Shown one piece after another: positions 1 to 40,622 of a DNA stretch of 40,622 bases. The stretch comes from a virus (Duplodnaviria > Heunggongvirae > Uroviricota > Caudoviricetes): the IMG/VR virus record IMGVR_UViG_2671180275_000009, positions 1 through 40,622 of that record. One strand, written 5' to 3'. The notes under the pieces are model-generated. The model saw only the letters and a list, made by a program, of their open reading frames with translations, did not search any database and was not told the origin of the DNA. Numbering within the stretch: position 1 is the stretch's first letter; the number at the start of each line of letters is the position of its first letter. The position numbers and the translations under genes are program-made.

Positions 1-1589
1 ATGATGTTAAATGCATGGCACCTGCCGGTGCCCCCATTTGTTAAACAAAGCAAAGATCAACTGCTCATTACACTGTGGCTGACGGGCGAAGACCCACCGC
101 AGCGCATTATGCTGCGTACAGAACACGATAACGAAGAAATGTCAGTATCGATGCATAAGCAGCGCAGTCAGCAGCAGCCTGGCGTCACCGCATGGCGTGC
201 GGCGATTGATCTCTCCAGCGGACAACCCCGGCGGCGTTACAGTTTCAAACTGCTGTGGCACGATCGCCAGCGTTGGTTTACACCGCAGGGCTTCAGCCGA
301 ATGCCGCCGGCACGACTGGAGCAGTTTGCCGTCGATGTACCGGATATCGGCCCACAATGGGCTGCGGATCAGATTTTTTATCAGATCTTCCCTGATCGTT
401 TTGCGCGTAGTCTTCCTCGTGAAGCTGAACAGGATCATGTCTATTACCATCATGCAGCCGGACAAGAGATCATCTTGCGTGACTGGGATGAACCGGTCAC
501 GGCGCAGGCGGGCGGATCAACGTTCTATGGCGGCGATCTGGACGGGATAAGCGAAAAACTGCCGTATCTGAAAAAGCTTGGCGTGACGGCGCTGTATCTC
601 AATCCGGTGTTTAAAGCTCCCAGCGTACATAAATACGATACCGAGGATTATCGCCATGTCGATCCGCAGTTTGGCGGTGATGGGGCGTTGCTGCGCTTAC
701 GCCACAATACGCAGCAGCTGGGAATGCGGCTGGTGCTGGATGGCGTGTTTAACCACAGTGGCGATTCCCATGCCTGGTTTGACAGGCACAATCGTGGCAC
801 GGGGGGAGCTTGTCACAACCCTGAATCGCCCTGGCGCGACTGGTACTCGTTTAGTGATGATGGCACGGCGCTCGACTGGCTTGGCTATGCCAGCTTGCCG
901 AAGCTGGATTATCAGTCGGAAAGTCTGGTGAATGAAATTTATCGCGGGGAAGACAGTATTGTCCGCCATTGGCTGAAAGCGCCGTGGAGTATGGACGGCT
1001 GGCGGCTGGATGTGGTGCATATGCTGGGGGAGGCGGGTGGGGCGCGCAATAATATGCAGCACGTTGCTGGGATCACCGAAGCGGCGAAAGAAACCCAGCC
1101 GGAAGCGTATATTGTCGGCGAACATTTTGGCGATGCACGGCAATGGTTACAGGCCGATGTGGAAGATGCCGCCATGAACTATCGTGGCTTCACATTCCCG
1201 TTGTGGGGATTTCTTGCCAATACCGATATCTCTTACGATCCGCAGCAAATTGATGCCCAAACCTGTATGGCCTGGATGGATAATTACCGCGCAGGGCTTT
1301 CTCATCAACAACAATTACGTATGTTTAATCAGCTCGACAGCCACGATACTGCGCGATTTAAAACGCTGCTCGGTCGGGATATTGCGCGCCTGCCGCTGGC
1401 GGTGGTCTGGCTGTTCACCTGGCCTGGTGTACCGTGCATTTATTACGGTGATGAAGTAGGACTGGATGGCAAAAACGATCCGTTTTGCCGTAAACCGTTC
1501 CCCTGGCAGGTGGAAAAGCAGGATACGGCGTTATTCGCGCTGTACCAGCGAATGATTGCGCTGCGTAAGAAAAGTCAGGCGCTGCGTCG
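1..1589 (+). pseudogene. malZ: Maltodextrin glucosidase MalZ, N-terminal ~529 codons; the frame runs into prophage sequence and stops at 1602
   Basis: Translation matches my recollection of E. coli MalZ N-terminus ([32 protein letters not shown]...); native MalZ is ~604 aa, here the C-terminus is replaced by ...ALRRVTR* from the element end. Confidence 0.85.
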
Positions 1590-1780
1590 TGTAACCAGGT
1601 AAATCATTTGATACCGACAAGGGTTTTAGTGAAAGGAGGTGAAATCACCTGTAAGATACTGAAATAAAACAGGTGATCGATGATTCTGGAGGTTACTTAG
1701 TTTTGATACTGATTAAATAAAATCCGGTATAAAATTAAGGCATCGGCAACAAATTTGATACTGCACATACTGCTTATAGA
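1590..1780 (+). repeat. Prophage left end (attL-like) with three TTTGATAC-containing putative transposase-binding repeats and an 8-bp inverted repeat
   Basis: TTTGATAC at 1607-1614, 1702-1709 and 1754-1761 (spacing 95 and 52 bp, similar to Mu L1/L2/L3 layout); TCACCTGT 1643-1650 and ACAGGTGA 1669-1676. Confidence 0.5.
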
Positions 1781-1895
1781 CGTTTTAAAAAGTACTTAAA
1801 ATGTCTTTCATGCTAAAAAGTTTATATCAATGTCGATCTGGTCACAAATCAAGTTGAAAGTGCTCGCTAAGTGCATAGGACTGGGCTTCATGGGG

Positions 1896-2414
1896 TTACG
1901 CTTTGGCTTCTTTATGGGTTAGATTGAAATGATGATCCTTGGTTTCATCTCCCTCGAAAATCTCTCTAACCTTTTGATCTGATAAATTATTGAGGCTCAA
2001 TGCTGCCAGGCGTCGAATACCTGTTAAAGCGATCAGCTCTTGATTCTCTTGATTGCAGAATTCCAGCAATTTTTCTACCCCTTTCCTTCTCAAGGTGTAA
2101 ATAACTAATTCTTGCTCTTCTTGGTTCAAGGTGTCGATGAGTTCGAGCAACTCGCTATTGCCACCGTTCTTTTTAGGGGCTTGGTGTTTTATTTCTGCAC
2201 TACCTGTAATGATGGAAACTACATGTGCAGGTAAGTCGCTTAAACGGTAGGCAAATGCTCTCCCTCTGATACCGGGTGTAGTTACCGAACGTTTTTCCCA
2301 TCCTTCATTTTTTGCTCGTTTATGAAGCCCAGCCAGAGATGAAGGAAGACCTCCAACCCCCAACAAGTCACTGGCAAGGATCCATTCTTGGTCAAGGATC
2401 ATATCAAACTCCAT
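1896..2414 (-). CDS. c: Mu repressor c-like protein
   Basis: Minus-strand ORF divergent from ner; N-terminal LPSSLAGLHKRAKNEGW motif shared with the N-terminus of the transposase at 2859, as in Mu Repc and MuA. Confidence 0.7.
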   Translation of the reverse strand: MEFDMILDQEWILASDLLGVGGLPSSLAGLHKRAKNEGWEKRSVTTPGIRGRAFAYRLSDLPAHVVSIITGSAEIKHQAPKKNGGNSELLELIDTLNQEEQELVIYTLRRKGVEKLLEFCNQENQELIALTGIRRLAALSLNNLSDQKVREIFEGDETKDHHFNLTHKEAKA

Positions 2415-2632
2415 TTGATATTAACTTTTGTTCATATCTCTTCTGTGGTTTATTTCAAAAATAATCTAATATAAAACAAATAGATATCGAGTAAATCTAA
2501 GGAATTTGAAATTAACCGGTTGATATTTACTTAGTTAATATCTAATATATCAAACATACACTAGTGAGTAACTCAATAGAGTAGCACACATGAGTAATAA
2601 AGTTTGCCATAGAAAGTACACAGGGGGCCATT
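2415..2632. promoter_or_regulatory. c/ner divergent operator-promoter region (candidate operators and transposition enhancer)
   Basis: 218-bp AT-rich intergenic region between divergent c and ner; palindrome AACCGGTT at 2514-2521; repeated ATATCTAATAT-like motifs. Confidence 0.4.
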
Positions 2633-2878
2633 GTGAGTCTTATTGAAGATTGGTCTTCCGCCGATATAAAGGCAGCCTTAGAAAAACGCGATACCAATTT
2701 GTCACGTTTATCAAGGGAAAATAATTTGCAGCCTAGGACTTTGGGTAATGCTTTGCGAGTTCCCTACCCTAAAGGTGAAAAGATTATTGCTAGGGCTATA
2801 GGTGTAGAGCCGCAAGTTATTTGGCCTACTAGATATGAACGACGTGCGCGGAGGAAATATGTGGGTTGCAATGACTGA
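2633..2878 (+). CDS. ner: Ner-like DNA-binding protein (GTG start)
   Basis: 81-aa ORF with ...GEKIIARAIGVEPQVIWPTRY, resembling the Mu Ner C-terminus (...IIANALETKPEVIWPSRY). Confidence 0.8.
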   Translation: MSLIEDWSSADIKAALEKRDTNLSRLSRENNLQPRTLGNALRVPYPKGEKIIARAIGVEPQVIWPTRYERRARRKYVGCND

Positions 2879-4943
2879 ATTGATTTCATTCAGTGACCTA
2901 CCTAGTTCTTTGGCAGGTCTGCACAAAAAAGCAAAGAGGGAGGCGTGGAAAACGCGGCTAAAACCAGGGGTAAAAGGGAAAGTTTTAGAGTGTGAAATAG
3001 GTGCTTTGCCTTTAACTGTTCAGCAGGCAGTACGTGAACGCTACGCCCTGCAACTGATGACGCAAAAAGCCGATGAATCACCGGCTCCGGTGGTGACAAA
3101 GGCCAGACGCTCACCTGCCGTGGTTGATGCGGTGGAGGCATATCGCGGATCACCACAACTGATGGTCGAACGCCTCAATGCCCTGACTGAAAACCAGCGC
3201 CAGGTGGCTGATGCACGAATCGCGATCGTCAGCGAAGTTCTGAAAGTCGCGCAACAACCTGGTTTCAGCTGTGCGAAGGCTATCCGGTTTATCGTTGACA
3301 ACCTGGCACGTTCGCAGCTGGACGAGCGCATTGTGGCAATGGTTGAGACGGCGAACGCCAAAAAGGGAAACAGCCGCGCGTTAAGTGAAATCACGCTGAA
3401 ACGCTGGATTGCGGCCTTTAACAAGGCGCAGAACGCCGCTGAACGCCTGCTTTTACTGGCACCGGGTAAGCGCCAGGAAATAAAAGCCGAAGATATTAAC
3501 TGGCTGCCCGAATTTCTGGCGCAGTATCGCCAGTCAAACGGCCGACCAATGACCGAGGCTTACGAGGATTTTGTCGCTGAATGGCAGCACCGGCACGCTG
3601 ATGAGCCTTATATGCTCGATATCATGCCGTCTTATGACACCATTCGCCGCGCAATGAAGAAACTGCCGGAAGTGGTGAAACAAAAAGGCCGGGTGACCGG
3701 CAGTGAATACCGTCAGCTTGAGGGATTCACGCGCCGCGACTGGTCCAGAATGCCGGTGAATTATGTCTGGATTGGTGACGGTCACGGCATGAAGCTGAAA
3801 TGCAAACACCCGGTTCACGGACGGCCATTTGCACCGGAAGTGACCTTTATTATCGACGGTGGCACACGCTTTGTGGTGGGCTGGAGCATGGACCTGGCTG
3901 AAAATGTTTTCGCCGTAGCCGGTGCCATACAGCACGGCATTCGTCATCACGGCAAACCGTTTCTGTATTACTCGGATAACGGTTCGGGGGAAACCGCCGA
4001 CATCCTGGATAAGGAGGTTGTGGGGATCCTGCCGCGCCTGGGGATTAATCACCCGACAGGGATTGCCGGTAATCCGCAGGGGCGAGGCATTATCGAACGG
4101 CTTAACCGCACATTACCAATGCGCATAGCCCGTAAATACCGCACCTATTTCGGGAAAGGTGCAGATCGCGAAACGTTACGCAAAACCAACCGCGATTTAC
4201 GCTCGGCATTCACTGCCCTGCAACAGGACAAACGGCTGAACGCCCGGCAGCAGTCAGCGATGCGTGATTTACCGTCCTGGCCTGAACTGATTGATGCCAT
4301 CCGTGATGGTGTCGAGTGGTACAACAACCGGCCGCACAGCGGATTGCCGGTGAAACCGAACGGTAAACATTACAGCCCGGCGGAATACAGGAAAAAACGC
4401 CTGGCAGAAGAGGACACGGAAATTGAATGGCTGTCCGATGTTGAGCTGCGGGATATGTTCCGGCCAATGGTGGAACGCCCTGTAAGACGCTGTGAAATAC
4501 GCTGGCTGAATAATATTTACTACGCGCCCGAGCTGCGTGATGAGCATGGCCGCAAGGTGCTTATCAGCTATGACATTCATGATGCCGAACGAATTACCGT
4601 ACGTCGCCTGGATGGCAGCGTGATTTGCGAGGCGGTATGGGACGGTAATAAACGCGAAGCCTTCCCGGTTAGCGCGGAATACTACAAACAGCAGCAACGC
4701 CTTAAAGGCATGCGTAAACGCGCAGAGGAAAAAATCCGTGATGCCGAGGATGAGGTTGTCAACGTGCTGGAGCACAAGCCGCAGGAGCCCTGGCTGGAAA
4801 ACATATACCGCCCTGTGGGTAATACGGTGACCGTTCAGCAACCGGTCGCTGACGATGAACCTGATGAAGAATGCGAGCGTAATTTCCAGCGGGGATTGCA
4901 GCTGCTTGAAGCGAAATTAAAAGAAAATGACCCGCTGGCCTGA
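2859..4943 (+). CDS. A: Mu A-type DDE transposase
   Basis: ~694-aa ORF; N-terminal repressor-like DNA-binding motif (LPSSLAGLHKKAKREAWKTR); position after ner; start 2859 or 2868 uncertain. Confidence 0.9.
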   Translation: MWVAMTELISFSDLPSSLAGLHKKAKREAWKTRLKPGVKGKVLECEIGALPLTVQQAVRERYALQLMTQKADESPAPVVTKARRSPAVVDAVEAYRGSPQLMVERLNALTENQRQVADARIAIVSEVLKVAQQPGFSCAKAIRFIVDNLARSQLDERIVAMVETANAKKGNSRALSEITLKRWIAAFNKAQNAAERLLLLAPGKRQEIKAEDINWLPEFLAQYRQSNGRPMTEAYEDFVAEWQHRHADEPYMLDIMPSYDTIRRAMKKLPEVVKQKGRVTGSEYRQLEGFTRRDWSRMPVNYVWIGDGHGMKLKCKHPVHGRPFAPEVTFIIDGGTRFVVGWSMDLAENVFAVAGAIQHGIRHHGKPFLYYSDNGSGETADILDKEVVGILPRLGINHPTGIAGNPQGRGIIERLNRTLPMRIARKYRTYFGKGADRETLRKTNRDLRSAFTALQQDKRLNARQQSAMRDLPSWPELIDAIRDGVEWYNNRPHSGLPVKPNGKHYSPAEYRKKRLAEEDTEIEWLSDVELRDMFRPMVERPVRRCEIRWLNNIYYAPELRDEHGRKVLISYDIHDAERITVRRLDGSVICEAVWDGNKREAFPVSAEYYKQQQRLKGMRKRAEEKIRDAEDEVVNVLEHKPQEPWLENIYRPVGNTVTVQQPVADDEPDEECERNFQRGLQLLEAKLKENDPLA

Positions 4944-5019
4944 AATAAAAAAATAACCCGAGCGGCGACTCAGGTTATTTGATTAAACAAAGGTATCTAT
5001 ATAAACGCGAGGTAATAAT

Positions 5020-5952
5020 ATGACCGATATTAACGATGTAATCAAGACCATTGATGAGCTTATTGATGGCGGCGTACTGACGCAGTATGCCATCGCCAGA
5101 GAGGCGGGAATTTCCGACGGCACATTATCGGCTTTCCGCAAGGGAAAATATAAAGGCGATAACGCTGCTGTGGCTGCTTCCCTGCGCTCCTGGTATGAGA
5201 ACTGGAATAAACAAAGCGCACTGCCCGAGCCGCCGCAGTTTGTGGAAACGCAGACAGTCCAGGAGCTGCGCGCGCTGTTTCAGGCGGTCCGCCTGATGGG
5301 CTGTATTAACGTCATAGTGGGCGTGCCCGGGGTGGGTAAAACGGCCACGGCTCGTAATTACTGTCAGGAACAACCGAACACCTGGATGATCACCCTGTCG
5401 CCCGCGCATTCCAGCGTCACGGAGTGTCTGCTGGAGCTGGCAGAGGAACTGGGGATTGATTACACCCGCGCGAACAAGGGGGCGTTATCCCGCGCCATCC
5501 GCCGTCGCCTGATGGGAACGCGTGGACTGGTGATTGTTGATGAGGCGGATCACCTTGGTATTGACGGTCTGGAACAACTGCGTGCAATCCAGGACGCCAC
5601 GGGGATCGGGATGGTGCTTATTGGTAACCCACGCGGACTGTTTAAGGGTGGACGCCGCGCCGTTGATGATTTATCGCGCCTGTTCAGTCGTCTTGCCCGT
5701 ACAAAACAACTTCGCAAGGCCAAAAAGGCGGATGTGCTGGCCATTGCCAGGGCATGGGGGATTAGTGGTGAGGCCGAGCTGGCTGTCATGCAGGCTATCG
5801 CTGAAAAGCCGGGAGCCTTACGCGTTCTGACACATACGCTTAACCAGGCGTGGATCACCGCCAGCGGTGAAGGCGCGGCGCTGACAGAAAAACATATTAA
5901 TGCGGCCTTTAAAGAGGTTTATACCAACCCTGAATTACTCTCACAGGTGTGA
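5020..5952 (+). CDS. B: Mu B-type transposition ATPase
   Basis: 310-aa ORF with N-terminal HTH-like region and Walker A GVPGVGKT; immediately downstream of A. Confidence 0.85.
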   Translation: MTDINDVIKTIDELIDGGVLTQYAIAREAGISDGTLSAFRKGKYKGDNAAVAASLRSWYENWNKQSALPEPPQFVETQTVQELRALFQAVRLMGCINVIVGVPGVGKTATARNYCQEQPNTWMITLSPAHSSVTECLLELAEELGIDYTRANKGALSRAIRRRLMGTRGLVIVDEADHLGIDGLEQLRAIQDATGIGMVLIGNPRGLFKGGRRAVDDLSRLFSRLARTKQLRKAKKADVLAIARAWGISGEAELAVMQAIAEKPGALRVLTHTLNQAWITASGEGAALTEKHINAAFKEVYTNPELLSQV

Positions 5953-6176
5953 TTATGGCTGCATTTAATATTCCTGATATTTACGGACGCTTTTACCTGG
6001 TGAATTTCGATAACGTGAAAGTGATTTCACTGGCCGAAAATAAAGAATGTGGTGATTTACTTTTTGAATTTAATGACCGCACACGAATGGTGATATCTGC
6101 CGGACTTGATCGCGAAGGTGCGACAGACGTTTACAGCGGAATATGCCGTTCTGTTGGTGCAAAACAAGTCAGCTAA
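5949..6176 (+). CDS. Hypothetical early protein (75 aa)
   Basis: ORF overlapping B stop (ATGA-type coupling); no recognisable motif. Confidence 0.45.
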   Translation: MIMAAFNIPDIYGRFYLVNFDNVKVISLAENKECGDLLFEFNDRTRMVISAGLDREGATDVYSGICRSVGAKQVS

Positions 6177-6188
6177 ATGAGGTGTTAT

Positions 6189-6443
6189 ATGAATATGCAA
6201 TCCTGCGGTAACAAAATGAATTTATTCGACTCCCTGAACAGCGCGCGTCGTCTGACCGAACTTGCCGGTGCGGTACTGGAGCGCAGCAAACGCTACCCAC
6301 AACGTTATGCCCTGAAAACCACGCCGCCGGTAAACGAAGTTAAGGGAACCGGTGAAATTGAAATCACTGTTCAGACCAATGGCCTGCGCCGCCGTGTAAA
6401 AGCCACCCGCATAAGCGGCTGCACGGTTTACTGGGAAGTATGA
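6189..6443 (+). CDS. Hypothetical early protein
   Basis: ORF with GAGGTG Shine-Dalgarno before ATG 6189 (track start 6177). Confidence 0.45.
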   Translation: MNMQSCGNKMNLFDSLNSARRLTELAGAVLERSKRYPQRYALKTTPPVNEVKGTGEIEITVQTNGLRRRVKATRISGCTVYWEV

Positions 6444-6790
6444 AGTTGCTTCATGGTTCGACTCTGTCATCAGGTCAGACGCCGGGGCAGTTATCCAAAC
6501 AGAACGAGGACCAGAGGGTGAGTAAAGTCGTACGCATTATTTTCGAATACAAGGAGCACGTTATCCATAAAAACGCGGATGGAACAGTGCGCATGGGGGT
6601 AAGTCTGGACATACGTTCAACCGGGATAAAGCAGAAAGGTGATGGACCTGCCATGATTTTTGGGGTGGTTATGCTCGCGGAAAGCAGAGACTTTGCTGAA
6701 CTTGTGGCAATGAAAGCCAGTGCGCTCATGAAAGATATGAACATGAGTTCCGGGGTTATTAAAGGTAATGAATTTAATCAGCAGGGGTAA
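6440..6790 (+). CDS. Hypothetical early protein, paralogue 1 of a tandem pair (alternative GTG start at 6518)
   Basis: Contains SKVVRIIFEYKEHVIHKNADG, similar to the start of the next ORF; GAGGA RBS 7 nt before GTG 6518. Confidence 0.5.
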   Translation: MKLLHGSTLSSGQTPGQLSKQNEDQRVSKVVRIIFEYKEHVIHKNADGTVRMGVSLDIRSTGIKQKGDGPAMIFGVVMLAESRDFAELVAMKASALMKDMNMSSGVIKGNEFNQQG

Positions 6791-6794
6791 TTCC

Positions 6795-7088
6795 ATGAGC
6801 AAAGTACGCGTTATTTTTGAATTTGAGCATGTTTCGCATGACGAAAAATCGGCAGGCAATGACAGTGTTGAAGTGCATGAAAAGATTGGAGTAGATGTGA
6901 AAACAGAACGTGATACGGATAACAGGCCGACGTCACTCTGTGACGTTTATGCAAGCATTCTCCAGTATCACAGTCCTGTAATTATTCAGTTTCTCTCAGC
7001 GGAATTTCAGGCATCTGTACAGGCTTTTGGGGCGGATGCCATCATTAAACGCCACCGTGTGCATAAAGCATCAGGCACACTGCAATAA
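6795..7088 (+). CDS. Hypothetical early protein, paralogue 2 of a tandem pair
   Basis: Starts MSKVRVIFEFEHVSHDEKSAGND, paralogous to the preceding ORF; RBS before ATG 6795. Confidence 0.55.
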   Translation: MSKVRVIFEFEHVSHDEKSAGNDSVEVHEKIGVDVKTERDTDNRPTSLCDVYASILQYHSPVIIQFLSAEFQASVQAFGADAIIKRHRVHKASGTLQ

Positions 7089-7098
7089 GGAAAACAAA

Positions 7099-7629
7099 AT
7101 GGTTAAACGTGTTACAAAATTAAAGGCCGCAGCCGAGGCTGCACCGCAGACCCGCGAAGAAGTCAGCCGCGATATCCGAACCCTGGGCGATATTCAGCGA
7201 GAGGCGCTGCGCCTGGAAACGGCAATGAATGATGAAGTGGCAGAAATCACCGCCCGTTATACGCCGCAGATTGAAAACCTTAAAAAAGAAATCAAAGTGC
7301 TTTTTAAAGGGATTCATGACTGGTGTAAAACCAACCGCAATGAGCTGACGAACGGCGGCGAAACCAAAACTGCCAATCTGACCACCGGAACGGTGTCATG
7401 GCGGCTGGGAAATCCATCATGCAGCGTCAGTCGTGATGTGGAGGGTGTGATTGAAATGCTGCGTCGTATGGGGCTTGAGCGCTTCATCCGCACGAAAGAG
7501 GAAGTGAATAAGCAAGCTGTCCTGGCAGAGCCGGATGCGGTGAAAGGGATTGCTGGTATTAAGGTGAATAAAGGCGCTGAAAGTTTTCATGTCGAGCCTT
7601 TTGAACAGGACGCCGGACTGAATAAATAA
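7099..7629 (+). CDS. gam: Gam-like host-nuclease inhibitor (Ku-like DNA end-binding protein)
   Basis: Strong similarity to my recollection of Mu Gam (..LGDIQREALRLETAMNDEVAEIT..NRNELTNGGETKTANLTTGTVSWR..LERFIRTKEEVNKQA..); AAGGA RBS before ATG 7099. Confidence 0.85.
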   Translation: MVKRVTKLKAAAEAAPQTREEVSRDIRTLGDIQREALRLETAMNDEVAEITARYTPQIENLKKEIKVLFKGIHDWCKTNRNELTNGGETKTANLTTGTVSWRLGNPSCSVSRDVEGVIEMLRRMGLERFIRTKEEVNKQAVLAEPDAVKGIAGIKVNKGAESFHVEPFEQDAGLNK

Positions 7630-7713
7630 CACCGCATTAAATCTTTAAATATCACATCGTTTTAATTATGGCGCTCGCGTCAGGGGACTGCTCGCGCCTG
7701 AATGAGGCATGTC

Positions 7714-8292
7714 ATGAGTATTAAATATCGTTATTTTAAAATGAATGAGAGCGATTCCCGTCATTATCACAGGGAATGGCTTGATTGTGTTGGCAGGGAG
7801 CGCCAGAAATTGATTGATGATTTTCTCAGTAATCAGAATGCCAGAGGGTATTGTTGTTCCTGGTATTGTGGGGATTTTTTTGTCAAATCAATACTGGTGC
7901 ATGAGGATGTTGATGTCGGAAGAAATAAACGGGTGTTGTCTGATAAATTTGATGAAGATGGCCGTACTTTATTTTCAGTTAAGCCCGACCGCAGATTCAG
8001 AGAGGGAAAAAAACTGAACAAAGCACTGAATATCTTAAACGAGAAGTTAAAACAGCTTCCGTCATTCAGTACCTGGATGGTTAATAAACTGGACTGCTAT
8101 TTTGAGGTTTTTGGTGTCAGCAACGGCCGCACAGTTATGGCGTGCTCTTCTGCCGGGTTCTATGGCGACAAAGGGGCTGTTGTGGTTCGTATTCCTGTCG
8201 GTGAATCAGATAATGCCTTTTCACCTGAAAAGCTGCATCCGTCATTGATGGCAATCAAGCATTCCGAATTCATCGCAATAACGGAGGAATAA
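7714..8292 (+). CDS. Hypothetical protein encoded in an AT-rich segment (candidate moron)
   Basis: ORF with visibly lower GC than flanking phage genes; no recognisable family. Confidence 0.5.
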   Translation: MSIKYRYFKMNESDSRHYHREWLDCVGRERQKLIDDFLSNQNARGYCCSWYCGDFFVKSILVHEDVDVGRNKRVLSDKFDEDGRTLFSVKPDRRFREGKKLNKALNILNEKLKQLPSFSTWMVNKLDCYFEVFGVSNGRTVMACSSAGFYGDKGAVVVRIPVGESDNAFSPEKLHPSLMAIKHSEFIAITEE

Positions 8293-8295
8293 TTC

Positions 8296-8829
8296 ATGAT
8301 TGATGCAAAAGTGCTTGAAGGGGTTAAAAGCTGGCTGCGTTTTTCTGGCCGTCTGACCAGTCGTTCTCTGGCAGAAAAAATGAATATGCCGCTATCCTCC
8401 ATGGTTTATTTTCTGCGTGATGCGGTCGATGCCGGTGTGCTGACGGACCGTAACGGTTTTTATGATATTCCGCGTCCCCGCCCGGTGCAGCCGGTTCGTC
8501 GCAAATGCAGCCAGGAGTCTGCGGCTGATGATGTTCAGTGGTGCAGCTTCAGAAAATCCCTGCCGTGGATTGAAGGGCATGATATTCCGTCGATGGCGTG
8601 GGAATTTGCTCAGGGCGTTCTGACCTGTGAAACCGTTTATGTGGTGGCTGAAGTTGATGAGCAGGCCATGAAAGAAGGCGTGCCCCAGTTTGTGATGGCG
8701 TATATCGACATTCGCCTGGGTGTCATTATCTGCGGTTTAAGCGGCTGGAATATCACCGCGCGTGTTCTGCGTTACCTGATTGTTGACCGGACGGCCGCGC
8801 CTGCCGGGATATCTGCGGAGGTGGCGTAA
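8296..8829 (+). CDS. Hypothetical protein, possible N-terminal winged-helix
   Basis: 177-aa ORF tightly packed after the previous gene. Confidence 0.5.
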   Translation: MIDAKVLEGVKSWLRFSGRLTSRSLAEKMNMPLSSMVYFLRDAVDAGVLTDRNGFYDIPRPRPVQPVRRKCSQESAADDVQWCSFRKSLPWIEGHDIPSMAWEFAQGVLTCETVYVVAEVDEQAMKEGVPQFVMAYIDIRLGVIICGLSGWNITARVLRYLIVDRTAAPAGISAEVA

Positions 8830-9344
8830 TGTTCTTTAAAACATCAAACCCTGCCGCGCTGGCTGCGTGGCAAAAATACCAGCAGGACTACAAGAAAGTT
8901 AAGGATGAGGCAAAACGTCTTGAGGCCGTGCTGAATGTTGCGTGCCGGTCGGTATTTGTATCCGGTATCAATGGTTTTTATTTTAAGGGACTGCGTTTTA
9001 CGGATGACAAATATCCTTTTCATCGAGACTTATGGCGAAAACCGACTGCGTCGAATGGCTGGAGCTGCACGCCGCGCACATCGTGTATTCCCAAAGCCCT
9101 GCGCTCTGCCTCTGACGAACTTAACAGTCTGTGGCGTGAATATTCGCCCGTCACGTATGCCAGAACCGATGCGCTGTTGTTCTGGCTGGGCATTGACTTC
9201 TCAGCAATATTGCATGGTCCCGTGAAGTGGTTCTGCGTTGACGATGTGATTTACCTTGAGTGTGGCGTAAAACCCGCAAAACAGAAAATGACCGAAATTC
9301 TGTCTGATGAGTTTTATGCTGCTGAAAAGCGAGTCAGGGGGTGA
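8829..9344 (+). CDS. Hypothetical early protein
   Basis: 171-aa ORF, start overlaps previous stop. Confidence 0.5.
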   Translation: MFFKTSNPAALAAWQKYQQDYKKVKDEAKRLEAVLNVACRSVFVSGINGFYFKGLRFTDDKYPFHRDLWRKPTASNGWSCTPRTSCIPKALRSASDELNSLWREYSPVTYARTDALLFWLGIDFSAILHGPVKWFCVDDVIYLECGVKPAKQKMTEILSDEFYAAEKRVRG

Positions 9345-9347
9345 TGC

Positions 9348-9899
9348 ATGATGAAATTACAACCCATGGGACGAAAAGGTCGGGCACCCGCTCATGTCCG
9401 CGCATGGACACCTGAAGAAGATGCGCTGCTGATTGCGCTTTATTCGTCCACCCCGGTTAAGGATATTGCTGTCAGAGTAAAAAGAAGTTACTGGGGAGTA
9501 TATAACCGGATTATTTTATTACGCGGTATTTACCCGCAGTTGCTCAAATGCAAACGTCCCAGATTTAAACCTGATGAAGATAAATTTATCCGAAAAAATG
9601 CCAGGACGATGACCGGTAAGCAAATAGGAGAATATCTGGGGCGAGACCGGGATTCTGTCCACAATCGGGCGCGATATATTGCCGTAAGCATGAAAAAATA
9701 CGGAGAATTGCTGCCTTTTACCCGCATACCTGACGATGATGTTCATCTTATTCGTAAATTACGGGATGCAGAGTCGCCACGACGTCTTACCTTCCGGGAA
9801 ATTGGCGAGAAATTTGAATTATCCGAGGGCACGGTGAGTTTTATTTATCACCGTCGCCGGACTGCCGAAGATGTTGTATTACGGGAGTTAATGCCATGA
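9348..9899 (+). CDS. Hypothetical DNA-binding protein with three HTH-like repeats
   Basis: Three internal segments of similar design (WTPEEDALLIALY..., FKPDEDKFIRKNA..., DDDVHLIRKLRD...LTFREIGEKFELSEGTVSFIYHRRR). Confidence 0.45.
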   Translation: MMKLQPMGRKGRAPAHVRAWTPEEDALLIALYSSTPVKDIAVRVKRSYWGVYNRIILLRGIYPQLLKCKRPRFKPDEDKFIRKNARTMTGKQIGEYLGRDRDSVHNRARYIAVSMKKYGELLPFTRIPDDDVHLIRKLRDAESPRRLTFREIGEKFELSEGTVSFIYHRRRTAEDVVLRELMP

Positions 9900-10228
9900 T
9901 AACGACATTATTTGTTGAATCAGATGAACCCCTTGTGTGTGCCGCCGGAATGCCGGTCTGTGGCGGAACGCTGACCGGTGTTTATTTCGGGGATTTGCGC
10001 GGTTATCCCTGGCATTCACTGGATGACGCATTTCCGCCTGATATGGAGGCTGTCGTGCTGATTGTTCAGTATGGTGACCAACAGGAACTGCGCATCGGCC
10101 ATATGGGGTATGAAGGCTTTTTTATTGATGAAGAAACCGGAGCCTGCCTTGAAGATGAGGACGGACAGGTGACGCACTGGTGCCATATTTCAGCTTTACC
10201 GGAATTACAGGAGACGCCCAATGGATGA
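9896..10228 (+). CDS. Hypothetical protein (DUF551-like C-terminus)
   Basis: 110-aa acidic ORF ending ...VTHWCHISALPEL. Confidence 0.45.
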   Translation: MITTLFVESDEPLVCAAGMPVCGGTLTGVYFGDLRGYPWHSLDDAFPPDMEAVVLIVQYGDQQELRIGHMGYEGFFIDEETGACLEDEDGQVTHWCHISALPELQETPNG

Positions 10229-10361
10229 TCAAATAGTTGAATGTCCCACCTGTGGAAATGAAGCCCCGGAGTATCTGAAAGAGTGCCCACATTGTGGTGA
10301 GGTAAAATGTAATCACTGCGATATGGGCGACGACACTGCATGTATGAATTGTGAGGATTAA
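10221..10361 (+). CDS. Small zinc-ribbon protein (46 aa), absent from the ORF track
   Basis: MDDQIVECPTCGNEAPEYLKECPHCGEVKCNHCDMGDDTACMNCED; four CxxC pairs; AGGAG RBS 7 nt upstream of ATG 10221. Confidence 0.45.
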   Translation: MDDQIVECPTCGNEAPEYLKECPHCGEVKCNHCDMGDDTACMNCED

Positions 10362-10365
10362 TAAT

Positions 10366-10653
10366 ATGGAAAAAGAAATCAAATTTGCGCCTAAAGATAT
10401 CGACGAAGAACTGGCTAAAATCGGCATGCTTGAGCGTATGCGGGACATTATCGAATATGCGATAAAAGAAAATCTTGCAGCCAGAGAAGCCCTTTTGATA
10501 ATGGAGCGGGAGATTAACCTGATTAAGGATGCTGTATCTCTGGATAATAAAATAGCCCGCGAGGAATACGTTCGCCGCAGGCTCGGTGTTGATGGTTCAG
10601 CAATTCTTACATCTGAACATTATGCAAAAATCTTTAATCTTTTTTCGCGGTAA
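10366..10653 (+). CDS. Hypothetical early protein
   Basis: ORF starting MEKEIKF with GAGGA RBS (track start 10351 is a GTG extension). Confidence 0.45.
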   Translation: MEKEIKFAPKDIDEELAKIGMLERMRDIIEYAIKENLAAREALLIMEREINLIKDAVSLDNKIAREEYVRRRLGVDGSAILTSEHYAKIFNLFSR

Positions 10654-10873
10654 TGCCCATGCAGGCCCGGAGATTGTCGAAATGCCAGTTTGTATTAATA
10701 TATGAGCCATCCTGGTGTCCCTCTGCGCTTTGGGGTGCGGCACTTTTTTGAGCAATATTGATAATATGTGTTGCCTCCTCACGGGAAATAACCCCCTTAT
10801 CGAACAGGGTTACCATAAGATTTCCAGCCATTGTGAATGCGGCAACATCAAGGGCATTTTTTATATCTGACAT
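10634..10873 (-). CDS. Hypothetical protein on the opposite strand within the early region
   Basis: 79-aa minus-strand ORF with AAGGA RBS 7 nt before its ATG; convergent with and overlapping the 3' end of the previous plus-strand ORF. Confidence 0.45.
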   Translation of the reverse strand: MSDIKNALDVAAFTMAGNLMVTLFDKGVISREEATHIINIAQKSAAPQSAEGHQDGSYINTNWHFDNLRACMGITAKKD

Positions 10874-10901
10874 AGATTTTTCCTTTTATGTTAATTGACA
10901 T

Positions 10902-10930
10902 GGCGGTGCGGTAACACCGCCCATTTTTTA
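10902..10930 (+). terminator. Rho-independent terminator candidate
   Basis: GGCGGTG / CACCGCC 7-bp stem with 6-nt loop followed by CATTTTTTA. Confidence 0.5.
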
Positions 10931-10943
10931 TGGAGCCACGATA

Positions 10944-11456
10944 ATGAATCGCGCTTCCCTGATTACCTTAATACATGTCGCAAAACGCGATCTACAGCTT
11001 GACCGGGAGACCTATATATCCGCGCTGCTGGCAGCCACCGGCAAAACCAGCTGCCGGGATATGTCACCGGATGAGTTGTCCCGCGTGCTGGATGTTTTCA
11101 AAAAACGCGGTTTTAAAGTGCGTCAGAACCCGGTTAACCGGGCCTTAAAACCGGGTACGGTGACCGCTAAAATTCGCGCCATCTGGAAGGTGATGCACCG
11201 GCAGGGCTTTATCTCTGATGGTGCGGAAACCGCCCTTAACCGCTGGGTGAAATCGCAGACGGCCGCGCAAAACGGCGGCGAAGGTGTGGCAAACTGGCAG
11301 TGGCTGGAGCAACACCCCGCCCTGGCCTCAGATGTGCTGGAGCGTCTCAAGCGATGGCACCGCCGCAAAATGCTGGCCGCGATGGGAATGCCCGAACGCA
11401 CGCTGATGGGGTATGACGCCGTTTGCAGGCAGTATGAAAAATCACTTCCCCGTTAA
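10944..11456 (+). CDS. gemA: GemA-like protein (Mu gp16 family)
   Basis: 170-aa ORF in the position of Mu gemA; conserved-looking basic, Trp-containing C-terminal region. Confidence 0.65.
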   Translation: MNRASLITLIHVAKRDLQLDRETYISALLAATGKTSCRDMSPDELSRVLDVFKKRGFKVRQNPVNRALKPGTVTAKIRAIWKVMHRQGFISDGAETALNRWVKSQTAAQNGGEGVANWQWLEQHPALASDVLERLKRWHRRKMLAAMGMPERTLMGYDAVCRQYEKSLPR

Positions 11457-11460
11457 CCCC

Positions 11461-11490
11461 AAATCCCGCCACAACGCGGGATTTTTATTT
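11461..11490 (+). terminator. Rho-independent terminator candidate after gemA
   Basis: AAATCCCGC / GCGGGATTT stem, 6-nt loop, followed by TTTTATTTT. Confidence 0.6.
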
Positions 11491-11525
11491 TAAACTTACC
11501 GGGAACGCGAGAACCGGAGGCTGAT

Positions 11526-11951
11526 ATGGCAGAAACTCAGATGAGCATGTTTGGTGGTGACAGTGAGCAACTGCACGCCCTTATCGACCGCCTTGATGAC
11601 ATCCCTGATGATGTTCTCAAAAAGAACTGGCCGCGGACCCTGTCAGAACTGGTTGAAGTCACCGGCGCAGAACTTCAGCGTCAGGGGATTGAGCCGGTAC
11701 TGGCCGGCAAACTGGCACGCAAGGTGGCTGCGGCTCAGGCAGCCTATATGGGCGGACGGGGTTATTACCTGCCGGTCGGGGAATCTCTCTTTGCCGAGCT
11801 GCGAAACAATGAGATATTTTCGCGCTGGGACCGGGGCGAGAAAATTGAATCCCTTCGCCGCCATTACCGGATGTCAGAAACCCAGATTTATACCGTCATA
11901 CGCGAACAGCGCCGTCTGCATCTGGCAAGAACGCAACCGCCACTTTTCTGA
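11526..11951 (+). CDS. Mor/C-family transcription activator
   Basis: 141-aa ORF between gemA and lys with C-terminal HTH-like segment (RRHYRMSETQIYTVIREQRR); cannot assign Mor versus C. Confidence 0.6.
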   Translation: MAETQMSMFGGDSEQLHALIDRLDDIPDDVLKKNWPRTLSELVEVTGAELQRQGIEPVLAGKLARKVAAAQAAYMGGRGYYLPVGESLFAELRNNEIFSRWDRGEKIESLRRHYRMSETQIYTVIREQRRLHLARTQPPLF

Positions 11952-12022
11952 TATTCCGCAAAGCCTGCCGCCTTTCCTTCACCGTTACGCTGACTCAGAG
12001 AACATCATGAGACAGCGTAACA

Positions 12023-12523
12023 ATGCCAAAACTCCCCGCACCACTGCGTAAAAAGCTGATTGCCCTTGTTCTGGCCGGTGCCGGGACGTTCACGATTGCC
12101 ACGCATTACACCGGTTACTGGGAAGGGAAAGAAAACTCCACGTATATCGATCCCACCGGTACACCCACCATCTGTTACGGCCATACCGGCCCGGATGTGA
12201 AACCGGGTATGACCCTGACGGATGAAGAATGCCTGGAACTGCTGGAAAAGGACATGAAATGGGCCTTTGCGGCCATTGATCGGCGTGTTCAGGTGCCGCT
12301 TACCCGTGGTCAGACGGTGGCGCTGGCTTCGTGGATCTTCTGGGCCGGTGAAACGAACTTCCGCAACTCCACGCTTCTGCGCCTGATCAATGCCGGGCAG
12401 ATGCCCGCGTCCTGTAAGCAGTATATCCGCTGGATTTATTCAAAGGGGGTGAAACTCCCCGGCCTTGAGGCCCGCCGTTCGGCGGATGAATGGTTATGTC
12501 GCTACGATTTGCCGAAAGTCTGA
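12023..12523 (+). CDS. lys: SAR endolysin (phage lysozyme)
   Basis: N-terminal weakly hydrophobic Gly/Ala-rich signal-anchor (LIALVLAGAGTFTIA) then lysozyme-like domain (..GYWEGKE..TICYGHTG..). Confidence 0.8.
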   Translation: MPKLPAPLRKKLIALVLAGAGTFTIATHYTGYWEGKENSTYIDPTGTPTICYGHTGPDVKPGMTLTDEECLELLEKDMKWAFAAIDRRVQVPLTRGQTVALASWIFWAGETNFRNSTLLRLINAGQMPASCKQYIRWIYSKGVKLPGLEARRSADEWLCRYDLPKV

Positions 12524-12635
12524 ACCGCTTCTGGCGACCGCTCATGATTGCGCTGCTGTGTGCCGTTGTGCTGCTGCGGGGTGTGCTGTGGCTGCGGTGA
12601 ATAATCCCTTACCGGCCCTGATTGCCGGAGGCTGT

Positions 12636-12986
12636 ATGGCGGCGCTGGGGGTGATGAGCGTGCTGGCTGCCGTGGTATGGGGAATGCACCAGAAGACGCA
12701 GCGCCTTGAGGACAATAATCATGTGCTTGTGCGCGAACGGGACGAAGCCCGTCTGGTGCTGGCAAACCAGCAACGCACCCTGCAACTCATTTCACAAATC
12801 AGTGAGGCGGCCACGAATGAAAAACAACAGAACATTCAGCACAGCGAGGGGCAGCAGAGCGTTGTCCGCCGGTCGCTGGCAGCAGTGCCTGCGGCCTCTG
12901 CCCCTGTTCCTGATGATGTGGCTGATCGGGTGCGCCGGGCCGTCTGTGAAATACGTGCCTGTGAAGCCGGTGCCGATCCCCGCTGA
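12636..12986 (+). CDS. i-spanin candidate (Rz-like)
   Basis: GGAGG RBS before ATG 12636; N-terminal TM segment (MAALGVMSVLAAVVWG) then coiled-coil-like region; alternative GTG start 12597; the long track start 12465 is probably an artefact. Confidence 0.5.
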   Translation: MAALGVMSVLAAVVWGMHQKTQRLEDNNHVLVRERDEARLVLANQQRTLQLISQISEAATNEKQQNIQHSEGQQSVVRRSLAAVPAASAPVPDDVADRVRRAVCEIRACEAGADPR

Positions 12987-13188
12987 ATGGCTGGCTGACT
13001 GCCTGGTGCCTCCTGCGCCGGAGCCGTTCACGTTTGGGGCATCGGTCACTTACAACCTGCAACTGCTGGCGGTGATCAAGAACTGCAACGTGGACAAGGC
13101 CAGTATTCGTCGTCTGGAGGCGCGGCGACAACATGAATTTACTGATATGGCCGGAACGCCTGCTGTTCCGGCAGGAAAGACGAAGTAA
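12817..13188 (+). CDS. o-spanin candidate (Rz1-like outer-membrane lipoprotein)
   Basis: Starts in a different frame inside the i-spanin gene; lipobox LIGC after a hydrophobic segment; Pro-rich mature part; GAGG RBS before ATG 12817. Confidence 0.6.
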   Translation: MKNNRTFSTARGSRALSAGRWQQCLRPLPLFLMMWLIGCAGPSVKYVPVKPVPIPAEWLADCLVPPAPEPFTFGASVTYNLQLLAVIKNCNVDKASIRRLEARRQHEFTDMAGTPAVPAGKTK

Positions 13189-13197
13189 GGAAAAGCT

Positions 13198-13425
13198 ATG
13201 GATGATTCAGATCGTGCTCAGGCTGTGATGGAGCGGGGATCAGAACGCGCCCTTTGTAACCGGCTGACACGTAAGTGCCGGGCAATGGATGCTCCGGGCA
13301 GACGTGTCTGCGCAGACTGTGGCGGAGAGATCCCCGCCGCACGTCTTGTTGCTGTGCCGGATGCCATCCGTTGTGTGAACTGCCAGAACATCATGGAGGC
13401 CCGTCATGTGGGTCAGCATCGTTAA
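13198..13425 (+). CDS. TraR/DksA-family C4 zinc-finger protein
   Basis: CADCGGEIPAARLVAVPDAIRCVNC gives CxxC-17-CxxC spacing typical of the zf-DksA/TraR family. Confidence 0.7.
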   Translation: MDDSDRAQAVMERGSERALCNRLTRKCRAMDAPGRRVCADCGGEIPAARLVAVPDAIRCVNCQNIMEARHVGQHR

Positions 13426-13714
13426 AGATTATGTTGTGCCGATCCTTTCGGCGACGGCAACCGCTGGCGGGATATTCATGGCGCTGATGCGCAAAACGTT
13501 TGTCCCCCGCGAGGCCTTTGAAAAACTCTCCGACCGCGTTGAGAAGGTGGAAACCCGCCTGTCGTCACTGCCGACAGAAGCCGAGGTCAACCGTCTGAAT
13601 GTGGAAATCGTGACCCTGCGGGGTGAACTGAAAACCACGAACGCCACGCTCCGCTCTGTCTCCTATCAGAACGAACTGCTGCTGGAGCAGGCTGTAAGGA
13701 AAAAAACGCAATGA
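13406..13714 (+). CDS. Small membrane protein with coiled-coil
   Basis: N-terminal hydrophobic segment (VPILSATATAGGIFMALM), GGAGG RBS. Confidence 0.5.
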   Translation: MWVSIVKDYVVPILSATATAGGIFMALMRKTFVPREAFEKLSDRVEKVETRLSSLPTEAEVNRLNVEIVTLRGELKTTNATLRSVSYQNELLLEQAVRKKTQ

Positions 13715-14001
13715 GTGATTTCATTACTGAAGATCAGCGTCTGGTCATTCTGCGGTCGCTGGCAGATTACAACGGTGAACTGGGTGAATCCGTGCTCCAG
13801 GACTGTCTGGATGATTACGGTCACCGCGTGTCCCGCGACACCGTTCACACCCACATTGCCTGGCTTACCGAACAGGGACTGGTGCGCAAACGCGTTCTGA
13901 TTAACGGTTATTTCATCGCAGAGCTGACCGGCCGGGGGCAGGATGTGGCGGAAGGCCGCGCCAGTGTTCCGGGTGTGAAGAAACCACGCGCAAGGGGGTA
14001 A
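13711..14001 (+). CDS. Hypothetical protein, possible winged-helix
   Basis: 96-aa ORF with start overlapping previous stop. Confidence 0.45.
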   Translation: MSDFITEDQRLVILRSLADYNGELGESVLQDCLDDYGHRVSRDTVHTHIAWLTEQGLVRKRVLINGYFIAELTGRGQDVAEGRASVPGVKKPRARG

Positions 14002-14003
14002 CG

Positions 14004-14585
14004 ATGGACAAGCCGACGCGTGGCCGCGTGCGCAAGGTGGATTTGCTCCCCGACAGCATCCGTAAGCCGCTGCTGGAAATGCTGCGTGAAAAACGTCTGA
14101 CGCAGGTCCAGATCCGCGAGGAAATCAACCGTCTGATCCGCGAGGCAGGCCTGCCGGAAGAGCAGCAGCTTTCACCGGCGGCCATCAGCCGAGAAGCCTC
14201 CCGTAATGAGCTGATTGCCCGTAACCTGCGTGATTTACGCGAGCAGACAAAAGCCATGATGGCCGAACTGGGGGACAAGCCGACCGGTGAAACCACTGCA
14301 CTGATTCTGGAAATGTCCCGCGCCCTGATGTACCGCCGCCTGCGTGCCGCGACCGAATCCCTGAACAGCGACAGCGACGTGGATATGCGCCTCATCAAAG
14401 ATATCCTCCTGTCAGCACAGCGTGCGGAAAGTGCCGCCGAGCGCAGCATTAAGCGTGAAAAAGAAATCCGGGCCGCATTTGCTGAAGAGATGGCAAACGC
14501 GGTCACCGACGAACTGCGCGGCGTGGACGGGATGAGTGAACAGCTTGAGTCCCGTATTAAGGGGATTCTGTTGGGTAAAGTCTGA
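14004..14585 (+). CDS. Terminase small subunit-like protein (Mu gp27 position)
   Basis: 193-aa helical/charged ORF immediately upstream of the large terminase. Confidence 0.55.
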   Translation: MDKPTRGRVRKVDLLPDSIRKPLLEMLREKRLTQVQIREEINRLIREAGLPEEQQLSPAAISREASRNELIARNLRDLREQTKAMMAELGDKPTGETTALILEMSRALMYRRLRAATESLNSDSDVDMRLIKDILLSAQRAESAAERSIKREKEIRAAFAEEMANAVTDELRGVDGMSEQLESRIKGILLGKV

Positions 14586-16249
14586 TGAATAACGCCGAAG
14601 AACTCTCCCCCTTACTGACGAATACCGTCTCCACCCGCAAAATTGATCTGGCCGGTGAAAAAGCCCTGCTGGGCGTGGATGTGCCGGACAGCCTTGATTT
14701 GCCCGGTGATATGCCGGTATTTCTGGATTATCAGGCCCGCTGGTTTGAGGATGAAAGCGAGGTCTGCATCGCGGAAAAATCCCGCCGTACCGGGCTTACC
14801 TGGGCGGAAGCCGGGCGTAACGTCATTACCGCTGCAAAACCGAAGCGGCGCGGTGGCCGCAATGTGTTTTATGTGGGGTCAAAGCAGGAGATGGCGCTGG
14901 AATATATTTCTGCCTGCGCCCTGTTCTCCCGTGCCTTTAACCAGCTGGCAGATGCTGATGTGTATGAGCAGACCTTCTGGGATCGGGATAAAAAAGAAGA
15001 AATTCTGACCTACATGATCCGCTTTCCGAACAGTGGATTCAAAATTCAGGCACTGTCTTCCCGTCCGTCAAACCTGCGCGGCCTTCAGGGGGATGTGGTG
15101 ATTGATGAAGCCGCGTTCCACGAGTCACTGGATGAGCTTCTCAAGGCGGCAATGGCGCTTACCATGTGGGGCGCGCGCGTGCGTATTATCTCCACGCATA
15201 ACGGCGTCGATAATCTGTTTAATCAGTACATTCAGGAAGCCCGCGAGGGACGCAAGGATTACAGCGTCCACCGCATAACCCTGGATGATGCCATTGCGGA
15301 CGGGCTGTACCGTCGTATCTGTTATGTCACCGGCCGCGAATGGTCACCGGAAAGCGAGCAGAAGTGGCGTGATGATCTCTACAAAAACGCCCCGACCCGT
15401 GAGGATGCCGACGAGGAATACGGCTGTATCCCGAAAAAATCCGGCGGTGCCTATATTCCTCACGCGCTTATTGAAATGGCGATGATCCGCGACATCCCGA
15501 TTCTGACGTTTGAAGCCCCGGACGACTTCATCAGCCGTGCTGCATGGCTGCGTGAATCGGAGGTTTTAACCTGGTGTGAAGAACATTTAAAACCGCTTTT
15601 AGAGAAATTAAATCCCCGTTCCCGCTTCAGCTTCGGGGAAGACTTTGCCCGCACCGGTGACCTGTCCTGCTTTGTGCTGCTGGAAATCACCGAATCCCTG
15701 GCAAAACGCGAGGTGTTTCGCGTGGAGCTGCGTAACCTGCCGTATGCCCAGCAGGAGCAGGTGATGATGTACATCCTGACCCGCGTTCCGGCACTGACTG
15801 GCGCGGCGTTCGATGCCACCGGTAACGGCGGCTATCTGGCCGAAGCCGCGCTGCTGGCCTTTGGTCCGGACATCATCGACTGCGTGATGTTATCGCCGAA
15901 GTGGTACGGCGAGTGGATGCCAAAACTGAAGGCCGAGTTTGAAGATCAGAATATCCTCGTCGCCCGTCATCAGACCACGCTTGATGATTTGCGCCATGTG
16001 AAGGTGGTGAACGGTATCCCGCAAATCGACAAGGGGCGTACGAAGGACCAGAACGCAACGGCTGTGAACGCCCGCCGCCATGGTGATTTTGCCGTGGCGC
16101 TCTGTATGGCAAACCGGGCGTCATACATGGAGGGCTTCATCCTGGATGAATCAGCCTGTCAGGCGCTGCCGGAGCGGTCGCGGGCCATGGAGGGCGGTTA
16201 TCGTGATGACGATGAGGCATATCATAAATTTGATCGGGGGTGCTGGTAG
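14585..16249 (+). CDS. Terminase large subunit
   Basis: 554-aa ORF in the Mu gp28 position with ATPase then nuclease-type layout. Confidence 0.75.
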   Translation: MNNAEELSPLLTNTVSTRKIDLAGEKALLGVDVPDSLDLPGDMPVFLDYQARWFEDESEVCIAEKSRRTGLTWAEAGRNVITAAKPKRRGGRNVFYVGSKQEMALEYISACALFSRAFNQLADADVYEQTFWDRDKKEEILTYMIRFPNSGFKIQALSSRPSNLRGLQGDVVIDEAAFHESLDELLKAAMALTMWGARVRIISTHNGVDNLFNQYIQEAREGRKDYSVHRITLDDAIADGLYRRICYVTGREWSPESEQKWRDDLYKNAPTREDADEEYGCIPKKSGGAYIPHALIEMAMIRDIPILTFEAPDDFISRAAWLRESEVLTWCEEHLKPLLEKLNPRSRFSFGEDFARTGDLSCFVLLEITESLAKREVFRVELRNLPYAQQEQVMMYILTRVPALTGAAFDATGNGGYLAEAALLAFGPDIIDCVMLSPKWYGEWMPKLKAEFEDQNILVARHQTTLDDLRHVKVVNGIPQIDKGRTKDQNATAVNARRHGDFAVALCMANRASYMEGFILDESACQALPERSRAMEGGYRDDDEAYHKFDRGCW

Positions 16250-17838
16250 TGGGACGCATAATTGATCTTGACGGAAAACCTTTCTCCTTTGACCCGGAGA
16301 TGCAGAGTGCCGTGCTGGATATTCCGCAGATTGCCAGCCGTTATATTGAACATCCGGCCTCGGGTATCACCCCGAACCGGGCGGCGCAGTGCCTTCGCGG
16401 GGCTGAACATGGCGATCTGATTGCCCAGTCCGATCTGGCGGCTGACATTGAAGAAAAGGACACCCACCTTTTTGCAGAGCTGGGCAAGCGACGTCTTGCC
16501 ATTCAGGGCGTGCCCTGGAGTATTGAGCCGCCACCGAACGCCAGCGCGAATGAGAAAAAGGACGCGGAAATGCTCGACGAATATCTGCATTCCGCCGACT
16601 GGTTTGATGCCATGCTGTTTGATGCTACCGATGCCATCCTGAAGGGCTATTCCTGTATGGAGATTGAGCACGGGATGCTCGGTAAAATGCACATCATCCG
16701 CGCCATCCGCTGGCGTGACAGCGGGCATTTCTGCCTTAACCCGGATGATTTGAGCGAACTGCGGCTGCGTGACGGCAGCCATGCCGGGGTGGCGTTTCAG
16801 CCCTTTGGCTGGATAGTGCATCAGTCACGTTCACGCACCGGTTACGGCGGCGCAACGGGGCTTGTCAGAACGCTTATCTGGCCGTTCATTTTCAAAAACT
16901 ATTCCGTGCGCGATCTGGCTGAATTTCTGGAAGTGTACGGCCTGCCGATGAAGGTCGGTAAATACCCGTCCGGGGCAACACCGGAGCAGAAAAGCGCCCT
17001 GATGCGGGCGGTGATGGATATCGGGCGACGTACAGGCGGGATCATCCCGGCCGGGATGTCGCTGGAGTTTCAGGCGGCAGCGAACGGTCAGGCCGATCCG
17101 TTTGAAACCATGATTTCGTGGGGGGAGCGTTCCATCTCCAAAGCTATCCTCGGCGGCACGCTGACCACGGAAGCCGGAGACAAAGGCGCGCGCTCGCTGG
17201 GTGAAGTGCATAACGAGGTGCGCCGGGAAATCAGGGATTCTGATTTACGTCAGCTGGCTGCCACGCTGAACCGCGATCTGGTGTATCCGCTGTACGCCCT
17301 GAACACCACGCACACTATTGATATCCGCCGTCTGCCACGTATCTGCTTCCAGACAAAAGAACCGGGGGATATCACCAAAATCACCAGTGCGGTGATGCAG
17401 CTCAGTACGGGGATGGATATTTCTGATCCCTGGATACGTGAGCAGACGGGTATTCCGCAGCCCACGCCCGGCGAAGCCATCTTCCGTGTCCGTCAGAGTG
17501 GCAATGAACCGGCTCAGACTGACAGGGAAATACCACCGGAAACACAGGAAAAGACAGAGCAGACGGCGCTGTCAGCCCGAGTGCCGGAAGCGAAAAGCAG
17601 CCCCCGTGATGAACTGGACGACATGGGGGATGCGGTGCCTGCCCGCCGGTTACAGGAGGCCATCGACCCGCTACTGGAGCCGGTCATTGATGCCATCAGA
17701 ACGCGGGGGCTGGCGGATGCGCTGGCAGACCTGCCCGCCCTTTACCGTGAAATGGATGATTCCCGCCTGATGACGCTGCTCAGTGATGCCATGTTTGCTG
17801 CGGAAATGAAGGGGATGCTGGATGGCACAGGGGATTGA
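16240..17838 (+). CDS. Portal protein (Mu gp29 family)
   Basis: 532-aa ORF following the terminase; GTG start. Confidence 0.7.
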   Translation: MLVVGRIIDLDGKPFSFDPEMQSAVLDIPQIASRYIEHPASGITPNRAAQCLRGAEHGDLIAQSDLAADIEEKDTHLFAELGKRRLAIQGVPWSIEPPPNASANEKKDAEMLDEYLHSADWFDAMLFDATDAILKGYSCMEIEHGMLGKMHIIRAIRWRDSGHFCLNPDDLSELRLRDGSHAGVAFQPFGWIVHQSRSRTGYGGATGLVRTLIWPFIFKNYSVRDLAEFLEVYGLPMKVGKYPSGATPEQKSALMRAVMDIGRRTGGIIPAGMSLEFQAAANGQADPFETMISWGERSISKAILGGTLTTEAGDKGARSLGEVHNEVRREIRDSDLRQLAATLNRDLVYPLYALNTTHTIDIRRLPRICFQTKEPGDITKITSAVMQLSTGMDISDPWIREQTGIPQPTPGEAIFRVRQSGNEPAQTDREIPPETQEKTEQTALSARVPEAKSSPRDELDDMGDAVPARRLQEAIDPLLEPVIDAIRTRGLADALADLPALYREMDDSRLMTLLSDAMFAAEMKGMLDGTGD

Positions 17839-19147
17839 TCTGGGTTATGCCGCCACGCTTCCCTCAAAAGAGGCGGTGGCATACTTCCGCGCCAAAGGGG
17901 CGCATATCAGCTGGAACTGGTTCGAAACAGACGCGGATGTTCATGCCCGTTCATTCACGGCGGCAAAAGTGGCACGCCTGGACGTACTGACCACACTACA
18001 GGCGGAAGTGCAGCGTGCTGTTGATGAGGGGATTTCACAGAAAGCATTTATTCGCACGCTGACACCCCGCCTGCAAAAGCTGGGATGGTGGGGAAAACAG
18101 ATTGTGGTGGACAGTGCCGGTAACGCGGAAGAAGTGCAGCTGGGCAGTCCCCGCCGTCTGGCGCTGATTTACAACGTGAACACCCGTGTGGCTTACAATG
18201 CCGGGCGTTACACGCAGATGATGAACAACACGGACACGCATCCGTTCTGGCAGTATGTGGCGGTGATGGACAGCCGCACCCGCCCGGCACATTCCGCCTT
18301 TAACGGGCTGGTATTCCGCTATGACGATCCGTTCTGGAATACACACTACCCGCCCAATGGCTGGAACTGCCGCTGCCGTGTCCGGCCATTATCTCAGGCC
18401 CGTCTGGATGCAATGGGGTTATCCGTTTCATCCGGTCAGGATCATCTCTCCACCCGCAATGTTGAGGCTGGCGTGGATAAGCAGACCGGAGAAGTCAGAG
18501 AAATGCCGGTGACCACATATTCAGATGGCACCAGAACCATGACACCGGATGTGGGCTGGTCATATAACCCCGGTTCGGCGGCGTTCGGCACAGACCAGGC
18601 GCTGATCCGTAAACTGATCGAGGTGAAAAGCCCGGCGTTACGGGAAATGGTGGTTCAGGAGATGAACAACAGCCCGGAGCGGCAGCTGGCGTTCCGCATC
18701 TGGGCAAAAAACATCATGAAGACCCGGCGAGGTGGTCACGATATCCGCACGCTGGGCTTTATGACCGAAAGTATTGCGCAGGCGGTGGAAAGCCGGACGG
18801 GAACGCCACCGGCCCGCCTGCTGGCGATGAGCGGTAAAAATGTGCTCCATGCGGACAGCGTGAAACATCAGAATGACGGCATTGCCCTGACGCCGGAGGA
18901 TTTCGGGCGATTACCGGCAATGCTGGCCGCGCCTGATGCCGTGCTGTGGGATCATGTCCATCAGAATCTGCTTTACATCACTGAAACCCGTGACGGAACG
19001 GCAAAGATTGCCGTCAATGCGCCTTATAGTGTGAAACGTCAGCCGGATAAGCTGGATGTGGTGATTAATGCCTACAGAGTCAAAAAGGAGGCATTACTTG
19101 ATGATCTGCGCGGTGGAAAGCTGGAATTACTGGAGGGTGAATTGTAG
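17822..19147 (+). CDS. Head morphogenesis protein (Mu F / gp30-like)
   Basis: 441-aa ORF after portal, order-based assignment. Confidence 0.65.
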   Translation: MAQGIDLGYAATLPSKEAVAYFRAKGAHISWNWFETDADVHARSFTAAKVARLDVLTTLQAEVQRAVDEGISQKAFIRTLTPRLQKLGWWGKQIVVDSAGNAEEVQLGSPRRLALIYNVNTRVAYNAGRYTQMMNNTDTHPFWQYVAVMDSRTRPAHSAFNGLVFRYDDPFWNTHYPPNGWNCRCRVRPLSQARLDAMGLSVSSGQDHLSTRNVEAGVDKQTGEVREMPVTTYSDGTRTMTPDVGWSYNPGSAAFGTDQALIRKLIEVKSPALREMVVQEMNNSPERQLAFRIWAKNIMKTRRGGHDIRTLGFMTESIAQAVESRTGTPPARLLAMSGKNVLHADSVKHQNDGIALTPEDFGRLPAMLAAPDAVLWDHVHQNLLYITETRDGTAKIAVNAPYSVKRQPDKLDVVINAYRVKKEALLDDLRGGKLELLEGEL

Positions 19148-19231
19148 GTCGGTGGCGGGGGTCGAACCCGCATAAACATCCCTCAGGAAAAAACCATCAG
19201 GCGCCGCTTTACCAGTTAAGAGTACACCGAC
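19148..19231 (-). ncRNA. tRNA-like structure (acceptor stem plus T-arm) between the F-like and G-like genes
   Basis: On the minus strand: GTCGGTG ... GCGGG TTCGACC CCCGC CACCGAC, i.e. a perfect 7-bp acceptor stem and 5-bp T-stem with a TTCGA-type loop; D and anticodon arms are not canonical. Confidence 0.25.
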
Positions 19232-19269
19232 CTGCTTTTATTTTAACCAGGTAGTTTCACGGAGGCAAT

Positions 19270-19743
19270 ATGTCATCCATTGATGCCGCTGTCGTTGTTG
19301 ACGTTACGCGTCTCCAGCGGGTGTTTGCCCGGCTTCAGTTTGTGGGGGGCGGAAAAGACCTGGCCCGCAGTGTGGCGTCCAGCCTTCTGTCATCCTCAGA
19401 AATGGCGTTTGAACAGGAAAAAGAGCCGGACGGCGAACGCTGGCATGACTGGTCAGATCCTTACCGCAAGTGGCGTACCCGTAAGGGATACACGCCCGGC
19501 AAAATCCTGACGCTGAACGGCGATCTGGCCCGCCGCCTGACCACGGATTATGGCGATACCTGGGCGCTGATTGGATCAAATGAACCTTATGCAGCCATTC
19601 ATCAGTGGGGTGGCCTGCCTGGTATGCCACCGGGACTGGCAGCCATTGGCGCACGTCCGTATATGGGCTTTGATGAGGTGGCTGAACAGGAGATCATGGA
19701 CGAAATCAGAAAACGCTTTAAAAAGGCCACAGAAACGCCTTAA
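19270..19743 (+). CDS. Mu G (gp31)-like virion protein
   Basis: 157-aa ORF in the Mu G position. Confidence 0.5.
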   Translation: MSSIDAAVVVDVTRLQRVFARLQFVGGGKDLARSVASSLLSSSEMAFEQEKEPDGERWHDWSDPYRKWRTRKGYTPGKILTLNGDLARRLTTDYGDTWALIGSNEPYAAIHQWGGLPGMPPGLAAIGARPYMGFDEVAEQEIMDEIRKRFKKATETP

Positions 19744-19919
19744 TTGTTTAAGGTATGCAAATGCATTACCTTACCCCCTTCAGGCGCGTGTCGTGATTTT
19801 CTAACCTGTATTTAACGGGCTTTAAAATCTGCGTGAAGCGCCTTTGTATTTTTCCCCTGAAAGCACTTCCTGAAATCCCGCAAAACCCGCCCTGAAAATT
19901 CCCGGCTTATGCTGCCGGA

Positions 19920-21044
19920 ATGAAGACGAAAAACACGCCCAAACTTGCTTATGCCATTCTGAATGCCATCAGCCTGTCCGCAGACGGGGACGGTGACTGG
20001 TGTCAGATCATGCCAGCCGGTCGGGTAAAGGCCCGTGACGGTCGCCCGGAAAAACCGGCTGAAGGCTGGCTGATTAACCGTGCGACCGTTGAGCGCATGG
20101 TATCCCGGGTTGTGGCGCTCAATCAGCCGGTAAAAATTGACTACAACCACCAGACCCTGATTAAGGGGCATCAGGCACCGGCTGCCGGTTTTGTGACGGC
20201 TTCACCGGAAAACTTCCGCTTCAGTGAAGAGCGTGGCTTCGAGGTGCGCCCGAAGTGGAACCCTCCGGCCCTTGAACATCTGCGTAATAACGAATTCCCC
20301 TGGTTTTCACCGGTGATTGGCTATGACGAGAACACCGGCGAACCTGTCGAACTTCGGATGCTGGCTATTACCGGTGACCCCGGTCTGACCGGCATGAATC
20401 CTGTCGCCGCGCTGTCGGCGGATGACCTTTATAACGCCTTAAACCCTCCTTTAAAGGATACCTCCATGAATGAGCAATTACGCCAGTTGCTGACGGCGCT
20501 CGGTCTGACCGTGGCTGACGGTGACGAATTTACGCCGGAGCTGGGCACGGCGGCGCTGTCTGCCCTCACCGGGATCAAAACCCGTGCGGATGCACACGAC
20601 AACCTGAAAACACAGGTCGCCAGTCTGTCGGCAGAGCTGGAAACCGCAAAAGGCACACCGGCTGGCGGCAGTATTGATCTGACGAAATACGTGCCCGTTG
20701 AGACGTATAACGCCCTGCGTACCGAATATGTCGCGCTGTCGGCACAGCACGGCAGCACCACGCTGGAGCAGTTGCTGGATAAGGCCGAGTCCGAAGGACG
20801 CATTTTCAAAAGCGAACGCGGATACATGGAAGGACTCGGACAACAGATTGGCGTTGCAGCACTTTCTGCGCAGCTTGACGCCCGCCAGCCGGTTGCGGCT
20901 CTGACCGGTCTTCAGACCGACACCGTGACCGTGCCGGATAAAAAGACCGCCACCGCCTCGCTGTCGGCTGAAGATATCGCCGCCGCCCATCTTCTGGGTA
21001 AAACCGAAGCCGAATTCCTGAAAATGAAAGAGGAAATGCAATAA
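19920..21044 (+). CDS. Head maturation protease / scaffold (Mu I, gp32-like)
   Basis: 374-aa ORF directly upstream of the major head gene, with coiled-coil C-terminal half. Confidence 0.7.
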   Translation: MKTKNTPKLAYAILNAISLSADGDGDWCQIMPAGRVKARDGRPEKPAEGWLINRATVERMVSRVVALNQPVKIDYNHQTLIKGHQAPAAGFVTASPENFRFSEERGFEVRPKWNPPALEHLRNNEFPWFSPVIGYDENTGEPVELRMLAITGDPGLTGMNPVAALSADDLYNALNPPLKDTSMNEQLRQLLTALGLTVADGDEFTPELGTAALSALTGIKTRADAHDNLKTQVASLSAELETAKGTPAGGSIDLTKYVPVETYNALRTEYVALSAQHGSTTLEQLLDKAESEGRIFKSERGYMEGLGQQIGVAALSAQLDARQPVAALTGLQTDTVTVPDKKTATASLSAEDIAAAHLLGKTEAEFLKMKEEMQ

Positions 21045-21991
21045 TGCCTACCCCGATTACACCGGCGATGATCACCGCCCTGATGACGGGCTACCGTTCT
21101 GATTTTCAGGCCGGGATGTCCATGGCCCCGTCGCAGTACAAAAAAATTGCGATGACCGTGCCCTCCACCTCGAAATCCAACACCTACGGCTGGCTGGGGC
21201 AGTTCCCGCAGTTCCGTGAGTGGATCGGCTCCCGCGTCATCGAGAAGATGAAGGCCTATGGCTATGCCATCGTGAACAAAACCTTTGAAGGCACCGTCGC
21301 CATTAACCGTGATGACTTCGAAGACGATAACCTCGGTATTTATTCCCCGTTGTTCCAGGAGATGGGGCGCGCTGCTGCGGCACAACCGGATGAACTGGTC
21401 TTTGCTGCTCTTCGTGACGGGATTAATGCGGCCTGCTATGACGGCCAGAACTTCTTTGATACCGAACATCCTGTTTACCCCAAAGTGGATGGCTCCGGGG
21501 ATGCGCAGATGGTCAGCAATATGTTTGTGGCAAAAACCGGCTCTGTCGGTGCACAGGCGGATTACAGCGGTCCTGCCTGGTATCTGCTCGACTGTTCACG
21601 CGCAATCAAACCGCTGATTTATCAGGATCGCCGTAAGGCTGAACTGGTTGCCCAGACCAAAGTCGATGAAGGTCGCGCATTCACCGATAACGAATTTGTG
21701 TTCGGTGCTTCCGCCCGTCGCAATGTGGGCTACGGCTTCTGGCAGATGGCCTACATGATGCAGTCACCGCTGACGCTGGATGCACTGTGGCACGGCTGGT
21801 CAGCCATGCGCGAATTTACCGCTGACGGTGGCCGCAAGCTCGGCATCAAACCCACCCATATTGTTGTCCCCACCTCGCTGGAAAAACAGGCGGTGCAGCT
21901 GCTGGAGCGTGAACTGTTCGCAGACGGAAACGCCACCGTCTCTAACGAGATGAAGGGCAAGCTGGAGCTGGTTGTCGCGGATTATCTGTAA
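21044..21991 (+). CDS. Major head subunit (Mu T, gp34-like)
   Basis: 315-aa ORF after protease/scaffold; start overlaps the upstream stop. Confidence 0.75.
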   Translation: MPTPITPAMITALMTGYRSDFQAGMSMAPSQYKKIAMTVPSTSKSNTYGWLGQFPQFREWIGSRVIEKMKAYGYAIVNKTFEGTVAINRDDFEDDNLGIYSPLFQEMGRAAAAQPDELVFAALRDGINAACYDGQNFFDTEHPVYPKVDGSGDAQMVSNMFVAKTGSVGAQADYSGPAWYLLDCSRAIKPLIYQDRRKAELVAQTKVDEGRAFTDNEFVFGASARRNVGYGFWQMAYMMQSPLTLDALWHGWSAMREFTADGGRKLGIKPTHIVVPTSLEKQAVQLLERELFADGNATVSNEMKGKLELVVADYL

Positions 21992-22034
21992 ACGGTGAGC
22001 CGGGCTTACGGCCCGGCCCCTGCGGAGGGCAAAT

Positions 22035-22412
22035 ATGAATGAACATCACACTGTGGCAGCAACAGATGATTCAGGTCTTCAGGTCAGTGGTGACAATTCT
22101 GTCACGGTGCTGGCAGAAGTGCGTTGCAGTCGTTCGGCGTTTCGTCGTGCGGGGTTCCTGTTCACGCGTGGACGTCAGCAGGTTGAGGTCACCCCGGAGC
22201 AGCTTGCCCGACTGGAGGCGGAGCCATGCCTCACTGTGCGAATACTACAGACGCCTGCTGATGATGCGGGGAGCGTGGCGGGTGTGGTTCATGCAGTGGC
22301 CGGTACAGATTTAGCCGAAGCCGAAGCCGAAGCCGAAGCCGAAGCCGGACAGGATGCTCCCCGGAAAAAGACCGGTAACAAAGCGAAACAGGCGAAAAAG
22401 GCCCGCGCATGA
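22035..22412 (+). CDS. Hypothetical head-associated protein with an internal (Ala-Glu)n repeat and basic C-terminus
   Basis: 125-aa ORF; ...LAEAEAEAEAEAGQDAPRKKTGNKAKQAKKARA. Confidence 0.55.
   Translation: MNEHHTVAATDDSGLQVSGDNSVTVLAEVRCSRSAFRRAGFLFTRGRQQVEVTPEQLARLEAEPCLTVRILQTPADDAGSVAGVVHAVAGTDLAEAEAEAEAEAGQDAPRKKTGNKAKQAKKARA
22314..22349 (+). repeat. Hexanucleotide tandem repeat: GCCGAA x5 plus GCCGGA
   Basis: Directly visible; in frame, encoding (AE)5-AG. Confidence 0.95.
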
Positions 22413-22828
22413 ATTACGCCACTGAAAGCGATATGCGGGCGCGTTACCGCGAGGATTTGCTCAGGCCGTTACTGGCAGTGCCCCGTTCGGATGAGCTGGA
22501 CACGCGCAAGCTGAACCGGGCGCTGACAGATGCGTCAGCCCTTATCGACAGCTATCTGTCCGCCCGTTACACGCTGCCGCTGGAGGTTATCCCGGCTGTT
22601 CTTGTTCAGCACTGTTGCGCGATTGCCTTTTATTACCTGTGCGATCAGCGAGCCTCCGATCAGGCGCGTGACCGTTACCGTGAAGCGCTGGCCTGGCTGA
22701 AAGATGTCATGAACGGCAATGTGCCGGTAGGTGTGGATACGAACGGTGCGGCCCCTGAATCCGGGGATTTACCACAGGTTCAGTCTGATGCAGCGGTATT
22801 CGGGCGCAACCAGAAGGGCTTCATATGA
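22409..22828 (+). CDS. Mu gp36-like head-tail connecting protein
   Basis: 139-aa ORF, position. Confidence 0.5.
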   Translation: MNYATESDMRARYREDLLRPLLAVPRSDELDTRKLNRALTDASALIDSYLSARYTLPLEVIPAVLVQHCCAIAFYYLCDQRASDQARDRYREALAWLKDVMNGNVPVGVDTNGAAPESGDLPQVQSDAAVFGRNQKGFI

Positions 22829-23385
22829 TTACGGAAACCGAACAGGCATACATCGCCCGTATCCGTGAGTATTTCGGGAATGAACTTGTGTCTGTTGACA
22901 CGCATCCCGGCGACTGGAGCGACAGCGTACTGCGCACCATGCTGATTAACGCTCCGGCGATCTACGTTGCCTGGCTGGGTGCCGGTGAAGGCCGTACCCG
23001 TGGTCGCCTGGTCAGTCACTGGGTGTTCTACGTCATCGGCGACATGCTCAACGGGCGTGAGGCCAGCCGTCCCGGACTGTATCAGATTGTGGCCCGGCTG
23101 ATTGCCGTGCTTAACGGCTTCAGAACCGAAAAAACCTCACCGCTTTACTTTGAAAAGGCGGTCAACGGTTACACCGAAACCCAGGCGAACAGTGGTGCGG
23201 TGATGTATGCGCTTTATTTCTCCTGCGAGGAAATGATCGCACCGCTGACCGATATCAGCTCGCTGGACGACTTCCTGCGTCATTACGAAACCTTTGTGGA
23301 GCCGCCCGGTACGCCGCCGTTTGAGGCACATATTGATTTGCCGGGGAACACGACAACGGCGGTCGAACCGCCGGAGGAACTGTAA
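22825..23385 (+). CDS. Mu gp37-like protein
   Basis: 186-aa ORF, position. Confidence 0.5.
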   Translation: MITETEQAYIARIREYFGNELVSVDTHPGDWSDSVLRTMLINAPAIYVAWLGAGEGRTRGRLVSHWVFYVIGDMLNGREASRPGLYQIVARLIAVLNGFRTEKTSPLYFEKAVNGYTETQANSGAVMYALYFSCEEMIAPLTDISSLDDFLRHYETFVEPPGTPPFEAHIDLPGNTTTAVEPPEEL

Positions 23386-23664
23386 ATGAAAACCATCTTT
23401 ATCAAACCCGCGCCGGGACGCCTGATTCGTGATCCCGACACAATGCGCCCGCTGGCACAGGAGGGGGAGGAAAAAACCTTCACGCCGTTCTGGTGTCGGC
23501 GTCTTGATGACGGCGATGTCATTCAGCCTGGAAGCCTGCCGGAAAGTGAAGCTCCCGCCGTGACGGAAGAAAACAGTGATAACGACATGGCGATGAATGC
23601 CGACCCGGTTATGGACAGTGACACGGTATCCGGCCCCGCAGTCTCAGATGAGGAAACGCTCTGA
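23386..23664 (+). CDS. Mu gp38-like small acidic protein
   Basis: 92-aa ORF before the sheath gene. Confidence 0.45.
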   Translation: MKTIFIKPAPGRLIRDPDTMRPLAQEGEEKTFTPFWCRRLDDGDVIQPGSLPESEAPAVTEENSDNDMAMNADPVMDSDTVSGPAVSDEETL

Positions 23665-25166
23665 TGATCAGTTTTAATCAGATTGGGGATGATAACCGCA
23701 TCCCGCTTGTACAGATTGAATTTGATAATTCCATGGCCGTCACCGGCACCCCGGCGCAACGTCAGTCTGTGTTGCTGTTCGGGCAGGCTGCCATGAAAGA
23801 CACCGCCGTACAGGGTTCCGGTCAACTGGACATTCCTGTACGTATTACCCGTGCATCTCAGGCAAGAGAGCTTTGGGGGCGTGGTTCCATGATTGCGCTG
23901 ATGGTGGCGGAATTCATCGCCATTAATCCCGACACAGAGTTATATGCCATTGCCCAGGGGGCGGGCACTGGTCAGCCGCAGGCGTGTGTGATGAATATCA
24001 TTGGTACGGCGACGGCAGACGGTGTGTTATGCGTCTATATTGGTGGTCGCCGTTATCTGCTGGCTGTCGGTACAGGGCAAAAAGGTAAAGCGCTTGTGGA
24101 AGCACTTGTGAAGGTCATTAACGCCGATGTTGATGCACCATTCACGGCTTATGCAGCAGAAGTCAGTGGAGATAATGCTGAAGGCCTTAAAGGCAGTATG
24201 GGGGTGAATGCCCGTTTTACCGGTGAGTGCTCAGTTCATGATTTACGTGTGAACTATTACGACGGTGAAACCACCCCTTCCGGCCTTACATTGCAGATAA
24301 CATCTCCAAAACAGAAGGCCACAAACCCGGATATCACCCGCAGCGTGGCGGGGATGGGGGATCGTCAGTACAACTACATCGTCATGCCCTATAAGGATGA
24401 CGCAAACCTGAAGGTGATCAGCGATGAACTGCTGAAACGCTGGGGACCGGTCAAAATGTCCGATGGAGTCATCTGGATGGCTCACACGGGCACATTCGGA
24501 GAAGTACAGGCGTTCGGTGAAAAACGTAACGATTTTCTTGCTACCTGTACGGCTATTCCAAAAGCACCGGAACCCGATTATCTGTGGGCAGCCTCGGTGT
24601 GTGCGACATGCGCACCGTCATTATCTTCGGATCCGGCACGTCCACTTCAGACACTGGCCATCACGCCCCGACTGGCACCCGCCGCAGCGGATCGTCTGAC
24701 CCGTGAAGAGCGAAACAGCCTGCTGTGGAGCGGTATCGCTACAGTAACCGTCGCAACCGGTGATGTGGTGCAAATCGAACGTCAGGTGACGATGTATCGT
24801 CAGAACGCCTATGGAGACAATGACCCCAGCTATCTGGATGTGGAAACCGTCTACACCCTTTCATATCTGCGTTACTCCCTGCGAACGTTCATCACGCAGC
24901 GTTTTCCGCGCCATAAGCTGGCGGATAATGGCACACCGGTGAGCGCGGGACAGAATATTGTAACCCCGGAAATCATGACGCTTCAGTTGATTGCTCTGGG
25001 TGAGGAATGGGTCGATCAGGGGTTGGTCGAGAACCTGGACACTTTTAAAAAGAATCTGCTCGTGGAGCGTAACACATCAGATCGCAACCGCCTTGATGTG
25101 TTGTGCACACCGGACCTGGTTAACCAGTTCCGCTTTATGGCCGCGCAGATCCGTTTCATTTTGTGA
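23664..25166 (+). CDS. Contractile tail sheath protein
   Basis: 500-aa ORF followed by a ~120-aa tube gene, the standard myovirus arrangement. Confidence 0.8.
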   Translation: MISFNQIGDDNRIPLVQIEFDNSMAVTGTPAQRQSVLLFGQAAMKDTAVQGSGQLDIPVRITRASQARELWGRGSMIALMVAEFIAINPDTELYAIAQGAGTGQPQACVMNIIGTATADGVLCVYIGGRRYLLAVGTGQKGKALVEALVKVINADVDAPFTAYAAEVSGDNAEGLKGSMGVNARFTGECSVHDLRVNYYDGETTPSGLTLQITSPKQKATNPDITRSVAGMGDRQYNYIVMPYKDDANLKVISDELLKRWGPVKMSDGVIWMAHTGTFGEVQAFGEKRNDFLATCTAIPKAPEPDYLWAASVCATCAPSLSSDPARPLQTLAITPRLAPAAADRLTREERNSLLWSGIATVTVATGDVVQIERQVTMYRQNAYGDNDPSYLDVETVYTLSYLRYSLRTFITQRFPRHKLADNGTPVSAGQNIVTPEIMTLQLIALGEEWVDQGLVENLDTFKKNLLVERNTSDRNRLDVLCTPDLVNQFRFMAAQIRFIL

Positions 25167-25174
25167 GGTAATTC

Positions 25175-25540
25175 ATGAGCGGAAAACAGTATCAGGGGAC
25201 CGCAACCATCCGTGTGAACGGTCAGGAGTTTGCCACGCTGGAAGGCGCAACCTTCTCGCCATCCGGTTTTGAACGTGAAGCCGTGAAAGGCGCAAAGGTC
25301 TACGGTTACCGGGAGAAACCCCGTGAGGCCACGCTGGAATGCAAATTTCCGGCCGGTGGTGAAGGCTCGCCGGCAACGGATGAAATCAACAGCTGGAACG
25401 CAGTCACAATTGAATTCGTCGCCGATACCGGTGAAGTCCATATGATGACCAAAGCCTGGAGTGTGGAGCCCGCGTCTTTAGATGGTGGTGGCGATATCTC
25501 TGCGAAGTTCGCCAGCGCAACCAGTACCCGTGTTCAGTAA
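25175..25540 (+). CDS. Tail tube protein
   Basis: 121-aa ORF directly after the sheath gene. Confidence 0.75.
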   Translation: MSGKQYQGTATIRVNGQEFATLEGATFSPSGFEREAVKGAKVYGYREKPREATLECKFPAGGEGSPATDEINSWNAVTIEFVADTGEVHMMTKAWSVEPASLDGGGDISAKFASATSTRVQ

Positions 25541-25549
25541 GGAGCAGTT

Positions 25550-26026
25550 ATGGCATCACGTAAGAAAAAAACAGCGGTTTCAGACGAAGGCGTCATGGAG
25601 GCCATTCGTGAAGCGCTTGAAGGAGGCGATCCGCGCACCGCCGGTCTGACTGAACAACTGGCTAATGGGTATGTGGATCTGCTGGATGGTCTGCCCTGCG
25701 GTGAAAGCCGTGAATACCGTGTCACATTCCGGGAACTGACCGCGAAAGACAGCATTGATGCTGAATCAGAAGCCGAGAAAGTGATGGATACACGTAACGG
25801 TCCGATGCTGATTGCGTCTCCCTCTCTACGGGGGATTGCACTTCTGCGCCGTCAGATTGCCGCTGTCGGTGAGATTCAGGGACCGTTATCCCTCCGCCAG
25901 GTTGGGCAGTTGAGTGAACGTGACCTGTCCCGTCTGATGGCGGCGGTCGGCATTCTGGATACAGCCATGGCCGGAAAGCTGGCGGCTGACCGGGGGCGAG
26001 CAGGCGCAGTGTCGGGCGCAGATTGA
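25550..26026 (+). CDS. Tail assembly chaperone candidate (possibly extended by frameshift to ~26149)
   Basis: 158-aa ORF before the tape measure gene; an overlapping frame is open from ~25941 to stop at 26147-26149. Confidence 0.5.
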   Translation: MASRKKKTAVSDEGVMEAIREALEGGDPRTAGLTEQLANGYVDLLDGLPCGESREYRVTFRELTAKDSIDAESEAEKVMDTRNGPMLIASPSLRGIALLRRQIAAVGEIQGPLSLRQVGQLSERDLSRLMAAVGILDTAMAGKLAADRGRAGAVSGAD

Positions 26027-26153
26027 AGAAGCGGCGATAGTACTGGGGATGGTGACGAAAAGCGGCCCGGAATGGGCGCTTAACCTCCCCTTATCGCAAC
26101 TTTACCGGCACTGCCAACAAACGGAAAAAATCCTTAAAGCGAAGCAGTAAACG

Positions 26154-28220
26154 ATGGCAAAAAATCTGAAAGCCTCCCTGATAGTCGATCTGCTCGGCAA
26201 TATTTCCGCTAAATCTCGCCAGTGGTCGCAGGAGCTGGGGACATTTTCCCGTTCCGGACAGTCGGGGCTGGGTGGTCTGGGTAATGCAGCCCGTCGTGCC
26301 GGTCAGGAAACTGATCTTGTTGGCACCCGTATGCAACGTATGCTTGCCGGAGTCCGTGGCAGTATCCGTTCAGTCACCTCTGATTTTGACCGGCTTCAGG
26401 GAAGTATTACCGGTACGCTGGGACGTATCAGCAACCTTTACGGGATGCTGGCCGGTGGTGCGGCTGCGTACGGATTTAACAAGGCTTTTCTTCGTCCCGC
26501 ATCAGAGATGGAGAATTACATTCTTCGTCTCAATGCCATCAATCATGGTGATACATCCAGAACAGAAGACGTCCGTAAGTGGGCTGTCCAGAATGCAAAA
26601 GAAACCACGTGGGGGCTGGCCGGCGTTATGCAGGAATACGCTTCCAGCCGTGGTTTTGGTATGAGTGATAAGGAAGCACGTAACTTTATCACCATGCTTC
26701 AGGATCAGGGGGGCTATCACGGCTGGTCCCTTGCTGACGCGCAGGGCGCATCCCTTCAGCTCAAACAGATGTATTCCCGTGGTGCAATTCAGGCGGCTGA
26801 TGCCAGTATTCTGACGGGCTACGGTATCAACGTTTATCAGTTGCTGGCTGAAAAACTGAAAGTTGATCAGAAAGTACTTCGTGATCTGGGTGGCAAAGGT
26901 AAGCTGGGACCGGACAGTATTCGTCTCCTGTTCCAGGTCATGGCAGAACAGGCAAAAGGTGCACAGAAAAATGCCATGAACTCCTGGACGGGCATGACTG
27001 CCATGATGGGGGATGTATGGGATGACTTTGCCCGTGACGTCATGGCCAAAGGACCTTTTGACAGCCTTAAAAACAGCCTTAAAGGCTTTCTGGATTATGC
27101 TGATGAGGCAAAGTCCAGCAGTCTTCAGGAAAAACTGGCGGCACAGACAGCGGGTGCCCTGAATCAGGGCTTTGAGTATGCCCGTGATGCGGCAACTGGT
27201 TTTTACCGGGCTATTCAGAAGGTACGGGAAACGCTTCAGGCGCTGCGTGATGCAGGGTATGGCGATACGCTGGACGGTATCGCTCGTGGTGCACAGACAG
27301 CTGCGAAATATCTGCTGTATATGTATCTGGCCACCCGGACACTGAAACTGGTCAGGGCTGTTGGTGGAAGTGCGCTGCGTCTTGGTGCAACACCGCTTCG
27401 CTGGGGCATGTCCACCGCTTCTGTTCTGACCTCCCCCTTCCGCAAACCACAGACCACCGTTCCCGAAACCATACCGGGGCGTGGCGGTCGGTTCCTGAAT
27501 TTTCTGACGGGGGTTAACCCCGCAGCCATTCAGCCCGTAAATGTCATGAACTGGCCAGCCGGTGCCATGGCGGGGGGCGTTTCTGATGTGATCAGCGGAG
27601 GTGAAGGAAAACGTCAGCGTGGACGCACCAGACGCGGGCCGGGGCGCGGACGCCCGGTGACGTCGGTTGTTACTGTACCGGCAACGCCGCCAGCCTCACC
27701 CCCTCAGGGCTTCTTCGGGCGCATGATGAGCCGTGCCGGTGGCTTGCTTTCATCCGCCGGTAACCGGCTGGGTATGGGGCGTTTCTCCGGCCTTTTCCGC
27801 CGTGCCGGTGGGGTTGCCGGTCGTTTGGGCGGTGGAGCCCTTTGGGCCGGGGCGATGGCCGCCCCTGTCCTGCTGGACGATAGTGCCAGTGCTACCAACA
27901 AGGGGGAGGCTGTCGGCTCTCTTGCTGGCAGCATTGCCGGTGGAGCGCTGGGAGCTGCGGCAGGACCTGTCGGCGTGGCTATCGGTTCAACGGTGGGAAG
28001 TTATCTCGGTAATTATCTCGGCGGCTGGCTGACAGAAGCCTGGCAAAAACTACGGGGGGATACCGATAACAGCGGAGGAAAAGCCGCTGAACAGGCTTCT
28101 GCCCGTGTGGAGCTGGTTGCCCCGGATGGCTGGAGCGCAAGAAGTATTGATATCAATGAAACCTCCGGCAGTTCGCTGGATGTGGATGTCTGGAACGGAG
28201 GTAACTATGTCCACTGGTGA
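26154..28220 (+). CDS. Tail tape measure protein
   Basis: 688-aa Ala/Gly-rich ORF with glycine-rich C-terminal region, between chaperone and baseplate genes. Confidence 0.75.
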   Translation: MAKNLKASLIVDLLGNISAKSRQWSQELGTFSRSGQSGLGGLGNAARRAGQETDLVGTRMQRMLAGVRGSIRSVTSDFDRLQGSITGTLGRISNLYGMLAGGAAAYGFNKAFLRPASEMENYILRLNAINHGDTSRTEDVRKWAVQNAKETTWGLAGVMQEYASSRGFGMSDKEARNFITMLQDQGGYHGWSLADAQGASLQLKQMYSRGAIQAADASILTGYGINVYQLLAEKLKVDQKVLRDLGGKGKLGPDSIRLLFQVMAEQAKGAQKNAMNSWTGMTAMMGDVWDDFARDVMAKGPFDSLKNSLKGFLDYADEAKSSSLQEKLAAQTAGALNQGFEYARDAATGFYRAIQKVRETLQALRDAGYGDTLDGIARGAQTAAKYLLYMYLATRTLKLVRAVGGSALRLGATPLRWGMSTASVLTSPFRKPQTTVPETIPGRGGRFLNFLTGVNPAAIQPVNVMNWPAGAMAGGVSDVISGGEGKRQRGRTRRGPGRGRPVTSVVTVPATPPASPPQGFFGRMMSRAGGLLSSAGNRLGMGRFSGLFRRAGGVAGRLGGGALWAGAMAAPVLLDDSASATNKGEAVGSLAGSIAGGALGAAAGPVGVAIGSTVGSYLGNYLGGWLTEAWQKLRGDTDNSGGKAAEQASARVELVAPDGWSARSIDINETSGSSLDVDVWNGGNYVHW

Positions 28221-29622
28221 CGGCAAGGGGTCGTTTCGCGGTGTGCCATTCCTGGTATTTCGCGAACAGCGTGAACGCGGTGGGCGTAATATCGTTCGCC
28301 GGGAATATCCGTTACAGGAACGGGGCGGTGCAGATGATCTGGGGCCAAAACTGCCGGAATACACCTTCACCGTACTGGTGATGGGAGAGGATGTTCACAC
28401 GCAACGAAGCCGTCTTCGGGATGCCCTTCGCGCCCCCGGGCCGGGTGAACTTATGCACCCGGAATATGGCACTTTAAACGTGATGATAAACAGCTTTGAA
28501 AGCCGTTACAGCGCCGATGAACAGCGCATTGTTGAATTCACAATTAATGTGTCTCCGGTCAGTGATGAAACAGCGCCAACGGCCAGCCAGGATACGGCTG
28601 CACTTCTGGAGGCCAGAAGTGGTGCAGCCCTGAACAGCATGTTTGGTACGCTGGCAAGTGGCTGGACCGTCATTTCCGATGGTATGCATGATGTGCAGGC
28701 AATGGCTGAAACCATCAGTGACAAAATTGAGGCGCTGGAAAATTCCGTTTCCGGGATGGGGATTGTGCAGGATATCAGTGCCTTTACGGCCACGTTTACG
28801 GCGCTTAAAGGTAACGTTACCGCATTGCTCACAAGTCCGCAGCGAATGGCGGAATCACTGGCGGGTATGTTTGTCACCCTGACGGCATTACCCACGATCC
28901 CTGCGCTCTCCCTTACCCGGAAGAATACCGGCAGTACCGTAACCGGTGCTTCCGGGGGGAATGGCGGTACGGTTTACACCAGAGGCAGTGGAGGCGAATT
29001 GCCCGCAGGGAGTCTGGATGTGGTGATGCAGAGCACCCTTGAACAGGGACTTCCTCAGCTCTACAGAACCTTATCCTCCCTGCGTTATGCGCTGACAGAA
29101 CAGGATGATCCACAGCGTCTGATTGGGCTTACCCCGCCAGCTCAACAAAATATCCGGCTTCTCAGGGCAGTGATGCAGAGTGCAGCCGTGGTGTCTCAGG
29201 CTCAGACAGTGGGAAAATTGCTGGATCAGGTAATCAGTCTTGAAACAGCCCGGACAAGTAATAACACGAAGTCAGCCGGTCTTGTCTGGCTGGAAAGTGC
29301 CGCAGATGTTGAGCGTATCAACCGTGATTTGAGTGATGCGCTTGAATTACAGGTCATGGATTTGTCTGCGCTGGGGTATACCTCCACAGCCCTGACTCTC
29401 AGGGATGCCCGCCTGGCGTTGACAGAAGATCTTACGGTCAGGGCGGTCTCCCTGCCGGGGGCTGTACAGGTATCCGTCCGGGCGACAGAACCTGCACTGG
29501 TAACCCTGTACCGTGAAACAGGAAACAGCACCCGCTGGCAACATTTTGTGCGTCGTAACAACATTTCAGACCCGCTTTTTGTGCCGGGGGGAAGTACTGT
29601 GGAGGTGATCAGTGAACAGTAA
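28207..29622 (+). CDS. DNA circularisation protein-like (Mu N / gp43 family)
   Basis: ~471-aa ORF starting MSTGDGKGSF; track start 28105 overlaps tape measure and is probably an extension. Confidence 0.6.
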   Translation: MSTGDGKGSFRGVPFLVFREQRERGGRNIVRREYPLQERGGADDLGPKLPEYTFTVLVMGEDVHTQRSRLRDALRAPGPGELMHPEYGTLNVMINSFESRYSADEQRIVEFTINVSPVSDETAPTASQDTAALLEARSGAALNSMFGTLASGWTVISDGMHDVQAMAETISDKIEALENSVSGMGIVQDISAFTATFTALKGNVTALLTSPQRMAESLAGMFVTLTALPTIPALSLTRKNTGSTVTGASGGNGGTVYTRGSGGELPAGSLDVVMQSTLEQGLPQLYRTLSSLRYALTEQDDPQRLIGLTPPAQQNIRLLRAVMQSAAVVSQAQTVGKLLDQVISLETARTSNNTKSAGLVWLESAADVERINRDLSDALELQVMDLSALGYTSTALTLRDARLALTEDLTVRAVSLPGAVQVSVRATEPALVTLYRETGNSTRWQHFVRRNNISDPLFVPGGSTVEVISEQ

Positions 29623-30742
29623 AGTGGAGCTGTATCTTGGCAGCCAGATTTTTACCGGCTGGGTGACGGTCAGTGTACGACGTTCTCTTGAACATCTTGC
29701 GGGATCATTCGAGCTGGGCCTTATGCTCCCCGGTGAACCGGTTCCGGCGATCATCTCGCCCGGTCAGTCAGTGACACTGAAAATTAACGGTCAGACAGTC
29801 ATCAGCGGCTGGCTGGATCAGGTGAATCAGAGTATCAGCGCCACGCGTTATCAAATTACTATCAGTGGCCGCGATAAAACAGGTGATCTGGTTGACTGCT
29901 CTGCTGTTCACCAGGGAAGTCAGTGGCGGAACCGGACGCTGGCCCAGATAGCCGCTGATTTGTGTGCGCCGTTTGGTATCAGCGTTCGCTGGCAGGTTAA
30001 TGATGTCACGGCAGAGAAACCGTTCGCATCTTTCACGCTTGAGAACTCAGAAACAGTGGCGGATGCACTCACACGAGCCGCACGGCATCGTGGGGTTCTG
30101 GTAACCAGTAACGCTGTGGGTGAACTGGTTTTTACTCAGGCTGGAAGCAAGCAGACCGATACGCTTGTACTGGGTGAGAATTTGCTTGAGGCCATTCATA
30201 ACGATGACCACCGTATGCGCTACAGCGAATACCGAATCAGAGGACACGGGCGCGGAGGCGGCAAATCCGGTGACAGCGCAAAACCAGCCAGCCTGTCTGC
30301 ACCGGTCGGGGTGGTGAATGACGAAGGTGTTACCCGTTACCGTCCGAAAATTGTTCTCGCCGATCATCACATTGATACCAGCGGAGCCACACAGCGGGGA
30401 TTACGGGAAATGCGCCGGGCAGTGGCCCGTTCCTCCCGCTTTACCGCCGTGGTGCGTACCTGGTTCCGCTCAGACGGCACGTTGTGGGATCTTAATCTGC
30501 TGACGCGCGTTACCGCTTCACGGTTTGGTATTGACCAGCGTGATCTGCTGATTTGCCAGGTTGAATTCTCCCTGGACGCACAAAAAGGCGAAACCACGCG
30601 GCTGATTCTTGCCCCCCGTGATGGTTTTATTGTTCCTGCGGAGCCTGACAGTAAAGGTCGGGGCGGAAATGATGCCGGTGGCGTGGATGCCTTTATCCAT
30701 CAGCAGATGAAAAAACAGGGGATCACCTTTAATGATAAATGA
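29612..30742 (+). CDS. Baseplate hub / tail protein (Mu gp44-like)
   Basis: 376-aa ORF, position. Confidence 0.6.
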   Translation: MNSKVELYLGSQIFTGWVTVSVRRSLEHLAGSFELGLMLPGEPVPAIISPGQSVTLKINGQTVISGWLDQVNQSISATRYQITISGRDKTGDLVDCSAVHQGSQWRNRTLAQIAADLCAPFGISVRWQVNDVTAEKPFASFTLENSETVADALTRAARHRGVLVTSNAVGELVFTQAGSKQTDTLVLGENLLEAIHNDDHRMRYSEYRIRGHGRGGGKSGDSAKPASLSAPVGVVNDEGVTRYRPKIVLADHHIDTSGATQRGLREMRRAVARSSRFTAVVRTWFRSDGTLWDLNLLTRVTASRFGIDQRDLLICQVEFSLDAQKGETTRLILAPRDGFIVPAEPDSKGRGGNDAGGVDAFIHQQMKKQGITFNDK

Positions 30743-31346
30743 AGAGGTTTTCAGCCGCCTTATAGCCCCCGTTATGCGTGGGGTGCGTCTTCTGATTGGA
30801 CGGGGGGTTCTTACCGGTATCCGTGATGAGCTGAAAATGCAGAATGTACAGCTTACCGGAATGGAGGGGGAAACGTTTGATGATGTTGAACGGCCACAGC
30901 AGTACGGACAAATCAGCGTACCCTTACCGGGGGCGGAGCTATTCTTCGCCTGTCCTGGTGGTCAGCGTGATCAGGCCGTTGTTCTGGTGGTTGATGACCG
31001 GCGTTACCGCCCATCCGGGCTGACTTCCGGCGACAGTGGGCTTTATCACTACGAAGGGCACCGCATTCGCCTGACAAAAGACGGACGCATCATCATCACC
31101 TGCCGGACGCTTGAGATTTTTGCTGATGAGCGCGTGAGCGTTGATACCCCTGAAACGGTCTTCACCGGCGATGTCATCGTGGAAAAAAATCTGCATGTGA
31201 AAGGCAATCTTGCGATCGATGGAACCGGTATGTCAAAAGGCACATTTACTATGTCTGAAGCCAAGATTGCGGGGATCACCTATTCCGGACATGTGCACCA
31301 TGACAACGGCAAAGGAAGTAAAACAGGAGGACCGGAAAATGGCTGA
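30732..31346 (+). CDS. Baseplate assembly protein (Mu gp45-like, spike-type)
   Basis: 204-aa ORF, position. Confidence 0.55.
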   Translation: MINEEVFSRLIAPVMRGVRLLIGRGVLTGIRDELKMQNVQLTGMEGETFDDVERPQQYGQISVPLPGAELFFACPGGQRDQAVVLVVDDRRYRPSGLTSGDSGLYHYEGHRIRLTKDGRIIITCRTLEIFADERVSVDTPETVFTGDVIVEKNLHVKGNLAIDGTGMSKGTFTMSEAKIAGITYSGHVHHDNGKGSKTGGPENG

Positions 31347-31776
31347 TATTGCCGTGATATGGAAACAGGGGCATGGTGCACTGCAACTGAATGGCGCAGA
31401 TCTTCTGACAGACAATACATTGCAGACGGCAGTGATTATCTCACTGTTTACTGATCGTCGAGCCCTGGCATCAGATGTCATACCAGATGGTACCCGCGAT
31501 CGCCGTGGATGGTGGGGTGACAGCTTCCGGGAATACCCCATAGGCTCCCGTCTGTGGTTGCTGAGCCGGGAAAAAACGCTTACTTCGGTGGTAAGTCGTG
31601 CACAGGCGTATGCGGATGAGGCGCTGGCATGGCTTCGTCAGAGCGGCGTTGCATCGGATGTTGTGTGTCGTGCTGAACGAACGGCGCACGAGCAACTTTC
31701 ATTATTTGTTGAAATCACGCTGCCGGACGGCAGTCGGGAACCCATGATTTTTTATGCTGATATTAAGGGGGAATGA
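31339..31776 (+). CDS. Baseplate wedge protein (Mu gp46-like)
   Basis: AGGAGG RBS before ATG 31339; track start 31210 is probably an extension. Confidence 0.55.
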   Translation: MADIAVIWKQGHGALQLNGADLLTDNTLQTAVIISLFTDRRALASDVIPDGTRDRRGWWGDSFREYPIGSRLWLLSREKTLTSVVSRAQAYADEALAWLRQSGVASDVVCRAERTAHEQLSLFVEITLPDGSREPMIFYADIKGE

Positions 31777-32858
31777 TGCCTTATCAGCCCTTGCCACTGG
31801 CGCAACTGATCACCCAGACACAGCAGGATATCAGCCAGCGTCTTCCCGGTTCCCAGCCGGGTGTGAGTGAAACAACATTAAATGCCATTGCATATGCTCA
31901 GGCCGGGTTGTCTGCGCAGGAGCATGAGCACCTTGCCTGGATTGCCAGGCAGATTATTCCGACAGAAGCAGACGAGGCTGAACTGCTGAAACACTGTTCC
32001 TTCTGGGGTGTGATCCGTAAACCGGCATCACGTGGCGATGGTCCCGTCCAGTTGATGCTGACGACAGATGCCGGGGTGACCGAAGGGGTACAACTTCAGC
32101 GCAGTGATGGTGAGGTGTACCGCATCACCGGGTCTGTTACCGGAAAGGCCGGAACCCTGACCGTGCAGGTTGAAGCGGAAAATGCAGGTCGTTCCGGTAA
32201 TGCCCCAGCAGGTACCCCCCTGACGTTCGTCACCCCGCAGGCGGGTATAAATCAGACAGCCACCATTACCGGTACGGGGATCACCGGAGGTGCGGATGTT
32301 GAGTCAGTCCCGGAATTGCTGTCCCGCCTGGTGTTTCGTGTACAGAATCCACCATCCGGTGGTACGCAGTATGATTTTGAGCGCTGGGCGCGTGAAGTTC
32401 CGGGGGTAACCCGTGCATGGTGTAAACCGGAATGGCCTCAGGCTGGCAGCGTTGGAGTGACCTTTGTTCAGGATAACAACCCTGATATTTTCCCCGGCGA
32501 AGGTGACGTACAGCGCGTGGCGGAATATATCCGTAGCCATGATGATCCAGCAACGGGGCAACCCGTCGGACAGCCACTGGGACCAACGGTAAAGGTCTTT
32601 AAGTTAACGAATAAGCCCGTGGATTTTGAAATCCGCATAGTCCCGAAAACGCCGGAGAACCAGGCTGCTGTAAAGCAGGCGCTGACAGACCTGTTGTATA
32701 ACGAATCAAGCCCGGGGGCCCTGGTTCTTCCGTCTTCATTCTGGCGAACCGTGGCAGGTGTGAAAAATCTTGAGGATTTTGAAGTCCGCAGCCCCCTCAA
32801 ATCGGTTATGGCTGGTGATGCTGAATTGCTGACGGTGGGAGAAATTACATGGCTCTGA
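31773..32858 (+). CDS. Baseplate J-like protein (Mu gp47-like)
   Basis: 361-aa ORF, position. Confidence 0.6.
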   Translation: MMPYQPLPLAQLITQTQQDISQRLPGSQPGVSETTLNAIAYAQAGLSAQEHEHLAWIARQIIPTEADEAELLKHCSFWGVIRKPASRGDGPVQLMLTTDAGVTEGVQLQRSDGEVYRITGSVTGKAGTLTVQVEAENAGRSGNAPAGTPLTFVTPQAGINQTATITGTGITGGADVESVPELLSRLVFRVQNPPSGGTQYDFERWAREVPGVTRAWCKPEWPQAGSVGVTFVQDNNPDIFPGEGDVQRVAEYIRSHDDPATGQPVGQPLGPTVKVFKLTNKPVDFEIRIVPKTPENQAAVKQALTDLLYNESSPGALVLPSSFWRTVAGVKNLEDFEVRSPLKSVMAGDAELLTVGEITWL

Positions 32859-33406
32859 CGCTTGCAGCTCATCAGCGCGCATTGTTGCAGCTCCTACCCG
32901 ATGGCCTGGCATGGGATAAACGTCCTGAATCCGTGTTGTCAGCCTTATGTCTTGGGCTAAGTCACGCCACCGAGCGTGTATCCTGGACGGCTAATCAGTT
33001 ACTTTCGGAGCGCTTTCCGGAAACATCCCGGATGTTACTGGAGGACTGGGAGCGTTATCTGGGGTTGCCTGAATGTGATATGGCAGGAGCAACGTTGCAG
33101 GAGCGCCAGCGATACGCGGCGAATAAATACCGTATGAAGCCGTCACTGAACCGCGAGTTTTATATCCGGTTTGCGGCTGAATTTGGCTATGTGATTGATA
33201 TTCAGCCATCACCGGAATCGCAGTGGATCAGTATTGTGACCGTAAAAAGCGAGGTTGGGTATCGTCACATGCATGTGCTCGATCACATTCTGACGCCTCT
33301 GCGGATATATGAAGGTGGTGCGCTGGAATGCATTTTAAACCGGTATAAACCGGCCTGGCAGACGTTTTTATACATTTACGAAAAGTCGCATGAGGAGACG
33401 GAATAA
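32849..33406 (+). CDS. Tail protein (Mu gp48-like)
   Basis: 185-aa ORF immediately upstream of the tail fibre gene. Confidence 0.5.
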   Translation: MALTLAAHQRALLQLLPDGLAWDKRPESVLSALCLGLSHATERVSWTANQLLSERFPETSRMLLEDWERYLGLPECDMAGATLQERQRYAANKYRMKPSLNREFYIRFAAEFGYVIDIQPSPESQWISIVTVKSEVGYRHMHVLDHILTPLRIYEGGALECILNRYKPAWQTFLYIYEKSHEETE

Positions 33407-34374
33407 TGTATTTCGTGGATAACAATACCGGTACGACAGAGATGCCAGCGCTGGCTCCATCGCAGGGTACTGAAGTTAAGTGGTTTACGGAAGGCGACGG
33501 TAATAAAGGTATCAGCCATATCGGGCAGGACTGGCTTAATATCATTCAGGCAGAATTGCTTGCGATTTTGACTGAAGGAAAAATTCAACCAGATAAAATG
33601 AAGCTGAATCAGCTTACACTGGCAATCAAGGCCATTATTACGGCCAATGCTTTTTTACGTAAAAACAACCTGAAAGAAATCGAGGATGCGGGAGCTGGTG
33701 CTCAGGCGAATGCCAGAAAAGCTCTTGGGCTGGGGACTCTGGCGACAAAAGATAAGCTTTCACCAACAGATGTTGGTGCGCTTGAAAAAAGCAAAAATTT
33801 GTCTGACGTACCCGATAAAGTTGCGGCCCGTACCAACCTTGGGGTTTACAGTAAAGAAGAAGGTGATCGGCGTTATCTGAAAAGCGGCGCAGATATTGGT
33901 TCATATAGTCGCGAACAAAGTGATGGGTCATATCTTAAGGTTGCGTCAAATGGTTCTGACATTGCAAACAGAAGTGCCTTTATCGATAACCTCGGTTTAC
34001 GGGAAACGGTAAACAGGGCGGCGAATGCCCTGCCATCGAACGGAACGGCCGTTGCCGCGAACAGGCTGGCAAATGCCCACACAATTAATGGTGTTCCCTT
34101 TGACGGAACGCAGGATATCAACATTACCTCCGGTATGACCGAAGCTGCTGCTGATAACAAATACGTTCGCAACGTTCAGCTTGGTGCCCAGAGTTACCAT
34201 TCACCCGGAGGTAATGAAATGTCCTGGAGTTATGGCGCGCCTTCCGGTTGTATGCTTTCAGGTATTAACGTGCAGGAGACCGGGAGAAATTCAGCCGATA
34301 ATATCGGAGGCGTTTATTACCGTCCGGTGCAGATATATATCGGTAATGCCTGGCGCACAGTTTCATCCGTCTGA
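33406..34374 (+). CDS. Tail fibre protein S: constant N-terminal part (to ~33990) fused to the currently expressed variable C-terminus
   Basis: 322-aa ORF; C-terminal third is homologous to the inverted alternative exon at 35422-35051 (AANRLAN..INGVPFDGT.DINITSGM). Confidence 0.75.
   Translation: MYFVDNNTGTTEMPALAPSQGTEVKWFTEGDGNKGISHIGQDWLNIIQAELLAILTEGKIQPDKMKLNQLTLAIKAIITANAFLRKNNLKEIEDAGAGAQANARKALGLGTLATKDKLSPTDVGALEKSKNLSDVPDKVAARTNLGVYSKEEGDRRYLKSGADIGSYSREQSDGSYLKVASNGSDIANRSAFIDNLGLRETVNRAANALPSNGTAVAANRLANAHTINGVPFDGTQDINITSGMTEAAADNKYVRNVQLGAQSYHSPGGNEMSWSYGAPSGCMLSGINVQETGRNSADNIGGVYYRPVQIYIGNAWRTVSSV
33980..34005 (+). other. gix/hix-like 26-bp recombination site, left
   Basis: TTATCGATAACC TC GGTTTACGGGAA resembles the Gin/Hin site consensus as I remember it (TTATC..AAACC nn GGTTT..GATAA); lies inside S codons D-N-L-G-L-R-E-T. 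Confidence 0.6.
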
Positions 34375-34383
34375 TTAAAGGAA

Positions 34384-34406
34384 AAGGGTGCGATAAGCAC
34401 CCTTTA
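34384..34406. terminator. Hairpin between convergent S and tail fibre assembly genes (candidate bidirectional terminator)
   Basis: AAAGGGTGC / GCACCCTTT 9-bp stem with GATAA loop. Confidence 0.45.
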
Positions 34407-34408
34407 CG

Positions 34409-34951
34409 TTATTCAGGCTTCTCCGGCCATTTAATGTCGTCAAATTCAGCTTTGTTTTTAATCGCTGGTAGTTCCATTTTTTTCACCTGACTGATGTATG
34501 CCATCCATCGGGTAAGTGCGGCTCTGTCTTCATCACTGATGGTGCCCAGCTGTAATTCTGTTCTCCAGTCATTAATTTTTTCATATGCCTGATTAAGATA
34601 TGACTGGCGCATTGCTTCCAGTTTTCTTGCGTAGTTAACCGGAATACGGGAGATCACGCCATTATCAAACTTCCAGTTACCCGAAATATCAGCACCTTCA
34701 GGGAGTTCGTCGACTTCAACCACAGAGAACCCCGCAGGATACAGCGCCGAAGCGTCCTGTGATATTGAGCAGATAATGCCGCTGTCAGGTGTTATACAAA
34801 GTTTATATTTTTTTGTGAATAATGGCAGGGACTCGTAGAAATCCTTACCATCTTCACTCTGAAAATACTGTACATCATTACCATAGAGGGTGTTTTCCGG
34901 GTAATATCGTTTAACATTAATCAGTTGCATAAACATCACCATGTGAATCAA
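34409..34951 (-). CDS. Tail fibre assembly protein (Tfa / Mu U family)
   Basis: 180-aa ORF ending ...FDDIKWPEKPE, typical C-terminus of phage tail fibre assembly chaperones. Confidence 0.75.
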   Translation of the reverse strand: MIHMVMFMQLINVKRYYPENTLYGNDVQYFQSEDGKDFYESLPLFTKKYKLCITPDSGIICSISQDASALYPAGFSVVEVDELPEGADISGNWKFDNGVISRIPVNYARKLEAMRQSYLNQAYEKINDWRTELQLGTISDEDRAALTRWMAYISQVKKMELPAIKNKAEFDDIKWPEKPE

Positions 34952-35050
34952 TGATAAAAACAGGAATAATACTATCGCTATATACGGACAGGGGTTGTCT
35001 GAGATAACGCATATATCAGGCGCTGCCTGCCGTACGCCATGAGCCGTTAA

Positions 35051-35422
35051 TTAAATACTTGCAGCGGATACCCAATTCCCATTAATACAATATTGTATCT
35101 GTCTGTAATAAACACGGTCATCACCACCACGCATTTCCCAGTCTCCGTCAGTCTTAAAACCGGTAATCACATTTCCTGATGACAGGGAGTAATTATATTC
35201 CAGTACGCCGCTTAATGCCTGCGCTCCCAGTCTTACCCCTGTAACATAACGCTGATTGGCCGTTGATTCCGGCATTCCTGACGTAATGTTTATATCCCGC
35301 GTCCCGTCGAAAGGAACACCATTAATATTTCTTGGGGTGGCGAGTCTGTTTGCTGCCACGGCGGTTCCCCCCGATGGCAGGGCATCAGCGGCCTTATTTA
35401 CCGTTTCCCGTAAACCGAGGTT
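35051..35422 (-). CDS. Alternative tail fibre C-terminal exon with no start of its own
   Basis: Reading frame opens immediately after a TGA inside the right gix-like site and encodes NLGLRETVNKAADALPSGGTAVAANRLATPRNINGVPFDGTRDINITSGM..., homologous to S residues from the crossover point. Confidence 0.65.
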   Translation of the reverse strand, partial: NLGLRETVNKAADALPSGGTAVAANRLATPRNINGVPFDGTRDINITSGMPESTANQRYVTGVRLGAQALSGVLEYNYSLSSGNVITGFKTDGDWEMRGGDDRVYYRQIQYCINGNWVSAASI

Positions 35423-35430
35423 TCAGGGAT
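35405..35430 (+). other. gix/hix-like 26-bp recombination site, right (inverted relative to left)
   Basis: TTCCCGTAAACC GA GGTTTCAGGGAT; its reverse complement shares the half-site GGTTTACGGGAA and centre TC with the left site. Confidence 0.6.
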
Positions 35431-35484
35431 GCCGTATATCTGCTTTAAAAAGCATTTCCACCTCTTTTTAAGGAAGGTAAATAC

Positions 35485-36045
35485 ATGCTGATTGGCTATA
35501 TACGCGTATCAACAAATGACCAGAACACAGGTTTACAAAGAAATGCGCTGGAATGTGCAGGATGTGAGCAGATTTTTGAAGACAAAATGAGTGGTAAAAC
35601 GACGCAGCGGCCGGGACTGAAGCGGGCACTGAAGAAACTAAAACCCGGCGACACACTGATGGTCTGGAAACTGGACAGGCTGGGGCGCAGTATGCGCCAC
35701 CTTGTTGCGCTGACAGATGAATTACAGCAACAGGGGATAAATTTTCGTAGTCTTACTGACAACATTGATACGTCAACCCCCATGGGGCGCTTCTTTTTTC
35801 ACATAATGGGTGCGCTGGCAGAAATGGAGCGTGAATTGATTGTCGAACGGACACGGGCTGGTCTTGCTGCTGCCCGTGAAAGGGGACGAACCGGCGGCAG
35901 ACCCCGTCGTCTCACGCAGGAACAATACGAGCAGGTCGGGCGTTTACTGGCCGGGGGTGTCAGCCGAAGACAGGTGGCACTTATTTTTGATATCGGCCTT
36001 TCAACCCTTTATCGTTATTATCCTGCGAGCGTTTCGGAAAAATAA
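35485..36045 (+). CDS. gin: Gin/Hin/Cin-family serine DNA invertase
   Basis: 186-aa ORF starting MLIGYIRVSTNDQNTGLQRNAL (catalytic Ser motif) with C-terminal HTH; adjacent to invertible segment. Confidence 0.85.
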   Translation: MLIGYIRVSTNDQNTGLQRNALECAGCEQIFEDKMSGKTTQRPGLKRALKKLKPGDTLMVWKLDRLGRSMRHLVALTDELQQQGINFRSLTDNIDTSTPMGRFFFHIMGALAEMERELIVERTRAGLAAARERGRTGGRPRRLTQEQYEQVGRLLAGGVSRRQVALIFDIGLSTLYRYYPASVSEK

Positions 36046-36144
36046 GACGCTCTCTTTGTTGGGCCTTTACTGAATTAACGCAAAATGGCGTTTATCGGTC
36101 TGTGGATATGATAATTCTGTTTATTCAGGAACAGGCTGATTATT

Positions 36145-38184
36145 ATGACGTCCAAATGGGTTCAACTATCATCAATGCCCGGAAACTTTACTGTTAAAGT
36201 TTCCGGTGGTACAGCGGCATTTCTTGAGGCTCCCTTTCCTCCGGCCGAAACAAAAGGAGGAATGACATTTGCTGACTGTCTCATCAGTTTTAATACACGG
36301 GATTGCCTGTGGGTAAGGCCAGTATCCGGTGATCCGAGCGTGGAAATTACCGGTGCGGGTATTGGTGCTGTCATTCCGTTAAGTGCTGATGTTGCCGGTA
36401 CTGCTGAACCGTCAGACTGGGATAATGCTGAAACACATACCCGTCCGTCAGGAAATGAAACTGCTTCCAGCTCCCCTTCCTGGTATTACGTGGTGGTTCT
36501 TGCTGGTCAGTCAAACGGGATGGCCTACGGTGAAGGTCTGCCGCTGCCGGAGACATATGACCGCCCCGAACCGCGTATTATGCAGTTAGCCCGTCGCAGT
36601 ACAGTCACGCCGGGAGGTAAAGCCTGTCAGTATAACGACATCATTCTGGCCGACCACTGTCTGCATGATGTGCAGGATATGAGTGGAAAAAATCACCCGA
36701 AAGCGGATGTGGCTAAAGGGCAATATGGCACCGTGGGTCAGGGGCTTCACATTGCCAAAAAACTGCTGCCGTTTATTCCGGCAGATGCGGGGATTCTGCT
36801 GGTTCCCTGCTGCCGTGGTGGTTCTGCATTCACGGCGGGTGCTGACGGCACGTACAGTGACAGCACGGGTGCTTCAGAGGACTCAGCCCGCTGGGGTGTG
36901 GATAAGCCGCTGTATAAGGACTTAATCAGCCGGACAAAAGCGGCACTGGCGAAGAACCCGAAAAACCGCCTGCTTGCTGTGGTGTGGATGCAGGGCGAGT
37001 TTGATATTGATGCGAAGCCGACGGAGCATTCCGCGCTGTTTCTGGCGATGGTGGAAAAATTCCGCGCAGACCTGGCTGAACAGGCGGAACAGTGTACCGG
37101 TGGCAGTGCTGCTGGCGTTCCGTGGATTTGTGGCGATACCACGTATTTCTGGAAACAGAAAAACGAACAGGCATACCAGGCAATCTATGACGGCTACAAA
37201 AATAAAACAGATAAAAACATTCATTTCGTCCCATTAATGACAGATGAAAATGGCGCGAATGTACCCACCAACAATCCGACAGAAGACCCGGATATTGAAT
37301 CCATTGGTTATTACGGCTCAACGTGGCGTAACAGTGCCGCCACCTGGACATCTGCGGGCCGGGCCAGCCATTTCAGTTCATGGGCACGTCGTGGGATTAT
37401 TTCCGACCGTCTGGCCACGGCTGTTCTGACTCATGCAGGGCGAACCACAGTAAAAGCCGATGTTCCATCTTCTGAAACTGAAGCACCAGTGCCGTCACCT
37501 TCAGAAACTGAAGCAGTAACCACAACACTGCTGTCTTACCGTGTCAGTGAGTCAGAAGGAAATCTGAAAGCCCAGGGCTGGGAGCCGGCTGGCGGTAAAG
37601 CTGAAATTATCAGTGATGCAGGAGGCACAGGTGGTAAGGCAATGAAACTGACCAAGGAAACAGGTAAATCATCCTGGTATCTGGATCATGATGCCGGTAC
37701 TGGTGCTGAACTGCTGAAAAATGGTGGTTTAATCAGTTGTCGTTTTAAAGTACCTGGCGACCTGGTGGCAAACCAGTATGTCATGGCGCTTTACTGGCCG
37801 GTTTCCTCTCTGCCGCAGGGTGTCACCCTGACAGGGGATGCAGGGAATAATCTGCTGGCATCGTTCTACATCCAGACAGACGCAAAAGACCTGAATGTGA
37901 TGCACCACAATGCAAAAGTGGCAACAAATAACCAGAAACTGGGAACCTTTGGTGTATTTGATAATGAATGGCATACGCTGGCCTTCCGTTTTGCAGGAAA
38001 TAACAGCCTTCAGGTTATTCCGGTTATTGATGGTCAGGATGGTGCCGCGTTTACCCTGACGCAGTCACCAGTAGGAACTTTCCCGGTGGACAAACTCCGC
38101 GTAACGGATATCACCAAAAATGCAACTTACCCGGTGCTGATTGACAGCATTGTGGTGGAAGTGAAAAAAGCGGTAACAGAATAA
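36145..38184 (+). CDS. Putative carbohydrate O-acetylesterase (SGNH/SASA family, NanS-like) with additional N- and C-terminal domains
   Basis: 679-aa ORF with YYVVVLAGQSNGMAYGEG (GQSN active-site motif of sialate O-acetylesterase-type hydrolases); GATAAT -10-like element upstream. Confidence 0.55.
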   Translation: MTSKWVQLSSMPGNFTVKVSGGTAAFLEAPFPPAETKGGMTFADCLISFNTRDCLWVRPVSGDPSVEITGAGIGAVIPLSADVAGTAEPSDWDNAETHTRPSGNETASSSPSWYYVVVLAGQSNGMAYGEGLPLPETYDRPEPRIMQLARRSTVTPGGKACQYNDIILADHCLHDVQDMSGKNHPKADVAKGQYGTVGQGLHIAKKLLPFIPADAGILLVPCCRGGSAFTAGADGTYSDSTGASEDSARWGVDKPLYKDLISRTKAALAKNPKNRLLAVVWMQGEFDIDAKPTEHSALFLAMVEKFRADLAEQAEQCTGGSAAGVPWICGDTTYFWKQKNEQAYQAIYDGYKNKTDKNIHFVPLMTDENGANVPTNNPTEDPDIESIGYYGSTWRNSAATWTSAGRASHFSSWARRGIISDRLATAVLTHAGRTTVKADVPSSETEAPVPSPSETEAVTTTLLSYRVSESEGNLKAQGWEPAGGKAEIISDAGGTGGKAMKLTKETGKSSWYLDHDAGTGAELLKNGGLISCRFKVPGDLVANQYVMALYWPVSSLPQGVTLTGDAGNNLLASFYIQTDAKDLNVMHHNAKVATNNQKLGTFGVFDNEWHTLAFRFAGNNSLQVIPVIDGQDGAAFTLTQSPVGTFPVDKLRVTDITKNATYPVLIDSIVVEVKKAVTE

Positions 38185-38333
38185 AAAAAATCCCGCCGGT
38201 CATGATATGGCTGGCGGGAGCTACCTAACCCATAAAGGAAAATAAAAATACTCCCGAAGGAGTAGTTACCAGTCACTTCGTCATGTTTTTACCCGATAAC
38301 GAATTATGTAGTCAATATCAAAGGTAAGGTTAT

Positions 38334-38516
38334 ATGACATTCGTTCATACAATGCTGCTTTATTTCTGCGCTGTGGTCAGTGCGTTATATCTGGTGAGCG
38401 GCGGTTATAAGGTCATCAGAAATTATATTCGCCGCAAAATTGATGACGCAGCAGCCGAAAAGCTCAGTAAAACAGCACAGGCACCATCATCCCCAAACGA
38501 CCCGACCCCGCTCTGA
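38334..38516 (+). CDS. Small membrane protein (60 aa)
   Basis: Hydrophobic N-terminus (MLLYFCAVVSALYLVSGG); AAGGTAAGG RBS. Confidence 0.4.
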   Translation: MTFVHTMLLYFCAVVSALYLVSGGYKVIRNYIRRKIDDAAAEKLSKTAQAPSSPNDPTPL

Positions 38517-38551
38517 TAACGGGGCAATATACCTGCAAAAGGAGAATATTC

Positions 38552-38797
38552 ATGCCAGAGATTAAAGGCACGGTTACTGAAGAGCTTGTCAAACAGGCAC
38601 TTTATTCTGAAGAAGTGAACCGCGTGCTGAAGGCGCAGGTTCGCAAGGATTTTGAGGCACAAATCGACGCATATGTTGATGAAGTGCTGGCCCGAATGGT
38701 TGGCCGTTCTCCGGCTGAAAACAGCACGGAAAATGCTCCTCAACCCGTAGAGCAACCAGAGCCGGTTCAGCCCGGAACTGACGGTACTATGATGTAA
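38552..38797 (+). CDS. Hypothetical protein (81 aa)
   Basis: AAGGAG RBS 8 nt upstream of ATG. Confidence 0.45.
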   Translation: MPEIKGTVTEELVKQALYSEEVNRVLKAQVRKDFEAQIDAYVDEVLARMVGRSPAENSTENAPQPVEQPEPVQPGTDGTMM

Positions 38798-39229
38798 CAA
38801 TACCGACCTGCAGGTTTCCCTGCCGGGTGAATTTGTTAATGCACGTTTTGTGTATTTTCCCTCTGGGGAGAACAGGCAGGGCATATCAGCATCCTGAAAC
38901 AGGAAGCATTTTTTGGTTTGTATGTCTTGCCATTTTGAGATCGAGAACGGCGATAGATGAGCTGTAAGGGAGTCTTACAGGCAGGGTAAACAGGCTCTTT
39001 ATCCATGATAAAGATCTCCTTTTTATGCATCTCTGCTTTACAGGAGACCGGGGAATATCATAGGATACGCCACGAGCTCGAAGTAAAGCATTGATGCAAA
39101 ATTGTCTAAATCGGCCCAGAATAGTTCGCGCTATCTGGGTCGCCCTTTATGTATGTAGTATCCCATTGATTTGAAACATACTACATATACGCACAATCCT
39201 ACCTTCACTGTATAAAAAGTCAATAAAAT

Positions 39230-39368
39230 GATCATTTTATGATCGTTTTCACCACCTAACTCTTCGTTTTCTTTAAGTAAGTAATCACCGCCCTGAATCA
39301 TTGTTGATGACTTTTCAATCTATTTGTTGTATCAATTAAACAAACCGAATCGATCGTTTTTGTCGATC
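39230..39368. promoter_or_regulatory. GATC-rich region upstream of com (candidate Dam-methylation-sensitive regulatory region, by analogy with Mu mom)
   Basis: GATC at 39230, 39241, 39352 and 39365 within 140 bp of AT-rich intergenic DNA. Confidence 0.4.
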
Positions 39369-39415
39369 GATTGCATGAGAAAGGCATCAACAACAAAGCA
39401 GGAGGTTATGCGGCC

Positions 39416-39601
39416 ATGTATCGAAACATACGGTGCCGACACTGCAATAAGCTACTGGCACGGGCCAGTTTCAGTTATCTGGAAGTAAAATGTCCGCGCT
39501 GCAAAACCCTCAATCAAATCACATCTCAGAGCGCCACAGAGCACCCCACATACACAAGGAAATCCTGCCGTGGGGAACAAGAAACATTACTTTCAGTCTG
39601 A
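39416..39601 (+). CDS. com: Com-like zinc-finger translational activator
   Basis: MYRNIRCRHCNKLLARASFSYLEVKCPRCK closely resembles my recollection of Mu Com (IRCKNCNKLL...IEIRCPRCK); GGAGG RBS; 3' end overlaps the next gene. Confidence 0.8.
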   Translation: MYRNIRCRHCNKLLARASFSYLEVKCPRCKTLNQITSQSATEHPTYTRKSCRGEQETLLSV

Positions 39602-40622
39602 TAAGTCACTAACCTATGGTTCAGTATGCAGTGGTATTGAAGCTGCGACAGTAGCCTGGAGCAATCTTGGCTGGAAAGCCAGATGGTTCAGTGAAATAGA
39701 GGACTTCCCGTCAACACTTCTTTCATATCGCTGGCCCCATATACCAAATCTTGGTGATATGGCTTTGCTTGCGCCTCGTATCAGGGATGGGCTTATTGAA
39801 GCACCAGATATTCTTGTAGGTGGAACTCCGTGTCAGGCATTCAGTATGTCAGGCAAACGAAAAGGCCTTTCAGATCCACGGGGGCAGTTAACACTGTCTT
39901 TTGTTGAACTGGCGAATCAGATAGATACCGTTCGGGCATCGCTCAATAAATCCCCCTCAATAATCGTATGGGAAAACGTCACAGGAGTTTTAAGTAGCCA
40001 TGACAATGCATTCGGTCATTTTCTTGGTGCGCTGGCCGGAGCAGGTTGCGCATTACAGCCAGCAAGGAAAAGATGGGCAAACGCTGGTGTTGTGTCTGGA
40101 CCATCGCGTATCGTCGCCTGGCGAGTACTTGATGCCCAATATTTCGGAGTCGCCCAGGCTCGCAGAAGAGTGTTTGTTGTGGCAAGTGCTGGAAAAAGGC
40201 TCGATCCCGGAAAGGTATTATTTGAGTTCCCGCCTGTGTCGCAGGGCGATAAAAACTATTACGGAAAGAAGAAAAAATCCGAATCCCTTCTTGATCAAGG
40301 CATTGAAGGAAAATTGCACCGATATTGCCTTGAAGCATTGCCAAAACGAACAGGCACAGTAATAGCTGGCTATAACGGAACAACTAACCAGGACATGACT
40401 ATGTCTGGTGGGCTCATAGTTGAAAGAGCGCCATATTCAAGGGTTCGTAGGTTGACGCCAACCGAATGCGAGAGGCTACAAGGTTTTCCCGATGGATATA
40501 CAGATATTCCATGGAAAAATTCATCTCCAGCTCATCGTTATAAGGCCATTGGAAATTCAATGCCTGTACCGGTCATGAAATGGATTGGTCGAAGAATACA
40601 GGAAGCGTTAAACGAAGTTTAA
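39570..40622 (+). CDS. C5-cytosine DNA methyltransferase (GTG start overlapping com)
   Basis: Motifs GGTPCQAFS (catalytic PCQ), IVWENV, QARRRVF and IGNSMPVPV in canonical order; stop codon is the last triplet of the window. Confidence 0.85.
   Translation: MGNKKHYFQSDKSLTYGSVCSGIEAATVAWSNLGWKARWFSEIEDFPSTLLSYRWPHIPNLGDMALLAPRIRDGLIEAPDILVGGTPCQAFSMSGKRKGLSDPRGQLTLSFVELANQIDTVRASLNKSPSIIVWENVTGVLSSHDNAFGHFLGALAGAGCALQPARKRWANAGVVSGPSRIVAWRVLDAQYFGVAQARRRVFVVASAGKRLDPGKVLFEFPPVSQGDKNYYGKKKKSESLLDQGIEGKLHRYCLEALPKRTGTVIAGYNGTTNQDMTMSGGLIVERAPYSRVRRLTPTECERLQGFPDGYTDIPWKNSSPAHRYKAIGNSMPVPVMKWIGRRIQEALNEV

Follow-up and report, generated by a model that had tools for sequence, protein, structure and literature searches.

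The question raised by this locus is whether a short tandem repeat in the coding sequence of a phage head-region gene is a fixed feature of the encoded protein or a variable one and, if it varies, what the variation means for the phage. The repeat lies in a window of 40,622 nucleotides, the whole stretch of DNA that was analysed, where five GCCGAA units followed by one GCCGGA occupy positions 22314..22349 of the plus strand. The array is in frame within the open reading frame 22035..22412 (+) and encodes (Ala-Glu)5-Ala-Gly as residues 94-105, so that the protein around it reads ...GTDL-AEAEAEAEAE-AG-QDAPRKKTGNKAKQAKKARA. Both the DNA sequence and its translation agree with the sequence-only reading, which had described five GCCGAA units and a GCCGGA in frame ahead of a lysine-rich tail. 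Tandem Repeats Finder calls the array at 22313-22347 with a period of 6, 5.8 copies, 100% matches and a score of 70, while all the other tandem repeats reported for the 40.6 kb window have at most 2.2 copies; the earlier remark on how unusual such a repeat is within a cluster of structural genes is true of the window, in which this is the sole multi-copy tandem repeat. The longest run of bases that are each identical to the base six positions before is 29 bases in the window, whereas 300 sequences simulated from the window by a first-order Markov model gave longest runs of 10 at most and 7.5 on average. The length of the array is far beyond chance.

The window is essentially one complete Mu-like, Sp18-like prophage. 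It aligns to Sp18 of E. coli O157:H7 Sakai from ~1590 to ~40400, with 94-97% identity in the early and head regions and 96.5% over the head region. The prophage is mosaic with respect to Sakai Sp18: the segments at 23.5-27.7 kb and 33.7-35.2 kb cannot be aligned, and the tail/baseplate region at 27.7-33.7 kb is 75-78% identical. The gene that contains the array (22035..22412, plus strand) encodes a protein of 125 aa related to Mu gp35 and FluMu HI1506; it is ECs_4975 in Sakai Sp18 and its product has the RefSeq name 'HI1506-related protein'. The upstream neighbour encodes the Mu-like major head subunit gpT (21044..21991, plus strand; PF10124, E 3e-119), and the downstream neighbour encodes a Mu gp36-type head-tail adaptor (22409..22828, plus strand; Phage_Mu_Gp36, PF07030), the start of which overlaps the gp35 stop (ATGA). 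A Mu-type protease/scaffold gene (PF10123) is nearby in the head region, and gp37, DUF2635 and tail sheath genes are found beyond gp36. In a Mu-like late operon a gene of the gp35 family is expected to lie between gpT and gp36, and these two flanking genes bear out the earlier description of a head-region gene. The only matches in the phage collection were LC727881.1 and LC727895.1, which are Stx2c- and Stx1a-converting phages with an annotated inserted Mu-like phage region and carry gene copies 12 and 30 bp longer than that of the window; in these the Mu-like element has transposed into Stx prophages.

The protein is predicted to consist of a folded domain followed by a disordered region. The alpha/beta N-domain (residues 23-72; 22101..22250, plus strand) is indicated by Pfam, by PDB 2OUT and by an AlphaFold2 (AF2) model. 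FluMu_N (PF17891) matches residues 36-72 with 37.5 bits against a cut-off of 25.8, the NMR structure of Haemophilus FluMu HI1506 (2OUT) is matched by sequence with an E of 4.4e-5, and the AF2 N-domain is matched to the same structure by Foldseek with an E of 8.8e-4; the Foldseek search with the AF2 model gave no significant structural neighbour besides 2OUT, the other matches having E > 0.4. The AF2 model was obtained from a shallow 14-sequence alignment and has a mean pLDDT of 63, but the N-domain has a pLDDT of 83-88, with strands at residues 23-29, 35-38, 41-44, 46-52 and 66-72 and a helix at residues 54-61. Residues 76-125 (22260..22409, plus strand), which contain the repeat and the basic tail, are predicted to be disordered: the pLDDT is < 50 over residues 76-107, the means of 10-residue blocks are 38-51 from residue 81 to the end, and DSSP assigns no secondary structure after residue 75 of the model. 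Placed after a confidently modelled N-domain, with a pLDDT < 50 and no secondary structure, the (AE)n tract is predicted to be a disordered low-complexity linker, the role that had been proposed for it from the letters. The linker of HI1506 is reportedly unstructured as well. A single alpha-helix was also considered for (AE)n and was rejected, as the AF2 model shows no helix there.

The array is followed by a Lys/Arg-rich tail of 20 residues (QDAPRKKTGNKAKQAKKARA; 22350..22409, plus strand), which stands where Mu gp35 and most homologues have a helical C-domain. Counted with the Ala-Gly before it, the tail has a net charge of ~ +6.8. Tandem Repeats Finder identifies in this tail a second in-frame repeat, GCGAAA(C/A)AG with 2.2 copies (22383..22402, plus strand). 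Sakai and many O157 alleles have one 9-bp unit less, with NKAEQARA instead of NKAKQAKKARA, which makes the Sakai-type tail shorter and less basic; the basic tail is therefore also length-polymorphic.

By its primer sites the array can be identified as EHC-5, an established VNTR typing marker, and it is in this sense already known. The published EHC-5 primers are ATACTACAGACGTCTGCTGATGA and CCGCTTTGTTACCGGTCTTTTTC (S5 Table, PMC10062581). The forward site is located at 22242..22264 on the plus strand and the reverse site at 22364..22386 on the minus strand, each with 1 mismatch in the window and 0 in Sakai; the two matches are convergent around the array, and 0 are expected by chance. The identification with this MLVA locus follows from the fact that both published primers, as reproduced in PMC10062581, flank exactly this array. 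EHC-5 is one locus of the Japanese 17-locus MLVA scheme and is credited in that study to Izumiya et al. 2010 (Microbiol Immunol 2010;54:569; reference 3 of PMC10062581). The same Japanese study reports EHC-5 alleles of 0 to at least 10 by MLVA fragment sizing, and found the locus to be missing from many O157 clades and to have high repeat numbers where present (PMC10062581). Absence from many O157 clades is what one would expect if the marker travels on a mobile Mu-like prophage. Being carried by a transposable Mu-like prophage, EHC-5 can be missing from a genome, occur more than once or change place, which matters for interpreting MLVA profiles. Three other candidates were compared and rejected: the TR1-TR7 O157 MLVA loci have the units AAATAG, TGGCTC, TATCTT, TGCAAA, AAGGTG, an 18-mer and GACCAC, none of which is GCCGAA; the primers of PulseNet O157-9 have no match in the window; and neither does the forward primer of EHC-6. 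The portions of the EHC-5 typing literature available to us do not discuss the host gene or the consequences for its protein, and literature text searches returned no paper describing the EHC-5 host gene.

We examined the copy number across related elements, a comparison in which an invariant count would have spoken against a length-polymorphic repeat. Among 5426 complete E. coli genomes, 228 have the host gene; it matches at 267 places in all, at most 4 of them in one genome. Alleles were sized in 85 sampled complete E. coli genomes by comparing the length of each place with that of the query. All of the length differences in this sample are exact multiples of 6 bp, and 17 alleles were distinguished, ranging from 2 to 21 total units with a median of 9 and a Nei diversity of 0.92. 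When the arrays are read directly, the counts refer to GCCGAA units and the terminal GCCGGA is extra, whereas the figures of 2-21 are total units. Read in this way, strain 107 has 1 GCCGAA unit, the window has 5, Sakai has 8, strain 130 has 13, strain 136 has 14, strain 118 has 15 and F1 E4 has 20, each followed by GCCGGA, while OkiPb01692 has 17 units, two of which are GTCGAA, also followed by GCCGGA. The cattle isolates 118, 130 and 136 show 0 mismatches over 12,323 bp of prophage flanks, yet have 15, 13 and 14 units; the array therefore changes much faster than point mutation accumulates, and in single-unit steps. The copy number clearly varies, and the sequence-only reading comes through this comparison: its length-polymorphic repeat is seen in the 17 alleles of the 85 genomes and in the 13, 14 and 15 units between identical flanks, and its expectation of length change without frameshift is seen in differences that are always multiples of 6.

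The alleles also differ in the composition of their units. Variant units encoding Val-Glu (VE, GTCGAA) and Ser-Glu (SE) are found near the 5' end of the array, some of them duplicated as two-unit blocks, and in some alleles the terminal GCCGGA has been amplified to give (Ala-Gly)3-4 (alleles with variant units or AG expansions: proteins P0050-P0053, P0011, P0014, P0015, P0025 and P0047; L005 580-687). The AG expansions and the duplicated variant blocks suggest that slippage occurs at either end of the array and can also proceed in 12-bp steps. The full-length gene copies from complete genomes all stay in frame. In one protein, P0071 (GCA_026134135.1; L013 826-960), small indels to the left and right of the array give (Lys-Pro)3 followed by the normal basic tail. 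If genuine, this allele would be a natural test of how much sequence change the linker can bear, but we gave no weight to the frame shift, which is known from one draft assembly and may be a sequencing error. Many of the database entries for the protein are incomplete and break off within the array or next to it (P0063, P0065-P0070, P0073, P0076-P0081), which indicates that draft assemblies often break at this locus. The breaks may arise where one genome has several Mu-like prophages (up to 4 matching places) whose arrays differ.

Taken together, we consider it highly probable that the array is the EHC-5 VNTR, that its variation is driven by slippage, and that this variation is near-neutral in a disordered, weakly constrained segment of gp35. 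The perfect GCCGAA units would misalign during replication (slipped-strand mispairing), and each event would add or remove complete units. With a unit of 6 bp such events never disturb the reading frame, and what changes is the length of (Ala-Glu)n alone. The tract would sit in a disordered segment with the FluMu_N domain before it and the short basic tail after it, and a segment that is disordered and under weak constraint would tolerate from 1 to 20 units, with near-neutral drift among them. The array itself, its identity with EHC-5, its variation in steps of 6 bp even between otherwise identical prophages, its disordered surroundings and the low constraint come from the analyses; slippage as the mechanism and the near-neutrality are both what we infer, and for the gain and loss of units unequal recombination fits the same data. 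The fast variation in 6-bp steps supports the reading of the array as an in-frame polymorphic linker generated by slipped-strand mispairing, the slippage itself being the presumed part.

The constraint on the gene was estimated by comparing pN/pS in the same divergent strain pairs (the window against L009, L010 and L011). The values are 0.05-0.06 for gpT and 0.06-0.09 for gp36, but 0.51-0.68 for gp35 codons 1-93 (22035-22313), with ~8 synonymous and 13 nonsynonymous changes. With these small counts, gp35 is about 10 times less constrained than its neighbours. The elevated pN/pS of gp35 could reflect either relaxed or diversifying selection, and in the latter case it would favour a second explanation of the array, namely that the variation is adaptive. 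The acidic (Ala-Glu)n would then tune, as a rheostat, the charge or the reach of the basic and probably nucleic-acid-binding tail of gp35, with effects on the interaction with DNA at the connector, on assembly or on escape from a host sensor of gp35, and the variation would be both heritable and reversible. The tract lies immediately next to a tail of about +7, and the predicted net charge of the natural alleles extends from +1.8 with one unit to -17 with 20 units. Nearly all alleles keep the basic tail, so the C-terminus is not simply decaying, and in the short relative P0100, an unrelated member of the family, a Lys/Ala-rich tail likewise follows an Ala/Pro/Glu-rich stretch. Sp18 is a predicted intact prophage with efficient packaging of its DNA (PMC2669165), which means that the gene belongs to a working, active phage and so may matter. 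Against an adaptive role, no preferred length was seen, the 17 alleles being spread over the entire range of 2-21 units. The length of the acidic tract does not track the basicity of the tail either: among the alleles compared there is no sign of one offsetting the other, and the Sakai-type alleles, with their less basic tails, tend toward longer arrays. The 2025 cryo-EM study of Mu regards gp35 as a probable structural protein that is possibly connector-related, but its structure was not resolved in the virion (PMC11915804). We therefore regard an adaptive rheostat as unlikely, and its full form, in which a slippage-driven charge rheostat on a probably DNA-binding gp35 tail lets lysogen lineages produce phage ranging from +2 to -17, as slightly more doubtful still. 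If it were true, phage lineages could differ in their DNA or connector interactions or in recognition by a host defence sensor, and the array would be an in-frame contingency locus in a gene of the phage morphogenesis region.

A third explanation places the function of the array in the nucleic acid instead of the protein, either as an element that affects the translationally coupled gp36 or as part of an antisense gene. The ATGA overlap of gp35 and gp36 with the array ~60 nt upstream gives this idea some appeal, as does an antisense open reading frame of 59 aa that crosses the array (22231-22410, minus strand). This frame, however, merely reads the repeat as (Arg-Leu)n and most likely exists only because of the repeat, without being a gene. 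The segment from the array to the gp36 start is unaffected by the number of units, gp36 is strongly conserved at every array length, and no Rfam family has a match anywhere in the window, so that a role at the DNA or RNA level seems very improbable to us. Finally, it is hardly credible that errors of sequencing or assembly in a low-complexity stretch produced the apparent variation in copy number, even though many partial proteins end in or near the array (P0063, P0067, P0073) and drafts often break there, since arrays of 12-126 bp fit well inside single reads, and such an artefact is excluded by the exact 6-bp steps that are always found between complete genomes from many laboratories and by MLVA fragment sizing, which independently shows like variation (PMC10062581).

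The array is thus most probably a slippage-driven, near-neutral VNTR, and comparison with the Mu gp35 / HI1506 family indicates how it may have arisen. By BLASTP the host protein is 51% identical to Mu gp35 over 41 N-domain residues, and only the N-domain aligns. Mu gp35 and FluMu HI1506 share with the Sp18-type protein a homologous N-domain, the same position between gpT and gp36, and a variable linker next to the N-domain; among the distant homologues (Mu gp35, Edwardsiella and metagenomic proteins) the N-domain is common to all and the linker varies in length and composition. The difference is at the C-terminus. The proteins of Mu, FluMu, Edwardsiella and most of the distant homologues have a conserved helical C-domain (...RIRxAVAxLDKxNPxHFT..GxPKVxAVSxxLG...), whereas the Sp18-type protein lacks this domain and has (AE)n and the 20-residue Lys-rich tail instead. 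Without the C-domain, the Sp18-type protein is a member of the N-domain family with a variant architecture; in the E. coli Sp18 lineage an acidic repeat and a basic tail have taken the place of the gp35 C-domain. A deep search from the single sequence gave just 18 relatives, and the scan of species-representative genomes gave only Edwardsiella anguillarum; its protein carries a C-domain of the Mu type and lacks the repeat. A protein of 1815 residues in the representative library (P0093) has 7 distinct matches to the query's FluMu_N region, which suggests a large protein containing FluMu_N-like domains in tandem. The sequence ...TLAEAGG... of Mu gp35 is found at the same place as ...DLAEAGQ... 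of the one-unit E. coli alleles, and by this match the array appears to have expanded from an ancestral AE-AG pair (GCCGAA-GCCGGA). The array illustrates clearly how a phage protein can tolerate an in-frame VNTR in a disordered segment. It probably grew from an ancestral single-unit 'L-AE-AG', and its natural alleles of 1-20 units are a ready-made series for probing the C-terminus of gp35.

As a typing marker, the array of the window and EHC-5 are the same locus with the same 6-bp unit and the same high polymorphism, varying in whole units among strains both in the 17 alleles of the 85 genomes and in the MLVA tables, and the allele of the window has 5+1 units with 1 mismatch to each primer. 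The other O157 hexanucleotide VNTRs (TR1-TR7 / O157-3, -9, -17, -19, -25 and -37) belong to the same class of markers and have the same unit size, but other motifs. Genome scans that flag this array rediscover an EHEC typing locus; the VNTR is already known and the protein-level details given here are minor additions. The other known systems with which the array can be compared are the simple-sequence contingency loci, the phase-variable genes of Haemophilus, Neisseria and Campylobacter. Like them, the array is a perfect short repeat within a coding sequence that changes its copy number rapidly, most plausibly by slippage, and the 13, 14 and 15 units between identical 12.3 kb flanks show that the gene contains a hypermutable repeat of the kind that defines those loci. 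Contingency loci have a unit that is not divisible by 3, or a repeat that sets the spacing of a promoter, whereas here a 6-bp unit lies inside the open reading frame; as this unit is a multiple of 3, the array, unlike the contingency loci, does not switch its gene ON and OFF by frameshift.

What the first reader, a model, noticed from the sequence alone, without database searches (positions are those of the whole stretch)
25941..26153. Overlapping reading frame between tail chaperone and tape measure gene (candidate programmed frameshift)
The chaperone-position ORF stops at 26026, but a second frame (offset +1, equivalent to -2) is open from about 25941 to a stop at 26147-26149 and fills the otherwise non-coding 127-bp gap before the tape measure gene. 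This layout matches the conserved frameshifted tail assembly chaperone pair of long-tailed phages. The shift direction required here is +1 or -2 rather than the common -1.
Basis: seen in the sequence. Interest (0 to 1): 0.45.

Follow-up and report, generated by a model that had tools for sequence, protein, structure and literature searches.

The report
Mu-type tail chaperone frameshift site
This is the programmed ribosomal frameshift that Mu-like phages use to make a short and a long form of their tail assembly chaperone; it is real and strongly conserved, but it was shown for phage Mu in 2004, so it is an ordinary, merely unannotated, copy.

Summary
A gp41-type tail assembly chaperone gene (25550-26026) is overlapped by a +1 frame that is open from 25938 to a stop at 26148-26150. 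That frame fills the 127-nt gap before the tape measure gene (ATG 26154).

The window is a complete Mu-like prophage of E. coli. The overlap contains CGG_GGG_CGA (25991-25999), the same nonamer in the same codon phase and position as in phage Mu. GenBank and UniProt annotate a -2 frameshift product there for Mu, verified by Xu, Hendrix and Duda (2004).

- **Slip site:** 74 of 85 related loci (gp41 identity 100% down to 37%) keep the nonamer exactly, and all 85 keep GGGGCGA.
- **Codon usage:** GGG and CGA are the only conserved codons of the gene with an invariant third base.
- **Extension:** the roughly 50-residue extension is conserved, with pN/pS 0.33 against 0.90 and 2.08 in the other frames. 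It has no stops and no conserved start codon.

The expected products are a 158-aa chaperone and a minor 200-aa fusion. No stimulatory RNA structure was found.

It is already known, so interest is low. The exact slip model was not resolved here (-2 with P-site slip, -2 tandem, or +1).

The parts
25175..25540 (+). Tail tube gene (Mu gpM homologue), the upstream neighbour that fixes the synteny
   Evidence: Pfam PF10618 Tail_tube, E 2.7e-30. Preceded by the tail sheath gene at 23664-25166 (PF04984/PF17482).
25550..26026 (+). Tail assembly chaperone, zero-frame product ('G', Mu gp41 homologue), 158 aa
   Evidence: ORF. Pfam PF23746 Gp41_Mu, E 6.7e-31. phrog_508 tail assembly chaperone, E 1e-39. 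43% identical to Mu gp41.
25938..26150 (+).
   Evidence: Stop positions per frame.
25991..25999 (+). Slip site CGG_GGG_CGA (zero-frame Arg148-Gly149-Arg150)
   Evidence: Sequence. Identical nonamer, phase and position as in Mu. 74 of 85 loci keep it exactly and 85 of 85 keep GGGGCGA. GGG and CGA are used in 66 of 66 unique gene sequences, against a median major-third-base frequency of 0.65 at other conserved codons.
25995..26150 (+). 'T' segment read after the shift: GGC at 25995-25997 for a -2 P-site slip, GAG at 25998 for +1 or tandem -2. About 50 aa plus stop.
   Evidence: Translation. Homologous to the Mu FS-gp41 C-terminus and to phrog_12783. Conserved in 48 unique relatives. pN/pS 0.33 in this frame against 0.90 and 2.08, with 0 stops against 41 and 46. 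A distant clade gives 0.20 against 0.97 and 3.14.
25550..26150 (+). Predicted frameshift fusion CDS ('GT'). It is join(25550..25996,25995..26150), 200 aa, if the -2 slip follows the UniProt Mu model. It is 200 aa with R in place of G at residue 150 under the GenBank Mu model, and 199 aa if the slip is +1.
   Evidence: Constructed by analogy with Mu P0DJY4 and UIW09302.1. The fusion protein itself has not been observed for this element.
26154..28220 (+). Tape measure protein gene, the downstream neighbour
   Evidence: Pfam PF20155 TMP_3, E 1e-16. RefSeq names the 99.9% identical copy 'tape measure protein'.

Best explanation
This is the G/GT-type tail assembly chaperone pair of a Mu-like prophage, expressed by programmed ribosomal frameshifting.

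Most ribosomes translate 25550-26026 and release a 158-aa gp41-type chaperone. A small fraction change frame at CGG_GGG_CGA (25991-25999) into the +1 frame. They continue to the TAA at 26148-26150, 3 nt before the tape measure ATG, and make a roughly 200-aa fusion with a conserved 50-residue C-terminal 'T' module.

By homology with Mu, the shift is -2. The peptidyl-tRNA-Gly on GGG (25994-25996) slips back two bases onto GGG (25992-25994) while the rare, slowly decoded CGA codon sits in the A site. In the alternative tandem version, the A-site tRNA-Arg also moves, onto GGC.

- **Shown here:** the anatomy, the homology of both parts to Mu, the nucleotide-level conservation of the site, purifying selection on the second frame, and the lack of a conserved start codon or of a conserved RNA structure.
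- **Taken from the literature on Mu and lambda:** the shift is translational and -2 and occurs at a low percentage. The two products act as chaperones for the tape measure protein and recruit the tube subunit, and they are absent from virions.
- **Inferred only:** this particular copy behaves in the same way.
For: - **Synteny and family:** the order is sheath, tube, gp41 (PF23746), tape measure, inside a full Mu-like prophage with MuA, MuB, Mu portal, MuF and gpT capsid.
- **Same layout in Mu:** the Mu chaperone frame ends ...ERGRVAAVPE*, and its +1 frame reads GGEWLRCRNDIEKAA...SGPEWALSLPLSRFFRHCQQ. The window reads GGEQAQCRAQIEEAA...SGPEWALNLPLSQLYRHCQQ.
- **Mu is annotated as verified:** The 188-aa -2 product is UniProt P0DJY4, 'Probable tail assembly protein FS-gp41'; the 187-aa +1 version is not in the collection.
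[quoted passage not shown] The Mu 10-mer alone gave 14% in a cell-free system (bioRxiv 10.1101/2025.10.02.679949).
- **Open frame in relatives:** the +1 frame runs 112-130 nt past the chaperone stop in all but two anomalous loci. The -1 frame closes within 2-35 nt in the enterobacterial relatives and within 86 nt in the most distant ones.
- **Slip-site conservation:** nonamer counts and codon usage.
- **Coding signature of the extension:**
- **No independent start:** no start codon is conserved in the second frame. Two Mu-type representatives have none at all, Mu has one TTG without a Shine-Dalgarno sequence, and the window has only ATG and GTG at codons 18 and 19 without one.
- **Narrow entry point:** in many relatives the second frame opens only 3-6 codons before the nonamer, so the shift can only occur there.
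Against: - No protein data exist for this element.
- RefSeq leaves the fusion unannotated in the 99.9% identical E. coli copy.
- Sequence alone cannot tell -2 from +1, because both reach the same frame.
- No 3' stimulatory structure was found: the fold z-score is +1.05 and no pair shows covariation. Efficiency must therefore rest on the site itself.
- Nine related loci have AAG_GGG_CGA, where a -2 re-pairing would be onto AGG. A strict G5 run is therefore not essential in the whole family.
- The two database versions of the Mu product disagree on the residue at the shift, G or R.
Confidence: 0.9

Rival explanations
1. The same G/GT pair, but here the ribosome shifts +1. The peptidyl-tRNA-Gly moves from GGG (25994-25996) to GGC (25995-25997) and the next codon is GAG at 25998. 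The fusion would be 199 aa and read ...ADRG-EQAQ.
For: +1 and -2 reach the same frame. A slow CGA in the A site is the classical context for +1 P-site slippage (general knowledge). Nine relatives have only G4 (AAG_GGG_CGA), where +1 re-pairing is better than -2. The cell-free reporter work states that it cannot separate -2 from +1.
Against: The Mu site is annotated and reviewed as a verified -2 shift, and the window's nonamer is identical. The wobble base of the preceding codon (position 3 of the nonamer) is G in 85 of 85 loci, and position 2 is G in 76 of 85. These bases lie upstream of anything a +1 slip needs and are not read in the second frame, but they are exactly what a backward re-pairing needs.
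Confidence: 0.07
2. The long product arises from transcriptional slippage: RNA polymerase drops one G or adds two G in the G5 run. Ribosomal frameshifting would not be involved.
For: The site is a homopolymer run. DNA-level one-G deletions of this run occur in database contigs and give in-frame fusions (P0002 and P0100).
Against: Five G is short for productive polymerase slippage, which usually needs longer A or T runs (general knowledge; PMC5009743 covers the topic). The invariant CGA after the run (66 of 66) has no role in polymerase slippage but has an obvious one in decoding. The Mu event is reported as translational.
Confidence: 0.02
3. The second frame is a separate small gene translated from its own start (ATG 26049, 33 aa). 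Some annotations call it that way: D108 gp41.5, and a 48-aa hypothetical protein in E. coli CI5.
For: An ATG exists at 26049. Separate small ORFs are annotated in D108 and in E. coli CI5. PHROGs holds the peptide as its own family, phrog_12783.
Against: No start codon is conserved across lineages, and two Mu-type representatives have none in the whole frame. The window's ATG lacks a Shine-Dalgarno sequence and would drop the conserved CR..IE.AA segment. Amino-acid conservation begins at the nonamer, inside the overlap.
Confidence: 0.01
4. The open frame is a chance feature of a non-coding spacer.
For: Off-frame read-through of 100-116 nt occurs by chance at five other gene ends in this window. 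The nonamer alone is expected 0.52 times per window.
Against: There are no stops in 32 diverged sequences, against 41 and 46 in the other frames. pN/pS is 0.33 (and 0.20 in a distant clade) only in this frame. The peptide is recognisable down to 37% gp41 identity. No promoter, terminator or Rfam element lies in the region.
Confidence: 0.005

Closest known systems
Phage Mu gp41 / FS-gp41 (Mup41 and Mu_56; UniProt P0DJY4; Xu, Hendrix and Duda 2004, PMID 15469818)
   Same: Homologous chaperone (PF23746; 43% identity) and homologous extension (57% identity). Identical CGG_GGG_CGA in the same phase, about 9 codons before the chaperone stop. The same +1/-2 frame relation, and the same position between the tube and tape measure genes.
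   Different: A different Mu-like lineage. The chaperone has a longer N-terminus (158 against 144 aa) and a tail two codons longer after the site. The second frame ends 3 nt before the tape measure ATG, against 14 nt in Mu. No experimental data exist for this copy.
Phage lambda gpG / gpGT
   Same: The logic is the same: a chaperone gene before the tape measure gene, a minor C-terminally extended product made by frameshifting, and a fixed ratio needed for tail assembly. In lambda, G binds the tape measure protein and T binds the major tail protein (PMC5009743). The G and T genes are seen in NC_001416.
   Different: Lambda shifts -1 on G_GGA_AAG (sequence). No detectable sequence similarity to lambda was found here. 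Lambda has a non-contractile tail.
Phage P2 gpE / gpE+E'
   Same: A contractile-tailed phage with overlapping chaperone ORFs just before the tape measure gene T, annotated as a frameshift product. PF10109 (chaperones 'E, or 41 or 14') gives a sub-threshold hit to the window protein (24 bits against a cut-off of 25).
   Different: P2 shifts -1 on T_TTT_TTG. Its extension overlaps the start of the tape measure gene, whereas here it ends before it.
Other -2 programmed frameshifts (arterivirus nsp2TF, Trichomonas vaginalis virus 1)
   Same: The same direction of shift (PMC5009743).
   Different: Those are eukaryotic viral systems with different slip sites and, for arteriviruses, a protein trans-activator (general knowledge). 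They are unrelated genes.

Membership tests
Mu-type gp41 / FS-gp41 tail assembly chaperone pair (-2 frameshift) | The zero-frame product belongs to the Mu gp41 family | tested here: met
   PF23746 Gp41_Mu, 107 bits against a cut-off of 27, full profile length. Aligns with Mu and SfMu gp41.
Mu-type gp41 / FS-gp41 tail assembly chaperone pair (-2 frameshift) | The gene lies between the tail tube gene and the tape measure gene | tested here: met
   Tube 25175-25540, chaperone 25550-26026, tape measure 26154-28220.
Mu-type gp41 / FS-gp41 tail assembly chaperone pair (-2 frameshift) | A second frame, offset +1/-2, overlaps the 3' end of the gene, spans the gap, and is homologous to the Mu extension | tested here: met
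   Frame open 25938-26147. tblastn to Mu, D108 and SfMu gives 57% identity, E 2e-13. phrog_12783, E 4.8e-35.
Mu-type gp41 / FS-gp41 tail assembly chaperone pair (-2 frameshift) | Slip site CGG_GGG_CGA in the overlap, in the same codon phase | tested here: met
   25991-25999. The same nonamer occurs in Mu at L001 2458-2466. Family-wide conservation.
Mu-type gp41 / FS-gp41 tail assembly chaperone pair (-2 frameshift) | The second frame is under protein-coding selection and has no start codon of its own | tested here: met
   pN/pS and stop counts. Start-codon survey.
Mu-type gp41 / FS-gp41 tail assembly chaperone pair (-2 frameshift) | A fusion protein is made, and the shift is -2 rather than +1 | not testable with these tools
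   Known only for Mu, from the AF083977.1 note and the reviews. Conserved G at nonamer positions 2-3 favours a backward slip, but this is indirect.
Tail assembly chaperone G/GT system of long-tailed phages in general | Both products are needed for tail assembly in a set ratio, bind the tape measure and tube proteins, and are absent from virions | not testable with these tools
   Shown for lambda (PMC5009743). Mu gp41 was not resolved in virion cryo-EM (PMC11915804). Nothing was measured for this prophage.
Canonical -1 frameshift sites (X_XXY_YYZ with a 3' structure) | A heptamer that allows tandem -1 slippage into the -1 frame | tested here: not met
   The -1 frame closes 14 nt after the chaperone stop. 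The conserved frame is +1/-2. No 3' structure was found.

The most novel reading that the evidence does not exclude
The family-wide data leave the slip mechanism open. Two database versions of the Mu product imply different -2 models: a P-site-only slip giving ...RG-G-E, and a tandem slip after CGA is decoded giving ...RGR-E. A clade with AAG_GGG_CGA cannot re-pair perfectly after a -2 slip. It is therefore not excluded that this element, or part of the family, uses +1 or a mixture of +1 and -2 at one site. In that case the invariant C at position 7 and the CGA codon would be read out by tRNA-Arg(ICG) re-pairing rather than by a simple pause. This would refine a known recoding site. It would not be a new kind of system.
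Probability: 0.15. Interest if true: 0.35.

Novelty: already known. Interest (0 to 1): 0.12.

Why it matters
The main value is for annotation.
- **RefSeq:** the pipeline leaves the long product unannotated in identical E. coli prophages, or calls a 48-aa 'hypothetical protein'.
- **PHROGs:** the extension is filed as a family of unknown function (phrog_12783).
- **D108:** it is listed as gp41.5.

A simple rule would let these be annotated correctly across Mu-like prophages: a PF23746 gene, then CGG_GGG_CGA (or at least GGGGCGA), then a +1 frame open up to the tape measure gene.

The comparative set assembled here covers 85 loci with gp41 identity from 100% down to 37%. It also shows how strongly one of the few natural -2 sites is conserved at synonymous positions. 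That is useful background for mechanistic work on backward two-base slippage.

Tried and rejected
- **3' stimulatory structure:** folding 25991-26080 gave z = +1.05, and 171 of 200 shuffles fold as well. The consensus fold of 12 diverged relatives had 9 pairs, none with a compensatory change. No structure is supported.
- **Other elements in the region:** Rfam and the promoter/terminator scans over 25400-26400 found nothing.
- **Genome search:** a genome-contig scan with the single protein found nothing. With an alignment it found only 3 loci. The viral-contig scan supplied the comparative set.
- **Structure:** AlphaFold2 of the 200-aa fusion from a 12-row alignment had mean pLDDT 60.5. The chaperone part scored about 70-80 and the extension 35-42, with two helices predicted at low confidence. 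Foldseek against the PDB gave no match with E below 0.6, and sequence search of the PDB gave none. Nothing structural can be said about the extension.
- **NCBIfam:** no model matches either part.
- **Primary paper:** Xu et al. 2004 is not held in the library. Text searches for the slip-site sequence found nothing relevant. The exact experimentally determined shift residue in Mu could therefore not be checked.
- **Independent initiation and chance ORF:** both considered and rejected.

Full report
**Observation.**
The ORF at 25550-26026 (158 aa) ends with TGA at 26024-26026. The tape measure ORF starts at 26154, which leaves 127 nt between them. A scan of stops in each frame shows that the +1 frame has a stop at 25935-25937 and no other until TAA at 26148-26150. 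The stop is one base off, and the frame opens at 25938. The -1 frame closes 14 nt after the chaperone stop.

Taken alone, this layout would not be significant. Five other gene ends in the window have accidental off-frame read-through of 100-116 nt. The nonamer discussed below is expected 0.52 times per window by chance.

**What the genes are.**
The window is a complete Mu-like prophage. It carries a Mu-type repressor-like DNA-binding protein, MuA transposase, MuB, a Mu portal, MuF, the gpT capsid protein, a gpN-like protein, gpP and a Gin-type invertase. Around the finding the order is as follows:
- tail sheath (PF04984/PF17482)
- tail tube (PF10618, E 2.7e-30)
- the 158-aa protein (PF23746, 'Tail assembly protein gp41', E 6.7e-31)
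- tape measure protein (PF20155)

The DNA is 99.9% identical to a prophage in E. coli DETEC-S792. There RefSeq annotates only 'phage tail assembly protein' and 'tape measure protein', with nothing in the gap.

**Comparison with Mu.**
Mu has the same arrangement: Mup41 at 23552-23986 and Mup42 from 24131. Its chaperone frame ends ...TQERGRVAAVPE*. Its +1 frame reads ...GGEWLRCRNDIEKAATAIGVILKSGPEWALSLPLSRFFRHCQQAKTLSQYHR*. The window reads ...GGEQAQCRAQIEEAAIVLGMVTKSGPEWALNLPLSQLYRHCQQTEKILKAKQ*.

By tblastn the window's extension is 57% identical to the same place in Mu, D108, SfMu and Yersinia Mu-like phages (E 2e-13). It also matches phrog_12783 over its full length (E 4.8e-35).

The nucleotides at the junction are the same. 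Mu has GAA CGG GGG CGA GTG and the window has GAC CGG GGG CGA GCA, at 25991-25999.

The current GenBank Mu record annotates a joined CDS, Mu_56, at 23552-24116. Its note reads 'verified -2 translational frameshift in PMID 15469818; tail assembly chaperone frameshift product'. My reconstruction of the Mu -2 product (188 aa) is exactly UniProt P0DJY4, 'Probable tail assembly protein FS-gp41'. The +1 version (187 aa) is not in the collection.

The literature held in the library agrees:
- PMC5009743 lists phage Mu among the users of -2 frameshifting.
- PMC2628397 and PMC4378225 repeat the point.
- A 2025 preprint measured 14% for the Mu 10-mer alone in a purified translation system.

I collected 85 related loci. 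They come from IMG/VR, GTDB genomes, RefSeq E. coli and phage records, with gp41 identity from 100% down to 37%.

- **Open frame.** In all but two anomalous loci the +1 frame runs 112-130 nt past the chaperone stop. The -1 frame closes within 2-35 nt in the enterobacterial relatives, and within 86 nt in the most distant ones.
- **Slip site.** The nonamer is CGGGGGCGA in 74 loci, AAGGGGCGA in 9, GGGGGGCGA in 1 and AGGGGGCGA in 1, always in the same codon phase. The flanking codons vary freely.
- **Codon usage.** In a codon alignment of 66 unique gp41 sequences, 21 columns hold a conserved amino acid with four-fold or six-fold degenerate codons. Only Gly149 (GGG, 66 of 66) and Arg150 (CGA, 66 of 66) have an invariant third base. 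The median frequency of the commonest third base in these columns is 0.65, and Gly and Arg elsewhere mostly use GGC and CGT/CGC.
- **The extension as a protein.** It aligns as a peptide of about 50 residues, with a recognisable LPL(S/R)xL(F/Y)R motif even in the most distant clade.
- **Selection downstream of the chaperone stop.** Pooled pairwise pN/pS is 0.33 in the extension frame, against 0.90 and 2.08 in the other two frames. There are 0 stops against 41 and 46 in 32 sequences. A distant clade gives 0.20 against 0.97 and 3.14.
- **Start codons.** No start codon is conserved in the extension frame. Two Mu-type representatives have none, Mu has a single TTG without a Shine-Dalgarno sequence, and the window has ATG and GTG only at codons 18 and 19.
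- **Entry point.** In many lineages the frame opens only 3-6 codons before the nonamer.

The extension is therefore a translated protein segment that can only be reached by changing frame at the nonamer.

**Mechanism.**
The zero-frame codons are CGG (25991-25993), GGG (25994-25996) and CGA (25997-25999). Three models are possible.
- **-2, P-site slip.** With GGG in the P site, tRNA-Gly can move back two bases onto GGG (25992-25994) with perfect pairing. The next codon is GGC, and the product reads ...ADRG-G-EQAQCR (200 aa). This is the UniProt model for Mu.
- **-2, tandem slip.** The GenBank Mu product has R instead of G at that position. This corresponds to a slip after CGA has been decoded, with tRNA-Arg re-pairing on GGC.
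- **+1 slip.** A move from GGG to GGC would give 199 aa.

Sequence cannot separate these. However, G is invariant at nonamer position 3 (85 of 85 loci) and near-invariant at position 2 (76 of 85). These bases lie upstream of anything a +1 slip needs and are not read in the second frame. That pattern fits a backward slip (inference).

CGA is a rare, slowly decoded Arg codon in E. coli (general knowledge), which fits a pause with an empty or slow A site. No 3' stimulator is supported. This agrees with the report that the bare 10-mer is active.

The function of the two products is inferred from lambda. There, the G part binds the tape measure protein and the T part binds the tail tube subunit, and both leave the finished tail (PMC5009743). 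Consistent with this, gp41 was not resolved in the Mu virion structure (PMC11915804).

**Rivals.**
A +1 slip, polymerase slippage, independent initiation and chance are dealt with in the rival list. Together I give them about 0.1.

**Structure attempts.**
These were uninformative for the extension: pLDDT was 35-42, and neither fold search nor sequence search of the PDB found a match.

**Verdict.**
This is a real, strongly conserved recoding site and a correct reading by the first stage. It is the published Mu gp41/FS-gp41 -2 frameshift in another Mu-like prophage. Novelty is 'already known': this copy is simply unannotated. Interest is low.

Noticed in passing
L001 2458-2466 (Mu NC_000929) and L088 (AF083977.1 23552-24116): The two public versions of the Mu frameshift product differ at the shift residue. 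UniProt P0DJY4 reads ...QERGGEWLR and GenBank UIW09302.1 reads ...QERGREWLR. Both are 188 aa. They imply different -2 models: a P-site-only slip, or a slip after CGA is decoded.
   Followed up: partly
L006 1930-1938 (Citrobacter braakii ATCC 51113); also L029-L031, L033-L036 and L038: A clade of nine loci has AAG_GGG_CGA (only four G) in place of CGG_GGG_CGA, with zero-frame Lys instead of Arg. A -2 re-pairing would be onto AGG, so these may shift +1 or with lower efficiency.
   Followed up: no
L090 (E. coli GCA_900449035.1, around 916-927) and L091 (Logan SRR12298524, around 474-485): Database proteins P0002 and P0100 are in-frame chaperone-extension fusions because their contigs carry CGGGGCGA, a one-G deletion in the run. 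These are either homopolymer sequencing errors or natural fusion-only mutants. L090 also has other broken ORFs nearby, which suggests sequencing errors.
   Followed up: partly
window 26027-26153; L004, L005, L089: Annotation of the extension is inconsistent. RefSeq leaves it blank in the 99.9% identical E. coli copy and calls a 48-aa hypothetical protein in strain CI5. D108 lists it as gp41.5. PHROGs has it as phrog_12783, 'unknown function'.
   Followed up: yes
window 35485-36045: A Gin/resolvase-type serine invertase (PF00239, E 1.4e-51) lies downstream of the tail fibre region. This suggests an invertible host-range segment like the Mu G segment. Inverted repeats were not searched.
   Followed up: no
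window 28105-29622: The mechanical ORF for the gpN-like protein (PF07157) starts at a GTG that overlaps the tape measure gene by 116 nt. The real start is probably an internal codon near the tape measure stop at 28220, as in Mu, where gene 43 starts 4 nt after gene 42.
   Followed up: no
L008 (Apirhabdus apintestini CP138906.1) and L045 (IMGVR_UViG_2758568005_000002): In these two loci the gp41 reading frame does not continue from the start of the match to the expected stop. In L008 the C-terminal part ...ERGRVAAVSE* sits in another frame. This may reflect an indel, a pseudogene or a segmented tblastn match. Both loci were left out of the statistics.
   Followed up: no
window 14585-16249: The 554-aa ORF in the position of the terminase large subunit has no Pfam match at E <= 0.001.
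   Followed up: no

Follow-up and report, generated by a model that had tools for sequence, protein, structure and literature searches.

The stretch of viral DNA analysed here (IMGVR_UViG_2671180275_000009:1-40622; 40,622 nucleotides, called the window below) represents a nearly complete Mu-like prophage from E. coli, and the region under study is 100% identical to strains DETEC-S792 and SW070917. The baseplate genes, which are homologues of Mu genes 44-48, are followed by the tail-fibre gene S, a convergent tail-fibre assembly gene (tfa), an open reading frame without a start codon, and a serine recombinase gene. Then come a DUF6645/SASA-esterase gene, com, and a DNA methyltransferase gene; the RNA fold at the com/methyltransferase junction was not distinguishable from that of shuffled sequence. 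The coding features of the region are listed below.

33406-34374, + strand: S, tail-fibre gene, 322 aa
33406-33992, + strand: Sc, the N-terminal part of S that stays constant, about 195 codons up to the crossover core
33993-34374, + strand: Sv, the variable C-terminal 127 aa of S (tip A), expressed in the orientation of the window
34409-34930, - strand: tfa, a U/U′-like assembly (chaperone) gene, 173 aa; Caudo_TAP (3e-19) and phrog_136 (1e-54)
35051-35417, - strand: Sv′, an alternative C-terminal exon with neither promoter nor start codon, 122 aa and a stop codon (tip B)
35485-36045, + strand: Gin-family serine DNA invertase, 186 aa; Pfam Resolvase (1e-51) and HTH_7 (2e-14)

Among the PHROGs families, phrog_1833 (tail fiber protein) fits S best. 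The protein is a shortened form of its Mu counterpart, which it matches at residues 1-110 (PDB 5YVQ, E = 8e-44), at the crossover motif FI(D/Q)NLGL(R/Q)ETVNRA, which aligns with Mu S residues 153-191, and over the last ~70 residues, while the ~240-aa shaft present inside the variable part of Mu S is absent. Because of the missing shaft, the segment between the crossover sites spans only 1425 bp (Mu, 3058 bp; P1, 4256 bp), and the variable parts have about 125 aa versus 320-336 aa in Mu. Tip B, which is silent in the window, matches the tip of the Mu G(+) S protein crystallised with U (PDB 5YVQ, E = 5.5e-22). Tip A, which is expressed in the window, has its best match in the tip of a short tail fibre (9CUY, E = 8e-16); its relationship to the Mu S tip is distant. 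These matches are consistent with the alternative receptor-binding tips that had been proposed for this locus. Among ten relatives, five tip types were found. The tfa product matches Mu U (5YVQ chain B, E = 2e-17), and the gene is annotated as "tail fiber assembly protein" in CP116067.

The invertase matches the Gin structures 3UJ3 and 4M6F over residues 1-182 (E = 2e-91). Ser9 is conserved, and the motif IGY(I/V)RVSTNDQ is kept in the alignment with Gin. The Q-x-x-R-L residues, aligned with Hin Q151/R154/L155, are also conserved between the window invertase and Gin; in Hin, these three are Fis-contact residues specific to DNA invertases (PMC3798978). The accession of the protein is WP_000904930.1. 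Since the identical protein is the invertase of the O157:H7 Sp18-type prophages, the locus is, by its sequence, a member of the Sp18 family of Mu-like prophages.

Crossover sites, reading frame and candidate enhancer

The original prediction was that two inverted 26-bp gix/hix-like sites flank about 1.42 kb and that the left one lies inside codons of S. The sites and the enhancer-like region are as follows.

33980-34005: left crossover site (gixL-like), TTATCGATAACCTCGGTTTACGGGAA, central dinucleotide TC at 33992-33993, matching Mu gix at 23 of 26 positions
35405-35430: right crossover site (gixR-like), TTCCCGTAAACCGAGGTTTCAGGGAT, central dinucleotide GA at 35417-35418, matching Mu gix at 20 of 26 positions
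35503-35574: enhancer-like region (sis-like) within the 5′-terminal part of the invertase gene; its end blocks are GTATCAACAAATGAC and GCAGGATGTGAGC

The coordinates proved right, and both sites align with Mu gix; the reference, TTCCTGTAAACCGAGGTTTTGGATAA, was found at both annotated G-segment boundaries of the Mu record AF083977. Compared with each other as inverted repeats, the two sites agree at 20 of 26 positions. They are in inverted orientation with the same central dinucleotide (TC and GA on the + strand), and 1425 bp separate their centres. In the right site, the outer half has diverged from Mu gix, and the inner half holds the TGA at which the frame preceding Sv′ ends. The centre of this site is 67.5 bp away from the start codon of the invertase gene, the same as in Mu, although the intervening sequence has diverged.

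Throughout the 40.6-kb window, no further gix-like site with at least 19 of 26 matches was found, and a search with a 19-nt core pattern allowing up to three mismatches returned exactly the two sites (0.00 expected from 100 shuffles). Multiple-inversion systems such as p15B Min and the shufflons have more than two crossover sites, whereas two were found in the whole window, and the recombinase is of the serine type, in contrast to the tyrosine recombinase of shufflons. A C-to-G change beside the core of the left site (AACGTCGG; loci L005 and L006) was considered as a possible lock on inversion and was rejected, as it is also found in loci L009 and L011, which are in the opposite orientation.

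The left site is in frame within S, where it is read as the codons F-I-D-N-L-G-L-R-E. On the opposite strand, the right site contains TGA-AAC-CTC-GGT-TTA-CGG, which translates as stop-N-L-G-L-R. The Sv′ exon thus begins immediately behind a stop codon and without a start codon of its own, in agreement with the start-less alternative exon that had been predicted there. Inverted homology continues inside the segment, pairing 33988-34070 with 35340-35422 and 34084-34143 with 35267-35326, each at 83% complementarity. In total, it runs about 150 bp inwards from the crossover, which corresponds to about 48 codons at 83% amino-acid identity (about 45 codons had been claimed). Beyond these common codons, the two C-terminal parts fall to roughly 25% identity. 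When the segment was inverted in silico at the central dinucleotide, both sites were regenerated and an in-frame S′ of 317 aa was obtained, which has residues 1-195 in common with S. The exchange of about 127 for about 122 C-terminal residues, another element of the original prediction, was therefore reproduced in length and in frame. The tip of this S′ is nearly identical to the tips of annotated full-length fibres in naturally inverted genomes.

As a reference for the enhancer, I used the Cin enhancer annotated at cin nucleotides 19-90 in the P1 record AF234172. Nucleotides 19-90 of the invertase gene are 83% identical to it in an ungapped alignment, as compared with 68% for the next 300 nucleotides, and P1, Mu, and all relatives retain both end blocks. 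About 95 bp lie between the middle of the first of these blocks and that of the right site. The region at 35503-35574 is thus a candidate enhancer on grounds of homology. A scan of the 5′ region of the invertase gene with the Fis consensus, which is too degenerate to be informative, was replaced by this comparison.

Both orientations in public genomes

One and the same prophage is present in two O157:H7 strains, F7508 and Z869, whose invertase and Tfa proteins do not differ. The sequences on either side of the segment align collinearly between the two strains (97-98% identity), while a block of 1436 bp is inverted at 99.8% identity, with both ends of the inversion inside the 26-bp sites. The inversion pattern is the same in a second pair, JNEC-KY203 and STEC2018-607. 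In the F7508/Z869 comparison, the innermost polymorphism of the 26-bp site (A or T) has travelled with the segment, while the outer half-sites have not moved. Since this polymorphism moved with the segment, the exchange must have taken place inside the 26-bp site and not in the longer inner homology.

The orientation was then counted in 5426 complete genomes with queries that join tfa to the invertase gene either way. The Sp18-type cassette was found in one state in 179 genomes and in the other in 22, and the counts for the window-type cassette were at least 25 versus 17 genomes. Orientation counts are skewed from 4:1 to 8:1, unlike what fast, unbiased switching would give. The Sc of the window is found in just 2 of the 5426 genomes; the two complete genomes with exactly this prophage are both in the orientation of the window, and a query inverted in silico found no complete genome with the inverted state and the same Sc at 80% coverage or more. 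However, the exact 317-aa S′ that had been predicted is encoded on 24 public E. coli contigs, and the 322-aa S of the window on 96. Stand-alone fragments identical to the Sv of the window are also annotated in assemblies, as expected for a silent Sv. The original prediction had been staked on more than one orientation being seen, and both states do occur in public genomes, down to the exact S′ hybrid.

Could these inversions have arisen by RecA-dependent recombination between the inverted repeats rather than by the invertase? The repeats are about 150 bp long with 83% identity, and the proximal 45-codon block and the distal tip have been reassorted between lineages, which suggests occasional homologous exchange. 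However, the exchange between F7508 and Z869 took place within the 17-20 bp of identity at the core and spared the longer inner homology, and an intact, highly conserved invertase gene with its enhancer adjoins the segment, so that RecA as the source of the inversions is very improbable. It was also considered whether the switch might be a fossil in this particular prophage, with dead sites or a dead enhancer and a segment frozen in the tip-A state. The single orientation of the two complete genomes and the diverged outer half of the right site are in line with this idea. Against it, the S′ hybrid on the 24 contigs carries the rare Sc of this very prophage, both sites are identical to those of relatives seen in both states, and the O157 prophages, for which both states are known, have exactly this invertase protein. 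There is hardly any room for a dead switch in the face of these data.

The sites, the reading frame, the homology of the invertase and of the enhancer, the natural occurrence of both states, and the position of the breakpoints inside the sites are directly supported. It is highly likely that a Gin-type invertase inverts a 1.4-kb equivalent of the G segment and thereby swaps the tips of S in this Sp18-type Mu-like prophage. The invertase (35485-36045) would bind the two 26-bp gix-like sites, probably with the help of host Fis at the candidate enhancer, which lies within the first 90 nucleotides of the invertase gene itself. It would cut the central two base pairs of both sites and rotate the strands, so that 1425 bp are inverted. 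Each inversion would join the constant 195-aa N-terminal part to tip A (127 aa) or to tip B (122 aa). A population of lysogens would then release particles with two receptor specificities and presumably with different host ranges.

A single assembly gene beside two fibre tips

The segment holds a single tfa, which is co-oriented with Sv′ (tip B) only, with a 120-nt spacer (34931-35050) between them. After inversion, tfa would be co-transcribed with tip B. In the state of the window, tfa is antisense to the late operon, and Sv (tip A) has no assembly gene 3′ on its strand. An assembly gene of its own after each tip, as in the S-U and S′-U′ layout, is not found in the segment: there is one Caudo_TAP gene, and the mere 35 nucleotides between the stop codons of Sv and tfa leave no space for a remnant of a second. 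This arrangement is kept in all ten relatives examined, where tips B, D, and E are always linked to tfa and tips A and C never are. Since the segment holds one tfa, the two orientation states are not equivalent. The reading of the locus as a tail-fibre switch in the original prediction stands, while this non-equivalence and the Sp18-type identity of the prophage had been left out of it.

Between the convergent Sv and tfa lies one more feature.

34378-34410: hairpin with arms AAGGAAAAGGGTGC and GCACCCTTTACGTT, followed by T-rich runs on both strands

This hairpin probably acts as a bidirectional terminator, although a simple terminator scan did not call it. A promoter scan of 33300-36200 gave 7 promoter-like sites versus 4.9 in shuffled sequence, none of them placed to drive tfa, and an alignment of the regions upstream of tfa from 10 loci had no conserved promoter-like block common to the cassette types.

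How would tip A fold? The single Tfa might be expressed from an unidentified promoter, Tfa might be supplied in trans, or tip A might need no chaperone. The idea that tip A is inherently chaperone-free was weakened by its relatives, because the tip-A-like tips of SfMu and of the P2-like phage 9W have a U-type tfa directly 3′. Mu U and SfMu_51 are 87% identical in the N-terminal half and 96% identical in the C-terminal half, and yet they are paired with different tips. Thus, the same U-type chaperone serves A-like and B-like tips elsewhere, and one Tfa could plausibly serve both here.

Another explanation is that the inversion is an ON/OFF switch, in which the chaperone is available only with tip B and the tip-A state gives misfolded or absent fibres and non-infective particles. 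Such a switch would account for the single tfa, antisense to S in the state of the window and in this arrangement in 10 of 10 relatives, for the position of tfa directly after the A-like tips of SfMu and 9W, and for the outcome of the promoter scan and of the 10-locus alignment. With a single chaperone gene and no promoter found for it, the tip-A state might indeed be less fit. However, tip A has a dN/dS of 0.04-0.15 between lineages, at dS up to about 2.9, and is intact in every locus examined, which indicates that it encodes a selected function. The state with tfa antisense is also the commoner one in genomes, as judged from the counts for the Sp18-type cassette. Since tip A is under purifying selection and this state is the commoner one, the tfa-antisense state is likely to be functional. 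Together with the pairing of U-type chaperones with both A-like and B-like tips, these observations make an ON/OFF switch unlikely. Beyond the swapping of tips by the invertase, I put forward only tentatively that the inversion may also toggle the fibre between two modes, one linked to the chaperone, with tip B, D, or E, and one not linked to it, with tip A or C.

Relation to known inversion systems

An invertible host-specificity region in Sp18 was noted in 2009 (Asadulghani et al.; PMC2669165). Sp18 of O157:H7 Sakai and the window have the same layout of S, a segment made of Sv, one tfa, and Sv′, the invertase gene, and the gene for the DUF6645 protein. They also have in common the invertase WP_000904930.1, tip A, and the outer half and core of the right site, and both orientations of the Sp18 type occur among O157 genomes. 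In contrast, the Sc of the window is different, its tfa-linked tip is B instead of D, and its Tfa is 78% identical to that of Sp18 in the N-terminal half and 49% in the C-terminal half. In addition, a C5 cytosine methyltransferase gene takes the place of the mom gene of Sp18.

The G segment of Mu resembles the segment of the window in its 26-bp gix sites, its Gin homologue, the spacing from gixR to the start of gin, and a crossover within the conserved NLGL(Q/R)ETVN motif of S. Tip B and tfa have homologues in the tip of Mu S and in Mu U, respectively, whereas Mu has U′ in addition to U. P1 Cin and e14 PinE are Fis/enhancer-dependent serine invertases that flip tail-fibre C-termini, as the system of the window is predicted to do, and an enhancer, a candidate one in the window, in the 5′ end of the invertase gene is another common trait. 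The C segment of P1 contains both U and U′, and the P1 invertase gene is found at the opposite end of the segment with respect to Sc. The P segment of e14 is 1797 bp (PMC12529663). In the Mu-like Shigella phage SfMu, the tip of S′ is 57% identical to tip A and a Gin invertase gene adjoins the segment, but there are two tfa genes, one after each tip. The authors of the SfMu study observed no host-range difference and suspected a site mutation beside the core (PMC4406740). Tail-fibre genes and tail-fibre assembly genes are among the commonest targets or neighbours of programmed inversion in surveys (PMC9881135).

The kind of switch found here is thus already known, and little is new for the mechanism, which is that of the textbook Gin/G-segment device. 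The one departure from the textbook is the single assembly gene. To my knowledge, there is no earlier analysis of this single-chaperone asymmetry, which is a modest variation. For genome annotation, it should be noted that pipelines mis-call the silent exon and call a spurious ORF across the right site, and that orientation differences at this segment between otherwise clonal EHEC genomes are programmed and are not assembly errors. The single-chaperone layout is a natural test of whether one Tfa serves two different fibre tips. Should tips A and C be able to fold with no Tfa expressed alongside them, the segment would represent a G segment in minimal and asymmetric form. The same would hold if the single Tfa were made in either orientation, from a promoter that has gone unrecognised, and served two tips of little resemblance. 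Either case, if true, would bear on the real specificity of tail-fibre assembly proteins.

Variation within the tail-fibre switch

The 1425-bp switch is bounded by two 26-bp crossover sites, and an inner inverted-repeat block lies directly inside them:

34006-34143 and 35267-35404, the two copies of the inner inverted-repeat block (the proximal 45 codons)

This block was compared with three O157 loci (L004, L006 and L009). It was found that the proximal 45 codons occur in two variants, NRAAN…ANAHT and NKAAD…ATPRN, and that the pairing of proximal block and distal tip in the window differs from that in the O157 loci. Thus, the reassortment of block and tip in these sequences suggests that occasional homologous exchange or gene conversion takes place in the inner inverted repeats, besides the site-specific inversion.

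The left crossover site also varies. In many relatives (loci L005, L006, L009, L010 and L011), a C-to-G change lies directly beside the crossover dinucleotide (AACGTCGG) and replaces N-L-G with N-V-G. In SfMu, a change at a similar position beside the core was suspected to prevent inversion (PMC4406740). Here, the variant is present in both orientations; therefore, it does not block inversion.

Orientation bias and annotation of the switch

The state in which tfa, the single tail-fibre assembly gene, lies antisense to the tail-fibre gene S is commoner than the other, with a skew from 4:1 (96 versus 24 contigs in the protein cluster) to 8:1 (179 versus 22 complete E. coli genomes). Slow switching combined with clonal inheritance could account for this skew, and so could a biased equilibrium. 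The RefSeq annotation of an identical genome has two ORFs here:

35286-35471, + strand, 61-aa "hypothetical protein" spanning the right crossover site
35051-35359, - strand, 102-aa "phage tail protein" that begins at a GTG codon, called for the silent exon

These two calls appear to be artefacts that the switch produces in annotation. In genomes with the opposite orientation, the silent Sv (the tip-A exon) is marked as an incomplete pseudogene instead.

The region downstream of the invertase gene

Three genes were noted in this region:

36145-38184, 679-aa protein, encoded between the invertase gene and com, that contains DUF6645 and a SASA-type carbohydrate esterase domain
39416-39601, com (within 39371-40622)
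39570-40622, C-5 cytosine DNA methyltransferase (PF00145)

The 679-aa protein is kept in all Sp18-like relatives and is missing in Mu. It might act as an esterase that is part of the virion or that modifies surfaces.

The methyltransferase gene occupies the expected place of mom. Its GTG start and first codons (V-G-N-K/R-K) are shared with the mom gene of Sp18-type prophages, and the two diverge about 15 nucleotides inside the ORF. Thus, the whole of com and the Com-controlled initiation region have been kept. Among 5426 complete E. coli genomes, 10 have the com-methyltransferase version; 223 match the com part alone, followed by mom. Two Stx phages carry the same methyltransferase in their Mu-like inserts. 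In the window, the methyltransferase appears to have been plugged into the Mom regulatory circuit.

Follow-up and report, generated by a model that had tools for sequence, protein, structure and literature searches.

Two alternative tail-fibre tips may share a single tail-fibre assembly (Tfa) chaperone in a Mu-like prophage of Escherichia coli, within an invertible DNA segment that, judged by its recombinase, crossover sites and logic, belongs to the Gin/Cin/Pin class and lacks the customary one chaperone per tip. The single-Tfa layout is a conserved architecture, not an accident. In the orientation captured here, the Tfa gene and the expressed fibre gene lie on opposite strands. We lean, with modest confidence, towards the reading that one generalist Tfa folds both tips and that, in this captured state, it would be transcribed from a conserved block upstream of its own start codon.

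A Gin-type invertible segment with one Tfa gene

The window, i.e., the whole stretch of 40,622 nucleotides that was analysed, is an E. coli Mu-like prophage, and strain DETEC-S792 is 100% identical to it over positions 33300-36100 (the 2.8-kb stretch compared). The features of the region are as follows.

31773-32858: gp47, baseplate gene, preceding gp48
32849-33406: gp48, baseplate gene, preceding the tail-fibre gene
33406-34374, plus strand: tail-fibre gene Sc-Sv, a continuous open reading frame of 322 aa
33406-33993, plus strand: Sc, constant fibre part outside the invertible segment, 41% identical to Mu S residues 1-191
33994-34374, plus strand: Sv, variable tip now in frame with Sc, 126 aa and stop
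33980-34005: gixL, 26-bp crossover site inside the fibre gene, TTATCGATAACC-TC-GGTTTACGGGAA
33988-34143: left arm of a long inverted repeat, with its partner at 35267-35422, 83% complementary
34383-34405, both strands: GC-rich hairpin with a 9-bp stem, flanked by the stop codons of the convergent Sv and Tfa genes
34409-34930, minus strand: Tfa, tail-fibre assembly gene, 173 aa, the only Tfa in the window
34931-35050, minus strand: non-coding spacer of 120 nt, from the Sv' stop to the Tfa start
35051-35416, minus strand: Sv', alternative tip, 121 aa and stop, currently without an N-terminal part
35405-35430: gixR, 26-bp crossover site, TTCCCGTAAACC-GA-GGTTTCAGGGAT
35485-36045, plus strand: Gin-type serine DNA invertase (Pfam Resolvase, E 1.4e-51, plus HTH_7)

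The invertase is 75% identical to Mu Gin over 181 aa, and the Gin-type invertible segment measures about 1,425 bp between the centres of the two gix-like sites. A pattern search followed by comparison with Mu showed that gixL differs from Mu gixL (TTATCCAAAACCTCGGTTTACAGGAA) at three bases and gixR from Mu gixR (TTCCTGTAAACCGAGGTTTTGGATAA) at four. The two sites stand in inverted orientation with the central TC/GA found in Mu gix, and inversion between them preserves the reading frame. Given the identity to Gin and the inversion seen in relatives, a Fis-dependent recombinational enhancer (sis) in the 5' part of the invertase gene is plausible. Within the segment, the order is Sv (plus), hairpin, Tfa (minus), spacer and Sv' (minus), and the arms of the long inverted repeat encode the conserved first ~50 aa of both tips, as found by repeat search and tip alignment.

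The Tfa product is a member of the Caudo_TAP family, to which lambda Tfa, Mu U and P2 G also belong (Pfam PF02413, E 3.2e-19, with 69.8 bits where the cut-off is 22.1), and matches PHROG 136 (E 1e-54). It is 32% identical to Mu U and likewise to Mu U', and phmmer aligned it with Mu U (PDB 5YVQ_B) over residues 17-154 with an E of 2.3e-17. Translation likely begins at the ATG at 34930, where the RefSeq annotation, Mu U and other homologues begin, and the TTG at 34951 is only the start of the longest possible open reading frame. The first-pass annotation had pointed out that the Mu G segment carries two chaperone genes, U and U', and that only one Tfa-like gene is present here. Both statements were borne out: Mu has S-U and U'-S' with 2-nt gaps, and in this segment the open reading frame 34409-34951 (minus strand) exists and has no second copy in the 40.6 kb. 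The next best match to it in the window by tblastn had an E of 0.087, and a profile HMM of 14 Tfa sequences (Mu U and U' among them) returned Tfa at 1.5e-90 and nothing else better than E 1.7 in the six-frame translation, so that a second Tfa is excluded. The pattern of Mu, P1 and e14, one chaperone per tip, is thus absent from both the segment and the window.

Also upheld was the proposal that Tfa is now antisense and could be co-transcribed with the fibre gene only after inversion. Inversion in silico produced an intact 317-aa Sc-Sv' fibre followed, 120 nt on and on the same strand, by Tfa, and the full-length Sc-Sv' gene is annotated in a relative with the flipped segment (L007). A downstream Tfa on the same strand is available only to Sv' after inversion, and then across a gap of 120 nt; the fibre gene now in frame is convergent with Tfa. 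On the plus strand, the 9-bp hairpin and then antisense Tfa lie 3' of the in-frame fibre gene, and no other open reading frame of at least 60 aa was found after it on this strand, save a probably spurious one across gixR.

Inversion of the segment in nature

Inversion is documented by pairs of related prophages. The gp47, gp48 and Tfa proteins of L003 are identical to those of L007, and yet the segment stands in opposite orientations in the two; in the flipped isomers L006 and L007 the half-sites are combined as expected from exchange at the central dinucleotide. Among viral contigs, L029 lies in the orientation opposite to that of L021 and L027. Only whole-segment isomers were seen in relatives. 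Flipping of Tfa alone, in the manner of a shufflon, was rejected: Tfa is without flanking inverted repeats and only two gix-like sites are present. In a Mu-type prophage of EPEC E2348/69, whose segment may differ from that of the window, inversion has been shown experimentally (PMC4272514).

The captured orientation was found in 25 complete E. coli genomes and the flipped one in 10, the genomes being non-independent samples. For this count, Tfa was joined to gin in either relative orientation and both constructs were used as queries; ordinary BLAST tables were discarded because they are biased to the orientation of the query and swamped by pinE matches. In a Tfa-anchored viral sample, the captured and flipped orientations stood at 7 and 1.

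Two homologous tips on one constant shaft

The constant part Sc matches residues 1-110 of PDB 5YVQ_A (E 3e-31). The C-terminal 75 aa of Sv match the distal domain of Mu S at residues 434-503 (domain E 1e-3), and Sv' is 56% identical to Mu S 429-503 and matches 5YVQ_A with an E of 5.5e-22. The two tips are 50% identical to each other over 130 aa, their whole length, so that an inversion of about 1,425 bp would swap two short homologous tips (~125 aa each) on one constant shaft. Both tips end in the ~70-aa distal domain of Mu S that was co-crystallised with U (5YVQ), and a framework, ...LG...G.v(l/i)tG...YYRPvQ..i.G.W...S, is common to all tip variants. A single generalist Tfa would be able to serve both tips because both are variants of this domain. 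Homology of the tips alone is no proof of sharing, as Mu keeps two Tfa genes although its S and S' tips have the distal domain in common.

The Sv tip is under strong purifying selection, with a dN/dS of 0.06-0.12 at a dS of 0.6-2, which is at least as strong as the selection on Tfa (dN/dS 0.1-0.2) and on Sv' (0.2-0.3). This constraint indicates that the fibre of the captured orientation is a working protein.

A conserved layout with shuffled modules

The order Sv, hairpin, Tfa, spacer, Sv' and invertase recurs in many complete E. coli genomes, including O157:H7 (L003-L008), and the single-Tfa layout is also present in 15 viral contigs (L019-L033) and in Mu-like elements that sit within Stx phages (L001). 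Outside E. coli, the distribution was read from protein matches and viral contigs, scans of genome contigs having come back nearly empty. Across these relatives, Tfa falls into two clades, I being 87-96% and II 64% identical to the Tfa of the window; Sv is of at least two types and Sv' of three, in nearly all combinations; and the spacer before Tfa exists in three unrelated versions of 120, 79 and 51 nt. Tfa is promiscuous: clade I was found together with two types each of Sv and Sv', and clade II with the same types. Covariation of Tfa with one particular tip was accordingly rejected, and with the modules shuffled in this way a specific pairing of Tfa with either tip cannot be inferred from it.

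Could the captured orientation simply be an OFF state, or the segment a decayed two-Tfa G segment that has lost U, so that fibre-defective particles are made? The segment does have one chaperone fewer than Mu, and no cultured phage of the window's family was found. Such a loss of function is nevertheless difficult to reconcile with the low dN/dS of Sv, with a layout kept across three spacer classes, two Tfa clades only 64% identical and several tip types, and with a captured state that is the commoner one in both samples counted above. The family also appears to have moved recently, as Mu-like prophages of this kind occupy different sites in related O157 strains (PMC7430833) and are present inside Stx phages. 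We give this explanation hardly any credence.

A locked lineage that retains Tfa

In one lineage the switch is locked. Its members no longer have gixR or Sv', and only the last ~15 codons of gin are left; they keep a full-length S gene convergent with an intact Tfa and the same spacer. The lineage comprises seven complete genomes (including E. coli CI5) and four viral contigs (L020, L023, L024 and L028). Two members have the junction in common, with only 89% identity across it, and differ in Sv type; between them, Tfa shows a dN/dS of 0.11 at a dS of 0.43. The gene arrangement of this lineage permanently rules out co-transcription of Tfa with a fibre gene, and yet Tfa is maintained. The late genes of the CI5 prophage (NZ_CP011018, about 4269400-4294400) are otherwise unflagged. 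These prophages may be defective, or recombination with invertible relatives may renew them; CI5 also has a second Mu-like prophage with gin and Tfa, which could supply functions in trans.

Tfa of the window and the Sv-type tip

We then compared loci in which the fibre is fixed. In both Mu-like and P2-like examples, an Sv-like tip is followed 14-20 nt on by a Tfa of the window's clade, and among about 45 fixed loci in 80 viral contigs the best-matching tip was always of the Sv type. The Tfa proteins of fixed loci are 46-57% identical to that of the window, whereas Mu U, the partner of the Sv'-like tip of Mu S, is only 32% identical. By homology, the Tfa of the window thus belongs to a clade that normally works with Sv-type tips, and the pairing in fixed loci makes it at least as much the partner of Sv as of Sv'.

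These loci bear on the reading suggested by gene order and strand alone, namely that Tfa is made only after inversion, together with Sv', and that Sv folds without a phage Tfa or borrows one from another prophage. The lambdoid or P2-like prophages resident in E. coli would be the lenders; Caudo_TAP genes are common in E. coli prophages, and the sigma-70 scans described below yielded no convincing promoter for Tfa, both of which speak for this possibility. The two states would then be structurally different tips, with and without bound Tfa. However, every fixed Sv-like locus has a Tfa directly downstream, which indicates that a Tfa is normally used by tips of this type; in the locked lineage, purifying selection still acts on Tfa although co-transcription with the fibre is impossible; and the spacer upstream of Tfa is conserved. 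In addition, Grundy and Howe reportedly found in 1984 that the tfa genes resident in K-12 did not rescue amber mutants of Mu U. We regard expression of Tfa solely with Sv' as unlikely. It has a more elaborate form, in which inversion would toggle both the tip sequence and a Tfa cap, the flipped fibre carrying Tfa and the captured Sv fibre being without phage Tfa. Tfa of Mu is described as remaining on the virion fibre (PMC7432712, citing North 2019), and on that description the presence or absence of Tfa could matter for receptor binding. We consider such a toggle more doubtful still; if Tfa supply did toggle, two architecturally different receptor-binding tips would be obtained from a 1.4-kb cassette.

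The first-pass annotation had concluded that the fibre now in frame has no cognate chaperone downstream on its strand. The positional half of that statement is correct, as no same-strand chaperone follows the fibre gene. The implication that a cognate chaperone is missing was not supported: the homology of the tips, the fixed Sv-Tfa loci, the selection on Sv, the 25 to 10 orientation count and the locked lineage all speak against it. Overall, we infer that Tfa folds both tips and has a promoter that acts in either orientation. That one Tfa accompanies two tips in the window, and at least five across relatives, suggests that it recognises the conserved framework of the distal domain and not the variable surface.

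Signals around the Tfa gene

If a generalist Tfa serves both tips, its expression has to be accounted for in each orientation. In the flipped state, transcription of the late operon could run through Sc-Sv' and the 120-nt spacer into Tfa and end at the terminator hairpin. In the captured state, where Tfa and the fibre gene converge, Tfa must have a transcript of its own, which most likely depends on signals within the conserved ~60 nt directly upstream of the start codon. The hairpin between the two genes would end both convergent transcripts. It has a folding energy of -16.8 kcal/mol on the plus strand and -15.6 kcal/mol on the minus strand (z-scores -4.0 and -4.5), it is followed on the Tfa strand by TTTTCCTTT, and it is kept at the same place in relatives in three sequence versions; it is probably a bidirectional terminator.

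The spacer is a candidate site for an orientation-independent promoter or leader. An AT-rich spacer of 51, 79 or 120 nt precedes Tfa in every single-Tfa segment, whereas in fixed or two-Tfa loci only 2-20 nt lie before Tfa and no such spacer is present. Among pairs of the 120-nt class, the proximal ~62 nt (34931-34992) show a divergence K of 0.03-0.12 where Tfa has a dS of 0.33-0.47, i.e., they diverge 3-10 times more slowly than the synonymous sites of Tfa, and the distal half of the spacer diverges by 0.2-0.4. The conservation of the proximal part goes far beyond the needs of a ribosome-binding site. Alternatively, it could stem from translational signals or from recombination history. An RNA element in the spacer was rejected, since no Rfam match was obtained at E values up to 1 and the folding z-scores were zero or above in all three spacer classes, giving no indication of RNA structure.

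A promoter scan together with a position weight matrix, whose frequencies are approximate, detected no sigma-70 promoter above background in the spacer. The best match there, TTATCT-17-TATATA, scored 6.6 bits, a value equalled in 26% of random 120-nt phage windows. A TAnnnT hexamer starts at -39 to -41 from the ATG in all three spacer classes, and the four annotated Mu late promoters have in common the pattern ATAACCCC-N20-TAnnnT. The spacer of the window contains the late-promoter-like sequence ACAACCCC-N19-TATTAT, one of two matches in the window to a pattern that was relaxed post hoc. Its CCCC box is not conserved in L004 and L005, and the PI, PP and Pmom regions of the window itself do not obviously fit the Mu late-promoter pattern. 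For these reasons, a Mu C-dependent late promoter in the spacer was set aside as a lead only. As a weaker alternative to the toggle of a Tfa cap, a late promoter inside the invertible segment may drive the chaperone gene convergently against the fibre operon. The possibility that the first-pass annotation named as refuting its own reading, an orientation-independent promoter for a Tfa that serves both variants, is the one favoured by the comparative evidence, although the promoter search demonstrated no such promoter.

The best sigma-70-like site on the Tfa strand, ATGACC-18-TACAAT (35121-35092), scored 9.0 bits, within the top 0.04% of positions, and is situated in the end of Sv', upstream of the spacer, so that the start signals on this strand need not lie in the spacer. 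It is compatible with a further explanation, in which a leftward promoter outside the segment, in the gap between gixR and gin or in the 5' part of gin, drives transcription across the orphan Sv' and on into Tfa. With a different outside promoter supplying Tfa in each orientation, no internal promoter would be needed, and the captured geometry, with Sv', spacer and Tfa abutting gixR and gin, suits this arrangement. However, minus-strand sigma-70 scores in 35431-35700 are unremarkable, at about 6.2-6.4 bits, and the locked lineage has deleted exactly that region together with the 35121-35092 site, with Tfa still under selection. We know of no such leftward promoter in Mu, and we consider an external source of this kind very unlikely. 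If Tfa does have its own promoter within the segment, this would be an unrecognised late transcription unit in Mu-like phages.

Comparison with known systems

Tfa-family chaperones are usually seen as one-to-one partners of their fibres, and the Mu G, P1 C and e14 P segments carry one per tip; in e14 P, the layout is stfP-tfaP / tfaE-stfE. Recognition of a tip framework by one chaperone would be useful for engineering the host range of phages and tailocins, as tips of ~70-125 aa could be swapped with the chaperone left unchanged. The cassette is common in pathogenic E. coli, including O157:H7, and may influence the range of strains open to these transposable phages. At 1.43 kb, it is the smallest complete Gin-type host-range switch found in our searches. 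No mention of a single-chaperone invertible segment was found in the literature searched, in which Mu, D108, SfMu, Yersinia Mu-like phages, P1 and e14 are all S-U/U'-S' systems.

From O157:H7 loci L005 and L008, we infer that Sp18 of O157:H7 Sakai belongs to the same prophage family and has the single-Tfa layout. Sp18, whose DNA is packaged, is predicted to be intact; its "invertible host-specificity region" was called atypical without further analysis, and the single chaperone and its orientation went unmentioned (PMC2669165). The Tfa of these O157:H7 loci is of the other clade, with 64% amino acid identity to that of the window.

Short invertible segments that swap only the C-terminal end of a tail fibre are also found in carotovoricin Er and in the multi-tip shufflons of P2-like phages, which, in contrast to the present segment, involve different fibre families. 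In an EPEC P2-like prophage, three inverted repeats give three alternative C-termini (PMC4272514).

Fixed S-Tfa modules (L011 of Shigella boydii and L015-L017 of E. coli, and P2-like phages) resemble the window in fibre length (331-365 aa when fixed), and those of L011 and L015-L017 have a Tfa of the same clade, 54-57% identical to that of the window. The fibre of L011 ends in an Sv-like distal tip, with 56% identity over its last 113 aa. However, these modules are without invertase, gix sites and alternative tip, and their Tfa lies on the same strand as the fibre gene, 14-20 nt on. The two-Tfa segments of P2-like prophages in Salmonella and E. coli (L044, L057, L066 and L068) resemble the window in that they combine a Gin/Pin-type invertase, alternative tips and Caudo_TAP genes, but their Tfa genes stand back-to-back, one per tip, as at 4501-5016 (plus) and 5035-5556 (minus) of L057. 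In the window, the other tip stands directly where these segments have the second Tfa.

The segment also resembles Mu G and its P1 equivalent, the C segment (Cin, cix): its invertase is 75% identical to Gin, its 26-bp sites are nearly identical to gix, and a crossover site inside the fibre gene divides the fibre into a constant N-terminal part and exchangeable C-terminal parts. As in Mu, it comes after gp47 and gp48 and before com, and its Tfa is homologous to U and U'. It differs from Mu in its length (1.43 kb against 3 kb), in its variable parts (~125 aa and 50% identical to each other, against ~335 aa in Mu), in having one Tfa instead of the two of S-U / U'-S', in the gap between Tfa and Sv' (120 nt against 2 nt in Mu), and in that its Tfa abuts the other tip tail-to-tail across a hairpin. 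Taken together, the segment adds two elements to its class, the spacer and the tail-to-tail junction between tip and chaperone gene.

Module exchange and locking of the invertible segment

We compared the tips and the gene between them in the invertible segment (33994-35416) with the corresponding regions of related E. coli, O157:H7 and Stx-phage insertions (L001, L003-L008) and of viral contigs (L021-L033), and found that the fibre tip Sv, the tail-fibre assembly gene Tfa and the alternative tip Sv' behave as independently exchangeable modules. Recombination breakpoints were located near the hairpin between Sv and Tfa, within or near the 5' end of Tfa, and in the inverted-repeat portion of the tips. 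At the O157:H7 loci, the variable DNA of Sv' was 99% identical, but the Tfa DNA only 60-75% identical. The tip region at 34063-34365 (fibre residues 220-320) matched Mu S and also a 'short tail fiber' chain (PDB 9cuy, E 2.6e-15), indicating that this distal domain also occurs in phage fibres of known structure other than that of Mu.

A natural 'locked' derivative of the segment was identified. Its deletion spans the DNA between approximately invertase codon 167 and the Sv' stop codon, and fixes the fibre gene and Tfa in convergent orientation for good. Two of the loci that carry it are:

L028 (viral contig), 4197-5022, locked derivative
L099 (E. coli CI5, NZ_CP011018), 20118-20943, locked derivative

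The derivative was also observed in L020, L023 and L024 and is present in seven complete E. coli genomes, and two sub-lineages differ in the Sv tip that they carry.

Features around the segment and at the window end

One small ORF overlaps the 5' part of Sv' on the opposite strand and crosses gixR, the right crossover site:

35256-35471, plus strand, 71-aa ORF (61-aa hypothetical protein in the RefSeq annotation)

Inversion of the segment would disrupt this ORF, which is probably spurious, a by-product of constraint on the other strand.

Besides the match in the Tfa spacer, the relaxed Mu late-promoter pattern had a single match in the window, at 10788-10821 on the plus strand (AATAACCCC-N20-TAAGAT), upstream of probable lysis genes but within a short minus-strand ORF; the phage's own late promoters were not definable from the Mu consensus.

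At the window end, two genes overlap:

39371-39601, Com-type zinc-ribbon regulator gene
39570-40622, C5 DNA cytosine methyltransferase gene, its start overlapped by the Com-type gene; continues past the window end

The gene overlapped by Com is annotated as Mom in L003 and in the non-invertible E. coli loci L015-L017, and its counterparts in L004, L005 and L008 are annotated as hypothetical. It appears that one anti-restriction modification gene has replaced another with retention of the com-style overlap.

Directly 3' of the invertase, all examined members of this prophage family carry the same gene, which in the locked lineage is the neighbour remaining beside Tfa:

36145-38184, 679-aa protein (PHROG 143); SASA/sialate O-acetylesterase-like and DUF6645 domains

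This protein may act on carbohydrates as an esterase associated with the virion, or may serve as a second receptor-binding protein. In SfMu-like relatives, this position is occupied by a second fibre-like gene.

Follow-up and report, generated by a model that had tools for sequence, protein, structure and literature searches.

The chromosomal NanS (YjhS) of Escherichia coli is a 9-O-acetyl-N-acetylneuraminate esterase of the nan regulon, made up of a single domain (a 337-residue chain in structure 3PT5), and its catalytic residues are known and include no Asp (PMC9063846). The prophage gene nanS-p is one of the few cargo genes of enterohaemorrhagic E. coli prophages for which a role in metabolism has been demonstrated. 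NanS-p of EDL933 and O104:H4 was reported to act on Neu5,9Ac2 and mucin, and NanS-p paralogues permit growth on Neu5,9Ac2 (PMC8065619). In lambdoid phages nanS-p is located between stx/Q and the lysis genes. The lambdoid late region is under Q/pR' control. The lambdoid NanS-p carries the domain DUF1737, which consists of one helix and three strands and, according to a 2026 preprint, decorates the phage capsid (bioRxiv 10.64898/2026.04.10.717836).

The DNA analysed here, a stretch of 40,622 nucleotides referred to as the window, is a Mu-like prophage of the Sp18 type. It encodes transposase A/B, Gam, a Mor-family activator (11526-11951) and gpT head, sheath and baseplate proteins, and it has an invertible fibre segment as well as gin and com. 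Phage Mu has the same order at its right end: the invertible fibre segment is followed by gin and this by com, which overlaps a gene for DNA modification. However, a gap of 94 nt without a gene separates gin (end at 35673) from com (start at 35768) in Mu, whereas 3.3 kb are inserted between the two in the window. The com-linked gene is mom in Mu but a C5 cytosine methyltransferase in the window.

A NanS-p gene between gin and com

The inserted segment contains a genuine nanS-p gene, of a kind known from other prophages and here intact in a Mu-like one. The family is a known enzyme, and the novelty lies in the N-terminal variant. A preliminary description of this DNA had reported a 679-aa ORF between gin and com, where Mu has nothing, and both statements were confirmed; RefSeq lists the same CDS from an E. 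coli genome of 100% identity under WP_074017391.1, with the name 'DUF6645 domain-containing protein'. Position 36046 is the first base past the gin stop, and the segment 36046-38184 comprises a 99-nt intergenic region and the ORF. The reading frame is intact and 679 aa long in every allele compared, with a nucleotide identity of 97-100% between different serotypes.

At least 80% of the segment 35400-39700 was present in 168 of the 5,426 complete E. coli genomes, so that one further nanS-p copy is to be counted in about 3% of them, O157:H7 included. A cassette-less relative with adjacent gin and com flanks was found in none of the 5,426 genomes. The esterase gene is fixed in the Sp18-type prophage lineage and not sporadic.

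Three other readings of the ORF were rejected. A chance ORF was excluded by the length and by the E-values of 1e-111 to 1e-119 against solved structures. M40 was dismissed as the start codon, the sequence AAGGAGG lying just 1 nt 5' of it and the conserved N-terminal domain starting at aa 3-5. A signal peptide, and with it a secreted enzyme, was discarded on account of an N-terminus without a hydrophobic stretch.

The Sp18-type copy is labelled by PGAP merely as 'DUF6645 domain-containing protein'. The literature searched, with the primary NanS-p papers (PMC5038012, PMC5038053) outside the search, contained nothing on a Mu-like phage and an acetylesterase in E. coli, and the term 'DUF6645' was absent from it.

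Table 1. Features of the gin-com segment, in window coordinates.
Feature	Position	Strand	Basis or remark
gin (Resolvase + HTH_7)	35485-36045		
15-nt motif CTGAATTAACGCAAA, candidate late-activator binding site	36070..36084	+	75 nt 5' of the ATG
Putative -10-like TATGATAAT	36107..36115	+	22 nt after the motif; inferred
NanS-p-family O-acetylesterase CDS, 679 aa, ATG start	36145..38184 (stop included)	+	ORF list, Pfam, PDB, RefSeq
N-terminal domain, aa 1-75, small, all-beta, cupin-like, phrog_4772 family, in place of DUF1737	36145..36369	+	
Linker 1, aa 76-108, Ala/Ser/Thr/Pro-rich, ends ASSSP	36370..36468	+	Composition, pLDDT, homologue ends
SASA/SGNH type II catalytic domain, aa 109-428	36469..37428	+	PF03629, 3PT5
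GQSN, aa 121-124; Ser123 codon	36511-36513	+	Motif position
SHFS, aa 408-411; His409 codon	37369-37371	+	Motif position
Linker 2, aa 429-458, Thr/Pro/Ser/Glu-rich	37429..37518	+	Composition; between two PDB matches
Lectin-like jelly-roll domain DUF6645, C-terminal, aa 459-674	37519..38166	+	PF20350, 6YP6
Hairpin, 13-bp stem, just past the stop	38191-38219		A8 before it on the + strand = U8 after it on the - strand
Second hairpin, TACTCC-CGAA-GGAGTA	38249-38264		T-run on the minus strand
DUF1378 ORF, 60 aa, second gene of the Stx-phage block	38334..38516	+	PF07125, E 1.2e-38
DUF826 ORF, 81 aa, third gene of the block	38552..38797	+	PF05696, E 3.2e-15
Frameshifted ORF downstream of the esterase block	38836-39301		
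Com (Zn_ribbon_Com)	39371-39601		

Catalytic and lectin-like modules and the downstream block

NanS-like kin in lambdoid prophages had been suggested earlier, and the window protein did prove to be a close relative of the NanS-p of lambdoid Stx prophages. The two have in common the SASA/SGNH type II and DUF6645 domains at 73-78% amino acid identity, the layout with two linkers, the DUF1378 and DUF826 ORFs behind the gene and the lack of a signal peptide. Identity to the 645-aa NanS-p of phage P27 was 73% over aa 65-673, a match to phrog_143 spanned aa 62-677, and at least 80% of the esterase was covered in 340 phage records, nearly all of them Stx or lambdoid phages. The carrier differs, being a lambdoid phage for NanS-p but a transposable Mu-like myovirus in the window, as does the position.

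The extra N- and C-terminal regions of the preliminary description (aa 1-108 and aa 429-679) flank a catalytic domain which aligned end to end with NanS (aa 104-428 against 3PT5, E 9.5e-119) and is approximately 60-65% identical to it as estimated by eye. NanS itself has neither the N-terminal nor the lectin-like C-terminal domain. The proposed SASA assignment was borne out by PF03629 (E 5.5e-12; 46.2 bits against a Pfam cut-off of 24.8), and the GQSN esterase motif was confirmed at aa 121-124. Gln122, Ser123 and His409 correspond to Gln18, Ser19 and His301 of NanS, so the GQSN Gln-Ser and the SHFS His are conserved in both proteins. Of the Ser/His/Asp residues anticipated, Ser and His are in place whereas the Asp is missing from both, which is normal for NanS. 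The catalytic residues are also kept in two homologues from a Mu-like locus (L009) and a Salmonella P2-like prophage (L025). By extrapolation from paralogues of 73-78% identity, the substrate is probably that of NanS-p.

The additional C-terminal domain does exist, but it is already known and solved as DUF6645 (PF20350, E 2.1e-68; aa 459-674 against the NanS-p structure 6YP6, E 4.3e-111). It is mosaic among the Mu-like alleles. AlphaFold2 run on the full-length single sequence gave a pLDDT of 34.

Two hairpins follow the gene as had been described, but apparently not as its terminators. Their U-runs are on the minus strand, and they therefore look like terminators of leftward transcription rather than of the esterase gene. 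The + strand RNA of the hairpin region folds at -30.8 kcal/mol (z = -4.7), and no + strand terminator was found between the esterase gene and the DUF1378 and DUF826 ORFs. The DUF1378 ORF displayed 48-53% amino acid identity to the ORF that comes behind nanS-p of Stx2 phages, and the DUF826 ORF was 45% identical to its 81-aa counterpart in Stx2 phage Stx2_14040. Stx phages have the same gene order, nanS-p, DUF1378, DUF826, downstream of stx2AB. The catalytic and lectin body together with DUF1378 and DUF826 shares common ancestry with the block downstream of stx, and only the N-terminal module differs.

Upstream motif and timing of expression

A promoter of its own had been proposed for the gene, but a sigma-70 scan of the intergenic gap found promoter-like sites no commoner than in shuffles; a motif of late operons is present instead. 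CTGAnnTnnCGCAA had exactly three exact matches in the window, one at 11948, 75 nt ahead of lys, one at 19870, 50 nt ahead of the gene for the I protease, and one at 36070; this number was reached in 0 of 100 shuffles. The motif was defined on the window itself, and the only independent test is the Mu-like locus L009, where its sole match, an exact one, was located 64 nt before the ATG of the fused esterase. At the same spacing after the motif, -10-like hexamers were found before lys (TACGCT), I (TATGCT) and the L009 gene (CAGAAT). In Mu, the motif could not be recognised in this form, with 13 matches at 2 mismatches against 12 expected. Plys of Mu, located in the C-lys gap (PMC9239132), and PI contain only a related core, TCCCGCAC, with different spacing. 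The putative features of a Mu-type late promoter are the shared 15-nt motif and the equally spaced -10-like hexamers, and Mu's own sites are only loosely similar.

Because the motif is common to the lys and I operons, it suggests expression late in the phage cycle and not an autonomous moron promoter. Upstream control would in this respect differ from that of lambdoid nanS-p, which is found downstream of late-region genes, whereas the window gene has the motif of Mu-type late operons. The gin gene lies directly upstream on the same strand without an intervening terminator, and a low level of read-through could therefore occur in the lysogen.

We consider it probable that the gene encodes an active NanS-p-type sialate 9-O-acetylesterase which belongs to the regular gene content of Sp18-type Mu-like prophages, built of three modules, transcribed late and released by lysis. 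The N-terminal, catalytic and lectin-like modules would be joined by flexible Ser/Thr/Pro-rich linkers. The SGNH type II domain would act through a dyad of Ser123 and His409, the oxyanion hole being formed by Gln122 and a Gly, and the DUF6645 jelly-roll domain would bring the enzyme to glycans. Transcription would most likely be late lytic, from a promoter with the upstream motif of the lys and head (I) operons, so that the enzyme would be made alongside virion proteins and reach the gut lumen on cell lysis, which it would need in order to meet its substrate because it has no signal peptide. Once released, it would strip Neu5,9Ac2 and O-acetylated mucin glycans of their O-acetyl groups. The intact ORF, the family, the conserved catalytic residues, the domain limits, the synteny and the fixation in the lineage are shown by the data; the substrate, late timing, release by lysis and the role of the N-terminal domain are what we infer. 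Mitomycin C did not induce Sp18 of O157 Sakai (PMC2669165), and lytic release may therefore be rare.

The N-terminal module and alternative roles

DUF1737 had been expected in the protein but is absent: PF08410 gave no match in the esterase at E<=1, and nothing was alignable to lambdoid NanS-p before about aa 106. In its place the window protein has an unrelated domain of a different family, predicted to be all-beta with six strands (pLDDT below 50 beyond aa 80). Its aa 3-68 matched positions 11-77 of the 79 in the phrog_4772 profile with an E of 0.004. Bridge sequences matched the same profile more strongly (P0012, 2e-18; PhaxI gp046, 2.8e-41), and a profile built from the Mu-like N-domains retrieved the phrog_4772 family at E 1e-7 to 1e-25. 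W5, W56 and R58 are invariant across the N-domain homologues. The N-terminal 109 aa matched only two Mu-like inserts in Stx phages among 50,697 phage records, and only partial E. coli proteins in a word-indexed search; IMG/VR scans with the N-domains of L009 and of a further locus, L010, gave self-matches only, and genome contigs scanned with P0007 gave no confirmed match.

Proteins of the phrog_4772 family, such as PhaxI gp046 of the Ackermannviridae and those of Salmonella P2-like prophages, are homologous to aa 1-75 of the esterase, at profile E-values of 1e-7 to 1e-30. They are mostly stand-alone proteins of 77-80 aa which end in a conserved Trp, at about aa 75 of the esterase. In contrast, the N-domain is fused to the esterase via a linker in three Mu-like lineages, those of the window (where the linker has about 33 aa), L008 and L009. 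Every stand-alone gene has a variable 'cargo' gene behind it. In L025 this cargo is a NanS-p-like esterase: a 78-aa homologue is located directly upstream of a separate 701-aa SASA+DUF6645 esterase, which shares 48% identity with the window protein, and the gene pair lies between G and FI.

Usually, phrog_4772 genes are located downstream of tail-fibre genes, either directly after the assembly gene, the stop of which they often overlap, or after the invertase (L010, L022 and L025 are examples; the contexts are P2-like, Mu-like and SU10-adaptor). Genes 3' of family members match the PHROGs 'tail protein' and 'tail needle knob', and DUF1353, also among these genes, matches the PHROG 'tail assembly chaperone'.

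Seen in parallel with the capsid binding of DUF1737 in phi24B, the N-domain is most likely an adaptor which ties the esterase to a phage structure, or else oligomerises it. Tentatively, phrog_4772 may be, beside DUF1737 and unrelated to it in structure, a second family of adaptors to the phage particle, serving contractile-tailed phages (Mu-like, P2-like and possibly Ackermannviridae). Equally tentatively, such adaptors may tether exchangeable glycan-binding or glycan-modifying cargo to the virion, here a sialate O-acetylesterase, comparable to DUF1737 in phi24B-type Stx phages. This is a first functional lead for phrog_4772. If it is true, the display of mucin-modifying enzymes on phages arose at least two times, by a swap of the anchor before the same enzyme. 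The same enzyme body in an unrelated transposable phage with a different N-module also offers a testable handle on the function of that module.

A role in virion display would extend the late, lysis-released esterase proposed above and is compatible with it. The phrog_4772-type domain would anchor the esterase to the Mu-like particle, at the tail fibre or baseplate or at the head, and the enzyme would be carried into the mucus. We regard this as a serious possibility, though short of probable. In phi24B, DUF1737 of the NanS-p homologue gp84 binds hexons of the capsid, and DUF1737 proteins mostly consist of a single domain (bioRxiv 10.64898/2026.04.10.717836), as phrog_4772 proteins mostly stand alone. 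The window protein swaps exactly the DUF1737 module and retains the linker-plus-enzyme layout. Tail-fibre genes upstream and tail-type PHROG matches next door point the same way, SASA domains are present within actinophage minor tail proteins, and the late-promoter-like motif is compatible with a structural role. However, in P2-like phages the site behind the tail-fibre genes is also a classic place for morons to accumulate, and the Ackermannviridae homologue has tRNAs and the DNA polymerase gene nearby, in a region that is non-structural.

The preliminary description had pointed to a moron, with host nutrition as one of its possible functions. As a lysogenic-conversion gene, it would be expressed from the prophage independently of phage development and feed the host by making Neu5,9Ac2 usable, with an N-domain of no role for the phage. 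This is rather doubtful. The gene is still extra relative to Mu and in that sense cargo-like, NanS-p paralogues do allow growth on Neu5,9Ac2 (PMC8065619), read-through from gin could supply some transcript, and many STEC genomes contain several nanS-p copies, with up to 10 matching places per genome. Yet the traits of a moron were not seen: there is no sigma-70 promoter above chance, no coding-strand terminator and no relative without the gene in the 5,426 genomes, the upstream motif suggests late expression, and a protein without a signal peptide would depend on lysis to meet its substrate. The N-domain, moreover, is kept across E. coli and Salmonella Mu-like lineages down to 28% identity, which makes a useless appendage unlikely, as such a part would not be kept.

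It is improbable that the esterase is a receptor-modifying tail enzyme which acts at adsorption or after release on O-acetylated bacterial surface glycans instead of mucin, and unlikely in the same degree that its substrates are O-antigen, O-acetylated polysialic acid or sialic-acid-containing O-antigens. SGNH esterase domains are known in tail proteins, the SASA type included, and the homologues of Salmonella P2-like and Mu-like phages lie in or beside tail-fibre modules. The possibility was raised for NanS-p in a review, but Neu5,9Ac2, both free and bound to mucin, is the substrate of the nearest relatives characterised (PMC8065619), and NanS, which the catalytic domain resembles at the identity estimated above, is a sialate esterase.

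It is highly improbable that the gene is an inactive remnant left by an old recombination with a lambdoid prophage: the block has clearly passed between phages of unrelated types and a frameshifted ORF lies just downstream, but the 679-aa frame is intact and of equal length across alleles, the catalytic residues are conserved and the gene is nearly identical between serotypes.

The esterase gene and its Mu-like host element

An uninterrupted ORF of 679 aa with an ATG start and a GQSN motif was present between gin and com, in agreement with the preliminary description. That description began the feature at 36046, immediately behind the stop codon of the invertase gene upstream, and thus joined the 99-nt intergenic gap to the ORF. 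Phage Mu has no gene between the end of gin (35673) and the start of com (35768), and the esterase is, as had been claimed, located where Mu has nothing.

The region 35400-39700 had a 100% match by megablast in E. coli DETEC-S792, where the matching region is annotated as a complete Mu-like prophage interrupting a hydratase gene that adjoins ybhI. This prophage harboured the repressor region, Mu transposase, AAA+ B protein, Gam, a Mor-family activator and lysozyme, as well as the portal and head genes, a major head protein of gpT type, sheath, tube, tape measure and baseplate, followed by an invertible tail-fibre segment, the invertase, the esterase gene, Com and a DNA methyltransferase. Among 5,426 complete E. 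coli genomes, 168 contained at least 80% of 35400-39700, and O157:H7 and O103 strains were numerous among these. A Sp18-type Mu-like prophage has been described for O157 Sakai (PMC2669165), and through the O157:H7 matches to this region the prophage is taken to be of the Sp18 type. With the gin and com flanks joined as one query, the two were adjacent in 0 of the 5,426 E. coli genomes, and no cassette-less relative of the prophage was detected at megablast sensitivity.

The window begins with the 5′ part of the hydratase gene, split by the prophage, and ends exactly at the methyltransferase stop, so that the right phage end lies beyond it. The otherwise identical DETEC-S792 prophage (L003) differs by 18 nt in length, and the difference lies at some point from the activator gene (11526) to the esterase (36145). 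RefSeq lists a 'tRNA-OTHER' in L003 (20900-20984); ARAGORN found no tRNA in the whole window.

Coordinates of the features in the window and in related loci
Feature	Position	Strand	Remarks
Host DNA	1 to ~1400		hydratase gene, 5′ part
Motif site	11948	+	overlaps Mor/C-family activator gene stop; 75 nt before lys
tRNA-OTHER counterpart	~19147-19231	minus	between head morphogenesis gene and 19270-19743 ORF
Motif site	19870	+	50 nt before head protease gene I
One-mismatch motif copy	34999-35013	+	CTGAGATAACGCATA
Gin-type invertase gene	35485-36045		Resolvase and HTH_7 domains; upstream neighbour of esterase
Motif site	36070	+	75 nt before esterase
Esterase ORF	36145-38184	+	GQSN at aa 121-124
ASSSP	36463-36477		aa 107-111
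Hairpins	38191-38264		two, after esterase stop
DUF1378 ORF	38334-38516		60 aa; 48-53% identical to ORF after nanS-p in Stx2 phages
DUF826 ORF	38552-38797		81 aa; 45% identical to subsequent ORF in Stx2 phages
Frameshifted hypothetical gene (PGAP)	38836-39301	minus	between DUF826 ORF and com promoter region
Com zinc-ribbon gene	39371-39601		Zn_ribbon_Com
Three-part locus	L014 8001-9179
Three-part locus	L017 8001-10391
Three-part locus	L022 6001-7339
Three-part locus	L023 6001-7322
Three-part locus	L025 5138-7495
Three-part locus	L026 6965-7726

Family, catalytic residues and relation to Stx phages

The protein matched the Pfam domains SASA (PF03629; aa 116-312, E 5.5e-12), as had been anticipated, and DUF6645 (PF20350; aa 524-642, E 2.1e-68); no other Pfam domain was found in the 679 aa at E ≤ 1, and DUF1737, also named earlier as a profile to search for, did not appear. 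phrog_143 covered aa 62-677, aa 104-428 resembled the NanS/YjhS structure 3PT5 (E 9.5e-119) and aa 459-674 the NanS-p C-terminal domain structure 6YP6 (E 4.3e-111). By tblastn, 340 phage records covered at least 80% of the protein at 73-78% identity, and almost all were Stx-converting or other lambdoid phages, which bears out the proposed likeness to lambdoid NanS-p. Pairwise alignment with the NanS-p of phage P27 (645 aa) gave 73% identity across aa 65-673. All the family evidence, drawn from sequence and profile comparison, points to the NanS-p family.

Catalysis by NanS relies on Ser19 and His301; Gln18 and a glycine form the oxyanion hole, and a catalytic aspartate is lacking (PMC9063846). 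In the alignment with 3PT5, Gln18, Ser19 and His301 corresponded to Gln122, Ser123 and His409, all conserved. The Ser/His/Asp set named in the preliminary description is thereby present in its serine and histidine only, and the absent aspartate is a family trait rather than a defect. With profile matches found and catalytic residues conserved, neither outcome named there as contrary to an esterase (no SASA/SGNH hit, or missing catalytic residues) was obtained.

The enzyme itself is ordinary, with catalytic and C-terminal domains as in the NanS-p family, but it lacks two customary features, the DUF1737 domain and the location in a lambdoid late region. Public annotation calls the gene 'DUF6645 domain-containing protein' or 'sialate O-acetylesterase', and a 2023 survey noted nanS-p in non-Stx prophages (PMC10462455). 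No publication linking the gene with Mu-like phages or describing an alternative N-terminal domain was found in a literature search that two primary NanS-p papers lay outside. What merits following up is the putative anchor swap, along with the lead concerning phrog_4772.

DNA similarity to lambdoid nanS-p extended from 36483 to 38173 (77-81%), and tblastx similarity spanned roughly 36460 to 38178, which corresponds to aa 106-113 through the C-terminus; the difference is confined to the first ~105 codons. The gene order in Stx phages is stx2A, stx2B, nanS-p, DUF1378 ORF, DUF826 ORF, holin, and the matches of the esterase, DUF1378 and DUF826 thus define a three-gene block common to two unrelated phage types. 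Among the Mu-like alleles the N-domain and catalytic domain were 97-100% identical. The allele of L005, a Mu-like phage inserted in the Stx2c phage JNE082796, was 97-99% identical to the window in these domains and 79-85% in the lectin-like domain (compared over window 37495-38094). The lectin-like domain is mosaic, which suggests that it is exchanged among nanS-p copies.

The N-terminal domain and its gene neighbours

Among 50,697 phage records, the first 109 aa matched only two Mu-like phages transposed into Stx phages, and a word-indexed search returned partial E. coli proteins only. An exhaustive HMMER search with aa 1-100 gave five matches among 1.84 billion representatives. One of these, P0007, was encoded downstream of the invertase in a Salmonella Mu-like prophage and was 28% identical over aa 2-80, followed by a linker and the GQSN motif. 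Scanning IMG/VR with P0007 revealed L009, a Mu-like phage in which the gene for a 784-aa protein with the layout of the window protein follows the tail fibre with its assembly gene and precedes Com and a C5 methyltransferase, and L010, where a 78-aa ORF with the N-domain precedes a 703-aa esterase ORF.

With a profile of the Mu-like N-domains, about 25 clusters of Salmonella proteins were found, stand-alone and 77-80 aa long. These matched phrog_4772, as did, weakly (E 0.004), the window N-domain. phrog_4772 is a family of hypothetical proteins with a core of 77-aa Ackermannviridae members, such as that of PhaxI (E 2.8e-41). W5, W56 and R58 were invariant in the alignment, where the stand-alone homologues stop at about aa 75; the domain is therefore aa 1-75, and a 33-aa linker rich in Ala/Ser/Thr/Pro follows. 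AlphaFold2 with this alignment predicted an all-beta domain of six strands (pLDDT 80; 87-93 for aa 10-70), whereas DUF1737 has one helix and three strands (bioRxiv 10.64898/2026.04.10.717836). On the predicted fold, the N-terminal module is unrelated to DUF1737.

In L025, a Salmonella P2-like prophage, the order was V, W, J, I, H (fibre), G (assembly), a 78-aa protein, a 701-aa SASA and DUF6645 esterase, FI (sheath) and FII (tube). The 78-aa gene overlaps the G stop, and the esterase shares 48% identity with the window protein. The two parts joined in one protein in the Mu-like phages are thus encoded side by side by separate genes in L025, by gene order a classic signature of functional partners. 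In other P2-like prophages the small protein followed a fibre invertase or a glycosyltransferase and preceded a 183-aa ILEI-domain protein ('tail protein' PHROGs) or a 178-aa protein, then DUF1353, which matches a 'tail assembly chaperone' PHROG. Elsewhere it had a fibre assembly gene on one side and a 332-aa protein with its own assembly gene on the other, was flanked by an 823-aa tail fibre with assembly gene and by an internal virion protein with tail tip, or, in a non-structural region of PhaxI, preceded a 'tail needle knob' protein of 172 aa. What these settings share is a small protein immediately ahead of a variable, beta-rich 'cargo', in most cases near tail-fibre genes.

The three-part order of phrog_4772 protein, variable cargo and often DUF1353 (phrog_1158) recurred in P2-like, Mu-like and other phages, the cargo being a SASA esterase, an ILEI-domain protein, a needle-knob-like protein or a protein without family. 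In three loci the tail-fibre assembly gene and the phrog_4772 gene overlap at the stop of the former. In 2762-5510 of L023, a Salmonella P2-like prophage, a Macro-domain protein lies between tail fibre and its assembly gene, and a GT4 glycosyltransferase on the opposite strand immediately precedes the phrog_4772 gene.

The DUF1737 domain of phi24B attaches to capsid hexons, and the enzyme is subsequently released by cleavage (bioRxiv 10.64898/2026.04.10.717836). By analogy, a virion anchor would be an attractive role for the window N-domain. Oligomerising or chaperoning the cargo is equally allowed, and both the spread of the family over phages with unrelated particles and the cupin fold of the model are consistent with it. 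According to a proposal in the same preprint, both linkers of gp84 undergo self-cleavage at motifs that contain SSP; in the window protein, ASSSP ends linker 1 immediately before the catalytic domain, and linker 2 contains PSS and SPS and no SSP.

The working model considered most likely has three steps. Late in lytic growth, the phage activator would switch on the esterase along with the operons for lysis, head and tail. The cytoplasmic protein, in which no signal peptide was found, would be released by lysis, possibly already bound to a phage structure via the N-domain. The lectin-like domain would then bind glycans, and the Ser123-His409 dyad would strip O-acetyl groups from sialic acids, an activity shown for NanS-p paralogues (PMC8065619).

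Expression signals and the Com region

Sigma-70 sites were no more frequent in the window than in shuffles, and none worth naming lay in 36046-36144, which does not favour the moron promoter proposed earlier; a motif shared with lys and I came to light instead when the upstream regions of the late operons were compared with this gap. Within the 40.6-kb window there were exactly three copies of the motif CTGAnnTnnCGCAA, each on the plus strand, and three were reached in 0 of 100 shuffles, a count that is partly circular since the pattern was derived from those sites. In an independent test, L009 displayed one match in 19.4 kb even when one mismatch was allowed; it was exact and 64 nt before the fused esterase gene. 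A −10-like hexamer followed the 15-nt motif by 22-23 nt in 4/4 cases (TACGCT, TATGCT, TATGAT, CAGAAT), always with A as the second and T as the sixth base. Plys and PI of Mu are reportedly C-dependent late promoters. Plys is located in the C-lys gap (PMC9239132), and both regions contain a related TCCCGCAC core; the window pattern as such was not enriched in Mu. From these sequence matches we infer a late, activator-dependent promoter for the esterase. The one-mismatch copy of the motif lies in the invertible tail-fibre segment, between a minus-strand assembly gene and a fibre fragment.

The hairpins noticed earlier after the gene are real, but an A-run precedes each on the plus strand and a U-run follows each only on the minus strand, which is not that of the esterase. 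They should therefore not block read-on into DUF1378 and DUF826. Their orientation is one that would terminate transcription from the side of the 38836-39301 gene, whose ORF pieces are of 64 aa (Cys-rich, CxxC...CxxC) and 56 aa, both without a Pfam match.

In 39371-40622, Com is followed by a 350-aa C5 cytosine DNA methyltransferase in place of Mom, with a GTG start at 39570 and a 32-nt overlap with the Com gene. Com-type translational control may have been transferred to a different DNA-modification enzyme. Most E. coli Sp18-type prophages have Mom there and about 8 genomes the C5 enzyme, and the Salmonella Mu-like locus L009 carries the Com and C5 methyltransferase pair as in the window (13628-14837).

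Follow-up and report, generated by a model that had tools for sequence, protein, structure and literature searches.

A predicted small RNA gene convergent with the NanS-p-type esterase gene of an Escherichia coli Mu-like prophage

Between the sialate O-acetylesterase gene and the DUF1378 gene of an Escherichia coli Mu-like prophage, positions 38183-38315 of the minus strand probably constitute a small and self-contained sRNA gene, convergent with the former and upstream of the latter, a reading to which a probability of about 0.75 can be given. The prophage corresponds to the window, i.e., the whole stretch of 40,622 nt analysed here, and is recognised as Mu-like from its invertase, from com and from the annotation “Mu-like phage” in relatives. 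In the proposed scheme, a sigma-70-type promoter (-35 box TTGACT, 18-nt spacer and A-rich -10 box) would fire leftwards at about 38279, the transcript would first fold a small UUCG-capped stem-loop (hairpin 2), a U-rich single-stranded stretch, namely UUUUUAUUUUCCUUUAUGGGUUAGG, would be exposed next, and a GC-rich hairpin (hairpin 1) followed by U8 would end the RNA inside the esterase stop codon at a length of about 93-96 nt. Enterobacterial sRNAs typically bind Hfq through just such a layout, i.e., a hairpin, a U-rich stretch, a terminator hairpin and a poly-U tail, for which reason the RNA is predicted to associate with Hfq and to act as a riboregulator made by the lysogen; as its sequence is the full complement of the esterase-DUF1378 intercistronic mRNA, it could additionally act on that mRNA in cis.

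Hairpins, promoter-like element and predicted transcript

An earlier note on this DNA had described two hairpins downstream of the esterase gene, each with an A-run before it on the plus strand, and both are indeed present. Hairpin 1 (CCCGCCGG/CTGGCGGG), the predicted terminator stem-loop of the sRNA on the minus strand, spans 38192-38218 (38191-38219 with its plus-strand extension) and starts 7 nt past the esterase stop codon. The A8 run at 38183-38190 overlaps this TAA codon (38182-38184) and corresponds on the minus strand to a U8 tract, which would provide the terminator tail and probably an Hfq-binding 3' end. Hairpin 2 (TACTCC-CGAA-GGAGTA) lies at 38249-38264, is preceded on the plus strand by AAAATAAAAA (38239-38248) and reads on the minus strand as UACUCC-UUCG-GGAGUA, the predicted 5' stem-loop of the sRNA. 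Defining an intrinsic terminator as a GC-rich stem-loop with a U-rich tract within 0-2 nt, one is found for each hairpin on the minus strand, namely (i) a 7-bp GC stem, one A and U8 for hairpin 1, and (ii) a 6-bp stem with a UUCG loop and then U5AU4 for hairpin 2. On the plus strand there is none, AGCTACCTAA being found 3' of hairpin 1 and GTTACCAGTC 3' of hairpin 2; a plus-strand terminator reading was dropped, as no T-run lies 3' of either hairpin and the scans gave no plus-strand site here. The proposal that the hairpins look like terminators of minus-strand transcription even though the flanking genes lie on the plus strand is supported, both by the U-runs being restricted to the minus strand and by the mapped 3' end of the known sRNA PasC, which is the positional counterpart of hairpin 1. 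Like canonical Rho-independent terminators, hairpin 1 has a GC-rich stem directly before 7-8 U on the minus strand; unlike them, it would close a tiny non-coding unit and not a protein-coding operon, and its loop is long (15 nt) and partly paired.

Respective to the whole window, the hairpin pair is not due to chance. A strict scan of both strands over 40.6 kb (perfect stem of 6 bp or more, at least 3 of them GC, a 3-16-nt loop and a minimum of 6 T among the 8 bases that follow) recovered nine sites against 1.27 +/- 1.0 in 30 dinucleotide shuffles, i.e., about a 7-fold excess, and hairpins 1 and 2 make up two of the five minus-strand sites, 30 nt apart. A looser scan detected hairpin 2 alone at this locus and showed no enrichment over the window (9 sites against 6.8 in shuffles). 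Further clean terminator-like sites occur on the minus strand at 34385-34403, directly 3' of a minus-strand tail-fibre assembly gene, and on the plus strand at 9953-9978, 10902-10921, and 11462-11483.

In the window variant, the plus-strand fold of hairpin 1 (13 bp including 2 G-U, -23.2 kcal/mol, z -4.9) is more stable than its minus-strand fold (7-bp GC stem with an interrupted extension, -14.7 kcal/mol, z -2.1), because two positions are G-U in the former and A-C in the latter. This stronger plus-strand fold, its start just after the stop codon, and three mismatches at pair 16/48 of the minus-strand alignment that become G-U on the plus strand would all suit a stem-loop acting in the plus-strand mRNA, where it would block 3' exonucleases or mark an esterase/DUF1378 processing site, the A-runs then being incidental. 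As an explanation for the locus this is unlikely, since the plus strand has no U-tract and hence no termination there, since the A7-8 run kept in essentially all variants and the whole of hairpin 2 would be left unexplained, and since most variants are palindromic while two others are G-U on the minus strand only. Such a role is compatible with the sRNA reading, though, and hairpin 1 may possibly serve as a secondary stabiliser in the plus-strand mRNA. As for hairpin 2, the folding energies are -7.2 kcal/mol on the plus strand and -8.2 kcal/mol on the minus strand, where it has the UUCG tetraloop. This hairpin is limited to the Sp18-type prophage variant and is not conserved elsewhere; among close relatives its bottom base pair varies and one relative has an internal mismatch, and in the Stx2a-phage variant its place is taken by another, unrelated small hairpin. 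It is read as the 5' stem-loop of the sRNA and may also act as a weak early terminator, giving a by-product of about 40 nt.

Upstream of the hairpins on the minus strand, at about 15-50 nt and 22 nt away from hairpin 2, lies a promoter-like element with a predicted -35 box TTGACT (38310-38315) and, 18 nt after it, a predicted -10-like box TAAAAA (38286-38291). Only 0.05 matches to TTGAC-N19-WAAAAA would be expected in the window, where this one is the single occurrence. The TAAAAA box is devoid of the consensus final T, for which reason a promoter scan missed the element. By analogy with the starts of PasA and PasC, and provided the promoter is active in the source strain, transcription would begin at 38278-38281, i.e., 5-8 nt past the -10-like box, and the predicted RNA would run from about 38279 to 38184. 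It is predicted to fold into a 5' stem-loop and, after some 29 unpaired and U-rich nucleotides, the terminator hairpin with its poly-U tail, although as a whole the predicted RNA folds little better than shuffles (z -1.3). The linker UUUUUAUUUUCCUUUAUGGGUUAGGUAGC (38220-38248, minus strand), unpaired in the centroid fold, is a candidate Hfq-binding site and seed, and its core CCUUUAUGGGUU is kept in window-type and L012-type variants and partly in L004-type variants. As such, the predicted RNA combines a terminator hairpin bearing a tail of at least 6 U with an internal U-rich site beside the hairpin, as in the layout of Hfq-dependent sRNAs.

The locus is unannotated in RefSeq. Searching 37600-39700 against Rfam at a permissive E-value gave chance-level matches, with no family reaching its gathering threshold; the top match, anti-hemB (15.7 bits against a threshold of 49.5, E = 1.8), shares the generic shape of two hairpins and a U-run. 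When the linker was compared with the whole window using RNAduplex, the best interaction (-24.6 kcal/mol) lay within the invertase gene and stood about 4.5 sd away from the mean of some 16,000 scanned segments; this match was judged not meaningful, and no prophage target stood out from the tail of the background.

The esterase cassette and its conservation across prophages

The right end of the prophage carries, in order, invertible tail-fibre genes, a Gin-type invertase gene (35485-36045, plus strand), the gene of the NanS-p-type sialate O-acetylesterase of 679 aa with Pfam domains SASA and DUF6645 (36145-38184, plus strand), with which the predicted sRNA gene is convergent, the DUF1378 gene (60 aa; 38334-38516, plus strand), the DUF826 gene (38552-38797, plus strand), both also assigned by Pfam, a minus-strand ORF homologous to ECs_4996 and frameshifted in the window (38836-39301), and finally a Mu-type com gene and a cytosine-C5 DNA methyltransferase gene (together 39371-40622, plus strand). 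The N-terminal half of the DUF1378 protein is hydrophobic. In Sakai, the ORF ECs_4996 is intact (154 aa) and has no Pfam match. When the stretch 38150-38560 was searched, it proved 100% identical to the DETEC-S792 chromosome and about 97% identical to the Sp18 Mu-like prophage of O157:H7 Sakai and relatives, the gene order of Sp18 being that of the right end of the window. The locus is carried by 177 of 5426 complete E. coli genomes (about 3%) and, among the sampled matches, the carriers are mainly of the Shiga-toxin-producing serotypes O157, O145, O111, and O121.

The cassette is not confined to Mu-like prophages. At the protein level, the window esterase shares 80% identity with a Stx2a-phage esterase that carries the annotation 9-O-acetyl-N-acetylneuraminic acid deacetylase (yjhS) and is of the NanS-p type, and 53% identity with the esterase adjoining PasC in EPEC E2348/69. 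The order esterase-DUF1378-DUF826 is also found in the late region of the Stx2a phage, between stx2AB and the holin gene, so that the element sits inside a cassette common to Mu-like and lambdoid phages. In a sample of 62 DUF1378-encoding loci from viral contigs (19 distinct upstream regions), to which the loci of a Stx2a phage, E. coli JE86, O157 Sakai, and EPEC E2348/69 were added, the downstream context of the viral loci comprises com in 21 cases (Mu-like) and a holin gene in 32 (lambdoid). With similar intergenic types in both contexts, the cassette has moved between Mu-like and lambdoid phages, and the sequence comparison indicates that the whole of it was probably exchanged repeatedly. 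For instance, loci L016-L029 (Mu-like, com) and L030-L031 (lambdoid, holin) have nearly the same esterase-DUF1378 intergenic type.

In an alignment of 18 diverged esterase-downstream intergenic regions in minus-strand orientation, PasA, PasC, EcOnc51 and EcOnc52 included, TTGAC occupies the aligned -35 position in 17, those of PasA and PasC among them, and the 18-nt spacer, an A-rich -10-like hexamer (always TAAAAA, CAGAAA, or GAAAAA in the relatives), a GC-rich hairpin and T7-8 are kept, every variant having the T7-8 run past the stem on the minus strand. On the plus strand, the corresponding motifs are GTCAA and TTTTTA, i.e., the complements of the -35 and -10 boxes. The body of 50-90 nt between promoter and terminator hairpin is largely unalignable. 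Among five close variants, promoter, linker core and terminator stems are invariant and the substitutions cluster in the first ~25 nt of the predicted RNA.

Because MAFFT set the 3' arms of PasC-type and window-type sequences in different registers, pattern tests were used in place of a family covariance model. The terminator core GCCRG...CYGGC is invariant in 14 variants, and the pattern of core and A-run derived from the family occurs once in the window against 0.01 expected. Four of the ten pairs of the stem change on both sides (CG/GC, CG/AU, AU/GC, and CG/UA); 80% of the stem cells are paired, a level that none of 500 column shuffles reached (72.6% in the shuffles), and sliding the 3' partners by 1-3 columns leaves 21-53% of cells paired. 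Comparing G-U with A-C pairs did not settle the strand: wobble pairs fall on the plus strand in one lineage and on the minus strand in two variants, and most stems, being perfect palindromes, fit both strands equally well. The element was assigned to the minus strand on the basis of the invariant U-tract, the conserved promoter and the experimental data on PasA, PasC, and the EcOnc peaks.

This distribution bears on the other function proposed for the hairpins. The earlier note had them insulating the cargo gene or stabilising its 3' end, which no longer appears the best reading given that they lie directly downstream of a conserved minus-strand promoter-like element. Taken by itself, insulation would make the hairpins plain protective terminators against antisense transcription coming from the right, e.g., from the minus-strand ORF at 38836-39301, with no functional RNA involved. 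In line with that, the two minus-strand terminators stand in tandem, none other is found on the minus strand between 39300 and 38270, and Mu-like prophages do have a minus-strand ORF downstream. However, the same A-tract, hairpin and promoter-like element accompany the esterase cassette in lambdoid phages, where the neighbours are plus-strand holin/lysis genes and no minus-strand gene is near; the ORF is frameshifted in the window; and the homologous module of EPEC gives abundant Hfq-stabilised sRNAs (PMC8550237). Mere protection is therefore very unlikely, and the sRNA gene is the reading retained in what follows.

Counterparts among Hfq-associated prophage sRNAs

Five prophage sRNAs of EPEC E2348/69 were identified by RIL-seq, confirmed by Northern blot and found to depend on Hfq for stability (Pearl Mizrahi et al., 2021; PMC8550237). 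Among them, PasC is encoded on the minus strand from 1290909 to 1290832 and partly overlaps the 3' end of E2348C_1246 (Table S6 of the same work), and PasA, likewise on the minus strand and flanked by a plus-strand gene on either side, extends from 743499 to 743415, or as far as 743264 in a minor form; the EHEC homologues listed for them are EcOnc51 and EcOnc52 (PMC8550237). PasA and PasC have further been placed between sialic acid esterase and holin-lysozyme genes, in lambdoid phages only (Zhu, Shabalina and Storz, 2026; bioRxiv 10.64898/2026.05.13.724894). In both E2348/69 loci, the gene upstream of the sRNA encodes a SASA esterase. The 3' hairpin and U7 of PasC start 2 nt past the esterase stop codon (1290830), so that hairpin 1 and its A-run match the PasC terminator in both position and architecture; the minor form of PasA ends at the stop codon of its neighbouring esterase gene. 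The mapped 5' ends of PasA and PasC lie 6 nt past the A-rich hexamer, and the Hfq-CRAC peaks of EcOnc51 and EcOnc52 fall on the same module.

The window element thus occupies the position of a Pas-type sRNA, i.e., directly after a prophage SASA sialate esterase gene and on the opposite strand, and has the same architecture, namely -35 TTGACA in the Pas sRNAs, an 18-nt spacer, an A-rich -10, a GCCAG/CTGGC core and U7. Sequence similarity is another matter: blastn and blastn-short comparisons of PasA, PasC and their loci, and of the EcOnc52 locus, with the window gave chance-level matches, the locus match being a T/A run only, and the element falls outside the PasA/PasC family as defined by BLAST (Zhu et al., 2026). 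Nor does it reside in a lambdoid (Stx-type) phage, the window being Mu-like, although the cassette itself is common to lambdoid phages. As judged from these comparisons, the element would group with PasA, PasC, EcOnc51, and EcOnc52 by architecture and position and not by sequence, and is best viewed as a divergent positional counterpart of PasA/PasC.

The likeness is closest for PasC, from prophage PP5 of E2348/69, which also lies on the strand opposite to a SASA/NanS-p esterase gene, with a terminator and U7 abutting the stop codon, and shares TTGACA, 18 nt and an A-rich hexamer, the GCCAG/CTGGC core, and a similar length (about 78 nt against about 95 nt for the window). The differences are that its body and presumed seed cannot be aligned with the window element, that it has no UUCG 5' hairpin, and that it belongs to a lambdoid prophage where an IS element follows instead of DUF1378/DUF826. 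PasA, EcOnc51, and EcOnc52, all Hfq-bound or Hfq-stabilised, have the same orientation between esterase and lysis genes and the same promoter/terminator layout; PasA (prophage PP2 of E2348/69), however, is a second, distal copy about 150 nt past the esterase stop codon and differs in body sequence. Of note, in PP2 (L067, 2366-2600) the promoter-terminator module occurs twice in tandem after a single esterase gene, as a proximal PasC-like copy and distal PasA, and the 236-nt minor form of PasA is a read-through to the proximal PasC-like terminator.

A more distant comparison is with the anti-sRNAs AsxR and AgvB, which are also Hfq-binding cargo sRNAs of lambdoid prophages, antisense to the late operon near the stx/esterase region, with conserved 3' modules and variable 5' ends (Tree et al., 2014). 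Unlike the window element, they are located upstream of the esterase gene and 3' of both stx and PR', measure 51-60 nt and are unrelated in sequence; the Rfam families AsxR and AgvB gave no match at the window locus. A variable 5' end with a conserved 3' module has likewise been reported for PasA versus PasA-2, and the variation between the window and Sakai follows this pattern, a 2-nt indel and four substitutions all falling in the first ~25 nt of the predicted RNA, the one other difference being a U7 tract in Sakai instead of U8.

The Sp18 prophage of Sakai also offers a candidate for the RNA itself. EcOnc37 is an orphan Hfq-CRAC peak on the minus strand of Sp18 (5077340-5077410), found in 5/5 datasets and bearing a terminator flag (Tree et al., 2014; PMC4104026, Table S2). 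The Sakai record compared here, NC_002695.2, has 5,498,578 bp. Version 1 of this genome, presumably the one used for that catalogue, is taken to be 5,498,450 bp, i.e., 128 bp shorter. Shifted by +128, EcOnc37 corresponds to window positions 38175-38245 on the minus strand, thus covering linker, hairpin 1 and U-tract; at offset 0, it would fall within the esterase gene in antisense orientation, at a place devoid of a terminator, and would still show minus-strand transcription through the locus. Other entries served to calibrate the offset along the chromosome. EcOnc52, EcOnc51, and EcOnc22/24, at 1.18, 2.24, and 2.90 Mb, respectively, fit offset 0. At 3.86 Mb, EcOnc61 would abut the espL2 stop codon at offset 0, which is disfavoured because the authors' filter demands more than 100 bp from a coding region, and lies 125 nt away at +128. 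At 4.40 Mb, an offset of about 100-128 is needed for EcOnc29 to fall on ArrS, located in Sakai via its E2348/69 RIL-seq fragment. The result for EcOnc19, at 4.52 Mb, is ambiguous and EcOnc63 gave no information on the offset. Old Sakai coordinates are given neither in the supplements of Asadulghani (2009) nor in the text of the 2015 comparative paper, and literature searches for the numbers returned nothing relevant.

On this calibration, the +128 mapping of EcOnc37 is quite probable. EcOnc37 is then probably the same element as the predicted sRNA of the window, and Hfq probably crosslinks to the Sp18 version of the predicted RNA, a conclusion that depends on the offset so deduced. The agreement extends to a Mu-like prophage, an identical gene order, a 97%-identical intergenic region, the minus strand and the terminator flag; the difference is that EcOnc37 is a catalogue entry only, in the coordinates of an older genome version.

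Whether such an RNA acts in trans or in cis can be considered from the same relatives. The RNA could be real and yet act mainly as a cis-antisense on the esterase-DUF1378-DUF826 transcript and not as a trans-acting Hfq sRNA, be it by duplex-directed cleavage, by transcriptional interference or, as a candidate mode, by type-I-toxin-like control of the small membrane protein DUF1378. Its full complementarity to the intercistronic region, a predicted promoter located 20 nt upstream of the DUF1378 start codon, and the 60 aa and hydrophobic N-terminal half of DUF1378 would all accord with this, as would the RIL-seq chimeras of PasA with esterase mRNA 3' ends (PMC8550237). On the other hand, the PasA and PasC loci of E2348/69 have neither DUF1378 nor DUF826, and both sRNAs have many trans partners (PMC8550237). 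An exclusively cis-acting antisense appears highly improbable, while some cis-antisense effect on the esterase-DUF1378 transcript is possible alongside the riboregulator proposed here.

Possible significance and further features of the right end

Prophage Hfq sRNAs rewire host regulation in pathogenic E. coli, and most of them are unannotated. With the present locus, the known PasA/PasC group would come to include Mu-like prophages and additional seed variants. The locus is missed when the known Pas sRNAs are used as BLAST queries, even though about 3% of complete E. coli genomes carry it, and a usable search signature reads, on the plus strand, as an esterase stop codon, A7-8, a GCCRG...CYGGC stem and TTTTTA ... 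GTCAA. No general principle is changed thereby, and specialists of prophage sRNAs would not be surprised. As a broader and rather doubtful proposal, the esterase-downstream locus might be a portable riboregulator slot, where a fixed promoter and a fixed terminator/Hfq module frame a freely swapped body and seed, and which travels with the NanS-p cassette between lambdoid and Mu-like phages. If so, (i) the host Hfq network would receive a different seed from each prophage, (ii) the Mu-like version, with seed CCUUUAUGGGUU, would be an uncharacterised regulator, and (iii) this version may control read-through from the esterase gene into DUF1378/DUF826 in cis, whereas the lambdoid equivalent would act on read-through into the lysis genes.

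Several other features were observed in the region. In lambdoid phages, a strong plus-strand terminator-like hairpin, e.g., GGGACCATCGGTGTGTGCCGGTGGTC then TTTTTT, lies just upstream of the holin gene, after DUF826 or PasA (L004, 4395-4440; L067, 2720-2765, plus strand); no such strong plus-strand hairpin follows DUF826 in the window, where there is only a weak site at 38892-38904. On the plus strand at 36027-36052, a terminator-like hairpin (GAGCGTTTCGGAAAAATAAGACGCTC then TCTTTGTT) overlaps the invertase stop codon. If it works, the esterase gene, 100 nt downstream, would need its own promoter in the Mu-like context; none is obvious in 36053-36144. The com gene overlaps the start of the cytosine-C5 DNA methyltransferase gene (350 aa), whose place is taken in Sakai Sp18 and JE86 by a shorter gene (about 245 aa; DNA modification protein in the Sakai annotation), so that the Com-controlled modification gene appears to have been swapped between the window and Sp18/JE86. 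Just upstream of com, at 39348-39372, lies a perfect 9-bp palindrome with GATC sites, AATCGATCG...CGATCGATT, which we take to resemble the Dam/OxyR-controlled mom promoter region of Mu.

Follow-up and report, generated by a model that had tools for sequence, protein, structure and literature searches.

According to PMC3378877 (citing Bolker & Kahmann 1989 and Hattman & Sun 1997), the DNA-modification gene mom of phage Mu is transcribed under the control of Dam and OxyR, and C, Com, Fis and the divergent overlapping promoter momP2 take part as well. Phage-borne modification functions with GATC pairs of 13-bp spacing in OxyR half-sites are also represented by gtr and opvAB, where the gene-proximal pair overlaps the promoter (−46/−33 in gtr) (PMC2909390, PMC4856963). 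In gtr of P22 the GATC pairs are located within OxyR half-sites at −110/−97 and −46/−33 and methylation abolishes OxyR binding (PMC2909390); together with a central half-site they give three half-sites (A, B and C, in 32-bp steps) that are bound alternatively in the ON and OFF states. The OxyR half-sites of opvAB are 32 bp apart (PMC4856963). The regulatory region of agn43 (flu) of E. coli K-12, whose OxyR/Dam operator is experimentally established, was taken as positive control in the present study. A com gene followed by a methyltransferase gene other than mom has already been documented for FluMu (hin1523), Pnme1 (nme1821), Hia5 and B3 (ORF48) (PMC3299994).

Here, the com region of a 40,622-bp stretch of DNA, referred to as the window, was compared with these systems. 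The initial annotation had described four GATC sites upstream of com as one cluster and had proposed methylation-sensitive control as in Mu. This cluster is best split into one real, conserved pair, which is predicted to be an operator, and another pair that is most likely incidental. The com-proximal element is a regulatory feature to be expected in a relative of Mu and no new kind of system.

The prophage and its com operon

The window is an Sp18-like Mu-family prophage of E. coli, a host that possesses both Dam and OxyR. Its right end is 99.9% identical to a prophage of E. coli DETEC-S792, and over positions 38800-39584 it shares 95-98% identity with prophages of 233 out of 5,426 complete genomes of E. 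coli, the majority of them with mom after com. Two Stx-phage records annotate the same DNA as 'inserted Bacteriophage Mu-like phage'. The Mu-family gene set of the window comprises a transposase-sized ORF with an adjacent B-sized ORF, GemA, a single Mor/C-family activator, a lysozyme and a Gin-like recombinase. The activator is the sole Mor/C-family protein found in the window and is 39% identical to C and 27% identical to Mor of Mu, whereas Mu carries mor and C as separate genes. A search of the window with an approximate left-end sequence of Mu gave no match, and the left boundary was only placed between 1603 and about 1890. The right end contains, in this order, a DUF6645/SASA tail protein, DUF1378, DUF826, a minus-strand hypothetical gene, com and a C5 DNA methyltransferase gene. 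The genes and signals needed for the following comparison are:

1-1602: host alpha-amylase-family gene, flanking the prophage
11526-11951: Mor/C-family activator of 141 aa, directly between gemA and the lysozyme gene
38836-39301, minus strand: divergent hypothetical gene, frameshifted here and intact with 154 aa in relatives (L003, O157-type)
39416-39601, plus strand: com, encoding the zinc-ribbon translational activator Com (PF10122, E=5.8e-13; RefSeq annotation), with the Shine-Dalgarno sequence AGGAGG at 39400-39405
39544-39575, plus strand: predicted hairpin CCCCAC (39544-39549)/GTGGGG (39570-39575), burying the downstream GTG start
39570-40622, plus strand: C5 cytosine DNA methyltransferase gene (PF00145, E=1.6e-42) in the position of mom

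Minus-strand ORFs precede the Gin-like serine recombinase (35485-36045) in an arrangement that resembles a G-type invertible segment (region 34409-38184). Downstream of gin, a 679-aa protein that contains SASA esterase and DUF6645 domains is encoded, an unusual gene in this place.

The N-terminus of Com reads MYRNIRCRHCNK, compared with MKSIRCKNCNK in Mu. The com and methyltransferase genes overlap by 32 nt, and the zinc-ribbon gene thus overlaps a modification gene whose start is buried by a predicted hairpin, as in a com-controlled DNA-modification operon. The same arrangement is found in Mu, where the GATC element is located upstream of com and com overlaps the DNA-modification gene with its GTG start in a hairpin. 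Based on the folds of both sequences, the CCCCAC/GTGGGG hairpin is the counterpart of the translation-inhibitory stem of Mu mom, and the GTG at 39570 is the mom start in relatives and corresponds to the mom start of Mu. The window is homologous to com-mom prophages as far as 39584, five codons past this GTG. In the window, mom is replaced by a C5 methyltransferase that is fused at the mom GTG start, downstream of the conserved predicted Com target and start-codon hairpin, in contrast to Mu with its payload Mom. The block GAGCACCCCACATACACAAGGA..GTGGGGAACA is conserved in front of three payloads, namely mom, C5 methyltransferase and DPPY methyltransferase genes. The payloads of FluMu, Pnme1, Hia5 and B3 are N6-adenine methyltransferases in other genera, whereas the window carries a C5 methyltransferase in an E. 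coli prophage.

The slot between DUF826 and com is a site of variable cargo, in which other, unrelated minus-strand genes are present in L005 and L006. In RefSeq, the minus-strand gene is tagged 'frameshifted' at a locus with 99.9% identity to that of the window. The intact 154-aa protein contains CxxC...CxxC motifs, and no Pfam family was found for the gene product.

GATC sites upstream of com and their conservation

The four GATC sites upstream of com form two pairs, which differ in spacing and in surroundings:

39230-39244: distal GATC pair (39230-39233 and 39241-39244), 11-bp spacing, within AAAATGATCATTTTATGATCGTTTT
39348-39372: perfect palindrome AATCGATCG-N7-CGATCGATT, enclosing the proximal pair
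39352-39368: proximal GATC pair (39352-39355 and 39365-39368), 13 bp from start to start, core of the conserved element

These positions agree exactly with those initially annotated (39230/39241 and 39352/39365), and the DNA is AT-rich as described (66% A+T over 39200-39400). In total, 138 GATC sites were counted in the 40,622 bp, which corresponds to one per 294 bp and is slightly fewer than in shuffled sequences (mean of 159). The density upstream of com is above this average, so that the initial proposal withstands this check: for the 139-bp stretch 0.47 sites are expected (0.40 by local composition) and four were observed, about nine times the element average, and the four-site cluster is the tightest in the window outside the host gene. 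Yet the excess is non-significant as a scan statistic. When 138 sites were placed randomly, a four-site cluster of at most 139 bp occurred in 71% of the trials and two close pairs inside 140 bp in 28%. GATC density by itself is weak evidence and no sign of function, and the local excess, although real, was not relied on as a functional test. The evidence that counts is comparative and concerns the proximal pair only. The densest GATC cluster in the window is located at 262-538 in the host alpha-amylase-family gene, with 10 sites in 277 bp (8 of them within 172 bp).

For the search for OxyR half-sites the consensus ATAGnTnnnAnCTAT with 10 specified positions was scored, as used in PMC2909390 and PMC4856963. 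No half-site with a score above 6/10 against this consensus overlaps the distal pair. This pair is located inside the minus-strand ORF and is kept only in relatives with the same minus-strand gene, one site being left in L005; the distal GATCs are missing in many relatives of group A, in L006, L008, L009 and L010, in all of groups B and C (groups listed below) and in Mu. Non-conserved, spaced by 11 bp, devoid of an OxyR half-site, inside a minus-strand pseudogene and 122 bp away from the proximal pair, the distal pair neither supports the reading of the four sites as one cluster nor provides a two-pair switch of the gtr type. It is probably not part of the com control element and most likely incidental.

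The distal pair is located within a 14-bp palindrome, AAAATGATCATTTT, which is followed by ATGATCGTTTT (39196-39244). Directly downstream of the pair in the sense of the minus strand, a sigma-70-like match TTGACT-16-TAGGAT (39223-39196) is present inside the annotated ORF and might act as an internal promoter from which a shorter product is expressed. A function of the distal pair as the operator of this match was considered and is not proposed, given its location inside the annotated ORF, without an OxyR half-site and without conservation.

The proximal pair is located in the 115-bp gap between the start of the minus-strand gene (39301) and com. A scan of IMG/VR for the Com protein yielded 80 com loci, 74 of them enterobacterial. 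Both proximal GATCs are retained in 73 of the 74 enterobacterial loci, and one locus has lost a site. In every enterobacterial lineage (Com identity 65-100%) the pair is found at −64/−51 or −65/−52 from the com ATG with a spacing of exactly 13 bp, while its flanks have diverged beyond alignment. The following groups were distinguished:

Group A: Com identity 93-100%, AATCgatcGTTTTTGTCgatcGATT around the pair
Group B: Com identity of about 75%, AACgatcGTTTTTATCgatcGATA around the pair
Group B': Com identity of about 71-75%, GATCA variant and a third GATC
Group C: Com identity of about 65%, three GATCs at −82/−64/−51 with 18+13 spacing as in Mu

Groups A and B carry mom or a C5 methyltransferase gene as payload, and group C (L043, L045) carries a DPPY-motif methyltransferase gene. 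After anchoring of 38 unique upstream sequences on the pair, with Mu and agn43 among them, the sole invariant block was GATCg.t.....cGATC-gaT. Changes occur directly adjacent to the GATCs (cAGATC in Mu, GATCa in group B', gatcT in L034 and gatcA in L069) and none inside them. Among distant Com homologues (at most 51% identity; loci L076-L086 sampled) the GATC pair is absent. In a census of CGATCG-N7-CGATCGAT in viral contigs, com was located just downstream at 15 of 119 sampled loci, among the matches listed, and the motif is therefore not exclusive to com. The same census in genome contigs was uninformative, since the matches listed came from unrelated GC-rich taxa.

This conservation bears on the view that the four GATCs are accidental in AT-rich intergenic DNA and that the proximal palindrome is a functionless remnant of the Mu mom region. 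The frequency of equally tight clusters in random placements, the plain lack of conservation of the distal pair and the missing Mu promoter core downstream of the proximal pair all agree with it. The proximal pair, however, is invariant where its flanks are unalignable, with a site lost in only 1 of 74 loci. An unselected remnant would have decayed like the flanks, so the invariance of the pair speaks against a relic, and we regard this view as unlikely.

Predicted OxyR operator and the com promoter

The proximal pair of the window was aligned by MAFFT with GATC2 and GATC3 of Mu. The two regions are homologous: AATCGATCGgtaatacaGATCGATT of Mu aligns with AATCGATCGtttttgtCGATCGATT of the window with the same 13-bp spacing, and the palindrome and its counterpart in the mom region of Mu (...cGATCgaatcaattaaatcGATCggtaatacaGATCgattatgcccc...) share the form AATCGATCG-N7-(C/A)GATCGATT. 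In the agn43 operator, ATCgatcGTTTATATCgatcGAT, the GATCs are 13 bp apart as well, and in a longer stretch, AAAACgatcAATATCTATTTTATCgatcGTTTATATCgatcGATAAG, the spacing is 19+13. Comparison of the 23-mer ATCGATCGTTTTTGTCGATCGAT of the window with ATCGATCGTTTATATCGATCGAT of agn43 revealed matches at 20 of 23 positions. Differences were found in the number of sites, with three GATCs in Mu (18+13), in agn43 (the third GATC 19 bp upstream) and in group C compared with two in the element of the window, which counts against the likeness. Furthermore, agn43 is a chromosomal (cryptic-prophage) adhesin gene, unlike the window locus. The predicted half-sites and the candidate promoter of the window are:

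39307-39335, plus strand: candidate sigma-70 promoter of com, with −35 ATGACT at 39307-39312, a 17-bp spacer and −10 TATCAA at 39330-39335
39322-39336: predicted OxyR half-site I, ATTTGTTGTATCAAT, score 7/10, 31 bp upstream of half-site II
39353-39367: predicted OxyR half-site II, ATCGTTTTTGTCGAT, score 7/10, overlapped by both proximal GATCs

Only 0.17% of the window positions score at least 7/10. Scores of 7-8/10 were obtained for the equivalent of half-site II in all lineages as well as in Mu and agn43, and its form ATCG-N7-CGAT is shared with agn43, Mu and P22 gtr (for gtr, PMC2909390). The proximal GATCs thus lie within a predicted OxyR half-site, as in Dam/OxyR operators, and the distance between the two half-sites agrees with the spacing for a tetramer (about 22 bp, or about 32 bp from one centre to the other). 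A partner half-site of at least 7/10 at exactly 31 bp is present in the window, L006, L036, L040, L043 and L045, which cover groups A, B, B' and C, and also in Mu with its OxyR-like half-site 31 bp upstream; in L075 no partner of at least 7/10 is found at this distance. In agn43 the half-sites score 8/10 and 8/10 at 32 bp, compared with 7/10 and 7/10 at 31 bp in the window. Local shuffles yielded a partner of this kind at P=0.02-0.05 per lineage. The support from the partner half-site is weak for the window alone (P about 0.04) and stronger across lineages. Half-site I is degenerate, with ATTT where the consensus has ATAG, and this counts against the operator reading.

The distance from the last GATC to the com ATG is 47 bp in the window, as it is in groups A-C, compared with 74 bp in Mu, where the interval contains the C site, a weak promoter and a leader of about 22 nt. 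The distance to the Shine-Dalgarno sequence of the window is only 31 bp. Neither a TTAT-N6-ATAA dyad nor a T6 run nor a TAAGAT −10 was found downstream of the proximal pair in the window. Extrapolation of the Mu layout places +1 at about 39421, inside com, and a Pmom of the Mu type, with three GATCs of 18+13 spacing, a C-binding dyad, a weak promoter and about 74 bp, is therefore absent from the window. The analogy of position that had been drawn with Mu thus applies insofar as the element is located upstream of com and is homologous to that of Mu, and fails for the layout, which cannot fit into 47 bp instead of 74 bp. With only 47 bp from the last GATC to the ATG, the predicted operator would have to overlap the com promoter. 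In Mu, by comparison, the site is located at −53 to −87, upstream of the C-activated promoter.

A terminator-like hairpin (38892-38904) and the convergent minus-strand gene part com from the upstream late genes, and com therefore needs its own promoter within 39302-39415. By relaxed promoter scoring, ATGAC(T/A)-17-TATCAA is the best candidate of group A (ATGACA in L006 and L009), and the conservation within group A starts at its −35-like hexamer; a stricter promoter scan of the window did not list the candidate at 39307-39335. A better −10 (TATACT or TGtTATCAT) is located 7 nt past the second GATC in groups B and C. In group A the OxyR-like site would span −10 to about +25, as at agn43, with which the window would probably share an operator that overlaps the −10/+1 region of a sigma-70 promoter. 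In groups B and C the pair would fall in the −35/spacer region, as at gtr. The location of the best candidate upstream of the pair in group A and just downstream of it in groups B and C counts against the operator reading as far as the exact mode of interference is concerned. By relaxed scoring, all candidate promoters overlap or abut the proximal pair, and in both arrangements the operator would overlap the core promoter.

Two apparent links to the Mu promoter were rejected. A MAFFT match of the Mu promoter core to the Shine-Dalgarno/com start region of the window was judged spurious, the com N-termini being 26 bp out of register. In a search for a Mu-type C site with ATAACC, the sole good match (10787, TAAGAT 28 bp downstream) was rejected as a late promoter; it is located inside a minus-strand ORF (10634-10873), upstream of gemA and away from the late operon. 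By this motif search, no binding site for a C-like late activator was identified in the window, which is a point against the operator reading. In group C, TAACCACAC, a part of the C-site/−35 region of Mu Pmom, persists directly upstream of the com Shine-Dalgarno sequence (L045, 1950-2000), and the Mu promoter core appears to be deleted in these lineages.

The best explanation, which we consider probable on the grounds of sequence comparison, is that the proximal pair would form the methylatable core of an operator for OxyR, which is homologous to that of Mu and almost identical to that of agn43. The initially proposed Mu-like methylation-sensitive control is accordingly retained as a prediction for the proximal pair, for which the alignment with GATC2/GATC3 of Mu, the invariance and the OxyR half-site form argue, and is dropped for the distal pair. 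For the proximal pair, we infer OxyR binding, methylation sensitivity, the promoter position and the direction of the effect. With both GATCs unmethylated, or hemimethylated after replication, an OxyR tetramer would occupy 39322-39336 and 39353-39367. This occupancy would overlap the com promoter and prevent the com-methyltransferase operon from being transcribed. Once both GATCs are fully methylated by Dam, OxyR would be excluded and transcription allowed, and translation of the methyltransferase would additionally require Com to open the hairpin that hides the GTG. A literature search for methylome evidence at these sites in this prophage found nothing.

Alternatively, control could be sensitive to Dam and independent of OxyR. 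Methylation might alter the binding of RNA polymerase directly, similar to the IS10 transposase promoter, or SeqA on the hemimethylated pair might tie expression to the passage of the replication fork in replicative transposition. Strict conservation of the GATCs fits any Dam-based mechanism, all promoter candidates overlap or abut the pair, and the element belongs to a rapidly replicating transposable phage. However, conservation reaches the positions specified by OxyR, namely the flanking CG, the T at position 6 and the partner half-site at 31 bp, and 20 of 23 positions of the site agree with the agn43 operator, to which OxyR is known to bind. For the SeqA variant, the 13-bp GATC spacing is out of helical phase. 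We regard control independent of OxyR as improbable.

It was further considered that the palindrome is the operator of a dimeric phage regulator, either a C-like late activator or another phage protein, and that the GATCs in it are incidental. The perfect 9-bp inverted repeat with its 7-bp spacer has the appearance of such a site, and the activator of the window, being just 39% identical to Mu C, may differ in specificity. In Mu, moreover, the C site abuts GATC3. Oligonucleotides that bear on this adjacency are given in PMC4461284. On the other hand, CGATCG occurs only six times in the whole window and is absent upstream of the lysozyme gene, the expected target of a late activator, and the palindrome is therefore not a common site of the Mor/C-family activator. 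Phages that differ in payload and whose regulators have diverged have retained the site, and the near-identical chromosomal OxyR operator of agn43 involves no phage regulator. An operator of a phage regulator is thus quite improbable. A role of the inverted repeat as a nucleic-acid hairpin is hardly credible, be it a minus-strand intrinsic terminator (a terminator scan lists a minus-strand 9-bp stem with a 7-nt loop and the tail CGGTTTGTTT) or a 5'-UTR stem of the com mRNA (a transcription start near 39342 would put the stem in the leader). There is no minus-strand gene to the right for termination, and neither agn43 nor Mu has conserved the T-rich tail. The changes in the arms (cAGATC in Mu, GATCa in group B') are uncompensated with the GATCs intact, so that the palindrome is not maintained as a hairpin.

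Possible significance of the operator-com-hairpin cassette

If the predicted OxyR/Dam operator is confirmed, the Dam/OxyR checkpoint of Mu mom would not be peculiar to Mu. The operator, com and the start-codon hairpin would then constitute a conserved portable cassette, which in the enterobacterial Mu family precedes at least three unrelated DNA-modification enzymes, namely Mom, the C5 methyltransferase and the DPPY-type methyltransferase. In addition, more than 200 sequenced genomes of E. coli, those of O157, O111 and O145 strains among them, would carry a candidate undermethylated site in their com-proximal GATC pair. The points of interest are the predicted layout in which the operator would overlap the promoter and the portability of the cassette across modification enzymes.

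The layout also invites a more far-reaching scenario, which we consider improbable. The OxyR/Dam operator would be located over a constitutive sigma-70 promoter (ATGACT-17-TATCAA), in a manner similar to agn43, instead of preceding a late promoter that depends on an activator. Dam and OxyR would then compete after every round of replication, which would turn expression of the com-methyltransferase operon into a heritable ON/OFF switch in lysogens, and a phase-variable orphan C5 methyltransferase would generate subpopulations of E. coli with different cytosine methylomes.

GATC modules similar to that of agn43 were also observed away from com in other phage contigs of IMG/VR (L242, L245 and L306; also L255, L307 and L321). 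In enterobacterial phages, operators of the OxyR/Dam type may occur more widely than is known so far. One of these modules, gatcAATACATGTACTTCgatcGTTTAAACCgatcGATAGC, has a spacing of 19+13 and is located near a lambdoid-type gene.
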